From a virus (taxonomy: Duplodnaviria > Caudoviricetes): a DNA stretch of 42,193 nucleotides. Shown one piece after another: positions 1 through 42,193 of this stretch; within the stretch, counting starts at the first letter, position 1, and each line of letters begins with the position of its first letter. The stretch lies in IMG/VR virus record IMGVR_UViG_3300017910_000112, positions 1-42,193 of that record. The stretch is one strand, 5' to 3'. The notes beneath the pieces were generated by a model, which saw nothing but the letters and a program-made list of their open reading frames with translations, was not told where the DNA came from and did not search any database. A program made the position numbers and the translations under genes.

Positions 1-695
1 CCTGCTTCATAAACAGCTAAAAGAGCCGCACCTCCAGTTCCTGATGAGTTAATTGAATAGGTTGCGTCATCTGCTAAAGTGATAGAAGAAGTGCCTGTCA
101 AAACACTAATATTTGCTCCGCCTGTTGTTATGTTCCCATCATTTTCAATATTCAGTACCTCAGTACCATTAATCTCAAAAAGATATTCACCACCACTAGC
201 AGCCATAAGTTTCATACTTGTACCATCACCACGAATGTGAACTGTGTTGTTGCTTACTTGGTTTGCTCCTGCTCCGCCTGTGCCTAATTGGATTCTTGCG
301 TCAGTACCTCCATTTAAAAATAAATTATTGCCTGATATACGCAGTCTTTCTGCTATAGCTCCACTTGTTTTTTGAGTTTGAAACTGTATATGACCAGCAT
401 CAGTCGCACCATCAGTTTTAGCGTTAATTGCTGCTAAAGCATCGTTAGCATGATTAAATGAAAGCTGCCCTATAAATTCGTCTGTTCCTGCTGTTGGGTT
501 TGTAAGCATCAAATCAGGTCCAGTTGTTGCTCCTGCGTCACTTATTTCTACTGTTTTTCCGAAACCTTGATTACTTGCTGGACTTGAAGTTCCTATTCCA
601 ATATTTTCAGAGCTATCAATAGTTATTGCAGTAGCATTACTGTTGTCTACTATTCCGGGAGTACTTGATAATTCTACTGGTACTTTAGTTGTCAT
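1..695 (-). CDS. tail fibre/tail protein, N-terminal part (runs off window)
   Basis: Own translation from ATG 695 with AGGAG SD: MTTKVPVELSSTPGIVDNSNATAITIDSSENIGIGTSSP...; the IDSSENIGIGTSSP and ERLRI repeats are typical of phage tail fibres; open to position 1. Confidence 0.75.
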   Translation of the reverse strand, partial: MTTKVPVELSSTPGIVDNSNATAITIDSSENIGIGTSSPASNQGFGKTVEISDAGATTGPDLMLTNPTAGTDEFIGQLSFNHANDALAAINAKTDGATDAGHIQFQTQKTSGAIAERLRISGNNLFLNGGTDARIQLGTGGAGANQVSNNTVHIRGDGTSMKLMAASGGEYLFEINGTEVLNIENDGNITTGGANISVLTGTSSITLADDATYSINSSGTGGAALLAVYEA

Positions 696-704
696 TTATA
701 TCTC

Positions 705-1472
705 CTAAAAATATGTTCTATCATCTGACATATATTTTGGTTGTGGATTTATCAGATTAGACTTCATTTGCTTCATGCCTTTTTTATAATCTTCTAATGC
801 AAAAGCAGCTTGTTGAGGACTTTCTTTAAACTGCCAAACATAATATCTAGCTCTAGCTGTTATCACATTTGCATATTGGTCTGGTAAAACTATAGTGTCA
901 CTAAACGCTGATAGTTCTGTAGGCTTGTTGTAGCCATAAAAATGTACGTTGTAAACTTTGTCAGGTATAGGACTTAGCCCAAACTTTCTATGGTCTGGAC
1001 TACGTATTACATAAACAGGCTCTCCATAAGCTTGAGTTGATGCATCATCACTATTCTCACTATCTCTGTAATACCTAGTCCACTCATCTAATGTTAAAAA
1101 TCTTAACCCTTTTGAAACAAACGGTGCTGATTCTCCAGAAACACTAATAGTTGTGATGTAAAAATCATCCCAATCTATTGATGCAAAGTCTGAAGTAATA
1201 TCACTACTACCATCTTTTAACAGATACCATCTAGTACCTGCAGTAGTTGCTACAGTTGTATTACCATAAAAAGGGTCTGTCTCACCACTAGCACCTGCCG
1301 AAAAGAAAGGTAACTGTGGTTCTTCATTAGCAATATCGTTTATAGATTTGTTAATAGAATTTTTGACAAACGCTTGTATGCCTGTAGCGTCTCCAAAGTT
1401 TGATGAAGTTAAGACAACTTCATTCAACTCTCTGAGGACATCATTCGTCAGAGTTAAAAATGTTTTAGCCAT
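705..1472 (-). CDS. head-tail adaptor / tail tubular protein A-like
   Basis: 255 aa; N-terminal 'FLTLTNDVLRELNE' and C-terminal helical segment resemble podovirus adaptors; lies downstream of the MCP. Confidence 0.65.
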   Translation of the reverse strand: MAKTFLTLTNDVLRELNEVVLTSSNFGDATGIQAFVKNSINKSINDIANEEPQLPFFSAGASGETDPFYGNTTVATTAGTRWYLLKDGSSDITSDFASIDWDDFYITTISVSGESAPFVSKGLRFLTLDEWTRYYRDSENSDDASTQAYGEPVYVIRSPDHRKFGLSPIPDKVYNVHFYGYNKPTELSAFSDTIVLPDQYANVITARARYYVWQFKESPQQAAFALEDYKKGMKQMKSNLINPQPKYMSDDRTYF

Positions 1473-1618
1473 TATTTACTATGTATTTTTTGGATTGCAA
1501 AAGAAGCTTTTTTACTAGCTCCTTTATGAGGCTTATAACCGCCTTTTGGGTCTTTCATTAGTTTGTAGCCTTTACCAGACTTCATCCAATGATAACCTTT
1601 TGGTGCATCTACTTTCAT
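1472..1618 (-). CDS. small basic protein (48 aa)
   Basis: Not in ORF track; MKVDAPKGYHWMKSGKGYKLMKDPKGGYKPHKGASKKASFAIQKIHSK; TAATG coupling to the next gene. Confidence 0.7.
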   Translation of the reverse strand: MKVDAPKGYHWMKSGKGYKLMKDPKGGYKPHKGASKKASFAIQKIHSK

Positions 1619-1620
1619 GT

Positions 1621-1803
1621 TTAGTTAGGTTTTTGAACTTCCATAGCACCACCCATAGCCATGCCAATTCTATCCATATTTTTGTGTGGTCCGCCATGAG
1701 TTTTCTTTTTCCTTTTCATGCCATACATTCCACCACCTTCCATAGGTGTTCTACCATACATCATTTTTTTTCTTTTCTTTTCCATTGGTTTGTGTCCAGC
1801 CAT
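1621..1803 (-). CDS. small basic Met/Gly-rich protein with repeated RxxMxxGG motif
   Basis: 60 aa; AGGAG SD; TAATG coupling to the upstream ORF. Confidence 0.7.
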   Translation of the reverse strand: MAGHKPMEKKRKKMMYGRTPMEGGGMYGMKRKKKTHGGPHKNMDRIGMAMGGAMEVQKPN

Positions 1804-1958
1804 TATTTTTCTCCTTTGTTTTCTTCGTATTTAAATCTCATAGTGTTGTAACCCACCATTTCTTTACACATCTCTTCTTTTGAATGAATAGAATCGTAAT
1901 AAGAAATATTACCGCTAGGCTTTGGATTACCTTGTAAGTTTTGTTCGTTGTGTTTCAT
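1803..1958 (-). CDS. hypothetical protein (51 aa)
   Basis: Not in track; MKHNEQNLQGNPKPSGNISYYDSIHSKEEMCKEMVGYNTMRFKYEENKGEK; AAGGAG SD. Confidence 0.65.
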   Translation of the reverse strand: MKHNEQNLQGNPKPSGNISYYDSIHSKEEMCKEMVGYNTMRFKYEENKGEK

Positions 1959-1969
1959 AATCTCTCCTT

Positions 1970-1997
1970 AAAAAAGGAGGAGTCCGAAGACTCCCCC
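1970..1997 (-). terminator. Rho-independent terminator after major capsid gene
   Basis: GGGGGAGTC-TTCG-GACTCCTCC-TTTTTT; UUCG tetraloop and U-tract. Confidence 0.9.
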
Positions 1998-2004
1998 AGT
2001 TTTA

Positions 2005-2988
2005 TTAGTCTACTGTGTAGAAAGCTGATACTAAAGCTTCAGGTCTTAAAACTTTAGCTCCGTATACATGCAATCCTCTTACGATATCACCGAAAGAACT
2101 AGGGTCTCTTAAAACCTCAGTTGAGATGATAGTTTGAGCAGTTGCAGTAGAAGAAATGTGACCAGCAAGAATCTTACCAGTAGCTGTACTAGCAGCAGCA
2201 ACGTTGTTAGATTTGTACATGTCAAATCCTCTTAGTTTACCACTAGATACAAGACCATTTCTTATAGAGCCTTGACCTGCGTTAAAGTCTACGCTTAGAA
2301 GCTTAGAACCAGATTGTGCAAGTTCATTGTAGAATGAAGGCGGTGCAACGAACCATCTTCCTTCTTCAGGAACGCTTTGCTCATCTAGTAGCTTAGCCAT
2401 GAATGACATCACGTCTAATGGGTCAGTTCCAGTACCATCAGAACCTAAAAGGTCGATAGAGTTAGAACCACCTTGATGCTGACCCATAGTTTGAGTAGCA
2501 GCAGCAGCATCAGCACCTAAAGCATGGTCAGGTGAAGATGTAGAAACTCCAGAGAACATAGAAGCTATAACAGCAGCATCATATGAATCTCTCAATGCAT
2601 ATGCAGCAGATGAAGTAGCAACTTCTTTGAAGTTAACGTGTGACATGTTAGTTTCAATATCATCTACGATGAATTTGAAAGCCTTTGCACTATCTACAAC
2701 CAAAGTTAACTCTTGGTCAGTAAGTTTAGTAGCAGTAGTGTCAGAACCTCTTGTGTAATCAGAAACTGAAATCACAGGTTCTTTAATAATCCTAACTGAG
2801 TCTCCGAAAGCAGCAATCTCACCGGCATAGTCGGTGTTAGTAATAGCTTCAACTACCGAGGCTTTTCTGAAAAAGTTTAATACCTTTTTCGAGTAAATTT
2901 TAGGTAGGAAAAAACTATTGGTCTGTCCACTTACGGAGTTAGCAAAGTTAGCATCAGTATCAGTACTTGGTTCAAAAAATTGAGCCAT
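2005..2988 (-). CDS. major capsid protein
   Basis: 327 aa; FLPKIYSKKVL, GDSVRI and GDIVRGLHVYGAKVLRP motifs of podovirus MCPs; follows the scaffold gene and precedes a strong terminator. Confidence 0.9.
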   Translation of the reverse strand: MAQFFEPSTDTDANFANSVSGQTNSFFLPKIYSKKVLNFFRKASVVEAITNTDYAGEIAAFGDSVRIIKEPVISVSDYTRGSDTTATKLTDQELTLVVDSAKAFKFIVDDIETNMSHVNFKEVATSSAAYALRDSYDAAVIASMFSGVSTSSPDHALGADAAAATQTMGQHQGGSNSIDLLGSDGTGTDPLDVMSFMAKLLDEQSVPEEGRWFVAPPSFYNELAQSGSKLLSVDFNAGQGSIRNGLVSSGKLRGFDMYKSNNVAAASTATGKILAGHISSTATAQTIISTEVLRDPSSFGDIVRGLHVYGAKVLRPEALVSAFYTVD

Positions 2989-3013
2989 GATAATACTCCT
3001 TTGTGTTTATAGT

Positions 3014-3892
3014 TTATTTAACGATTCTACCTTGTTGCATGGCTTCGCTGATTTCACTTTCGTATTTATCAAACTCATCCATACTCATGGCAGCAATCTC
3101 CCTTTCCGACCAAACCTTTTCTGATTTAGGTTCTACAGCAGTTGTTTTTGTAGATACCATATCAGCAGCCGATTCAGTCTTAGAAGATGACTTAGTTTCT
3201 TTTTTAGGAACATCAATACCTAAATCACGTTTAAATAAATCTATAGCTCTACTGGCTAAGTCGGCATCGTCAGTATTATCATATATCCAACTTTGGATAG
3301 ATGATGGCTGTTCTTTAGCCCACTTATGAAAATCATCACTGTTTCTAACATCGTCAAAATCAGGATGTCTTTCTCTTAACCTTTTTTCAGCTTCTTGTTG
3401 AGATATTTCTTGCTCTCTTTCTTGGAGTTTACTAAGACGTTCTTCTAGAACTTTTGCCTTAGATTCGCTTTGCATATGAGCAACTGTTTCTACAACTTCA
3501 AAAACATCAGGATATTTTGTTTTAAACTGTTCAAGTTCTTCTGCAGTTTTCGGAGCTTTATATTCAGGCACTGCCTGTCTAATTAACTCTTCTTCTCTTT
3601 TCTTAAACTCATTAAGTTTAGTATCATAATGTCTTTTTAGGTCATCGTAGCGTTTTTTATAATCTGGTTTTTTATAAGGTTCATCCTTAGGTGCATCCAA
3701 ATTATCCACTTCTACGTTGCCTTCTTGCTCTGCTTCGTTAACATTGTTTGATTTGAATAATTTATTCTTCTCAGACGGGTCTTCAAAATAAAGCTGTTCT
3801 GCTGATTTAAAAGGTTCATCAGTACCTTCGTGCCAAGATTTTTTTAAATTATAAGGATTGGCTTGTTCCTCATTTGAGACTTGTTCAGTCAT
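3014..3892 (-). CDS. capsid scaffolding protein
   Basis: 292 aa, acidic and coiled-coil; YKKRYDDLKRH motif; C-terminal 'I..AM..GRI'; directly upstream of MCP. Confidence 0.8.
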   Translation of the reverse strand: MTEQVSNEEQANPYNLKKSWHEGTDEPFKSAEQLYFEDPSEKNKLFKSNNVNEAEQEGNVEVDNLDAPKDEPYKKPDYKKRYDDLKRHYDTKLNEFKKREEELIRQAVPEYKAPKTAEELEQFKTKYPDVFEVVETVAHMQSESKAKVLEERLSKLQEREQEISQQEAEKRLRERHPDFDDVRNSDDFHKWAKEQPSSIQSWIYDNTDDADLASRAIDLFKRDLGIDVPKKETKSSSKTESAADMVSTKTTAVEPKSEKVWSEREIAAMSMDEFDKYESEISEAMQQGRIVK

Positions 3893-3899
3893 TTTCTTA

Positions 3900-4019
3900 C
3901 CTCCTACTCAGGGCTTCATTAACAAGGTAGCTGCGGTGTGCACTTGCAGGGCTTGTCTTGTAAAGGTAGCCTTTCAAAGTTGATTTAATGTAAAGTGCCG
4001 ATTACTCGGGTAGCTTTAC
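3900..4019 (-). promoter_or_regulatory. candidate cis-regulatory RNA leader of the scaffold gene (three hairpins with CUAC/C(A/C) internal loops)
   Basis: Hairpins at 3990-4019, 3948-3972 and 3909-3933, ending 3 nt before the AGGAGG SD. Confidence 0.65.
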
Positions 4020-4021
4020 TC

Positions 4022-5527
4022 CTATTGCATACGAGGGTTTGTACCTCTCATATCTTGGATAGTTTTCTCGTCTTGCATGACTTCTTCCTCATCCGCCATT
4101 TGAGTTGGGTCAGCAAATCTACGAGTTGTAGTCGTAGTTTCACTTAACACTCCCCCTTCCTGCATTCCTCGTCTTTTATCTGCAGCAGCTTCAGCTTCTT
4201 TCATCATAGACATTAATTTGTCTACTCCGATTTGCTCTGTAGCTTTTGCAGTAAAAACGAACTCTCCATCCGATAACCTTGCGGGTATCGAATCAGAAAC
4301 TCCTGTGCCCGGTCCTTCTACTGGACCAGCACCTGTAAATTCTGAAGCAACTTCTATAACTTTGTCGAATATTTCGCTAAGCTTGTCGTTGTCTTTTAAT
4401 TGTTCTACTAAAAAATCCTCTTCTTCAGGATTTAATGCTTCGTTAATAATGAAGTCTAAATAGTCCTCTTCCATTTCTTCATCAGGGACTTGTTGTTTTT
4501 CCATGAGCATTTTCATTTGCTCATCTTCATCCATTACACCACCTTTTTCTTTTTTATTTCTTTTAATATTTTCAATTATGTTTTCAGCACCTTTATCTTC
4601 TGCATCTCTTTCAGCTAAAAGTAAACGAAAATTTAAACCATCATATTTTTCTGCATTTTTTGTTAGTATTCCACCTCTACTTTCATCAAATATAGTTCCT
4701 GCACCTTTTTTATATAAAATATCATCAACATAATCATATCTAGTATAACCGGCTGCATTTTCTAAATTAGAATCAAAAATATTATCTGCTTTGTTTAATA
4801 AATCTGCTATTTTTAATGCTATTGGTGCTCCTTGATATTCAAGTATTTCTTCTGGGGTCATTCCAGCTACACCAGCATCTTGAAACATATCTACATATTC
4901 ATCTTGTCTATCTACGTATTCATCTATTAATTTTTTTAATTCTTGTTCTTGTTTAGCTGCTTGTTTTGTAGTAGATTTAGAAAATATTTTTGATACTGCT
5001 TGTGATAATTTACCTGCTATTGCACCTAATACAAACTTTTCTCTTTCTTCCATGCTTTCTTCTATTGCTTCACCTCTAGCTTGTTCATAGTCTGATATTG
5101 TACCGTCTTTATCTAGGTCAGCTTTTTCAGGATTTTTTAATGAACCACCTTCTGCTTTAGAGTCTCTTTGCTCTATTTCCATAAATTCTTTTGGTAATTC
5201 AAATCTATAAGGTAAATCTGCATCCATATAGCCTTTATTTAACATATCAGCTAGTTGTTTATTAGTGTATTCACCTTTCATTTGTCTATTAACTTTTTGA
5301 ATTGCATCAAAAGCTTTTCGACCTTCACCACTATCACCTAAACTTCTTTCAAGTCTACCAAATAACCCTACACCGCTATTAAAATATTCATCACCATATT
5401 CTTTAGCAAACTTTACTTCATCACCAATAATAGCATTTATTCTTTGCATAATTTCAGGTACAGGCTCACCATTACCACCAAAAACCATAGCCATTCTATC
5501 AGGGTCATTTTGTAACATACTTTTCAT
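4022..5527 (-). CDS. putative virion-associated protein (modular, acidic)
   Basis: 501 aa; DLDKDG EF-hand-like loop; GPGTGVSDSIPARLSDGEFV motif; repeated RxxXxxGG. Confidence 0.6.
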   Translation of the reverse strand: MKSMLQNDPDRMAMVFGGNGEPVPEIMQRINAIIGDEVKFAKEYGDEYFNSGVGLFGRLERSLGDSGEGRKAFDAIQKVNRQMKGEYTNKQLADMLNKGYMDADLPYRFELPKEFMEIEQRDSKAEGGSLKNPEKADLDKDGTISDYEQARGEAIEESMEEREKFVLGAIAGKLSQAVSKIFSKSTTKQAAKQEQELKKLIDEYVDRQDEYVDMFQDAGVAGMTPEEILEYQGAPIALKIADLLNKADNIFDSNLENAAGYTRYDYVDDILYKKGAGTIFDESRGGILTKNAEKYDGLNFRLLLAERDAEDKGAENIIENIKRNKKEKGGVMDEDEQMKMLMEKQQVPDEEMEEDYLDFIINEALNPEEEDFLVEQLKDNDKLSEIFDKVIEVASEFTGAGPVEGPGTGVSDSIPARLSDGEFVFTAKATEQIGVDKLMSMMKEAEAAADKRRGMQEGGVLSETTTTTRRFADPTQMADEEEVMQDEKTIQDMRGTNPRMQ

Positions 5528-5528
5528 A

Positions 5529-5756
5529 TTAGTTCTCTTTTCTAGTTAGTGCTTCTTTAACCTTCTGGGGCAGCTCTTCCAACATTACCAGAGAAGTTAT
5601 CCTCCCCTGCAACCGGAACATTTCCGATTCCGATGTTGCCACCGCCAGTGCCTGTAACTCCAACATCTTGCGGTCCTTGAGGTACTCCTTGAAGTCCTCC
5701 CATTGTGGGCTGTTGACTATTGGGTTCAGTCTCTTCGCCTGTTGCTTGTCCAACAT
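5529..5756 (-). CDS. small protein overlapping the portal 3' end
   Basis: 75 aa helical; 'W..FKEYL...FRLQG' pattern typical of the small gene after podovirus portals; AGGA SD. Confidence 0.7.
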   Translation of the reverse strand: MLDKQQAKRLNPIVNSPQWEDFKEYLKDRKMLELQALAVATSESEMFRLQGRITSLVMLEELPQKVKEALTRKEN

Positions 5757-7758
5757 TTTGCATTCCTATTATTTGTGCCATTATAGCTGCTTCTTCAGGG
5801 TCATTTAATATTTCCTCTGGGTCTAAGTCTAAACTATAAGCAAGTTCACTAACTAATTTAGAAATCTTAACAAACGGTGCGATAGCTGGACTTTGTGCAG
5901 TTTGTAAGAACATAGTAAGTCTTTGACTTCTAACTTCTTTTTGCATTAAGCTATTCGTACCAGTAGCTTTAACTTCTAAATCACCAACCACATCAATGTT
6001 ACCTTCAAAGAACTGCATATTCCATTGGAAGTAAGATTCGCCTAGTGGCTTTAATAAAAAGTCATCAAGATTCTTAACGACTGTTTTTATATTTAAACTA
6101 GCAGCCCCTAATAACATAGACATACCTGATGCAGTTCTTGTCATACTTTGAACTCCTGTATGTCCATGAGAGTAACTAGGAATACCTGTTTGTTCATCCG
6201 CTAACTGTCTAAACCTATCAAACATCATCATGTTCTCAGGTGCAGTGTTTGGAAACTTCAATCCGTAAATAGATTGACCGGGCATTCCTGCTTGTCTCCT
6301 AAATATCTTGCCGGGATATATTTCCATATTTTGTCCACCGACAAGAGCAGACTCATCAACATCAAATACTAATGAACCTGCTAATGCTAGATTATCAATA
6401 GCCATTCTCGCATGACCATTCATAATTTGTTGAGAATCATCCATATTCTCTGCAACTCCAATACCAAAAAAATTATAAGGATTTCTTTCGTATGGAAAAG
6501 CGTTATAAGGTATTCTGTATGGAGTAAATGGATTAATTACTGCTCTTAGTAATTTATCACCACATATCCATGCATTAATCTGTACCTCATCTAAATCATC
6601 AATGCTATCATTTAAATCTATGCCTACTTCACGAGCATATTCAGCATCCATGATTCCCCAGTATTCTAAGACTTCAAAGTTAGAAGAGTATTCTTCTGCT
6701 CTTGCATCATCTTTTAACTGAGCTTCAAAATCTTTTTCTTCGTAGTTAGCACCTAATCTAATGCACTCACGAATAGCTTCTTTATCAAAGTAAGGCATAT
6801 TACGTAGTTGCCTTAATTGACTTTTGTTCATTTTATGACGATGTATTATATATTCACACTCGTCAATGTTAGTTGCTGCAGGGTCAGGGTAAAAATCCCA
6901 GCAACTAACAAATTCTATTCTAGGAACTCTAACATCAACTGGTGAATATTCTCTTGCACCTTCTTCATTCATTGCCCAGTTATTTAATCTTTTATTAAAA
7001 TTAAATGGACCTTTAATAATTCCAGTTCCTAATAATGCAGATTCTAATAATGCATTTCTTATTTCTGATGACCCATTAGATTCTTCTATTTGGTCATGAA
7101 TAAGTTTTTCCATTCTTCTCGCAGACTTTTGTGCTGGAGATAATTCTAAGTCTTGTGGATTAGGACTTAAACCTTCTTTTAATCCTAACTGTTCTGCTTG
7201 GTCTTCTAAGCTATCTTCAAACATACCTGTGCCTAAAGTAGCTCCGGGTTTTAGCACTCTACCATCGCCTTCAAAACCAATATCATAAATACTTTCTACT
7301 GGCTCATCTTCTAATCTATTACCAATATTATCAGGTATGGTTGTTTCTAAACCGGGATTAGGATTCTGGGTATCTAAGTATGCGTGTTCTTTTTCACCTT
7401 CGGGTAGTTTAGTTTCTGCTATACCTATTGGAAATTTACCTGTACCAAAGATAACATCTACTAATTGTCCAAATGCTGCTAGAACTTTTGTCTTAGTTAT
7501 CTTAACAAATATTCTAGACTTTTCTGATTCTCTAAATTTAACTGACTTAGCATATAGACCACGAAAGTTTTCGTATGCTTTTAACCAACGTCTTTCGTCT
7601 GAGTCTCTTGCAGTTTCTGATTGATAAAAACGAGACTGAATAATACCAACTAAATTTATACGTTGGTCTTCTTCTAATGTTAAATTTTTACCTGCTTCAC
7701 CTTCTACTTCTTCGTAGATATTGTTAGCACTTAAAAATGTATTATCGTTCTCTGCCAT
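5557..7758 (-). CDS. portal protein (head-tail connector)
   Basis: 733 aa; follows terL; 'ALLGTGIIKGP', 'RTASGMSML', 'LEVKATG'; low-complexity C-terminal tail. Confidence 0.9.
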   Translation of the reverse strand: MAENDNTFLSANNIYEEVEGEAGKNLTLEEDQRINLVGIIQSRFYQSETARDSDERRWLKAYENFRGLYAKSVKFRESEKSRIFVKITKTKVLAAFGQLVDVIFGTGKFPIGIAETKLPEGEKEHAYLDTQNPNPGLETTIPDNIGNRLEDEPVESIYDIGFEGDGRVLKPGATLGTGMFEDSLEDQAEQLGLKEGLSPNPQDLELSPAQKSARRMEKLIHDQIEESNGSSEIRNALLESALLGTGIIKGPFNFNKRLNNWAMNEEGAREYSPVDVRVPRIEFVSCWDFYPDPAATNIDECEYIIHRHKMNKSQLRQLRNMPYFDKEAIRECIRLGANYEEKDFEAQLKDDARAEEYSSNFEVLEYWGIMDAEYAREVGIDLNDSIDDLDEVQINAWICGDKLLRAVINPFTPYRIPYNAFPYERNPYNFFGIGVAENMDDSQQIMNGHARMAIDNLALAGSLVFDVDESALVGGQNMEIYPGKIFRRQAGMPGQSIYGLKFPNTAPENMMMFDRFRQLADEQTGIPSYSHGHTGVQSMTRTASGMSMLLGAASLNIKTVVKNLDDFLLKPLGESYFQWNMQFFEGNIDVVGDLEVKATGTNSLMQKEVRSQRLTMFLQTAQSPAIAPFVKISKLVSELAYSLDLDPEEILNDPEEAAIMAQIIGMQNVGQATGEETEPNSQQPTMGGLQGVPQGPQDVGVTGTGGGNIGIGNVPVAGEDNFSGNVGRAAPEG

Positions 7759-7761
7759 TTA

Positions 7762-9405
7762 TTAATATCCAAAAGTATTGTCAGCCGGTTGATACAATTC
7801 TGTTTTAATCTTTAACATTCTATCGTAAGGATGGTCCATCTTAGGTCGACTCATTATCATATAACGTAATGCATCATATGCGTGGTCAGCCGAATGTGTA
7901 TCTACATCCTCCGGATTACTTTTTGATAAAGGCAAACTTTGTAGCTCTTTTATCAAGTTTGTACATGTATTAACAATTTGTAGTCTAGGTCTACCGGTAT
8001 GTCCTGCTCTCAAATGTTCATGTATTTGTACTTTACCAGCTACTCTATTCTTATCTGCTCGTCTTAGTTTATGTCCTTTGTTAACTAAGATTTCACCGAT
8101 AGTTGGTCCACTATATCCTGTTCTAGACCAAGCTGCTGTATCAAGTACACCACCTACGGATTTAACTTCATCTTCTTCCATTAAAGTTATCTTGTCAGCA
8201 AGTGCTTCCCCAGTCAGACCCTTTTCGTATAACTCTCTATATATGATGATGGTCTTGTCTTCAGGGTCAACTGCTGCCCATAAGCAACAACTTTCCGAAG
8301 CGTATCCATAGTCAATTCCTTTTACACGTTCCCACCAAGTTGGTATTTCAAATGGTGGTATAACATGTACACCCGGCTCAAACTCTGCGAATGCTGCTCC
8401 TTCAGAGATATCCCAGTTACCTTCCAGTAATTGCTTACGCTGTACTGGTGGTAATGAGTTAAGCATTCTCTCATATTCACCGTCTTCAGCAAGAAACGGA
8501 TTATCCTGTAATCTTGCCGGAATAAACTTTCTTGTTAAACCATCAGAGCCTTTAAATGTTTTATTCTCTTCTGACGGGTCAACGTATCTTTTTTTGACCC
8601 ATTGTGCTCCCACTCCTCCGGGGTTTGCAGTACAACGTAAATACGTTGGTAAGTTTGGGTCAGTTGTTCTTAACCTAGATGCTAGATAATTCCAACCAAA
8701 CTCTGTTGGTAAATGTGTAATTTCATCAAAACCAATCCAACTATATGCTTGACCTTGATAACGATACACATCTGCATCTCGTTCCAAAAATCCAAATTCT
8801 ATTTTAGCTCCACTAGGGAATTGCCATAGCTTTTCTACTTCTTTGAACTTAGCTCCTTTGAATGCTTTTGGATACAATTCACGAGACTTATCTATAAGTT
8901 CTCTAAGTTCTGGCATTGACCTTCTTAATATTAATGCTCTATGTGCACTAATGTGACAATACCTTAGTGGGTCAATAAGCATTGCAAAGCTTTTTCCCCC
9001 ACCGGCTGCTCCCCCATATAAAACATCTTTTTCTGAAGCAGCTAAAAAATCTGTTTGTGGTCCATCGTTAGGCATAAATGCCACATGTGAACCTGTTTCA
9101 TCTAAATGTTTTTGTATTTGTTCTGGAAGAACTTTAGTATCTTCCTTAGTTAAAACATTTGATGTTAAGGCTTTTTCTTCACCTTGTAATTCTTTTTTAA
9201 CTTTTGCTAAACTTCTAGTTAGCTTTTTTACTTTGCTAGTTTTTTTATCTAGCTTCTTTTTAGCTTGTATAGCTAATTGAACATCAGACAATTCTGAGTT
9301 CTTAGGTCTGCCACCTTTTTTACGTGGAGTACCGTCTTTGTTAAGTATATAGCTCCCATCGGAGTTTGTCAAGTACTTTTCAGGATTTTTTTCCCAGTCT
9401 TTCAT
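7762..9405 (-). CDS. terL: terminase large subunit
   Basis: Walker A GGAAGGGKS, Walker B IGFDE, ANPGG, nuclease GIDYG and DHAYDALRY. Confidence 0.95.
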   Translation of the reverse strand: MKDWEKNPEKYLTNSDGSYILNKDGTPRKKGGRPKNSELSDVQLAIQAKKKLDKKTSKVKKLTRSLAKVKKELQGEEKALTSNVLTKEDTKVLPEQIQKHLDETGSHVAFMPNDGPQTDFLAASEKDVLYGGAAGGGKSFAMLIDPLRYCHISAHRALILRRSMPELRELIDKSRELYPKAFKGAKFKEVEKLWQFPSGAKIEFGFLERDADVYRYQGQAYSWIGFDEITHLPTEFGWNYLASRLRTTDPNLPTYLRCTANPGGVGAQWVKKRYVDPSEENKTFKGSDGLTRKFIPARLQDNPFLAEDGEYERMLNSLPPVQRKQLLEGNWDISEGAAFAEFEPGVHVIPPFEIPTWWERVKGIDYGYASESCCLWAAVDPEDKTIIIYRELYEKGLTGEALADKITLMEEDEVKSVGGVLDTAAWSRTGYSGPTIGEILVNKGHKLRRADKNRVAGKVQIHEHLRAGHTGRPRLQIVNTCTNLIKELQSLPLSKSNPEDVDTHSADHAYDALRYMIMSRPKMDHPYDRMLKIKTELYQPADNTFGY

Positions 9406-9649
9406 ACTTCTTATCTACGTATTTTTTTAATCCCATACGAGACATTTTTTTACCTGTCTCTGCTTCTAACCAATCAACACCTATACCTAAACTAACTTCG
9501 CCTAAGAAAACAGACTCCGCTACTTCATTTAATACTTCTATGTCTTCTGGAATAGCTTTTAAATAACCATCTATTAGTCCATCATCTTCGTAACCAAAAG
9601 GTACAGTTGATGATTTTCTACGAACATAGTTATCTGGAACTAACTTCAT
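9380..9649 (-). CDS. small putative DNA-binding protein (PFGY motif)
   Basis: Probable start ATG 9649 (MKLVPDNYVRRKSSTVPFGY...); HTH-like C-terminus; the track's longer start overlaps another gene. Confidence 0.6.
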   Translation of the reverse strand: MKLVPDNYVRRKSSTVPFGYEDDGLIDGYLKAIPEDIEVLNEVAESVFLGEVSLGIGVDWLEAETGKKMSRMGLKKYVDKKYERLGKKS

Positions 9650-9653
9650 ATCT

Positions 9654-9902
9654 TTAACTTGTTTTTCTATATTGTCTTGTTTTTTTAGCAATTCGTTTTG
9701 GTTGTTTAGAGAACTGTTTACCTTTTTTTGTATCGGCTCTTTTCTTTCTCGTTGATGCTGCATACTCTTGTGGCGATAAGGCTTTGATAGCTTTTTCAGG
9801 TAAATAGCGTTCCCCAGTTTCCGAGGATTTTTTACCACTCTTAGTTCTCCACTTTTGCTTGGTCCAATCCTTTAAACTACGCTGACTTTTCTTTAATCCC
9901 AT
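9654..9902 (-). CDS. basic protein, DUF5872-like C-terminal half
   Basis: SLKDWTKQKWRTK...RYLPEKA...KKR...GKQF. Confidence 0.65.
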   Translation of the reverse strand: MGLKKSQRSLKDWTKQKWRTKSGKKSSETGERYLPEKAIKALSPQEYAASTRKKRADTKKGKQFSKQPKRIAKKTRQYRKTS

Positions 9903-9993
9903 ATTCTTTCTCTATTTTTATAAACTCATTCCAACGATAAAACTTTTTAGTGTACGAACTCCAAAACCAACCCTCATACTTATCTTTTTCCAT
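9877..9993 (-). CDS. hypothetical protein (38 aa)
   Basis: [24 protein letters not shown]...; AGGAG SD before ATG 9993. Confidence 0.55.
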   Translation of the reverse strand: MEKDKYEGWFWSSYTKKFYRWNEFIKIEKEYGIKEKSA

Positions 9994-10273
9994 GCTGTCT
10001 CCTAATAGCTTCTTTGCCTCGTTTAGCAATGTTTGCTTGTTCTTGTTTGCCTTGTACCTTGGCTCTTTGCTCAAGTACAGTAAGTATTTGAATTTTCCGA
10101 GCATATGGTTTTTTAATCTTTTTAACTTTTGCGACAGTAGCACGAGCATCAGCAGGTGTTGCATACTTGATACTGACTGTATCTTTTGGGTTCTCATCTG
10201 TATATAGTCTTCTATCGCTACCTTTAGGTTTTTTACCTGTTCCTACTTTTGGGTCTTTTTTTCTTCTTGTCAT
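9980..10273 (-). CDS. Lys/Arg-rich hypothetical protein
   Basis: 97 aa; [23 protein letters not shown]. Confidence 0.7.
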
Positions 10274-10391
10274 TTTTACCTGCTTTAGATAGTGCTATAG
10301 CTACAGCTTGTTTTTGAGGCTTACCCTCTTTTTTAAGCTTTCTAATGTTCTTTGAAATAGTTTTTTGACTACTTCCTTTTTTTAGTGGCAT
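10233..10391 (-). CDS. small basic protein (52 aa)
   Basis: Not in track; [39 protein letters not shown]...; a common phage microprotein pattern. Confidence 0.7.
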
Positions 10392-10494
10392 TTTTTTCTG
10401 TAATCGTATAAATTAAATTTACAACTATTTGCGACATAATAAAACCAAAAGTTAAACCAATAACAAAAGCAATAGTGTATAACGCTAATTCCAT
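10369..10494 (-). CDS. small membrane peptide (41 aa)
   Basis: [41 protein letters not shown]; weak SD. Confidence 0.45.
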
Positions 10495-10534
10495 AATAAA
10501 ATGAGCAGTTTTGCTTCGTACTCAGGAAATAAAA

Positions 10535-10642
10535 TTAAGCAGCTTTGTCGTGCTTGACACCTCTATAAATCATCTGCTTGTTAGTTTTAACAGGCTTCTG
10601 ACTTTTTTGAGGAGCTACTTTTGTACCTCTATAAGTAAACAC
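10535..10642 (-). CDS. YRG-repeat peptide (DUF4278-like, 35 aa)
   Basis: GTG start after GGAGGTG SD; MFTYRGTKVAPQKSQKPVKTNKQMIYRGVKHDKAA; two YRG motifs. Confidence 0.8.
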   Translation of the reverse strand: MFTYRGTKVAPQKSQKPVKTNKQMIYRGVKHDKAA

Positions 10643-10693
10643 ATTCACCTCCAGTTTGCAATTAAATACAATGTACTTACGTACATCACCCAT

Positions 10694-10744
10694 TGCGTTC
10701 CTTCGATATTTCTATCTACTTCCGGCTTTTACAAGCTGAACGAA
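10694..10744 (-). ncRNA. glutamine riboswitch (glnA RNA motif)
   Basis: CGTTC-A-GCTT(GTAA)AAGC-CGGAAGTA-GATA(GAAA)TATC-GAAG-GAACG-CA: three-stem junction with the conserved CGGAAGUA / GAAGGAACG elements. Confidence 0.85.
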
Positions 10745-10837
10745 AAATCCTTCTTGATTATGACACTCTAATTGTTGTTGTCGTATACGTTCTTGTAGCT
10801 CTGCAAAGTCTACTTGTTGTTCTTTAGGTCGAGCCAT
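10712..10837 (-). CDS. hypothetical protein (41 aa)
   Basis: MARPKEQQVDFAELQERIRQQQLECHNQEGFFVQLVKAGSR; TAATG-coupled; its 3' end runs into the riboswitch. Confidence 0.45.
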   Translation of the reverse strand: MARPKEQQVDFAELQERIRQQQLECHNQEGFFVQLVKAGSR

Positions 10838-11022
10838 TATTTATAGCCACCGCCTTTAGCTTTATACTGTTTAGCCAACATCTGAGCTTTACGAGCAGAC
10901 CATTGACCCGGTTTACCACCTTTACTACCTGCTTTAATCTTATTAAAAAGATTCTTACGCATAGTAGGCTTAGTATAGTTTCCAGCTTTATTTACTGTTG
11001 ATTTACTTTTCTTTTTTGGCAT
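10837..11022 (-). CDS. basic protein, DUF5872-like N-terminal half
   Basis: Start ATG 11022 after GGAG; NYTKPTMRK...GSKGGKPGQWSARKAQMLAKQYKAKGGGY. Confidence 0.7.
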   Translation of the reverse strand: MPKKKSKSTVNKAGNYTKPTMRKNLFNKIKAGSKGGKPGQWSARKAQMLAKQYKAKGGGYK

Positions 11023-11155
11023 TCTTGTCTCCAAATATTTTATCCCAGTTATCATTAAACTGTTCATCAGATACTTGTTTAGCTCTAGCTTTGTTACGAG
11101 CCATTCTGTTACGTTTAGCTGCGGATTTTACTCCAAAGTGTCCTGCGTGTGGCAT
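11003..11155 (-). CDS. small basic protein (50 aa)
   Basis: Not in track; MPHAGHFGVKSAAKRNRMARNKARAKQVSDEQFNDNWDKIFGDK... Confidence 0.6.
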   Translation of the reverse strand: MPHAGHFGVKSAAKRNRMARNKARAKQVSDEQFNDNWDKIFGDKNAKKEK

Positions 11156-11156
11156 A

Positions 11157-11465
11157 TTACCATTTCACCTTATCTGCCCACCATGCTGCTGACATCTTGC
11201 CTTTAGCAATATTCTTAGCATGACGAGCTTTAAAAGACTTACGCTTAGCTTTCATTCTAGCAGACTCACCTTTTTTAGGAGCACCTGCTGTACCTTTTAG
11301 TGTACCTACCTTTTTACCCTGCTGACCAAACCTAATTGTTTTAATCTTGTCACCTTCTTTAGCAACAACAACATGCGACTTAGTTGGGTGCTTGGGAGTA
11401 CGTTTAGGTTTATTGTAACCTGATACTCCAGCTTTAGCTAGTCTTGGGTCTTTCTTTTTAGTCAT
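11157..11465 (-). CDS. Lys-rich hypothetical protein
   Basis: 102 aa; KTIRFGQQG...RKSFKARH...SAAWWADKVKW. Confidence 0.75.
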   Translation of the reverse strand: MTKKKDPRLAKAGVSGYNKPKRTPKHPTKSHVVVAKEGDKIKTIRFGQQGKKVGTLKGTAGAPKKGESARMKAKRKSFKARHAKNIAKGKMSAAWWADKVKW

Positions 11466-11665
11466 TAGTGTAATACCTCTGCACTATCTGCTTTATCTAT
11501 ATAATGCATTAAACCACCTTCAGTTACTATTTCAACAAACTCACCTACTAATATTAGGTTGTTGTATTTAGCAGCTTTTTCAGCTTCTTCCCAGTTTAGT
11601 GCAAGTATGTTTGGTCCTGCGTATATCTTACCATTATCTTCAACTTCTGTCAGATATATCTTCAT
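11465..11665 (-). CDS. hypothetical protein
   Basis: 66 aa; coupled overlaps with both neighbours. Confidence 0.65.
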   Translation of the reverse strand: MKIYLTEVEDNGKIYAGPNILALNWEEAEKAAKYNNLILVGEFVEIVTEGGLMHYIDKADSAEVLH

Positions 11666-12077
11666 AATCTTCCTCTGGCAATTCTATAGGTGCTTTATCG
11701 GGCATTAAAAAGATACCTGATGAGTTCACGCTATGATTAACATCTACCTTATCAACTTTAGAAACTCCAACTCTATCTAATAGTGTTTGAGCTGCTGCAA
11801 GTTTATTATTAGCTTGTACGATGGGTCTAGATGATTCCATAATCTCTACAAGCTTGAAGGCTGCCTTAGGTGCAGAATTTGCGAGTATCTCATTCGTGAG
11901 TTCAAGTATCTCATTCTTTAGAGACTTTACGACATGATGATAATGGCTAGAGTATCCAGCCAACTCGGCAGCCTGTTTAGCGTCTCCTTGTGTTTCTACT
12001 AGGTAGTCTAAAAAGGATTGCTGTTTTTCTGTTAGTTGCCTTTTAGTTTCATTAGCAACTGTTGGTAATATTGCCAT
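11640..12077 (-). CDS. putative terminase small subunit
   Basis: LTEKQQSFL...AKQAAELAGYS HTH pattern typical of TerS; first gene of the late operon. Confidence 0.7.
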   Translation of the reverse strand: MAILPTVANETKRQLTEKQQSFLDYLVETQGDAKQAAELAGYSSHYHHVVKSLKNEILELTNEILANSAPKAAFKLVEIMESSRPIVQANNKLAAAQTLLDRVGVSKVDKVDVNHSVNSSGIFLMPDKAPIELPEEDYEDISDRS

Positions 12078-12083
12078 TATCTT

Positions 12084-12111
12084 AGTATATAGTCGTAAAT
12101 AAATTTGTCAA
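12084..12111 (-). promoter_or_regulatory. sigma70-type promoter for the late operon
   Basis: TTGACA (12111-12106), 16 nt, TATACT (12089-12084), 6 nt before the terS ATG. Confidence 0.65.
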
Positions 12112-12116
12112 GTCTA

Positions 12117-12145
12117 TTGACAAAATGGATTCTCAACACTATAAT
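12117..12145 (+). promoter_or_regulatory. consensus sigma70 promoter
   Basis: TTGACA-17 nt-TATAAT, perfect consensus. Confidence 0.8.
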
Positions 12146-13128
12146 AACTTTAGTACCCCCCGGGGTACAATAGTATCCCCACAACAACCAACACCTTTTG
12201 AGTTGACCCCTTATGGGGTTTCAAAGACCCTTATAGAAAACCCCTCCTCTACACCTAAAATCCTTATATACTTTATAGCCCGACTGTAAACTAGAAAGTT
12301 ACAGGGTTGAGGCTATCTGGTTGACATGGGTTTTTTGTAATTTTGTATGAGTATTATATATATATGGGTAGAGGGTACACTGGCGACCTGCCTAGCCCTC
12401 AAGAGTTTTTATAAATCTTCGCCAGTATGCAGAACCAAGCTAAGAGAACCATAGAAACTTTGTAGTCTTTATGCGACCTACAGGAGCTAGAAGTTCTTCC
12501 TAGTACTTGGCAATCTCTACATCTTAGAAGAAACTTTTTAGACTTTAAAGTAACCACTTATGGCAACTAAGAACTTCTAACTCCTCCTTCACTTCGTATC
12601 TCCAGCAAACCAAAGTAGGGGCTATGGTCCTCTTAGCTACTTAGAAAAAACTTGTAATTTTCCTAGTTTACAATTCTCATAAGATTTTAAAGTCTTATAT
12701 GTCACCAAGTTTTGGTTCTGCATTTTCCCTCTACCCATATCATCCCAATGCTGACAGATTAACGACCTTTGTTGAATTGGTTATTTTCTTTTGGACTCAT
12801 CTAGTTCAGAAGCACATTACATCTTCCTCGGTCAGTTCAATTTTCATGCCAACCTATCGACATCCTTCTTTAAGCTTCTTTTCTGCAACTTAACCTTTAC
12901 CTCCGCAGATTACAGAGTAAGACTTTTCATACCATTGCCATACTTTAGGATTTGTATAATCTATAAATACTATCCGATTTAATTACAACTAGACTACCAG
13001 AGCCATAAAAACTATAAAGGGTTTCACAAGCTACTAAATTCTAAGCTCGAAGACTCGCTAAGACTTTAGTGCCCTTTACAGTTCTTATTAGACTCTGCTA
13101 GTAAGTTTACATTAAACACGGAGTATTT

Positions 13129-13335
13129 ATGATTATACATCTAAACTATGACAATGATGAAACTTACTACTGTATCTACGAAGGACAGGCTAAGCTTCTC
13201 ATTGAAAAGAAGTTTAATGAAGGACTTACTCTGGTTGGATTCAAGATTAAATCTGACCATGAGAAAGATGGTAATGTACATTCTAATTTAGATGAGTACA
13301 TTAGAAACTTAACCAATTCAGTCAAAGGAGGTTAA
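13129..13335 (+). CDS. hypothetical early protein (in right arm of rod)
   Basis: 68 aa; GGAG SD. Confidence 0.7.
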   Translation: MIIHLNYDNDETYYCIYEGQAKLLIEKKFNEGLTLVGFKIKSDHEKDGNVHSNLDEYIRNLTNSVKGG

Positions 13336-13336
13336 T

Positions 13337-13633
13337 ATGACAGATTGGGATAAAATCGCAGAGGAAAAGTCTGCAAAACCGGCAACTTGGGGACAAGTTA
13401 ATAAAATGGCTTATGAGTTTGCAATACAGAAAAATTGCAAGTTTCATTATAAACAGCTAAGAGGGCACTTCGCTACATACTTTGGTCTTACTGAAGATTC
13501 AAAGCCGAAGCAGAAGCAATACTTAGTTGCTCATAAGTTGGTTAAATTAGCATTGGCTAAAAAGCCACTTCCTAAGAAGCATGAGACTGCAATTCTCAAG
13601 TACTTGGAATCTCTTCAAGACACTGTAGTCTAA
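13337..13633 (+). CDS. hypothetical early protein (in right arm of rod)
   Basis: 98 aa; AAGGAGG SD; 'PATWGQV' motif. Confidence 0.75.
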   Translation: MTDWDKIAEEKSAKPATWGQVNKMAYEFAIQKNCKFHYKQLRGHFATYFGLTEDSKPKQKQYLVAHKLVKLALAKKPLPKKHETAILKYLESLQDTVV

Positions 13634-13637
13634 CCTA

Positions 13638-13681
13638 AAGACTCCCAAGTTAAATTAATAACTTAGCTTGGGAGTTTTTTT
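13638..13681 (+). terminator. Rho-independent terminator
   Basis: GACTCCCAAGTTAA...TTAGCTTGGGAGTT followed by a T-run. Confidence 0.8.
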
Positions 13682-13844
13682 ATGCTCAGATTTATTTTTA
13701 TAAGGACACTAAAGTGGCTTTTTTTTGACTCTTGGTGCTAGTCAGCTCACCAAGTTAAATCTTCGAGAGAGTTTAAAATTTGAGTGTAGAGTTGAGGCAA
13801 GGAATTTAAAAACTATGGCGAGTGTTGAGGCAATAAAACTAAAA

Positions 13845-13944
13845 AAGGTACATAAAATTAAACTGTACCTTAAATTTAACTGTACCTTTAAACTATTTTT
13901 AACTGTACCTTTTTCTGTACCTTTGTATAAAATATCTGTACCTT
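13845..13944. repeat. iteron-like CTGTACCTT repeats
   Basis: Five direct copies (13863, 13880, 13903, 13915, 13936) and one inverted (13845), followed by an AT-rich tract. Confidence 0.75.
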
Positions 13945-13990
13945 TAATTAAATTTAAACAATCATAAAATATTTATTAATAATTATTAAA

Positions 13991-14039
13991 ATTATTATTC
14001 TAAATTTGGGGTTGACAAGGGTGGTAGACTGTTCCCAGA
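13991..14039 (+). promoter_or_regulatory. 49-bp repeated promoter-like element, copy 1
   Basis: ATTATTATTCTAAATTTGGGGTTGACAAGGGTGGTAGACTGTTCCCAGA; 4 differences from copy 2. Confidence 0.65.
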
Positions 14040-14089
14040 AGTTTTCCCTGAGAACTTTTAAAGTTTATTTTTTTAACTACGGAGAAACT

Positions 14090-14377
14090 ATGAAAAATTT
14101 AAAACTTACCAAAGCACAGAGGGTAGCCAATAAAAAACTGGCTGATGAGTATAGAGCTGAGATTGCTAAATGCCCTATTGATTTTACCAGCGAGGTAGAG
14201 GCGATAGACTATTTAGAATCTAGAGGTTATCGATATTCGGAAGCTATGAATTTTAAATACGAAAAGCATATCGTGTATCGTAAAAGATTTAAAAGGGCTT
14301 TACTTAAAACTACTTTCAAATACTTATCGACTTATTCAATGGATAAGGGTAGAGTGTATGAGGTTACAATATTTTAA
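14090..14377 (+). CDS. hypothetical early protein
   Basis: ATG 14090 after GGAG; 95 aa. Confidence 0.7.
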   Translation: MKNLKLTKAQRVANKKLADEYRAEIAKCPIDFTSEVEAIDYLESRGYRYSEAMNFKYEKHIVYRKRFKRALLKTTFKYLSTYSMDKGRVYEVTIF

Positions 14378-14401
14378 TTAATTAAACTATGGAGATATAT
14401 T

Positions 14402-14653
14402 ATGTTTAAAACACACAAAGTTAAATTTATAGATTTTTATTCAAAAAGTAATAATGGTTCTTACAGTTGGTTTGAGAACTTTCCAATTCAAGATTGGAAA
14501 GACCAAGAACTACTTGATTACTTTTGGGAGATTACTAAAGTTCAAAGTGAACTAAAACCAAACCCTGTACCCTATCGTGACTTAGTAAATTTAATAGTTG
14601 AAATAGACAGGAGAGGGCTAGTTAATAGTCAACAACATATTAAAAATAAATAA
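14402..14653 (+). CDS. hypothetical early protein
   Basis: 83 aa; GGAG SD. Confidence 0.7.
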   Translation: MFKTHKVKFIDFYSKSNNGSYSWFENFPIQDWKDQELLDYFWEITKVQSELKPNPVPYRDLVNLIVEIDRRGLVNSQQHIKNK

Positions 14654-14676
14654 ATAATCTTTAAAGACTATTTAAG

Positions 14677-14725
14677 ATTATTATTCTAAGTTTGGGGTTG
14701 ACAGGGGTGGTAAACTGTTCGCAGA
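14677..14725 (+). promoter_or_regulatory. 49-bp repeated promoter-like element, copy 2
   Basis: ATTATTATTCTAAGTTTGGGGTTGACAGGGGTGGTAAACTGTTCGCAGA. Confidence 0.65.
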
Positions 14726-14886
14726 CATTGAGGGTTGATAGATTTTTTAACCTTTAAAAATTTCTTAATAGTGCAATTAATAACCGAGAAGCACTCTAAA
14801 AAATAAAGGGATATATTTTTAACTAGACTAGAAGTTGTTTTCTTATCCTTTGACTGAGCAACTTCTAGTCGCAATATGGAGTAATT

Positions 14887-15204
14887 ATGCAGAAAAAAGC
14901 ATATAAAACTAAACATGATTATGATGATTACATAGTCATTGAGAAGGGCACAACGCATAGCTTATTGGCTATGTATTTGATAGATAGAGGTGTGGCTACT
15001 ACAAGAGCTAATGATTTAGCGTTAGCTATAAAATATTGTTGGGGGGCTATCACTCCTCTAGATGATAGGAACTTGAAAGTGTGTTCAGAGCTTCTGCCTG
15101 AAATGTTTACACTAGCTAAGTTCTATAATGATGTTTATGGTGATGGTACTTTTCCATTCCATAGATTTGTTAAAACTATTAAGGAGGTAGAGCATAATGA
15201 TTAA
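14887..15204 (+). CDS. hypothetical early protein
   Basis: 105 aa; GGAG SD. Confidence 0.7.
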   Translation: MQKKAYKTKHDYDDYIVIEKGTTHSLLAMYLIDRGVATTRANDLALAIKYCWGAITPLDDRNLKVCSELLPEMFTLAKFYNDVYGDGTFPFHRFVKTIKEVEHND

Positions 15205-15556
15205 ACATTACTTGGAAGAGGTTCTTGATGGTATCTTAGAAGATGATTTGAGTCTGAGATATACCATTGAGTGTGAGGATATTGTGTTAACAGAGCCGAC
15301 TAGAGATACTAGTCTGTGTCATGGTTCAGTTCCTATTGAGTGTTCTGATGGTGTTAAGTATGAATATTCTGGAGTGAATCAAACTGATGAATCTTACATA
15401 TATATTCTCAGAGGCAATGATAGGATAGGGTGGCTATATTGGATAGCTAGTAATGATGGTGTAGAAAGATTATCCGATTGGACTGTTGCACTAGAAAAAC
15501 TATTTAATATTCATTCTCATGCAGACAACTGGGAAGATAGATACGAACAACTTTAA
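15197..15556 (+). CDS. hypothetical early protein
   Basis: 119 aa; AAGGAGG SD. Confidence 0.7.
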   Translation: MIKHYLEEVLDGILEDDLSLRYTIECEDIVLTEPTRDTSLCHGSVPIECSDGVKYEYSGVNQTDESYIYILRGNDRIGWLYWIASNDGVERLSDWTVALEKLFNIHSHADNWEDRYEQL

Positions 15557-15568
15557 TGGAGGTAAATA

Positions 15569-15997
15569 ATGATAATACTTGATGACTTAAAAGATATAAA
15601 TGCGGTTTATGGCATTTTAGAAAAAATAGGTAGTGAAGTGAATAATTACTATTGGCATAATAATTCAGAGGTTGACTATGAAAGGGCAGGTGAGTTGCAC
15701 AAATTAGAAAAACATTTGATTGAACGTGGCTACATTGATAGTGATTATGATTTGGCTCAACTTACTTATAAGTTTCTTGACTTATATCCGCAGTCCATCA
15801 CAGCACGAGAAAATAATAGACAGTATCATGAAGTTCTAAACAAACTTGATGATAGAGTCAAAAGAGAATTGTTATATTATATTCGCATGACGGAAAAAGA
15901 TACTGGAGAAAGACTGGATAAATCAGTCAAGTTTAATATGGCTTTAGATTGTTTATTAGAACAATATGAATCTTCTGAAGAGGTAGATGATGAATGA
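15569..15997 (+). CDS. hypothetical early protein
   Basis: 142 aa; GGAGG SD. Confidence 0.7.
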   Translation: MIILDDLKDINAVYGILEKIGSEVNNYYWHNNSEVDYERAGELHKLEKHLIERGYIDSDYDLAQLTYKFLDLYPQSITARENNRQYHEVLNKLDDRVKRELLYYIRMTEKDTGERLDKSVKFNMALDCLLEQYESSEEVDDE

Positions 15998-16169
15998 AAT
16001 TAAAGTAACTAAAAAGAACTATTATGGTACAGACTTTTATTACCCCCATAATCCTCAAGCTGAGTTTATCAGAGAGTGTGGTGGTGGTAAGACTATACCG
16101 CTTAGAATTTTAAAGTTAGCTAAAGTAGCAGGTTATACTGTAACTTTAGTTGATGAAGAATTTGAATAA
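15987..16169 (+). CDS. hypothetical early protein
   Basis: 60 aa; KNYYG..FYYP...KT motif. Confidence 0.65.
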   Translation: MMNEIKVTKKNYYGTDFYYPHNPQAEFIRECGGGKTIPLRILKLAKVAGYTVTLVDEEFE

Positions 16170-16282
16170 AGGTTTGACAGTACCTCTAGGTGAAAACTGT
16201 TGTGTTTTTCATAGGTGGTTAGTGTTTAACTCCGTAGGCATTAACCACCGCACTAAACTATACGGAATGGAGATACTATATT

Positions 16283-16501
16283 ATGGCTATACCAAATATA
16301 GAAAAAATAAAAAAGGGCACTCACTTACGAGTTAACAATGGACTGGGCGAATGTAATGCTTATGCATTAGAGTCTATCAAGCAAGGTAAAGGATTCAAAC
16401 AAACTTTGCTTGTTGATATGAAGGCTAGTGAAGTTGGTTTCTTTGATGAGATGGGTAGTATTTATGTAACAGATATAGTGAGGGTTGTTGATGAAAGTTA
16501 A
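16283..16501 (+). CDS. hypothetical early protein
   Basis: 72 aa; 'GFFDEMGSIY'. Confidence 0.7.
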   Translation: MAIPNIEKIKKGTHLRVNNGLGECNAYALESIKQGKGFKQTLLVDMKASEVGFFDEMGSIYVTDIVRVVDES

Positions 16502-16775
16502 AACTCTTTTAGAGATACAAAAAGCTGTTCAAGATAAAAATCTTCCTGCTGATATTGAAGATGAGTTAAATAGGTTTTACGAGTATAATCGCAACAGTGA
16601 TGTTTTTCTTTACTGGTCAAGAAGTAAAAGCGAGTGGGTAAGCATATTTGATATGGATATTATCCATGTAATACGAGCATTAAACCACGAGAGCCAAATA
16701 GAACTTGAAAAGTATAAAGAAAAATTAACTGGAAAGTTGATTGACTACATCAAGGATTATAACTTTGATAGTTAG
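16491..16775 (+). CDS. hypothetical early protein
   Basis: ATG 16491; operon packing. Confidence 0.6.
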   Translation: MKVKTLLEIQKAVQDKNLPADIEDELNRFYEYNRNSDVFLYWSRSKSEWVSIFDMDIIHVIRALNHESQIELEKYKEKLTGKLIDYIKDYNFDS

Positions 16776-16959
16776 ATTTTATAACGCTTACGAATTACGC
16801 AATGTACCCGCAGGACATAGATACTTTCGTGTGGGTACAGTTGGTTATAAGTGGGTAAAGATTAAGGAATCTCATGCTCCACATTGGAAAAGAATATCTT
16901 TGAAGAAGTGGCAAGAGATACAACAACTAAAAACTTTTAAAATTATTAGAGAGGACTAA
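16741..16959 (+). CDS. hypothetical early protein
   Basis: Up to 72 aa; 'VGYKWVKI'; start uncertain. Confidence 0.55.
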   Translation: MTTSRIITLIVRFYNAYELRNVPAGHRYFRVGTVGYKWVKIKESHAPHWKRISLKKWQEIQQLKTFKIIRED

Positions 16960-17372
16960 TGGAAACACTAGAAACTATTAAAAAAACTGACTGCTACAAT
17001 GAAAGAAAAGCATATAGTAAGGCAAACCCAGATGACAAAAGACATAATGAGTTTACTGACCTTATAGATGATTTCATTGAAGTAGCTTTACACATGAAAC
17101 ACATTCACGATATGAATATTAAACGTGAAAGAGGTAAACTTGAATTTGATAGTTATGTACAAATTTATGGTTTGGATTATCAGGATACTGGAGTTATGCA
17201 AAAACAGAAGACAGGCACTTTTATAAATTGGGAAGATGAATCAAAAAGGGCTTACGGTCTTTCTTATGGAAGGTTTTTCAGAGATGTATTTCATGCAATC
17301 TTTGAAGGCAACATTTCGCATGACGAAATAGTACCCATGATTGAAGAAAGAGATATGTGGTGGAACTGTTAA
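16959..17372 (+). CDS. hypothetical early protein
   Basis: 137 aa; TAATG coupling. Confidence 0.7.
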   Translation: METLETIKKTDCYNERKAYSKANPDDKRHNEFTDLIDDFIEVALHMKHIHDMNIKRERGKLEFDSYVQIYGLDYQDTGVMQKQKTGTFINWEDESKRAYGLSYGRFFRDVFHAIFEGNISHDEIVPMIEERDMWWNC

Positions 17373-17382
17373 AGGAGGTAAT

Positions 17383-17637
17383 ATGATATATATAGACGAA
17401 CAAGCTATCGAAGAAGGAGTTAAAGCTAAAGAAATACTAAGTGAAACAGAGGATATTATCTACGACTTATGTGACTTAGATTACGAACAAGGCGAGATGA
17501 AACTTCGAGAAGGAGTTACAGTTGAAGACTTCATAAGTGGTATAAGTATGGCATTATGTGGCTATGCTAGTAAATGGGAATCGTGTCGAAGATTAAAACT
17601 ACTAGAGAGGAGGAAGCATGAGAAAACATCAGCATAA
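17383..17637 (+). CDS. hypothetical early protein
   Basis: ATG 17383 after AAGGAGG; 84 aa. Confidence 0.65.
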   Translation: MIYIDEQAIEEGVKAKEILSETEDIIYDLCDLDYEQGEMKLREGVTVEDFISGISMALCGYASKWESCRRLKLLERRKHEKTSA

Positions 17638-17833
17638 ACAAAAATTTAGTTGGTACGATACCACTACTTACATAATGTTTGAAGAGGATAACAGGGGTTA
17701 CATATATGGAATCGCTGAGTGGTTTGGTTGCCCTAACTTAGATGAAATGTTAGAAGACCAGTCAGACTCTGTGTGTTGGTCTTGGTTTAAAACCGAAGAA
17801 GAAAGAGATAAAACATATGAGGAAATAATATGA
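17618..17833 (+). CDS. hypothetical early protein
   Basis: 71 aa; 'WFKTEEERDK'. Confidence 0.65.
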   Translation: MRKHQHKQKFSWYDTTTYIMFEEDNRGYIYGIAEWFGCPNLDEMLEDQSDSVCWSWFKTEEERDKTYEEII

Positions 17834-17967
17834 CGAATGGAGTTTTATTATTATTCTGCATAGTTGTTTTTAGCTTTGCAGTTCTGACATTATTTTTTAT
17901 AGAGCCACATCAAGAAAAGAAATTTGATAAGCAAGGTGTGGTAAAATATAACGACAATGATTATTAG
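17830..17967 (+). CDS. small membrane protein (45 aa)
   Basis: Not in track; ATGA overlap; hydrophobic N-terminus MTNGVLLLFCIVVFSFAVLTLFF. Confidence 0.55.
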   Translation: MTNGVLLLFCIVVFSFAVLTLFFIEPHQEKKFDKQGVVKYNDNDY

Positions 17968-17978
17968 GAGATATAATA

Positions 17979-18200
17979 ATGACTAAATTTAAAATTGAAA
18001 TGGTTGAAGAAATCTACAATGAATATGAAGTTGAGGCTAATACCATTGAAGAGGCAAAAAGTTTAATAATAGAAAATACTTTAGAACATGGAAAAGTTAC
18101 ACGACCACTAACTTATAAAATATCACCATGTAATAAAGTTAAAAGAATTAATCACGATATTGATGATTTAAAATTCTTTTACAATAATGAGGAGATATAA
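17979..18200 (+). CDS. hypothetical early protein
   Basis: 73 aa; 'EVEANTIEEA'; AGGAG SD. Confidence 0.65.
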   Translation: MTKFKIEMVEEIYNEYEVEANTIEEAKSLIIENTLEHGKVTRPLTYKISPCNKVKRINHDIDDLKFFYNNEEI

Positions 18201-18201
18201 T

Positions 18202-18414
18202 ATGGCAAAACTTTTATTTGATAAATATGTTGAGTATAAAAATGTTCCTATTCAATGTTTTAGTTTAGAAGCTAATGAAAAACATAAATATTATATGGCT
18301 ATGTTAGATATGTTTAATCCTGTTTATTGCAAACATTTATATCAAGCAAAAATGATGATTGATTATTATGAAAAACGAGGTTTATTAATAGAGGTAGAAG
18401 ATGACTCAATATAA
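18202..18414 (+). CDS. hypothetical early protein
   Basis: ATG 18202 after GAGGAG. Confidence 0.6.
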   Translation: MAKLLFDKYVEYKNVPIQCFSLEANEKHKYYMAMLDMFNPVYCKHLYQAKMMIDYYEKRGLLIEVEDDSI

Positions 18415-18586
18415 AAAAGAAGTTGATGAGCAAAGACAACGCTTGAGATTTGAGGAGGCAGACGATAACCTAGTATATTATTACTGGGAGGCAGGAGGTT
18501 TTCGCAGATACAAGTATGAATCTGGAAAGATTATTGAAACAGTAGATGACCAAGTAACTTTAGTAACTTATGAAAAGGAGGTGTAA
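18401..18586 (+). CDS. hypothetical early protein
   Basis: 61 aa; GAGG SD. Confidence 0.6.
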   Translation: MTQYKKEVDEQRQRLRFEEADDNLVYYYWEAGGFRRYKYESGKIIETVDDQVTLVTYEKEV

Positions 18587-18771
18587 TGAAAGACTTTACT
18601 ATTGAAAATCAGGGCACACTTGTTTTGTTTACTATGCACACAGATGAGGCAAAGCAATGGTGGGAAAGAAATGTTGATAGCAATTGTATACAATGGGGCA
18701 ACAGTTATGTTGTTGAGCATAGGTATGCACAAGCTATCATTGATGGCTTATACGCAGGAGTAGACTTATGA
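18586..18771 (+). CDS. hypothetical early protein
   Basis: 61 aa; AAGGAGG SD; 'WG..YVVEHRY'. Confidence 0.65.
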   Translation: MKDFTIENQGTLVLFTMHTDEAKQWWERNVDSNCIQWGNSYVVEHRYAQAIIDGLYAGVDL

Positions 18772-18902
18772 GTATGACTATGAAAGAACATCTAATAATG
18801 ATGGAGAAAATTAGAAGGGCACAAGACCCCGACAAAGCAGTAACAACTAAAACAATCAGAACCAAAAAGAGGGTAATCAATGGACGAAAAACAATTTGCT
18901 GA
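18768..18902 (+). CDS. hypothetical protein (44 aa)
   Basis: Not in track; ATGA overlap; AGGAG SD. Confidence 0.5.
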   Translation: MSMTMKEHLIMMEKIRRAQDPDKAVTTKTIRTKKRVINGRKTIC

Positions 18903-19059
18903 ATTTATACAGGTATTTCAAAACAGCATGGATTTAGTAATAAACAAGCTAATTGAGATAGATGGTAAGATAAAACTTTTACAGGAACATAATGAAGAGA
19001 TGGAACGCATATCTGACATGATGTTCAAAGATGAAAATAAAGATATTAAATTAAATTAA
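18880..19059 (+). CDS. hypothetical protein (59 aa)
   Basis: Not in track; MDEKQFAEFIQVFQNSMDLVINKLIEIDGKIK... Confidence 0.55.
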   Translation: MDEKQFAEFIQVFQNSMDLVINKLIEIDGKIKLLQEHNEEMERISDMMFKDENKDIKLN

Positions 19060-19074
19060 TTATAGAGAGGGCTT

Positions 19075-19785
19075 ATGACTAATTTACTAACAATCAATGG
19101 TAATCCTAAAGTTATCAAAGGCGATAAATTAAATACTGAATGGCAAAGTGCTATCATGCATTTACACCCAAGCAGTACTAGGATTTGTCCTTATCAAGAC
19201 ATTGCTAAATGTAAAGACGCTTGTCTAAATACTTCTGGTCGTGGTGGTATCTTCAAGAAAGGTGAAACTACCAATGTAATACAAGAAGCTCGTAAGCGTA
19301 GAACTAATATGTTCTTGGACACTCCTGATTTATTTATGGAGCAGTTGTACACAGAGATTCTAAAGTTTGAGAACAAGTGCAAACGAGAAGGTAAACAACC
19401 TTGTGTCAGACTTAATGGTACTTCAGATATCCAATGGGAACATCACGAACTCGAAGGTGTCAATGTGTTTGATACTTTTCCAGAGATACAGTTTTATGAC
19501 TATACTAAAATCCCTACAAGGAAAGTTAGTCACATAAAGAATTATCACTTAACTTGGTCGTACTCAGAAGCTAATAAAAAATATGCTTCTTGGTTTGACA
19601 AGGTGAGTTATAATATCGCTGTCGTGTTTAGTCACGCATTGCCGATGTGGTATAAAAACCGCAGGGTAATAGATGGGGACGAATACGACATGCGATTTCT
19701 TGATGAGCCAAATGTAGTAGTAGGCTTGTCAGCAAAAGGTAAAGCTAAGAAGGATACTTCTGGCTTTGTAATATCAATTAACTAA
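19075..19785 (+). CDS. GP88-like Cys-rich protein
   Basis: CP-x5-C-x3-CL..SGRG, VRLNGTSDI, FYDYTK, IDGDEYDMRFLD. Confidence 0.7.
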   Translation: MTNLLTINGNPKVIKGDKLNTEWQSAIMHLHPSSTRICPYQDIAKCKDACLNTSGRGGIFKKGETTNVIQEARKRRTNMFLDTPDLFMEQLYTEILKFENKCKREGKQPCVRLNGTSDIQWEHHELEGVNVFDTFPEIQFYDYTKIPTRKVSHIKNYHLTWSYSEANKKYASWFDKVSYNIAVVFSHALPMWYKNRRVIDGDEYDMRFLDEPNVVVGLSAKGKAKKDTSGFVISIN

Positions 19786-19788
19786 ACT

Positions 19789-20118
19789 ATGAGGAAACTT
19801 ATGATAAACTTTTTTAAACAATTATTTTCTACTAACCCAGATGCCAAAGAAGAAGAAAATTTTAATCTTACTTATTTAGATTCTAGGCTAGAAGAAATAA
19901 ATAATAAACTAGATGATACTGAATACAGAATAGATGATTTAGAAGGTAAAGACTTCGATGACATTGAGTACAGAATAGAAAACTTAGAAGGTAGAGACTT
20001 CGATGACATTGAGTACAGAATAGAAAACTTAGAGGGTCAGGACTTTTACAGCCTTGAGGAAAAAGTAGAAGACCTAGAAGAGACTATTAAAAAACTATTA
20101 AAGAAGGAGGTAGCGTGA
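19789..20118 (+). CDS. acidic coiled-coil protein with 14-aa tandem repeats
   Basis: (D)IEYRIENLEG(K/R/Q)DF x3. Confidence 0.7.
   Translation: MRKLMINFFKQLFSTNPDAKEEENFNLTYLDSRLEEINNKLDDTEYRIDDLEGKDFDDIEYRIENLEGRDFDDIEYRIENLEGQDFYSLEEKVEDLEETIKKLLKKEVA
19921..20046 (+). repeat. 42-bp tandem repeat x3 (in frame)
   Basis: GAGTACAGAATAGAAAACTTAGAAGGTAGAGACTTCGATGACATT-type unit. Confidence 0.85.
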
Positions 20119-20357
20119 GCCACGAAGCTAATGACATGATGGCAGATACTATCAGAGATGGAGTAGCTGACATTTGGATGTTACCTAATAGACCAGACTT
20201 AGAAAACGATTGTGTTGAGTATATTTATAATTACTATATTGACTCTGAACAAGGTGTACCTTCTGGGCATATTTCAACAATGGTAATAGAGTTTCTATCT
20301 AAACTTTGTAGTGACGCAATTTCGTCACAAGATATAGAATACATGGAGAAAAAATAA
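20115..20357 (+). CDS. hypothetical protein
   Basis: GTG start; AAGGAGG SD. Confidence 0.65.
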   Translation: MSHEANDMMADTIRDGVADIWMLPNRPDLENDCVEYIYNYYIDSEQGVPSGHISTMVIEFLSKLCSDAISSQDIEYMEKK

Positions 20358-20358
20358 T

Positions 20359-20493
20359 ATGTATAAACCAAGAGTAACTGTTGGCAGTATCCCTTATGAT
20401 GAGGAGATACTGTGCGACATATGTAGAGAAAAGAAAGCTACACTAAGACATAGTAATATCTTTAGTTGTGATGAGTGTTTGACTCGTGTCTAA
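20359..20493 (+). CDS. small zinc-finger protein (44 aa)
   Basis: Not in track; CDIC...CDEC. Confidence 0.6.
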   Translation: MYKPRVTVGSIPYDEEILCDICREKKATLRHSNIFSCDECLTRV

Positions 20494-20632
20494 GCATAAA
20501 GTATATATTGGTAATGTTCTCGTAGGAGAAATAGAAGACCAGACTAAAGAAGAAATAATAGAAGTTCTTTTAGATAACTCTAAAAAGTTTGTTGAAGATA
20601 TGTTAAGTGAAGGAGTAATTTATATTGAATAA
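20486..20632 (+). CDS. hypothetical protein (48 aa)
   Basis: Not in track; GTG start; fills the gap between neighbours. Confidence 0.45.
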   Translation: MSKHKVYIGNVLVGEIEDQTKEEIIEVLLDNSKKFVEDMLSEGVIYIE

Positions 20633-20888
20633 CAGAAAGGTAAAACAGCTAAAAACTAGAATAAGAAAAATACAGTTTCAATGGTTGAAGACTTTGCTTC
20701 CAGAAGAGAATGCAAAGGAATTAACTATGGATAAGGTTGAGGCTATGTTGCCCGACCAAACACATGTACGCAGTATCGCCAGAACTAATCTGTCTTTTAT
20801 GACAGATAGATGGGTTTTAAAAATGTTGAAGCGATATCCAGATGTACATACTTACAAAGAATTACAGGAGAAAATAAATAATGTTTGA
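20625..20888 (+). CDS. hypothetical protein
   Basis: 87 aa; AAGGAG SD; TTG start. Confidence 0.65.
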   Translation: MNNRKVKQLKTRIRKIQFQWLKTLLPEENAKELTMDKVEAMLPDQTHVRSIARTNLSFMTDRWVLKMLKRYPDVHTYKELQEKINNV

Positions 20889-21138
20889 ATTTATATGCGA
20901 GGTTGTTATTGATGATAGCCGAGAAGAAATAAAAACTTATGCAGAAAATGTTTATGAATGTATAGATAACTTAGCATGTATGCCTAGCGTAAATCATGTA
21001 ATAACTATTACTAGGGTTGAGCCAGAACACAAATGGAGTTTTGCCGGTGATATACAAAAGCTAAGAAGCATAAGAAGTAAAATAACAGACCAAGAACTAG
21101 TACAACAATTATTACAGGGATTGAACATTGGCGATTAA
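20881..21138 (+). CDS. hypothetical protein
   Basis: 85 aa; AGGAG SD. Confidence 0.65.
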   Translation: MFEFICEVVIDDSREEIKTYAENVYECIDNLACMPSVNHVITITRVEPEHKWSFAGDIQKLRSIRSKITDQELVQQLLQGLNIGD

Positions 21139-21283
21139 AAGAGAAATAAAAATAATTAATCATGTTAAGAAAAGCACATCTCAGGGTAGAGGTGGTAGAG
21201 GTAGACGAGTTAAGATATCTACTAAACACATGAATAAAAATAAAAGAAAAAGCTACAAAGAGTATCGAGGTCAGGGCAGATGA
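21128..21283 (+). CDS. basic microprotein ending YRGQGR (51 aa)
   Basis: Not in track; MAIKREIKIINHVKKSTSQGRGGRGRRVKISTKHMNKNKRKSYKEYRGQGR. Confidence 0.7.
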   Translation: MAIKREIKIINHVKKSTSQGRGGRGRRVKISTKHMNKNKRKSYKEYRGQGR

Positions 21284-21546
21284 CTTGTGTTTGTCATTTA
21301 AAGAAAGCTGTCTTGATAGATAAAGAAGACAATAAATATTATGTGTATGGTTCTTTAGCGGAGGTTGAGGCATTTGCTTCTAAAGTAAAAGCTACTAGCA
21401 AAAGATATATAAATCATGTAGCACCAAGTATGATGATGAGAAACTTTAAATATATAGGTGGAGGCAACAACCCCACTAATCATGAAACATCAACTAGAGA
21501 AATGAATTATCGTTTAAATAAAATAGTTGTAAAAGAAAAATGGTAA
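21280..21546 (+). CDS. hypothetical protein
   Basis: 88 aa; ATGA overlap. Confidence 0.6.
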   Translation: MTCVCHLKKAVLIDKEDNKYYVYGSLAEVEAFASKVKATSKRYINHVAPSMMMRNFKYIGGGNNPTNHETSTREMNYRLNKIVVKEKW

Positions 21547-21712
21547 TGATAGAATTATTTGAAATGGAAGAAAGATATGGTAAGCCGAGCAATCAAGTCA
21601 CGAAGCCCTCTATCTCCATTCAAAAGATTTGGTTTGGTATAACCAAGGCTTTGAGAGTGGTCTGCTCAAAACTCTCACAAACATTAATAAGCTTAAATGG
21701 AGGTAAATCACT

Positions 21713-22129
21713 ATGGCTATATTAAATGGAATCGCCAAATGGGCGAGTATAACGACTCCTAACACAAAGTTTGAGCCAGTCTATACAGTTGACTTGATAG
21801 TTGACCAAAAGATTGCTGATGACTTTGCGTCAAGAGGTCATAAAGTAAAGCAACATGACGAAGGTCCTGCTTTAGTAATTAAGAGAAAGGTGAATGGTCC
21901 TAATGGTATGACCAGACCTGCACCTAGACTTTTAAATACTGACAAGCAAGAGATTAATGTTGCTGTTGGTAATGGCTCTAAAGTTAGAGTTCAGTTTAAT
22001 GAGTATAGTGGCGAGGGTAAGTATGGTCCTTATCAAGGGCTTGACCTACAAGCTGTACAAGTTACTGATTTAGTAGAATATAAATCTGCTGATGGCGAAG
22101 AGTTATTATCTGATGGTGAGGAGTTTTAA
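21713..22129 (+). CDS. single-stranded DNA-binding protein (T7 gp2.5-like)
   Basis: VGNGSKVRV and LQAVQV motifs; acidic tail ending in Phe. Confidence 0.8.
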   Translation: MAILNGIAKWASITTPNTKFEPVYTVDLIVDQKIADDFASRGHKVKQHDEGPALVIKRKVNGPNGMTRPAPRLLNTDKQEINVAVGNGSKVRVQFNEYSGEGKYGPYQGLDLQAVQVTDLVEYKSADGEELLSDGEEF

Positions 22130-22387
22130 ATGATTATCACTGTCAAGAAAGATGATGGCGAGTTAGTCTATGATGTTAATAAGATTGCTGACGAGGGCAA
22201 ACAGAACGAAGCCCGAGTTATCATATCTAAGGTTGGCAGTTTAGATATCGTCACCGAAGCTTTGAGTTTTGCGTCTGCTACTCATAGAGCTAATCTAGAA
22301 AGATTGCTTGAAGATAGTTCAGAGGCAATGGTTGAGGCTGAGATAGAGTCTGAAACTAAAACAATAGAAGAAGACTCTACCTCATAA
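22130..22387 (+). CDS. hypothetical acidic protein
   Basis: 85 aa; GAGGAG SD. Confidence 0.65.
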   Translation: MIITVKKDDGELVYDVNKIADEGKQNEARVIISKVGSLDIVTEALSFASATHRANLERLLEDSSEAMVEAEIESETKTIEEDSTS

Positions 22388-22462
22388 TTTAGTTAAATTT
22401 AGCTAGGCTAGGTTTTTTTCCTTTTTTATTTACCCTAGTCTAGCTATCTATTTGGAGATAGA

Positions 22463-24133
22463 ATGGAAGACAATAAATTTGTAAAACATAGATTACCCTG
22501 TCCGAAATGTGGAGGTTCAGACCCAGTATCTATGAATAAAGATGGCTCTGCATATTGCTTTAGTTGTTCAACTTATATGCGTAGCTACGAAGATGAAAGT
22601 GAGGGCACAATAGTGGAAACAACACCAAAGGCAAATAATACTTTTTTAGATTCTTACACAGGCATATATTCAGCTCTGACTGATAGAGGTATATCAGAAG
22701 AGACTGCTAAGAAGTTTGGAGTAAGAGTAGTCAAGGATACACGAGGCAATATTACTCAACACATTTATCCTTATTATAATGGTACTGAGATTGTCTGTAC
22801 CAAAACTAGATTTACCAATACCAAAAACTTTGGAGTCAATGGTGGCTACGAAGGCACTGGATTATTTGGTGAGCAACTGTATCGAAATACTGGCGGTAAG
22901 TATTTAACAATTACCGAAGGCGAGTGTGACGCTATGGCAGTTGATGAAATGTTTCAAGGTAAGTGGGCAGTAGTTTCTGTTAAAAGAGGAGCTGCAGGTG
23001 CAGTAAAAGACATAAGAGAAAGCATAGAGTTTGTTGAATCTTTTGAAAGTGTTGTGCTTTGTTTCGATAATGATAAGGCAGGTCGTGAGGCTACTAGAAA
23101 TGTAGCAAGAATATTAAAGCCCGGAAAGGTAAAAATTATGACTTTACCTAATGGTTATAAAGACGCTAACGATATGCACAATCAAAAGAAGTTTAGTGAG
23201 TTTACTAAATCTTGGTGGGATGCTAAGACTTATACCCCATCAGGTATCATGGAACTATCTGGACAAAAAACAGATTGGTTACATAGAGAGGTAAAAGAAA
23301 GTATTGCTTATCCTTGGGAAGGATTGAACAAGAAACTATATGGATTAAGACAGGGAGAACTGATAACCTTAACTGGTGGTACAGGTCTTGGTAAGTCATC
23401 TGTCACTAGAGAGCTAGAGCACTGGCTTATCAAGACAACCAAAGATAATGTGGGTATCATAGCTCTTGAAGAAAACTGGCTTAGAACAGCAGATGGTCTA
23501 ATATCTATTGAGGCAAACGATAGACTATATCTAAATGAAAAGCGTCAGCAATATACAGAAGAAGACTTGAATGCTTTGTTTGACAAAGTGATTGAGAAGA
23601 ACAGGGTGTTTATTCATTCTCATCTTGGTGCGACAGACATTGATGAGATATTCGCAAAGTTAAGGTACATGATTGTAGGTTGCGAATGTAAGTGGGTAAT
23701 AGTTGACCACTTGCACATGCTTGTCAATGTCTTAACCGAAGGTGATGAACGAAGAGGTATTGATACATTAATGAATAGATTAAGAAGCTTGGTGGAAGAA
23801 ACAAATGTTGGTATGATATTAGTATCACATTTACGTAGAGCTACAGGTGACCGAGGACATGAGAAAGGAGTCGCAGTGTCTTTGAGTCATCTAAAAGGTT
23901 CTCAAGGTATTGCACAGTTATCTGATTGCGTCATAGCTTTAGAGAGAAACCAACAAGCCACTGACCCTAAAGAAGCTAACACAACTAAAGTAAGAGTGTT
24001 AAAGTCTAGGTATACTGGAGACACTGGATTAGCTTGTGCACTTGAATATGATAATGACACTGGTAGATTGCATGAGGTAACTACCGAAGATACTTTTGAT
24101 AATGAAGAGGAAAACTATGACCTCCCATTCTAA
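22463..24133 (+). CDS. DNA primase-helicase (T7 gp4-like)
   Basis: Zn finger CPKC...CFSC, TOPRIM EGECD / FDND, Walker A GGTGLGKS, VDHL, KGSQGIAQLSD. Confidence 0.95.
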   Translation: MEDNKFVKHRLPCPKCGGSDPVSMNKDGSAYCFSCSTYMRSYEDESEGTIVETTPKANNTFLDSYTGIYSALTDRGISEETAKKFGVRVVKDTRGNITQHIYPYYNGTEIVCTKTRFTNTKNFGVNGGYEGTGLFGEQLYRNTGGKYLTITEGECDAMAVDEMFQGKWAVVSVKRGAAGAVKDIRESIEFVESFESVVLCFDNDKAGREATRNVARILKPGKVKIMTLPNGYKDANDMHNQKKFSEFTKSWWDAKTYTPSGIMELSGQKTDWLHREVKESIAYPWEGLNKKLYGLRQGELITLTGGTGLGKSSVTRELEHWLIKTTKDNVGIIALEENWLRTADGLISIEANDRLYLNEKRQQYTEEDLNALFDKVIEKNRVFIHSHLGATDIDEIFAKLRYMIVGCECKWVIVDHLHMLVNVLTEGDERRGIDTLMNRLRSLVEETNVGMILVSHLRRATGDRGHEKGVAVSLSHLKGSQGIAQLSDCVIALERNQQATDPKEANTTKVRVLKSRYTGDTGLACALEYDNDTGRLHEVTTEDTFDNEEENYDLPF

Positions 24134-25859
24134 ACAAGTTATATTTGATATCGAAGCTGATGGTCTTACACCAACAAAGATATGGTGTATTGTTGCTAAA
24201 GATTTAAATGAATCTAGTCCAAGAACTTTTGGACCAGACCAACTAGAAGAAGGTATAGAATATTTACAGTCAGTAGATACACTGATTGGTCACAATATCA
24301 TAGGTTATGACATACCTGTTATTGAGAAACTACACAATGTTACATTACATGCTGATGTTATTGATACTTTAGTTTTATCAAGGCTCTATCAGCCAGTAAG
24401 AGAGAATGGGCACAGTTTAAAAACTTGGGGCTATCGAGTTAAGTCACCTAAACAAGAACAACCTGATGATTTTGATAACTACACTCCACAAATGCTTGAG
24501 TATTGCACACAAGATGTGTTGTTAAACGAGAAAGTTTATTATGCTTTACAACAAGAGAGTAAAAACTTTTCTCAAGAAAGTGTAGATTTAGAACATCAAG
24601 TTGCAGTAATCATGAATGAGCAAGAGAAGAATGGATTTCTCTTTGATACAGAAAGAGCAATGAATCTTCTTATCAGTTTAAAATATCGCATGTCAGAAGT
24701 AGAAGATGAGGTACAAGAAACATTCAAGCCTAAATGGGTTGATGATAAAATGGTAACTCCTTACATTAAAAAGGATGGCGAGTTATCCTTACGAGGACTG
24801 ACAGACGATGAATACAATCGCTGTATTGAGACTAATAACTTTGAACCATTTATGCGAAAGAAACTTGTTGAGTTTAATTTAGGTAGTCGCAAACAGATTG
24901 GTGAATATTTAACTGATTTTGGTTGGAAGCCAGAAAGATTTACTCCCACAGGTCAACCTATTGTTGACGAAGGAACGCTAAAAAAGATAGACCATATACA
25001 CGAAGCTCGGCTCATTGCCGAGTTTTTATTATTACAGAAACGTATTGCTCAGATATCATCTTGGGTAGATGAGTTACAGGGAGAACGTGTGCATGGTAAA
25101 GTTATACCTAATGGTACTATTACTGGTAGAATGACACATAGAAATCCTAACATGGCACAAGTTCCGAGTGTCCATAGTGAGTATGGTAAAGATTGTCGTG
25201 CCTGTTGGATAGTTCCTCAGGGATACAATCTATTAGGTATTGATGCAAGTGGGTTAGAACTTAGAATGTTAGCTCACTATATGAACGATGATAATTATAT
25301 TCAAGAGGTATTACATGGAGATATCCACACAACTAATCAAGAACTTGCAGGACTTGAATCAAGAGATAAGGCAAAGACTTTCATCTATGCCCTCATATAC
25401 GGAGCAGGAGATGAAAAGCTTGGAAAAGTGGTTGGTTCAGATAGAAAAGCAGGTAAAGAACTTAGAACTCGTTTCCTTACCAACCTTCCTGCACTTGAAA
25501 CTCTTACGAGAAGAGTTAGAGAAGCGTCAAGAAGAGGATTCTTGAAAGGATTAGATGGTCGTAAGATATACGTTAGAAGTGAACATGCTGCCTTAAATAC
25601 TTTATTGCAAGGCGGTGGTGCTATAGCTATGAAAAAAGCTATGTGCATATTTTATAATAAAATTAAATTAAATACACTGGATGCAAAGTTTGTAGCTAAT
25701 ATTCATGATGAGTGGCAGTTACAGGTTAAAAATAACATTGCTGAATATACTGGGCTATTAGGTGTGGAGTGTATAGAAGAAGCCGGAAGACGATTCCAAA
25801 TGCGGTGTGCATTAACTGGTGAATACAAAGTCGGAGGTGACTGGAGTGAAACCCACTAA
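24117..25859 (+). CDS. DNA polymerase family A (T7 gp5-like)
   Basis: Exo I FDIEAD, TGR, motif A DASGLELR, motif B KTFIYALIYG, motif C IHDE; likely start ATG 24117. Confidence 0.95.
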   Translation: MTSHSKQVIFDIEADGLTPTKIWCIVAKDLNESSPRTFGPDQLEEGIEYLQSVDTLIGHNIIGYDIPVIEKLHNVTLHADVIDTLVLSRLYQPVRENGHSLKTWGYRVKSPKQEQPDDFDNYTPQMLEYCTQDVLLNEKVYYALQQESKNFSQESVDLEHQVAVIMNEQEKNGFLFDTERAMNLLISLKYRMSEVEDEVQETFKPKWVDDKMVTPYIKKDGELSLRGLTDDEYNRCIETNNFEPFMRKKLVEFNLGSRKQIGEYLTDFGWKPERFTPTGQPIVDEGTLKKIDHIHEARLIAEFLLLQKRIAQISSWVDELQGERVHGKVIPNGTITGRMTHRNPNMAQVPSVHSEYGKDCRACWIVPQGYNLLGIDASGLELRMLAHYMNDDNYIQEVLHGDIHTTNQELAGLESRDKAKTFIYALIYGAGDEKLGKVVGSDRKAGKELRTRFLTNLPALETLTRRVREASRRGFLKGLDGRKIYVRSEHAALNTLLQGGGAIAMKKAMCIFYNKIKLNTLDAKFVANIHDEWQLQVKNNIAEYTGLLGVECIEEAGRRFQMRCALTGEYKVGGDWSETH

Positions 25860-26280
25860 GAAAGACAGAAAAAAGTTTGATATTGATTTACAATATGGAA
25901 CTATCCGAGAGGATAAAATAGCTGATTTATTTACTAACAAAAAGATAGAAGTAAAATCAGAAAAAGATATATGGCAGACAACAGGTAACATAGCGATTGA
26001 ATATCAATCCTATAATAAACCATCTGGAATAAAGGCAACTGAATCAGATTACTGGTTTCACAATCTTTGTATCGGTGATGATGAGTACTGCACATTAGTA
26101 TTTAAAACAGATGTTCTTAGAAAGATTGTAGAACAACTTGATACATTTAAATCAGTAAGTGGTGGTGACCACAATGCCAGTAGAATGTTTTTAGTTAATT
26201 TACAAAAACTATTTTCTACAGATGTCATAAAAGCATTTAAGGAGTTAGACGATGCCGAGAAAGAAAAAGAAAAATCTTGA
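25846..26280 (+). CDS. PD-(D/E)XK-like nuclease-fold protein
   Basis: IEVKSE...TGNIAIEY; GTG after GGAGGTG. Confidence 0.55.
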   Translation: MKPTKKDRKKFDIDLQYGTIREDKIADLFTNKKIEVKSEKDIWQTTGNIAIEYQSYNKPSGIKATESDYWFHNLCIGDDEYCTLVFKTDVLRKIVEQLDTFKSVSGGDHNASRMFLVNLQKLFSTDVIKAFKELDDAEKEKEKS

Positions 26281-27133
26281 TACGTTAATAGAAGATATTT
26301 ACTCAGTCGTTGGTGAGTTGGGCGAAGGTAAAGCTATTGATGTAAGCGAAGAGGACTTAGACAAGTTTGGTGAGTTTATGCGACAAGCATTAAAAGATTG
26401 GTTAACTCCTAGAGCTAATCAGAAACCAACACTGCGTATGTCTAATATTGGTAGACCACAAAGACAACTTTGGTTTGATATGAAAAGAGATAGTTATGGT
26501 GGAGGAGTATCACCACCAACTATGATTAAATTTTTATACGGTCACATACTTGAAAGGGTTGTATTGTTCTTAACAGAACTTGCCGGTCATGAAGTTACTG
26601 ATGAACAAAAAGAAATAAAAGTCAGTGGCATACTAGGACATATGGATTGTAAGATAGATGGAGAGGTTATTGATATCAAATCTGCCTCTGGTTTTGCATT
26701 TCAAAAGTTTGCTAATGGCACTTTGGCAGAGTCAGATGCATTTGGGTATATGGCTCAATTATCTGGTTATGAACATGCAGAGGGTACAAATAAAGGCGGA
26801 TTCGTTGCTATCAATAAAGAGAACGGAGAACTTGCATTATTTCGACCAGAAGAACTTGACAAAGTAAATATAGAAACTAAAATTAGAACAGTCAAAAAAA
26901 TAATTAAGTCAGACTCTCCGCCTGAACTTTGTTACCAACCAATAGCCGATGGTGCTTCTGGAAACATGAAGCTCCCTAGAGAGTGCGGTTGGTGTCCACA
27001 TAAATTTGAATGTCATAAAGACTCAAACGATGGTAAAGGTCTTCGTGTATTTCAGTATGCGAAAGGACTTACTTATTTAACTAAAGTAGAAAAGCTACCG
27101 AAAGTAGAAGAAATAACGGAGAAGTTTGTATGA
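26252..27133 (+). CDS. Cas4-like/PD-(D/E)XK exonuclease
   Basis: LRMSNIG, GHMDCKIDGEVIDIKS, QLSGY, CGWCPHKFEC. Confidence 0.8.
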   Translation: MPRKKKKNLDTLIEDIYSVVGELGEGKAIDVSEEDLDKFGEFMRQALKDWLTPRANQKPTLRMSNIGRPQRQLWFDMKRDSYGGGVSPPTMIKFLYGHILERVVLFLTELAGHEVTDEQKEIKVSGILGHMDCKIDGEVIDIKSASGFAFQKFANGTLAESDAFGYMAQLSGYEHAEGTNKGGFVAINKENGELALFRPEELDKVNIETKIRTVKKIIKSDSPPELCYQPIADGASGNMKLPRECGWCPHKFECHKDSNDGKGLRVFQYAKGLTYLTKVEKLPKVEEITEKFV

Positions 27134-27399
27134 TGATTTGGAGTGACCAAGAATCTAAAGAAGAGATAAAAGAAGACGTAGTAAATAAACCTAAACACTA
27201 TAATCAAGGTGGCATAGAGTGTATAGACGCTATTGAATCTATGTTAACTCATGAAGAGTTTGTTGGTTATCTACGTGGTAACTCATTGAAGTATAGATGG
27301 AGATTCCGTTATAAAAATGGTGTAGAAGACTTACGTAAAGCTGAGTGGTACGAAAATAAATTACTTGAAATATTGGAGGAAAAAATAGATGGCAGATAA
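27130..27399 (+). CDS. DUF3310 protein (T7 gp1.7-like nucleotide kinase family)
   Basis: VNKPKHY, ECIDAI, GNSLKYRWR, EDLRKAEWY. Confidence 0.8.
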   Translation: MMIWSDQESKEEIKEDVVNKPKHYNQGGIECIDAIESMLTHEEFVGYLRGNSLKYRWRFRYKNGVEDLRKAEWYENKLLEILEEKIDGR

Positions 27400-29281
27400 G
27401 AAAGGTGAGTTACCTTATCTAGGAATAATAATTAATTATGATAAAGATAAAAAGCTTGATAAGTTTAGTAAAGATACAATTGAAGATAGATACTTATGGG
27501 AAGATGAAGAAAGCCCTCAAGAAGCATTTGCTCGTGCCTCTGTATACGTTAGTACATATAAAGGTGAAACAGATTATGAAATGGCTCAGAGAATATACGA
27601 TTACTCTTCTAACCATTGGTTTATGTTTAGCACACCTATTCTTTCTAATGGTGGCACTACTAGAGGTCTGCCGATTAGCTGCTTCTTAAATCATGTGCCT
27701 GATAGTAGGCATGGTTTATCAGCTCACTACGATGAAAACATTTGGTTAGCTAGTTCTGGTGGCGGTATTGGTGGCTACTGGGGAGAGGTAAGAAGTGATG
27801 GTGTTTCTACTTCTAATGGTAGTAGGTCTACAGGGTCTATACCTTTTATGCATGTGGTTGACTCTCAGATGTTGGCTTTCAATCAAGGCACAACAAGACG
27901 TGGTAGCTATGCAGCTTATCTAGATATATCGCATCCAGAAGTAGAAGAGTTTATGATAATGCGAAAAGAGTCTGGTGGAGATATAAATAGAAAGTGTTTA
28001 AACTTACATCATGGCATTAACATAACAAATGCATTTTTAGATGCTATTCGTAATGATGATGACTGGCGATTGATTGACCCTAAATCTGGTGATGCTGTTA
28101 AGATAGTCAAAGCTAGAGAGTTGTGGTCTAAGATATTAGAGACTCGTTCAGAGACTGGTGAGCCTTATCTAATTAATATAGATACTTGTAACGACCACCT
28201 CCCTAAAGAACAAAAAGAATTAGGATTAGAAGTTAGGCAAAGTAATTTATGTTCAGAAATAACACTGCCTACTAATGAAGAAAGAACTGCTGTGTGCTGT
28301 TTGTCAAGTGTAAACCTTGAACACTATGATGAATGGTCCAAGGATAATCTTTTTATAGAAGATTTAATAACTATGCTTGACAATGTTTTACAACATTTTA
28401 TAGATAATGCAGTCGATACAGTACAACTTGGAGAATATAATGCAAACTTTAAAAGATTTAAAAACTACATTAAAGAAGATAAAGAAGGATTTACAAAAGC
28501 AGCCTACTCTGCTTATAGAGAAAGGTCGATTGGTTTGGGTGCAATGGGTTTCCATTCTTACCTCCAATCTAAAAACATTCCTTTTGAAGGTATCTTTGCT
28601 ACTGGATTTAATTATAAAGCGTTTAAGCACATTAAAGAAGCTGCGATGGAAGCATCTAAGAAACTGGCTGATAGTAGGGGTGAAGCTCCTGACGTTTCTA
28701 ACTCTGGTTACCGCAATGCTCATCTTCTTGCTGTTGCCCCTAATGCTAGTAGTAGTATCATATGCGGTGGTACGTCACCGTCAATAGAACCTGTTAGGGC
28801 TAATGTTTATACACATAAAACTTTATCTGGAAGTTATAAAGTAAAAAACAAATATTTAGAAAAATTAATAAATAAAAAAATAAAAGACCCTAAAAAGAAA
28901 GAAAAACTTTGGCAAGAAATTAATGTAGCAAAAGGTTCAATACAAGATTTAAAACAATTTACTGACGAAGAAAAAGAAGTATTCAAGACTGCAGATGAAA
29001 TTAATCAAATCTGGGTGGTAGAACACGCATATAAGCGTCAAGAATTTATATGTCAGGCTCAGTCAGTCAATTTATTTTTTGTGCCTCCAGACTCCTCTAT
29101 GGAGCAGGAAACGCATGATGAGTATTTACAGTATGTAAGTGATGTTCACTGGTATGCAATGAATACACTTAAATCACTGTATTATTTTAGGTCTGATGCA
29201 GCAAAAGCAGCAGAGAATGTTAATGTTAAAGTTCCACGTATTAAATTAGATGAAGTGGAATGCATAGCTTGTGAGGGATAA
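27389..29281 (+). CDS. nrdA: ribonucleotide reductase class I alpha subunit
   Basis: PISCF, SNLCSEI, APNASSS, SLYY, C-terminal CIACEG; no ATP cone. Confidence 0.95.
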   Translation: MADKKGELPYLGIIINYDKDKKLDKFSKDTIEDRYLWEDEESPQEAFARASVYVSTYKGETDYEMAQRIYDYSSNHWFMFSTPILSNGGTTRGLPISCFLNHVPDSRHGLSAHYDENIWLASSGGGIGGYWGEVRSDGVSTSNGSRSTGSIPFMHVVDSQMLAFNQGTTRRGSYAAYLDISHPEVEEFMIMRKESGGDINRKCLNLHHGINITNAFLDAIRNDDDWRLIDPKSGDAVKIVKARELWSKILETRSETGEPYLINIDTCNDHLPKEQKELGLEVRQSNLCSEITLPTNEERTAVCCLSSVNLEHYDEWSKDNLFIEDLITMLDNVLQHFIDNAVDTVQLGEYNANFKRFKNYIKEDKEGFTKAAYSAYRERSIGLGAMGFHSYLQSKNIPFEGIFATGFNYKAFKHIKEAAMEASKKLADSRGEAPDVSNSGYRNAHLLAVAPNASSSIICGGTSPSIEPVRANVYTHKTLSGSYKVKNKYLEKLINKKIKDPKKKEKLWQEINVAKGSIQDLKQFTDEEKEVFKTADEINQIWVVEHAYKRQEFICQAQSVNLFFVPPDSSMEQETHDEYLQYVSDVHWYAMNTLKSLYYFRSDAAKAAENVNVKVPRIKLDEVECIACEG

Positions 29282-29283
29282 TT

Positions 29284-29493
29284 ATGAGTATATATTCAGG
29301 AAGTAAGCTTTATGAAGCATTAAAAGCTAAATATGAAGCTGAGATTATGGAAGCAAAAGCTAACATAGAAATTTATTTAGATAACAAAGTAGGTGTAGCA
29401 GAACATCCTAATGTTGTTGAATCATTAGATAAGTTAATAGAACAGTTAGCTAGTGCAGAAGATAAATTAAGAACTTTAAAACAAAACTATTAG
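29284..29493 (+). CDS. hypothetical protein
   Basis: 69 aa; 'VGVAEHP' motif common in marine phages. Confidence 0.7.
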   Translation: MSIYSGSKLYEALKAKYEAEIMEAKANIEIYLDNKVGVAEHPNVVESLDKLIEQLASAEDKLRTLKQNY

Positions 29494-29501
29494 GAGAAAC
29501 T

Positions 29502-29651
29502 ATGAGAAACCCGTTTAACTACATTTTAATATTTGTAGGTTTATTTGTAGCGTTTGGATTGTATGTCAGCAGCGTCTACTCTAACTTAGACTATACAAAT
29601 TATCCAGATAATCATTTATGCATTCAAGAATGTTGGGAGAATATAGGATGA
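29502..29651 (+). CDS. small membrane protein (49 aa)
   Basis: Not in track; AGGAG SD; MRNPFNYILIFVGLFVAFGLYV...CIQEC. Confidence 0.55.
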   Translation: MRNPFNYILIFVGLFVAFGLYVSSVYSNLDYTNYPDNHLCIQECWENIG

Positions 29652-30640
29652 GTTTATTAAGCACTAGAGAATATTACAAACCGTTTGATTATGCATGGAT
29701 GTTTGAATACTATGATTTACAAAACAAAATGCACTGGCATCCTATGTCTGTACCTTTGCACACTGATGTCAAAGACTGGAACGAAAAATTAACAGATTCT
29801 GAAAAGAATTTATTGACACAGATATTTAGATTGTTTACTCAGTCTGATGTAGATGTAGCGTCTGGTTATGTAGAAAGATACATGCAGTTATTTAAATTAC
29901 CAGAGGCACGTATGATGATGTTAGCTTTTGGTAACATGGAGGCTATCCATCAACATTCCTACAGCTTGTTATTAGATACAGTTGGTATGCCTGAAATAGA
30001 ATACAAAGCTTTTTCTGAATATGAAGAGATGTCTAAGAAGCATGACTACATAACAGAACTTAAAACATTAAAGACTGATAAAAGAACTATAGCAAAAGCA
30101 TTAGCAGTTTACTCTGCTTTTACTGAAGGTTTACAACTCTTTAGTAGCTTTGCAATCTTGATGAACTTTCAAAGGTTTGGCAAGATGAAAGGTATGTGTC
30201 AGATAGTAGCTTACTCTATACGTGATGAAAGTTTACACGTAGAAGCTATGACTAAATTATTTAGAGAATTTATAAAAGAGAATATCGACATATGGACAGA
30301 TGACTTCAAAAAAGAAATCTATCAGATATGTAGAGATATGGTAAAACTTGAAGAAAAGTTTTTAGACTTAGTATTTGAGATGGGAGATATTGAAGGGCTA
30401 ACTAAAGAGGAAATGTATGCATACAATAAGTACATTGCCGACAGAAGATTGTTACAGTTGGGATTAAAACCTAACTACAAACAAAAAGACAATCCTTTGA
30501 CTTGGTTAGATGATGTGTTAGGTGTGGAGCACCAGAACTTTTTTGAAGGTAGGGCAACGTCATATCAAAAAGCCGGACTCAGAGGTGATTATGGAAAATT
30601 AACCTTTGCAGGATTTGATAATGAAAGCGAGACGAAATGA
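29648..30640 (+). CDS. nrdB: ribonucleotide reductase class Ia beta subunit
   Basis: FTQSD, EAIHQHSY, EGLQLFSSF, RDESLH, NFFE; likely start ATG 29648. Confidence 0.95.
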   Translation: MSLLSTREYYKPFDYAWMFEYYDLQNKMHWHPMSVPLHTDVKDWNEKLTDSEKNLLTQIFRLFTQSDVDVASGYVERYMQLFKLPEARMMMLAFGNMEAIHQHSYSLLLDTVGMPEIEYKAFSEYEEMSKKHDYITELKTLKTDKRTIAKALAVYSAFTEGLQLFSSFAILMNFQRFGKMKGMCQIVAYSIRDESLHVEAMTKLFREFIKENIDIWTDDFKKEIYQICRDMVKLEEKFLDLVFEMGDIEGLTKEEMYAYNKYIADRRLLQLGLKPNYKQKDNPLTWLDDVLGVEHQNFFEGRATSYQKAGLRGDYGKLTFAGFDNESETK

Positions 30641-30854
30641 AGCAAAACTTTTAAGTTATACTCTACTGTATGACAGGTCAGGAAAACTTGTCACAGAAAG
30701 AACTTCTACAGATATTACAGAGCTTAAAAAATATTTTACACTTGAAGAATACGAGACTCTCAAAACTATTATGAGAGACGCTACTCAACAATTAGATACT
30801 GTTCATCATCATATAGAAGCATGTTTAAATGCTAGAATTATGAATAGTAAATAA
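30621..30854 (+). CDS. hypothetical protein
   Basis: ATG 30621; last plus-strand gene. Confidence 0.6.
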   Translation: MKARRNEAKLLSYTLLYDRSGKLVTERTSTDITELKKYFTLEEYETLKTIMRDATQQLDTVHHHIEACLNARIMNSK

Positions 30855-30944
30855 TTAGAATGAGTTGAATACGGTGTAAGAGTAAGCCACTAAAAACCAG
30901 AAACTAAAACATAAAATACAGATTTCTTCTGTACCCCTTCCCAT
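30855..30944 (-). CDS. small hydrophobic peptide (29 aa)
   Basis: AAGGAGG SD; MGRGTEEICILCFSFWFLVAYSYTVFNSF. Confidence 0.45.
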   Translation of the reverse strand: MGRGTEEICILCFSFWFLVAYSYTVFNSF

Positions 30945-30966
30945 TTTTCCTCCTTGTGGGGAATTG

Positions 30967-31317
30967 TTAATCTTTACGTTTATCTTTTTGCTGTGCCTTG
31001 GCAATCTTATCTTTCTCAATAAGTTGTGGTGCTCCAAGAGCAGTTTTAAGAAAAACCTCCTGTCGTATGATTTCATTATCGACTGAACGTACTCGGTCTA
31101 TGAGAGAAACAAGAATGTTCATCTGCGAATCCAGTTTAGCGTCCAGTCTTTTTTCAACAGCAGTTAGACTCTCATTGATTTTGTCATCAACAACATCTAT
31201 CTTCTGCTCCATTCCATTAATAATTTTATTCAGTAGCTTCCATACGAAAAAGCCCAGTCCTAGTGTCATAGCAATAGGAAAGCCGACATCATTTATTAAT
31301 GTAATAATTTCATTCAT
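30967..31317 (-). CDS. membrane-anchored coiled-coil protein (lysis cassette)
   Basis: N-terminal TM 'VGFPIAMTLGLGFFVW' followed by coiled coil. Confidence 0.6.
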   Translation of the reverse strand: MNEIITLINDVGFPIAMTLGLGFFVWKLLNKIINGMEQKIDVVDDKINESLTAVEKRLDAKLDSQMNILVSLIDRVRSVDNEIIRQEVFLKTALGAPQLIEKDKIAKAQQKDKRKD

Positions 31318-31386
31318 CTTCTTCTGATTCTTCCCAAATATTCAGGGATTGGTCAACTATGTCTTGTATAGTCTTAGGTCTCTCCA

Positions 31387-31785
31387 CTAGTTACCCTTAG
31401 TAACTTTTTGTTGCTTCTCATATGTCCTAAGTCCTGCCATTCCTAGCATCGCCATAAGAATTGTAGAGAGTTGTGAAAAATCAAACTCAGGTAGCTCTAC
31501 TTGCATACCTGCAATATTAATACCAAACTGAATCATTGGTGCGATTATAAAGTGATACATCATAGCCAACGAACAGCACCATCCCACGCTCGGTCTCCAT
31601 CCACTCACAAAGATAGATTTATGTTGTGCTTCTAATTTATTGACTTCTATTTGAGCAAGGTTAGCAGTTTGTAATTGTGTCTTGAGTTCATGCTCAAGTT
31701 GCATTTTTAAGTTTTTATCTGCAACGAATTTACCAAGTACTTTACCTGCTATTCCCACTACAGAGTTAGTTATTGGGTCAGCCAT
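31387..31785 (-). CDS. holin (3TM/GTA-type)
   Basis: EVNKLEA, FVSGWRP..GW, MLGMAGLRTYEK. Confidence 0.8.
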   Translation of the reverse strand: MADPITNSVVGIAGKVLGKFVADKNLKMQLEHELKTQLQTANLAQIEVNKLEAQHKSIFVSGWRPSVGWCCSLAMMYHFIIAPMIQFGINIAGMQVELPEFDFSQLSTILMAMLGMAGLRTYEKQQKVTKGN

Positions 31786-32038
31786 CTGTGTCCTCCTTTG
31801 TAAAATCTAAACTTCTTTCTAGTGTTTGATGTACTAAGTCTATGATGTGCTCAGATAGTTCATCAGCTTTGTTTTGATAGTTCTTATCTAATGCTCTAGT
31901 AAAATGCATGTCTAATAAACTTTCATAGACATTTCTAAATTGTTCTCTTTTTAACCAAGGCTCGTTACCTTTAGCTCTAGCTTTACAGTCTATTTTGTAA
32001 GCCTTATCAAGGTCTGATTCTCTATATAATACTAACAT
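31778..32038 (-). CDS. hypothetical protein
   Basis: 86 aa; coupled to the endolysin gene. Confidence 0.65.
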   Translation of the reverse strand: MLVLYRESDLDKAYKIDCKARAKGNEPWLKREQFRNVYESLLDMHFTRALDKNYQNKADELSEHIIDLVHQTLERSLDFTKEDTDG

Positions 32039-32409
32039 TAATAACTCCAGATACGAGGAGAAGCTCTTGTTTCATCCATGTCTAAGTGGATAAATCTAGC
32101 ACCGACATCGCCCTTCTGAGAAACACCTATTCTTTTAATACCGAAACGTAGGGCTACTTCAACAACTTTGTAAGCTTGTTCCATGTGTACAAGTATGTCT
32201 ACAGCTTTACCAGAAGCGTGTGCTCCGGGTCGAGACTTCTTAGCTTCTATCGGATGTTTAGGAGAACGGTAACCACTTGTAATAACAAATGCAAAACCAC
32301 ACTCTTCTCTAATTTCATCTAAGACATTCATAAAGTCTTTATCCATTTTACACTCACCTGTATGACTGCACTTTAATTCATCTTCGGTAAAATATTTATA
32401 CATCTTCAT
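32038..32409 (-). CDS. endolysin, peptidase M15A family
   Basis: ITSGYRS, HASGKAVDI, FIHLD; start may be 32403. Confidence 0.85.
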   Translation of the reverse strand: MKMYKYFTEDELKCSHTGECKMDKDFMNVLDEIREECGFAFVITSGYRSPKHPIEAKKSRPGAHASGKAVDILVHMEQAYKVVEVALRFGIKRIGVSQKGDVGARFIHLDMDETRASPRIWSY

Positions 32410-35400
32410 CGTCTTCTAAAAAAGTTCCGGCTGTGTAAGGTTCGCCAGTTGCAGGATTAATAGCCTCTGCGGGGTCTTCTTTTGTATTAGGAACTTTTGG
32501 TCCTTCTACAAGTCCACCTTTAGAATATACTTCTCTTTCACCAAACAAAAATCTATCTACCAATCTGTTTCTAGCTTTATCCATTTGCCTACCAATATTT
32601 CTCACCTCTTTACGACCAAAAGGAATATCTTCATCAATAAACTTAACTAAATCATAAGCACCATAAAAAGGTAAGTTAGCTGCTGCCTGTTCACCAAAGC
32701 CTTTTCTATATAAAATCATATCAACTACATCTTGAGCTAGTGGACCTGTCGGAGTTTTTAATAATACTCCTAAATCTCCTCCACCCACTCTAGCATTTTC
32801 ATACCAACGTCTACCATAATCCAAAATACCCAAACCACCCCACCTTTGAATACCATCTAGTGCTATAGTTGCTTGGTCAGATGGATTATTTAAATCTAAA
32901 TTTTCAATGCTTTTTCCATTACTACGAATATAGTTACCTGCTACTGCAATACTAGTCATTAACATAGTTGTACCCAATACTTTTGGAGCAACTATATCAG
33001 GATTGTCCATTTCATTTACAAACCTTTTTAAAACTGTGTTATTAAATACAGTAGGATATCCTGCAAACTGAACTAGTAACTGACCTGCAGGACTAGAAAA
33101 CCATAAAGGTCTATTAGCTTCCGCAGTGCTAGGATTTAATATTACCTCTTTTGTAAATCTATTAGCTGCGGGTAAATATGTTCTACCATAAAAATCTTGA
33201 TTCATAGACTTTGCAACATCAAATGCACCATCATCGTTTAAAGAGTTTTTATACCATCTAATAGAAGCATTAGGGTCAACTCCTAGTTCATTTAGTTGTC
33301 TCATAAAATAATCTTTTTTTCTATTTCCTAATTTTATAACTCCATCAGCATCGTCTGATAATTTTTTAGATATATCACGTATCATTCTTTTACCAGTTGT
33401 AAATGATGCTAATTGAACTGCACTTGTCCATTGTTGTAATAAATTAGCTTGGAAGAAAGCATTAGATAAAGTTTTAGCAACACTACCTGTTAAAGCTTCA
33501 CCAGTTAAACCTTCAATTCTTTCTAGAACTGCTTGTTCCATTGCAAGACCAGTTTTATATATTTCAGCCCAAGTATCATCATCAACATCTTTTAAGCCTT
33601 TTGTAGTCTTACCTGTTGTTACTCTATACGCAGCTCTAGCAGCTTTATTTACATTTTTAATTGTTTCTTTTGTTAAAGCAGTAGCTATATCTTTTACCAC
33701 TGCAGGAGTGTCTGTTAAACCTGCTCTAGATATTAAAAGCAAAGGCTCAGTTATACTAGATAAAGTGGCTAACGGTAAATGTGCCATTTGTTGACTTAAT
33801 CTACCCCATTCAGAAGCAGCCTGTCCAGCTTTACTAGATATTCTAGTCCCGCCTAAAAATCCTGATTCTTTATTTTGACCAGTAACTTTTAAATACATGT
33901 CTTCTAGTTTATTAGAAATATTTTCAACATCACTACGAGCCATGCCTTTTTCTGTTAACTCTTCTTGTATCTTATCAATAAATCTATATCTAAATTGATA
34001 TAAGTTTTGTCCGAACTTATCACTTCTTTCTATGATTGCAGCAGCGTTTACAAAATAATCTTCTAAAACATTTTGCACATCATTGTCTATAAAAGGTCTT
34101 AGTTTTTCATCACTAATATCTGTAAATAAACGATGCCTTAAAAAACTAGCACTACCTGAACCTGCATTTTGTTGACCATTAATTTCAAAAGACTGATATT
34201 TATATTCAAGCATATTATCAACAATAGCTTTAGCTTTCTTTCTTTTAGCAGCGTCAATCGCTTCTTTAGTTGGATTCGCTATTGTAGGGTCTAAAAATGT
34301 TCTACCAAAAACATCTTCATCTACTGTTAAATCTTTAACATAAACATCAACTTCTTGACCAGTTTCTACCGCAACCTTTTTAGCTTGTTCTATACTATTA
34401 ATAGGGTCAGTGTGTTTTGAATTAAATAATAATTCTTCAAATTCAACTCTGTTTTGCTCTATAGCATCACGTTTAAATCTTCTTGGAAAATAGTTTGTAA
34501 CTCTTCTAAACTTTTCAAATATGCCTACTTTTTCTCCTGCTAAAAATGTATCATCGAGTATACCTTTAATATCATCACCTGCTTTAGCTATGTAATCTTT
34601 TATAGGTTTACCATTAACACTTTTTATACTTGGATTTTGTAAATATGCTATAAGTTGGTCATTATCTTCTTGAGATAATTTAGCCCACCAACCAGTCCTA
34701 TCAAGTTGCTTTATAGCTTTTTTAAATCTAAAAAGATAATTACCTTGTCTTCTAGCTAAAGATAAACCATAGGATTCTTTACGTAATCCATCATGCCCTT
34801 TATTGAAAAACATAACATCATAGTCATATCTAAATCTAGACAATAAATCATTTAATGTTTTTGATTCAGATGCTAACTGAACAAATCTAGTTGTAGGTTT
34901 TTCCGCTAACAGTCTTCCTAAAAAATATCTTTTTTGTTCAGTAGTATCTTTTAAATCAGTTCGTAAAGTTGGAAGATTTTCTGCGTCTGAGATTTGTTTT
35001 CTTGTGCCTGATGCACTCCATCCGTCAGTATCCCATTCATCGTATTGTTTTATAATTGCATCTTCATTACTAAATTTATATTTTTTAGCTAAGTAACCTG
35101 CTCCTGTTAATCCTACACCAATACCTGCACCTATTCCTCCACCAATTAATCCTGTAGCAGCAACATTTTTCCAGTTAATACCATCGTTATTTCCTAAACC
35201 AAAATCAATAGATTGATTAAAGTAATCATAACTACCACCCCAACTAGCACCTTCAGCAGCTCCATAAATACCACCTTTCTTCATATATTTTTTTACGCCA
35301 CTTTCAGCTAAGTCAGCAGCAACTTTTCTAGCACCTATATTAAGAGCAGCAGAACCACCTCCTGTGGCTGGGATAAATAGTAAAGATAAAATATTTAAAG

Positions 35401-35857
35401 GGTCAGCTATCACATCTATAGCTAAGTCTTTTACAAAACCCATACGTTCACGAAAGCCCTCTAACTTTGCATTCCTAAAACTGTTCATTAAATAGTTATA
35501 GTCTTGTTTTTGTTCGTCAGTCCACTTACCTACTTGAAAAGAACGAACCATAGCCGACCCTAAACTATATTCAGAGTCTCTTAAATATTCAAAGATATTA
35601 TCATTCTCGCCAATACCATCTAAGAATCTTTTAGCTCTCTTAGAAAACTCAGGAGTGTTTTTGAGTTCTGTTAAAGATAGTTTTCTTTGAGGAGTATCAG
35701 AAGAAGATGTTGGATACAAATTTCCAGTAGAAAATCTTTTACTATTATATATAGATGAATAACTAGGTATGTGAGATAAATTAGTATCGTCTACTTTTTT
35801 TTCATCTGAGGGTTGATTAACAAGGTTAGAAAAACCTTCTGTATTATAAATTGACAT
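32396..35857 (-). CDS. large internal virion (ejection) protein
   Basis: 1153 aa; Gly/Ala hydrophobic segment; NYFPR; size and position typical of podovirus core proteins. Confidence 0.65.
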   Translation of the reverse strand: MSIYNTEGFSNLVNQPSDEKKVDDTNLSHIPSYSSIYNSKRFSTGNLYPTSSSDTPQRKLSLTELKNTPEFSKRAKRFLDGIGENDNIFEYLRDSEYSLGSAMVRSFQVGKWTDEQKQDYNYLMNSFRNAKLEGFRERMGFVKDLAIDVIADPLNILSLLFIPATGGGSAALNIGARKVAADLAESGVKKYMKKGGIYGAAEGASWGGSYDYFNQSIDFGLGNNDGINWKNVAATGLIGGGIGAGIGVGLTGAGYLAKKYKFSNEDAIIKQYDEWDTDGWSASGTRKQISDAENLPTLRTDLKDTTEQKRYFLGRLLAEKPTTRFVQLASESKTLNDLLSRFRYDYDVMFFNKGHDGLRKESYGLSLARRQGNYLFRFKKAIKQLDRTGWWAKLSQEDNDQLIAYLQNPSIKSVNGKPIKDYIAKAGDDIKGILDDTFLAGEKVGIFEKFRRVTNYFPRRFKRDAIEQNRVEFEELLFNSKHTDPINSIEQAKKVAVETGQEVDVYVKDLTVDEDVFGRTFLDPTIANPTKEAIDAAKRKKAKAIVDNMLEYKYQSFEINGQQNAGSGSASFLRHRLFTDISDEKLRPFIDNDVQNVLEDYFVNAAAIIERSDKFGQNLYQFRYRFIDKIQEELTEKGMARSDVENISNKLEDMYLKVTGQNKESGFLGGTRISSKAGQAASEWGRLSQQMAHLPLATLSSITEPLLLISRAGLTDTPAVVKDIATALTKETIKNVNKAARAAYRVTTGKTTKGLKDVDDDTWAEIYKTGLAMEQAVLERIEGLTGEALTGSVAKTLSNAFFQANLLQQWTSAVQLASFTTGKRMIRDISKKLSDDADGVIKLGNRKKDYFMRQLNELGVDPNASIRWYKNSLNDDGAFDVAKSMNQDFYGRTYLPAANRFTKEVILNPSTAEANRPLWFSSPAGQLLVQFAGYPTVFNNTVLKRFVNEMDNPDIVAPKVLGTTMLMTSIAVAGNYIRSNGKSIENLDLNNPSDQATIALDGIQRWGGLGILDYGRRWYENARVGGGDLGVLLKTPTGPLAQDVVDMILYRKGFGEQAAANLPFYGAYDLVKFIDEDIPFGRKEVRNIGRQMDKARNRLVDRFLFGEREVYSKGGLVEGPKVPNTKEDPAEAINPATGEPYTAGTFLEDDEDV

Positions 35858-35859
35858 AA

Positions 35860-38178
35860 TTATTTAAGTAATTCAGATAGTATTGTATTAAAGAAATCAT
35901 CTGAAGGAACTTCATATTTTCCTTTTAAGTTTCTTATATATATACTAGCAGGTTGAAAAGCTACTTCATAACCTTTTTGAGGCAACATAGGTCTATCCAT
36001 GAAAGATAATTCTTCAGCTTGTTTGTATGTCTCATCAGCTAATCTTTCATTTAAAGTATCATATGCATTGTTTCTTATAGCAAGTTTACTAAAAGGATAT
36101 CTTGTAAATCTGTAGTTTTCAGGTATACCAAATTTTCTAGTTAAATCTGTTTCTGTAATTTCAGCTAGATAAGCTAGTTCTTCATTTGATAAAGAAGAAA
36201 GGTCCATATTTTTAGTTATTTCTTGGAATCTATCTAAGTAAGTTCTATTTATAGGTAAATATGTTTTTATTAAATTTCTATCTTCTAATTCCGATAATGT
36301 TGTAATATTATCTTGATTAGTTAAAAAGTCTCTTCCTTGAAATTCTTCTTCTGTTTCTGTAACTTCTCCCTCTCCAAATAACTCTTCTGTTGAGTCAATA
36401 GCTATTTCTTCCTCTTGCATATCCATACTAATAAGATTTCTTAAATCTTCATCAGCACCATACTCTTCTTCAAAAAGCGAAAGTAATTTTTCTTTACCTT
36501 GTTTTCCTGAAAAATGAGTAGTTATATTTATCAGTTGTTCGTTACCATCAAAGTTTTTAAACTTTGCATAACCCATAGTATCACTAGAACGATTAAGTAA
36601 AAACTCTGTAATAGCTCTGTCTGCAATTTCTTTATCATCCAGATTTTGCATTACTCCAGCATCCATATCTCTAAGAGAACGAACTTGAACTTTTAATGCT
36701 GCTATTTCTTCTAAAAACTCATCTTGTTTAGATTCATTTAGTTGTCTATTATTTTTTAATTGATATGTTAAATAATTAATTCTATCTATTTTATTAATTG
36801 ATGTAAGTTGTGCCATAGTAGGTGCTTTTTTCATTACATTTTCAGCAACTTCTACATTTAACATAGCATATGCTAAATTAGGGTCAGCCTCACCTGTTTC
36901 TGCTAATACTTTTAATGAACTTAGCACTTGTTCCGGATTACTAACATATTTATCAAATAAAGGTCTATATCCTCTTTTACCATCTATTTCAACAAAAGCT
37001 TTATTTTTTTGTAAGTACTCAACTCCTAATTGTAATATTTCAGCATCAGGTAATGGTAAAACTGTTTTATCTGTTTTTACTAGTTCTTCATTTGTTGCTT
37101 TTATTGTTGCCATAATTTTAGATAAGTCAATTGCAATAGCATTTTGAATAACTGACTCATTACTATCCTCTATTGTAAATAAACCATCACTATTAACATC
37201 TACTAGCCCCATATCAAATCTGTCTTTTCTTAATGGTTGCTCAAATCTTAATCCTGTATCTGTGCCATCAGAATTTAAAATAAATCCATTTTTTTTAATT
37301 CCAAATGCTTCAAGTCTATCAGCTCTTAAATTATCTCCTTTTCTTCTATCAAGTCTTTCATAAATATCTTTTTGAAAAGCATTAGCTATATCAGCATTGT
37401 ATCTTACTCCTGCATTATTTAAAAAAGTACTCATAACATTTGAGTCTTGTTTTACAAGATAATTCAGTTGATTAATTTTATTGGTTTCAAAACTTTTAAC
37501 TCTTTTATAAAAATCATCAAATTTAGGTAGTAATTTATTAATATTTATTTCTGTTTCAACTTCTGCTGCAGCTTGACCACTTATTCTATCAGCAATTATA
37601 CTAACCAAAGTTTCTGGCTCTACATCTAAATTAGAAAACGCTTCTCTAACCTCATTAGTTACTTCATAAGGTTTAAATGTAAAATATGGACTTTGTTTTT
37701 TTTGTTCCATAATAGTTCTTTCATGATTTTGATACTCTCTTATTGATTTATTGTACTCAGCTTCATTGCCTTGTCGATACTTAAAAAGTCCTTCATCTAA
37801 ATCTCCGTCACCCATTCTAAGTAATCTGCGTTTGTGAGTATTTTTTAATCTTTCTTCTGCTTTATTTGCTAGATACGTTTCTGGACTATCATCATATAAT
37901 TCTATTTCAGGTATATTTAATTTTCTTCTACCTTCTGCATAATCATAATTAAATTGGTCGACAGCATTTTGCCCCATAATTTCTATTTGTTTATTTCTTT
38001 GAAACTTTCTTTGATTTACTCCCTGAATAGCACCTTGAATAACAGCAGGAGCTAGTCCTAAAAATAAACTACCTAAAATATCTTTAAACTCTAATTGTCT
38101 ATCAAAATCAAAATCTCTTTTTGATAAAAGATTGTTTACTGTTTTTTGATAATTACTTTGCGGGTCTTCAAAAATCAT
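35860..38178 (-). CDS. putative internal virion protein
   Basis: 772 aa; position in the core-protein cluster. Confidence 0.5.
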   Translation of the reverse strand: MIFEDPQSNYQKTVNNLLSKRDFDFDRQLEFKDILGSLFLGLAPAVIQGAIQGVNQRKFQRNKQIEIMGQNAVDQFNYDYAEGRRKLNIPEIELYDDSPETYLANKAEERLKNTHKRRLLRMGDGDLDEGLFKYRQGNEAEYNKSIREYQNHERTIMEQKKQSPYFTFKPYEVTNEVREAFSNLDVEPETLVSIIADRISGQAAAEVETEININKLLPKFDDFYKRVKSFETNKINQLNYLVKQDSNVMSTFLNNAGVRYNADIANAFQKDIYERLDRRKGDNLRADRLEAFGIKKNGFILNSDGTDTGLRFEQPLRKDRFDMGLVDVNSDGLFTIEDSNESVIQNAIAIDLSKIMATIKATNEELVKTDKTVLPLPDAEILQLGVEYLQKNKAFVEIDGKRGYRPLFDKYVSNPEQVLSSLKVLAETGEADPNLAYAMLNVEVAENVMKKAPTMAQLTSINKIDRINYLTYQLKNNRQLNESKQDEFLEEIAALKVQVRSLRDMDAGVMQNLDDKEIADRAITEFLLNRSSDTMGYAKFKNFDGNEQLINITTHFSGKQGKEKLLSLFEEEYGADEDLRNLISMDMQEEEIAIDSTEELFGEGEVTETEEEFQGRDFLTNQDNITTLSELEDRNLIKTYLPINRTYLDRFQEITKNMDLSSLSNEELAYLAEITETDLTRKFGIPENYRFTRYPFSKLAIRNNAYDTLNERLADETYKQAEELSFMDRPMLPQKGYEVAFQPASIYIRNLKGKYEVPSDDFFNTILSELLK

Positions 38179-38888
38179 ACTCTTCTCTCTAATAAACTAT
38201 CTATTTGTTCTGTTTTTTCTAATAAATTTTTACGTGTTTCTTGAGGTAAAATGTTTTCGTTTCTTACACCTTTTTGTAAAGCAATTCTACTAATATCTTT
38301 TAAAATATTACTTTGCTCTATAGTGTCATCTTCTTCGTCAACATCTGTATCTTCACTGCTAAATTTATAATCAATTCTAGCTTTTTCACCTATTGCCATA
38401 ATCATAATTGCAGTAGGCTCATATACCTGTAACATAACGTCTGGAGTGTATTTACCTGCTTTAAAATCTTCATACAACATAGCACTTGTTAAATCTTCAA
38501 CTGTGTATCCATTAGCTAAAGCATTCATAGTTCCAACCATGCCCTCTTTAGTTAACAATCTACTTTCAATATCATTTAAAGCATCAACAGGACTTGCAAA
38601 CTGTGCAGGTCTTTCCCAAGGATATCTTTCATCTTTAGCTCTAGTTAAAGAAGCTCCCGGAATAGGATTACCTTTACTTTGTCGCTGAACGAAATCATTT
38701 ATAGCATCTTCATCTACTTTTACATCAAACGGTTTTATTCTGCCTTCAGACCTATCACTATCCGTTCCTAGTAAATTTAATACATCTTCTGTGCTAATAT
38801 TATTTTCTTCAAGAAAATTTAAAGTCTGTTCAATAGCTCCTGAAGCAGTATTAGATTTTATTTTTTGTAAGTCTCTTAATGTAGCCAT
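38175..38888 (-). CDS. putative virion protein
   Basis: 237 aa; PIPGASLT..YPWERP motif. Confidence 0.55.
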   Translation of the reverse strand: MATLRDLQKIKSNTASGAIEQTLNFLEENNISTEDVLNLLGTDSDRSEGRIKPFDVKVDEDAINDFVQRQSKGNPIPGASLTRAKDERYPWERPAQFASPVDALNDIESRLLTKEGMVGTMNALANGYTVEDLTSAMLYEDFKAGKYTPDVMLQVYEPTAIMIMAIGEKARIDYKFSSEDTDVDEEDDTIEQSNILKDISRIALQKGVRNENILPQETRKNLLEKTEQIDSLLERRV

Positions 38889-38896
38889 AATTTATC

Positions 38897-39319
38897 CTAT
38901 GAGTATGCACCAAATCCAAATTCTAAGTTTCTAGCCATAGTTGGTCCTTCAACAGATAAAGGTTGTAATTGACCTCTTATTTCTGGTTCAGGTACTCTAA
39001 AAGGGTCTTCTCCAGTAACAGTCTTTTGAATAACTTTTTGTGCAGCTTGAGTACCTGCAGTAGTTGCAACAGTACTAGCTACACCTTTTAAAGCTGATGC
39101 AGATATACCAGCTATCTTTCCTGTTCCTGCTAGAGCAGTTGCAGCAGCCCCTAATTTACCAGCACCTGCCCACCATCCGGCTAAAGCTCCTCCAGTGTAT
39201 ATAGTTGCACCAAGTATGGCTGCAGTTATTAAAGCTTTTTTATTTCTATTAACAAATCTTTTGAAGGGGTCAACTATTTTCTTTTTTACCCCACCAACTA
39301 TACTTTTAAATATATTCAT
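38897..39319 (-). CDS. small Ala/Gly-rich internal virion protein
   Basis: 140 aa; basic N-terminus and hydrophobic Ala/Gly stretch. Confidence 0.5.
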   Translation of the reverse strand: MNIFKSIVGGVKKKIVDPFKRFVNRNKKALITAAILGATIYTGGALAGWWAGAGKLGAAATALAGTGKIAGISASALKGVASTVATTAGTQAAQKVIQKTVTGEDPFRVPEPEIRGQLQPLSVEGPTMARNLEFGFGAYS

Positions 39320-39323
39320 AATT

Positions 39324-41381
39324 TTATCCTGTCGATGCTTTTGTTATTTGTGCAATCCAATATGACAAAGATTGTCTACCCTGACTAGTATATCTTTTAG
39401 GGTCAGCAGCTACTACTGTTCCTATTAACTGAGAAGTTCTATTAGCATCATTCTCAGTTTTTCTAAAATCAAAGTCTGCTTGGTCTCTAAGTTCCTGCCA
39501 TAAAAATGCTTGAGCCTGAGAAGTTAATTGAAATTGATTTTGTACGTTAATTCTATTTGCTTCATTTATAGCAGCAGTGTCTGCTAAATTAATTTGTCTT
39601 CGCCACTCAGCATTTGATTGTTCTACAAGCAATGCATTCTTAGCATTAAACTGGTCTCTTTCAAATTGTGCTTGAGCATTAAACTCTTTTGCTTGTTGGG
39701 CTAGTTGTGTATTAATTCTTTCAAACTCAGCTTCGTTATTAAATCTTCTAGCCTCTGCAGCATTTAAAGCTGCTGCATTAAATTCTTTAGTAGCATTCAT
39801 TTGCTGTACGTTAAATTTATTTATATCTGCTGCTAGTCCTGCCATAAACTGATTAGTTTGATTAACACTACTTGCGTTAAACTGTGCTGCAGCATTTTCG
39901 GCAGCTTGATTAGATAATAATCTTTGTTGTTCTTGTTGTGACTCTAATATTATAGCTTGTTGTTGATTACTTAAATTAGCCATGTCCATTTGCAAGAATG
40001 CTTGAGCATTTTGTATTTGTGCTCTTTGATTTAAATTAGCTTCTGCTAAATTAGCTTGTGACATAAGAACTGCATTCTGTACAACTGCCTGTTGGTCAAA
40101 CTGAGCTTCTGCTAAAGTAGCAGTTTGTAAAAACTTACTGTTTGAAAGAGCAGTTTGTTGGTCAGCACTAAACTGAGCTAAGTTTAATTTAAATACATTA
40201 TTAGCGTTAACAAGAGCAGCTTGTTGACTTAGTTCAGCATCTTTTATATTTCTTTGTGCTTCTAAACTTCTTTCTTGAACAACAGCAGCTTGAATAGCTT
40301 GTGCATTGCTTTGTGCTAATGGAACAGCAGATTGTATAATAGCATTAAATAGAGCATCCCTACCAACACTAGAAGCACTTAAACCTCTAGCAGCTAACAT
40401 GTTTTCTACTGCACTAACAGCAGGTCTAGCCCATGCAGGTATCTCGCCTTCTTCAATACCTTTTAGTAATGTATCTAATTGATTACTAACTAAAGCTTCT
40501 TCTGGTAATCCTTCAATAACTCCACGTTCTTCTTCAGATAAATCCATAAGAGCAGCTTCTAAAGCTTCTGGGTCATTACCTAGTTCAGCTATAACACTTT
40601 CAGAAATACCTGCTCGTCTTAATTGTTTTTTTGCTCTAGTAACTTTACCTAAATTACTTCCTGCTACAACAGAAGCTTTAGCTTTAGCATCATCAGTTAG
40701 TGAACCTACAACTCTTTGAGCTAATGCACCTTCTTGTATTTCTACATCTGCACCTTCAATTGGAGCAACTCTTTCAACTCCAGCAGCTTGTGCTATTGCA
40801 TTATCACTAACTTGACCTTGTGCTGCTTCAATAGATACATCAGGAGTAACACTAGTAACTTGAGCTAACTCAGTAGTAATAGGTTGAGGAGCATCTGCTT
40901 GACCAACATCAGTTATTTGAGTTACTTGTTCGGGGGCAATACCTTCTAATGAAGCTTGTTCTGGAGTTATAGTTGGAGCAGGAGTAGTCATTTGACCTGT
41001 TCCTGCAGCTACCATTCCTTCAGCTTTTTCATCTTCTGAAAGCTTAGTTGGAACAACTTGTGGGGTAGCACTCTTTCCTTTATCATCTATTATAGCTTGT
41101 GCATCTTCTCTTGCAGCTTGTTGGGCTTGTTCTAGTTCTGATGGTTGACTAGAAGTTCCTCCAGAACCACCACTAGTCCCTTGAGTTCCTTGAGTTCCTT
41201 GGCTACCTGAAGTGCCTCCGTCTTCAAGATTTTCTTGTATCTCTTCTTCAGTTGGCTCTCCGGATTCACCACCCATAATACCGCCTCTGCCACCAACTTG
41301 ATAGCCTACTCTACCGCCTTTGGTGTAATCCAAACGATTTGCAGTTCTAGCTTTTTTTCTAGTCTTCTTTTTTCTTGCCAT
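39324..41381 (-). CDS. Gln/Ala/Asn-rich internal virion (pilot-like) protein
   Basis: 685 aa; repeated QFNA/EFNA coiled coil. Confidence 0.6.
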   Translation of the reverse strand: MARKKKTRKKARTANRLDYTKGGRVGYQVGGRGGIMGGESGEPTEEEIQENLEDGGTSGSQGTQGTQGTSGGSGGTSSQPSELEQAQQAAREDAQAIIDDKGKSATPQVVPTKLSEDEKAEGMVAAGTGQMTTPAPTITPEQASLEGIAPEQVTQITDVGQADAPQPITTELAQVTSVTPDVSIEAAQGQVSDNAIAQAAGVERVAPIEGADVEIQEGALAQRVVGSLTDDAKAKASVVAGSNLGKVTRAKKQLRRAGISESVIAELGNDPEALEAALMDLSEEERGVIEGLPEEALVSNQLDTLLKGIEEGEIPAWARPAVSAVENMLAARGLSASSVGRDALFNAIIQSAVPLAQSNAQAIQAAVVQERSLEAQRNIKDAELSQQAALVNANNVFKLNLAQFSADQQTALSNSKFLQTATLAEAQFDQQAVVQNAVLMSQANLAEANLNQRAQIQNAQAFLQMDMANLSNQQQAIILESQQEQQRLLSNQAAENAAAQFNASSVNQTNQFMAGLAADINKFNVQQMNATKEFNAAALNAAEARRFNNEAEFERINTQLAQQAKEFNAQAQFERDQFNAKNALLVEQSNAEWRRQINLADTAAINEANRINVQNQFQLTSQAQAFLWQELRDQADFDFRKTENDANRTSQLIGTVVAADPKRYTSQGRQSLSYWIAQITKASTG

Positions 41382-41385
41382 TGTA

Positions 41386-41628
41386 TTACCTTAGTTCAAA
41401 TAGTTTATCTATCTTCTCATCAAGCTTTTCGAGTCTAGTCATAAGATTTTCCATGTCATCTCTTAGTTCATTTTTAGTAACATAGTCTCTCGCAAGTTCT
41501 TCACGAGTTTTATTTAATAGGATGTCTAAGCGTTTAGCTTCTGTTGTGTTTTGTCTAATACTGTAGAATATTGGAGCTAATACTAGAGTGATTATTATAT
41601 TCCAAAGCATGTCAGGAGTAAACTCCAT
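41386..41628 (-). CDS. small TM plus coiled-coil protein
   Basis: 80 aa; 'LLNKTREELARDYVTK'. Confidence 0.65.
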   Translation of the reverse strand: MEFTPDMLWNIIITLVLAPIFYSIRQNTTEAKRLDILLNKTREELARDYVTKNELRDDMENLMTRLEKLDEKIDKLFELR

Positions 41629-41633
41629 ATTAC

Positions 41634-41987
41634 TTATCCTATAGTTTTAGTGACAGATGTAGGTGTAACTAACTTAGCTATGGTAGCATCAAGACTAGCT
41701 TTCATTGCAGTAACCTCATCAGCTCCTAAAGCTGCTTCAACCCAACCTTGCACATCACTTGCTGTTAAGTCTGCAAAGGCTGTGAAGCTTGATAAGTCTG
41801 AAGTGTCTACTGCTTGACTACCGTAACAAGAAGATGTGATATTGACTTCAACTCCATCAATAGTTTGTTTGTTAGTGTCATCAGTAGCTGTTAGTCTCCA
41901 GTGAACATTGTGCACTACATCGGACTTAGAATCCTTTGTAGGGTAAGTGTCAACGGTACTTACATCCCATTCATATGATATTGCCAT
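41634..41987 (-). CDS. tail-associated protein
   Basis: 117 aa; VVHNVHWRL, FTAFADLT, VQGWVEA; follows a tail fibre. Confidence 0.6.
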   Translation of the reverse strand: MAISYEWDVSTVDTYPTKDSKSDVVHNVHWRLTATDDTNKQTIDGVEVNITSSCYGSQAVDTSDLSSFTAFADLTASDVQGWVEAALGADEVTAMKASLDATIAKLVTPTSVTKTIG

Positions 41988-41988
41988 A

Positions 41989-42193
41989 TTATTCTCCTTT
42001 TAAAGTGTTAACTTCAGATTGTAAGGCTTCAATCTGTTCTTGTTGTTCTTGAATTGCTTTAGTTAAGTGAGCAATTAATCCTGTTGGGTCAATACCCATA
42101 TCTTTTTGCCCATCTGTACCAGTAGCTACACCATCTGTTGTACCGAATATAGCTGCTACTTCTTGTGCAATAAAACCTGTTTTTTTATTAGTA
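41989..42193 (-). CDS. tail fibre C-terminus with intramolecular chaperone (peptidase S74), partial
   Basis: Own translation ...TGFIAQEV...LIAHLTKAIQEQQEQIEALQSEVNTLKGE. Confidence 0.8.
   Translation of the reverse strand, partial: TNKKTGFIAQEVAAIFGTTDGVATGTDGQKDMGIDPTGLIAHLTKAIQEQQEQIEALQSEVNTLKGE

Follow-up and report, generated by a model that had tools for sequence, protein, structure and literature searches.

A gene-length, strand-polarized fold-back mirrors a two-gene cassette in a podovirus-type genome and its relatives

The window analyzed here is the whole of IMG/VR record IMGVR_UViG_3300017910_000112, 42,193 nucleotides in length. It carries a podovirus-type genome that encodes a T7-like primase/helicase, a family-A polymerase, SSB, ribonucleotide reductase, an exonuclease, terminase, portal, and capsid. 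The nearest cultured terminases are those of HTVC103P, HTVC104P, and HTVC115P (TerL identity 62-66%), and the window is an HTVC103P-like marine podovirus. Read from terS, the locus of interest comprises back-to-back promoters, an inverted GTWAACYAG pair, a conserved G-rich motif, a long fold-back that we call the rod, repeats with an AT-rich tract, and the other early genes:

11640..12077 (-): terS, terminase small subunit (Pfam Terminase_2, PHROG 51/2538), the anchor for collecting relatives
12084..12145 (no strand assigned): back-to-back sigma-70-type promoters, TTGACA-16-TATACT toward terS (-) and TTGACA-17-TATAAT toward the rod (+)
12286..12325 (no strand assigned): inverted pair of GT[AT]AAC[CT]AG-type sites, 12286-12294 on + and 12317-12325 on -
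12355..12392 (+): conserved motif TATATATATATGGGTAGAGGG..GGCGACCTGCC at the outer edge of the rod, found with and without a rod
12361..12740 (no strand assigned): stretch of the outer left arm that can fold on itself instead (z about -7 to -9), also hiding the conserved motif
12379..13046 (-): non-coding mirror arm, whose minus-strand reading is a frameshifted, ~80% copy of the cassette sense strand
12663..12671 (-): third site of the GTAAACTAG type, within the mirror arm, far from the apex here and near it in 22 of 32 relatives
13047..13056 (no strand assigned): apical loop of the rod
13057..13128 (+): cassette leader, with the RBS GGAG at 13120-13123
13129..13335 (+): ORF A, 68 aa, of a mostly acidic small alpha/beta protein family (predicted)
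13337..13633 (+): ORF B, 98 aa, of a basic helical protein family (pI 9.4-9.9; 96 representatives)
13637..13682 (+): hairpin with a T-run, inside the mirrored stretch and unlisted by the terminator scan
13788..14005 (no strand assigned): origin-like region right of the rod, with two copies of TTGAGG, AACTGTACCTT iterons at 13858-13945, and an AT-rich tract

Neither cassette protein falls in a Pfam or PHROG family. ORF A has 57 homologs and a confident model (pLDDT 86), for which Foldseek returned no match at E ≤ 0.001 in the PDB and viral libraries; the top PDB rows are YkzG, an RNA-polymerase-binding protein (E 0.15), and designed proteins. The best hit of a VIA search was likewise a designed protein (Z 6.1, rmsd 1.9, 56 residues aligned) and gave no assignment. 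Identity between ORF B of the window and that of most relatives is only 20-31%, and the low-confidence model of the protein (pLDDT 61) has no Foldseek or Atlas match. A tblastn search of 50,697 phage records and a single-sequence scan of GTDB genomes found no match to or relative of ORF B. The leader carries a weak candidate promoter (TTTACA in the sense strand, TTTATA-16-TAGTCT in the mirror), and the hairpin and T-run at 13637-13682 are likely the intrinsic terminator of the cassette.

The flanks of the rod are conserved in their own right. The rightward TTGACA is present in 80 of 80 matched loci, rod-less ones included, and just after the start of that promoter lies a conserved palindrome centered on CCCCCCGGG (12156-12171 in the window) that recurs in all relatives shown. 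The inverted GT[AT]AAC[CT]AG-type pair likely represents protein-binding sites, and its + member stands 48-80 nt ahead of the conserved motif in most relatives. We infer that TATATATATATGGGTAGAGGG..GGCGACCTGCC is a candidate packaging or terminus signal and a module junction. Among 32 relatives, the tract right of the rod contains TTGAGG in 29 and, in 19, boxes matching TTWTNCACA, a pattern that we take to describe DnaA-type sites; these boxes make the tract a likely origin of replication. The initial annotation had expected an origin or genome ends at the rod. An origin-like region does adjoin it on the right; contig ends, in contrast, show no sharp pile-up that would mark a terminus. An end within 1 kb is seen in 15 of 55 truncated terS loci on the early side and in 7 of 54 on the late side, and 11 of 50 metagenome contigs stop 18-138 nt ahead of the conserved motif, patterns compatible with strain branch points.

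Several other features of the window were recorded alongside. An 87-nt repeat (13954-14039 and 14640-14725, 82% identity) contains TTGACA.GGGTGGTA.ACT, its two units likely being copies of one early promoter whose -10 element is extended, and a 79-nt direct repeat (73%) lies at 19912-20080 within ORF 19789-20118. Among the late small genes, a glutamine (glnA) riboswitch at 10692-10744 (-) exceeds the Rfam gathering score and directly precedes ORF 10535-10693 (-), which encodes 52 aa with a weak DUF4278 match. GATC, GGCC, GCGC, and CGCG have zero occurrences in the 42-kb window. GATC is also missing from nine of eleven relatives (G002-G005, G010-G014) but occurs 71 times in pieces of G001, differences that suggest different host restriction or methylation pressure.

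The initial annotation described 12379-13046 as antiparallel-complementary to 13057-13755, and alignment bears this out. Positions 12200-13050, set against 13051-13950 in reverse complement, score 557.5 (200 dinucleotide shuffles, 180±12, maximum 239), and global alignment of the two arms under five scoring schemes gives 79-83% Watson-Crick pairs over 620-630 columns. The pairing of the ends (12379 with 13755) and each of eight 9-11-mer anchors named there map to their proposed partners, and the left arm was rightly judged unable to encode the proteins, as it has no ORF longer than 33 codons in the genes' sense. The helix breaks, put at every 5-12 bp, call for no additional selection, for helix lengths are geometrically distributed over 32 rods and reach 26 bp in relatives, which leaves selection against long helices unsupported. 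In a 2-kb scan of the window, the rod scores 410 and everything else at most 41, making it the sole fold-back of such size. An assembly fold-back, already considered unlikely, is ruled out by the ~20% divergence and indels between the arms and by single contigs of independent DNA runs that cross the rod (12200-13759 in X3, 12370-13889 in X11).

Folding of both strands, one of the checks originally recommended, predicts a more stable minus strand at 12341-13800 under either parameter set (RNA, -577 vs. -486 kcal/mol; DNA, -284 vs. -252 kcal/mol for minus and plus, respectively). The plus-strand RNA likewise forms a rod (12400-13399, z -19) that covers both RBSs. The self-fold at 12361-12740, a feature absent from the initial annotation, competes with the rod and is strong (z ≤ -4.6) in 6 of 18 full-rod representatives.

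To collect relatives, we scanned IMG/VR with terS and the conserved motif, which yielded 157 loci with the motif among 185 (some contigs twice); the 114 motif loci with at least 1.5 kb beyond the motif fall into 54 clusters at 90%. The inverted arm recurs in these related phages: among the 54 distinct relatives, 32 have a full rod, 10 a short rod, and 12 none. Full rods begin 36-86 nt and finish 1140-1390 nt past the motif start, spanning 1.1-1.35 kb from just beyond the conserved motif to just beyond the terminator, and short rods cover the leader and part of ORF A. Cassette profiles detect both genes in 32/32 full rods and ORF B in 10/10 short rods; the rod-less relatives have ORF B alone in two cases and neither gene in ten. 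A fold-back accordingly accompanies the cassette genes in 42 of 44 relatives and occurs in none of the ten that lack them. A metagenome scan gave the same rod-cassette pattern, mostly in the same lineages. The full-rod state changes at least seven times on the terS tree, and phages with near-identical terS can differ in it, implying that the module is exchanged as a unit.

Identity between the arms is 75-88% in all 32 full rods, with a longest perfect helix of 26 bp. No second fold-back scoring at least 70 was found in eleven near-complete relatives, and the cultured phages HTVC103P and HTVC115P have no rod (scores 33-81). In blastn searches, the rod region matched no cultured phage and the window rod matched none of its relatives' rods. 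Reverse transcriptase and tyrosine integrase are absent from 5/5 complete rod-bearing relatives. A comparison of five rod-bearing with four rod-less genomes revealed no large gene unique to the former besides the cassette; three small or medium early ORFs are also specific to them and may reflect lineage. Cassette-less relatives hold 1-2 kb of non-coding DNA in the slot, with no long fold-back. In five such loci (L010, L011, L022, L030, and L158), ~1.7 kb without RBS-led ORFs, lying ~40-1800 nt past the conserved motif, forms several separate hairpins, among them a 120-nt hairpin with the GTAAACTTG motif, and is possibly another structured element in the same slot. A 1738-nt metagenome contig (L242) carries the conserved motif twice, 519 nt apart, the duplicated stretch being joined into terS via a short shared word; this is either a rearranged genome or an assembly chimera.

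The initial annotation also proposed that the pairing is under selection, and comparison of the arms across phages supports this. In 32/32 rods, the best fit of a left arm is to the right arm of the same phage (median score 410, vs. -4 across phages). The left arms of sister phages are orthologous and 75-87% identical, so mirrors are inherited rather than re-made. At 677 ungapped right-arm differences, scored in 11 disjoint sister pairs by our own four-way alignments, the left arm is compensated in 202 cases, reversed in 13, unchanged in 292, and mixed in 170; it differs at 57% of these sites vs. 16% elsewhere. In the nine closest pairs (excluding the two most diverged), compensations fall between retained shared mismatches with a median spacing of 16 columns, 48 of 109 gaps being at most 12, and this interspersion speaks against copying in long tracts. 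The three codon positions have equal mismatch rates (0.177, 0.175, and 0.171). The own-arm fit, the compensations, and the equal codon-position rates rule out neutral decay of a duplicate. Taken together, these sequence comparisons show a pairing maintained by selection through compensating point changes.

The mismatches are unevenly distributed between the strands. A by-eye tally had given 22 A.C to 5 G.T on the plus strand; formal alignment of the window upholds the direction at a smaller ratio, 33-41 A.C against 13-16 G.T (binomial p 0.001-0.008). In related lineages, 27 of 32 rods have more A.C than G.T on the early strand (907 vs. 336 in total), and five rods lack the excess. Isolated mismatches on the terS (template) strand (n = 380) comprise 134 G.T, 57 G.G, 55 G.A, 43 C.T, 42 T.T, 25 A.A, 24 A.C, and no C.C. 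The polarity in 27 rods and the 57 G.G against zero C.C support the earlier proposal that the minus strand is the folded molecule. Its description as wobble-tuned holds insofar as G.T is favored and proves too narrow, since G.G and G.A are favored as well. A genome-wide strand mutation bias was considered and rejected because four-fold sites show no skew in the needed direction, and deamination cannot cause an asymmetry in which G.G over C.C and G.A over C.T are transversions. Within the mirrored genes, C occupies 41% of NNY codons, compared with 26% downstream and 22% in the unmirrored ORF B of short rods, an enrichment that places G on the template strand.

Whether the fold forms in single-stranded DNA or in RNA had been left open. 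We modeled the choice of mismatch at 236 sites in 20 representatives of related lineages, with energies uncalibrated against known DNA or RNA folds. DNA nearest-neighbor energies gave a log-likelihood of -231, RNA energies -244, and a plain, composition-only preference for G -239; the DNA-RNA difference ranged from 2 to 22 in a lineage bootstrap. When the G preference was added, the DNA term persisted and the RNA term vanished. Diagnostic loops (GNA triloops, GCGAAGC, UUCG, and GNRA) show no strand excess. The mismatch spectrum favors, and does not settle on, single-stranded DNA rather than RNA as the folded molecule.

Transcript data bear on the same strand. In metatranscriptome X20, a 159-nt contig (depth 5.35) joins 13212-13322 (+) to 12771-12724 (-), and the joint falls at exact rod partners, as 12771 pairs with 13323. 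Among 87 contigs, no other joint between opposite strands occurs in 20 kb, and three DNA runs lack this one. A cDNA snap-back on a minus-strand template spanning both arms explains this joint, and the template may have been RNA or single-stranded DNA; as one contig from one run, the chimera fits the minus strand in either case. Phage genes are unevenly covered in X20, and nothing of the phage was found in RNA runs X22-X24.

Most mirrors, read on the terS strand, contain TTG[ATC]CA, a 17-nt spacer, the hexamer nnnnGT, and then AAAC[CT]AG, opposite the ORF A leader. The stretch from -35 to -13 is paired at 83% of positions and that from -12 to +1 at 58%. T stands at -7 in 25 of 31 mirrors (16 of 31 in the comparison), and only 13 of 31 carry both -11A and -7T. 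In 22 of 32 rods, the strict motif stands 32-73 nt to the left of the apex, and no right arm has it; the apex motif is missing from the window and from L005, L012, L019, L077, and L078. At the apex of L057 (cf. L122), a mirror TTGACA that is 8 nt too distant from the motif in the duplex is accommodated by a fold that bulges out those 8 nt. By a generic sigma-70 score, the mirror is better in 15 of 32 rods (means 6.0 vs. 5.8), and several right arms possess a fair promoter of their own. Two further copies of the mirror motif, beside the conserved G-rich motif, have no -35 element, so the motif may be a plain binding site. That the mirror supplies the non-template strand of a pre-opened promoter is only suggested by these patterns.

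We propose that the rod is a pseudo-duplex transcription unit on single-stranded DNA, a reading to which we give slightly less than an even chance. It starts from what the comparisons show, namely the pairing, its compensating maintenance, its tie to the cassette, and its strand polarity. The genes' template strand would fold back on itself, the mirror would replace the coding strand, and host RNA polymerase would read the whole unit, from promoter through both genes to terminator, off one folded strand. Since a bare single strand leaves an RNA:DNA hybrid, a partner strand would displace the mRNA, and mirroring of the whole unit may serve both this displacement and termination. The single-stranded state could arise at the adjacent origin as the displaced or lagging template of a leftward fork, which would displace exactly the minus strand, or, alternatively, by 5′-to-3′ resection if a genome end lies at the conserved motif. 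An imperfect match may keep the duplex genome from cruciform extrusion or recombination, and short rods would be a promoter-only form comparable to Frpo (see below). Such a unit explains which strand folds, why the spectrum is DNA-like, why the rod goes with the cassette, and why it ends just past the terminator. Against it, we count the 12 of 54 relatives and the two cultured HTVC103P-type phages that live without a rod, the lack of a sigma-70 score advantage, the right-arm promoters, the motif without a -35, the five rods without polarity, the phages (the window included) without the apex motif, and the X20 chimera, for which a minus-strand RNA is the best explanation. Somewhat doubtful, in our estimate, is a conditional operon, in which the duplex would be rebuilt only when the template strand loses its partner and the proteins would respond to the state of the DNA; the trigger could be a strand displaced at the origin or an entering genome end resected by a nuclease.

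Two alternatives also place the fold on the minus strand, and we judge each to be unlikely. A minus-strand RNA across both arms, antisense joined to a sense-like mirror, could form a 1.3-kb rod, by which antisense against the cassette would be stored or released. Snap-back on such an RNA would explain the X20 joint, and G.U is the commonest mismatch; that joint, however, is one contig in one run whose library may be contaminated with DNA, and, opposite G, the frequency of G.G (11.1%) is close to that of G.T (12.2%). RNA energies add nothing after the G preference, unpaired bases are not A-rich, RNA tetraloops are not in excess, no positionally fixed minus-strand promoter lies beyond the rod, and no Rfam family matches the window rod or six relatives. 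The other alternative is a minus-strand ssDNA fold for DNA metabolism, such as a giant single-strand origin or end cap, with the genes paired through position only. DNA-type polarity would be equally expected, origin-like repeats and DnaA-type boxes abut the rod, cassette-less relatives keep short hairpins with the same motif, and the phage encodes its own primase/helicase, family-A polymerase, SSB, and exonuclease. Yet long rods are confined to phages with the cassette and stop at its terminator, and the 1-2 kb of non-coding DNA in cassette-less relatives has no long fold-back.

Two further explanations fit the data poorly. In one, which we consider very improbable, a read-through transcript from the 12117-12145 promoter would turn the mirror into a cis-antisense that silences both genes late in infection. 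That conserved strong promoter does aim into the rod, the plus-strand RNA rod covers both RBSs, and the left-arm self-fold could be a switch. Pairing on the plus strand would, however, favor A.C, C.C, and C.U and avoid G.G (57 C.C vs. 0 G.G), opposite to stability; the spectrum thus favors the strand opposite to the mRNA-sense one on which a silencing RNA would be optimized, and the promoter is equally conserved without the cassette. The other, scarcely credible, is an inverted duplicate with no function, whose similarity would be due to template switching or repeated re-duplication and whose polarity would come from strand-biased mutation. Template switching on DNA could have produced the X20 joint, the plus-strand T-to-C excess matches deamination of an exposed minus strand, and the module is swapped among phages. 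Against this stand arms held at 75-88% identity in every full rod with no perfect helix beyond 26 bp, point-like compensations in inherited left arms, and transversions that lie beyond deamination. The pseudo-duplex transcription unit remains the reading we prefer.

If that reading is correct, a double-stranded DNA virus would control genes by exposure of a genome strand, at the cost of a 650-base shadow that tracks every gene change. That a dsDNA phage maintains a shadow of two coding genes, gene-length and strand-specific, is in itself unexpected as a design. Were the DNA fold confirmed, more than 1 kb of a specific strand would have to be exposed in a regular step under selection, pointing to an undescribed stage of entry, replication, or packaging. 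The rods also form a natural data set, with hundreds of compensated changes and a mismatch spectrum able to report a DNA or an RNA fold, and the element can be tested in vitro without phage culture.

Several known systems share part of this design. The sso and ssi elements of rolling-circle plasmids and ssDNA phages are about 100-300 nt long, non-coding, and without gene mirroring. Like the rod, they are strand-specific, imperfect DNA hairpins beside an origin, and they engage host RNA polymerase or primase. Obelisks and viroid-like rod RNAs also form a rod of ~1 kb with ORFs on one side and a non-coding complement on the other. The whole-element rod-like fold of Obelisks is present here; they are, however, circular RNA replicons with Oblin proteins, and our rod is no RNA-only replicon, as it occupies a fixed site in a DNA phage and is found in DNA runs. 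It carries no Rfam ribozyme, and five complete relatives contain no reverse transcriptase.

HTVC103P-type pelagiphages, among the most abundant marine phage groups and related to the rod carriers, share their genome plan with the window and resemble it in the promoter and motif layout upstream of terS (10.1101/2019.12.14.876532); unlike the window, HTVC103P and HTVC115P have no rod. The main text of that paper does not mention "inverted," "terminal repeat," or "non-coding" (10.1101/2019.12.14.876532). The hairpin promoters of N4 virion RNA polymerase resemble the rod in using template-strand DNA structure for early transcription in a podovirus and in facing the problem of RNA displacement: on a single-stranded template, the transcript stays in an RNA:DNA hybrid unless it is displaced by some factor (PMC4496689). 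N4 hairpins differ in having few base pairs, a phage polymerase, and SSB as the displacing factor (PMC4496689). No phage RNA polymerase was detected among the window proteins scanned, and PF00940 matched 0/5 complete relatives, in a search whose control profile matched nowhere either.

The closest likeness is to Frpo/ssi elements situated in conjugative plasmids' leading regions, where host polymerase uses folded ssDNA and an imperfect template-strand fold mimics a duplex before small early genes (PMC11541004). The rod's template strand likewise makes an imperfect stem-loop. The Frpo fold has -35/-10-like elements; the corresponding TTGnCA-17-nnnnGT is found in most mirrors, has no score advantage, and is weak in the window. 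Frpo comprises a promoter only and was sought in intergenic regions of 50-350 bp, whereas the rod spans promoter, two ORFs, and terminator over 1.1-1.4 kb and, unlike Frpo, co-evolves with coding sequence (PMC11541004). Its carriers also differ, as the Frpo plasmid enters as ssDNA by conjugation and the rod resides in a tailed dsDNA phage with terminase, portal, and capsid that is not known to enter in single-stranded form. By carrier and size the rod falls outside Frpo, and it would work in a Frpo-like manner if the pseudo-duplex reading holds. The initial annotation knew of no described element of such size and design in tailed phages, and our search of mainly open-access literature likewise found no published description.
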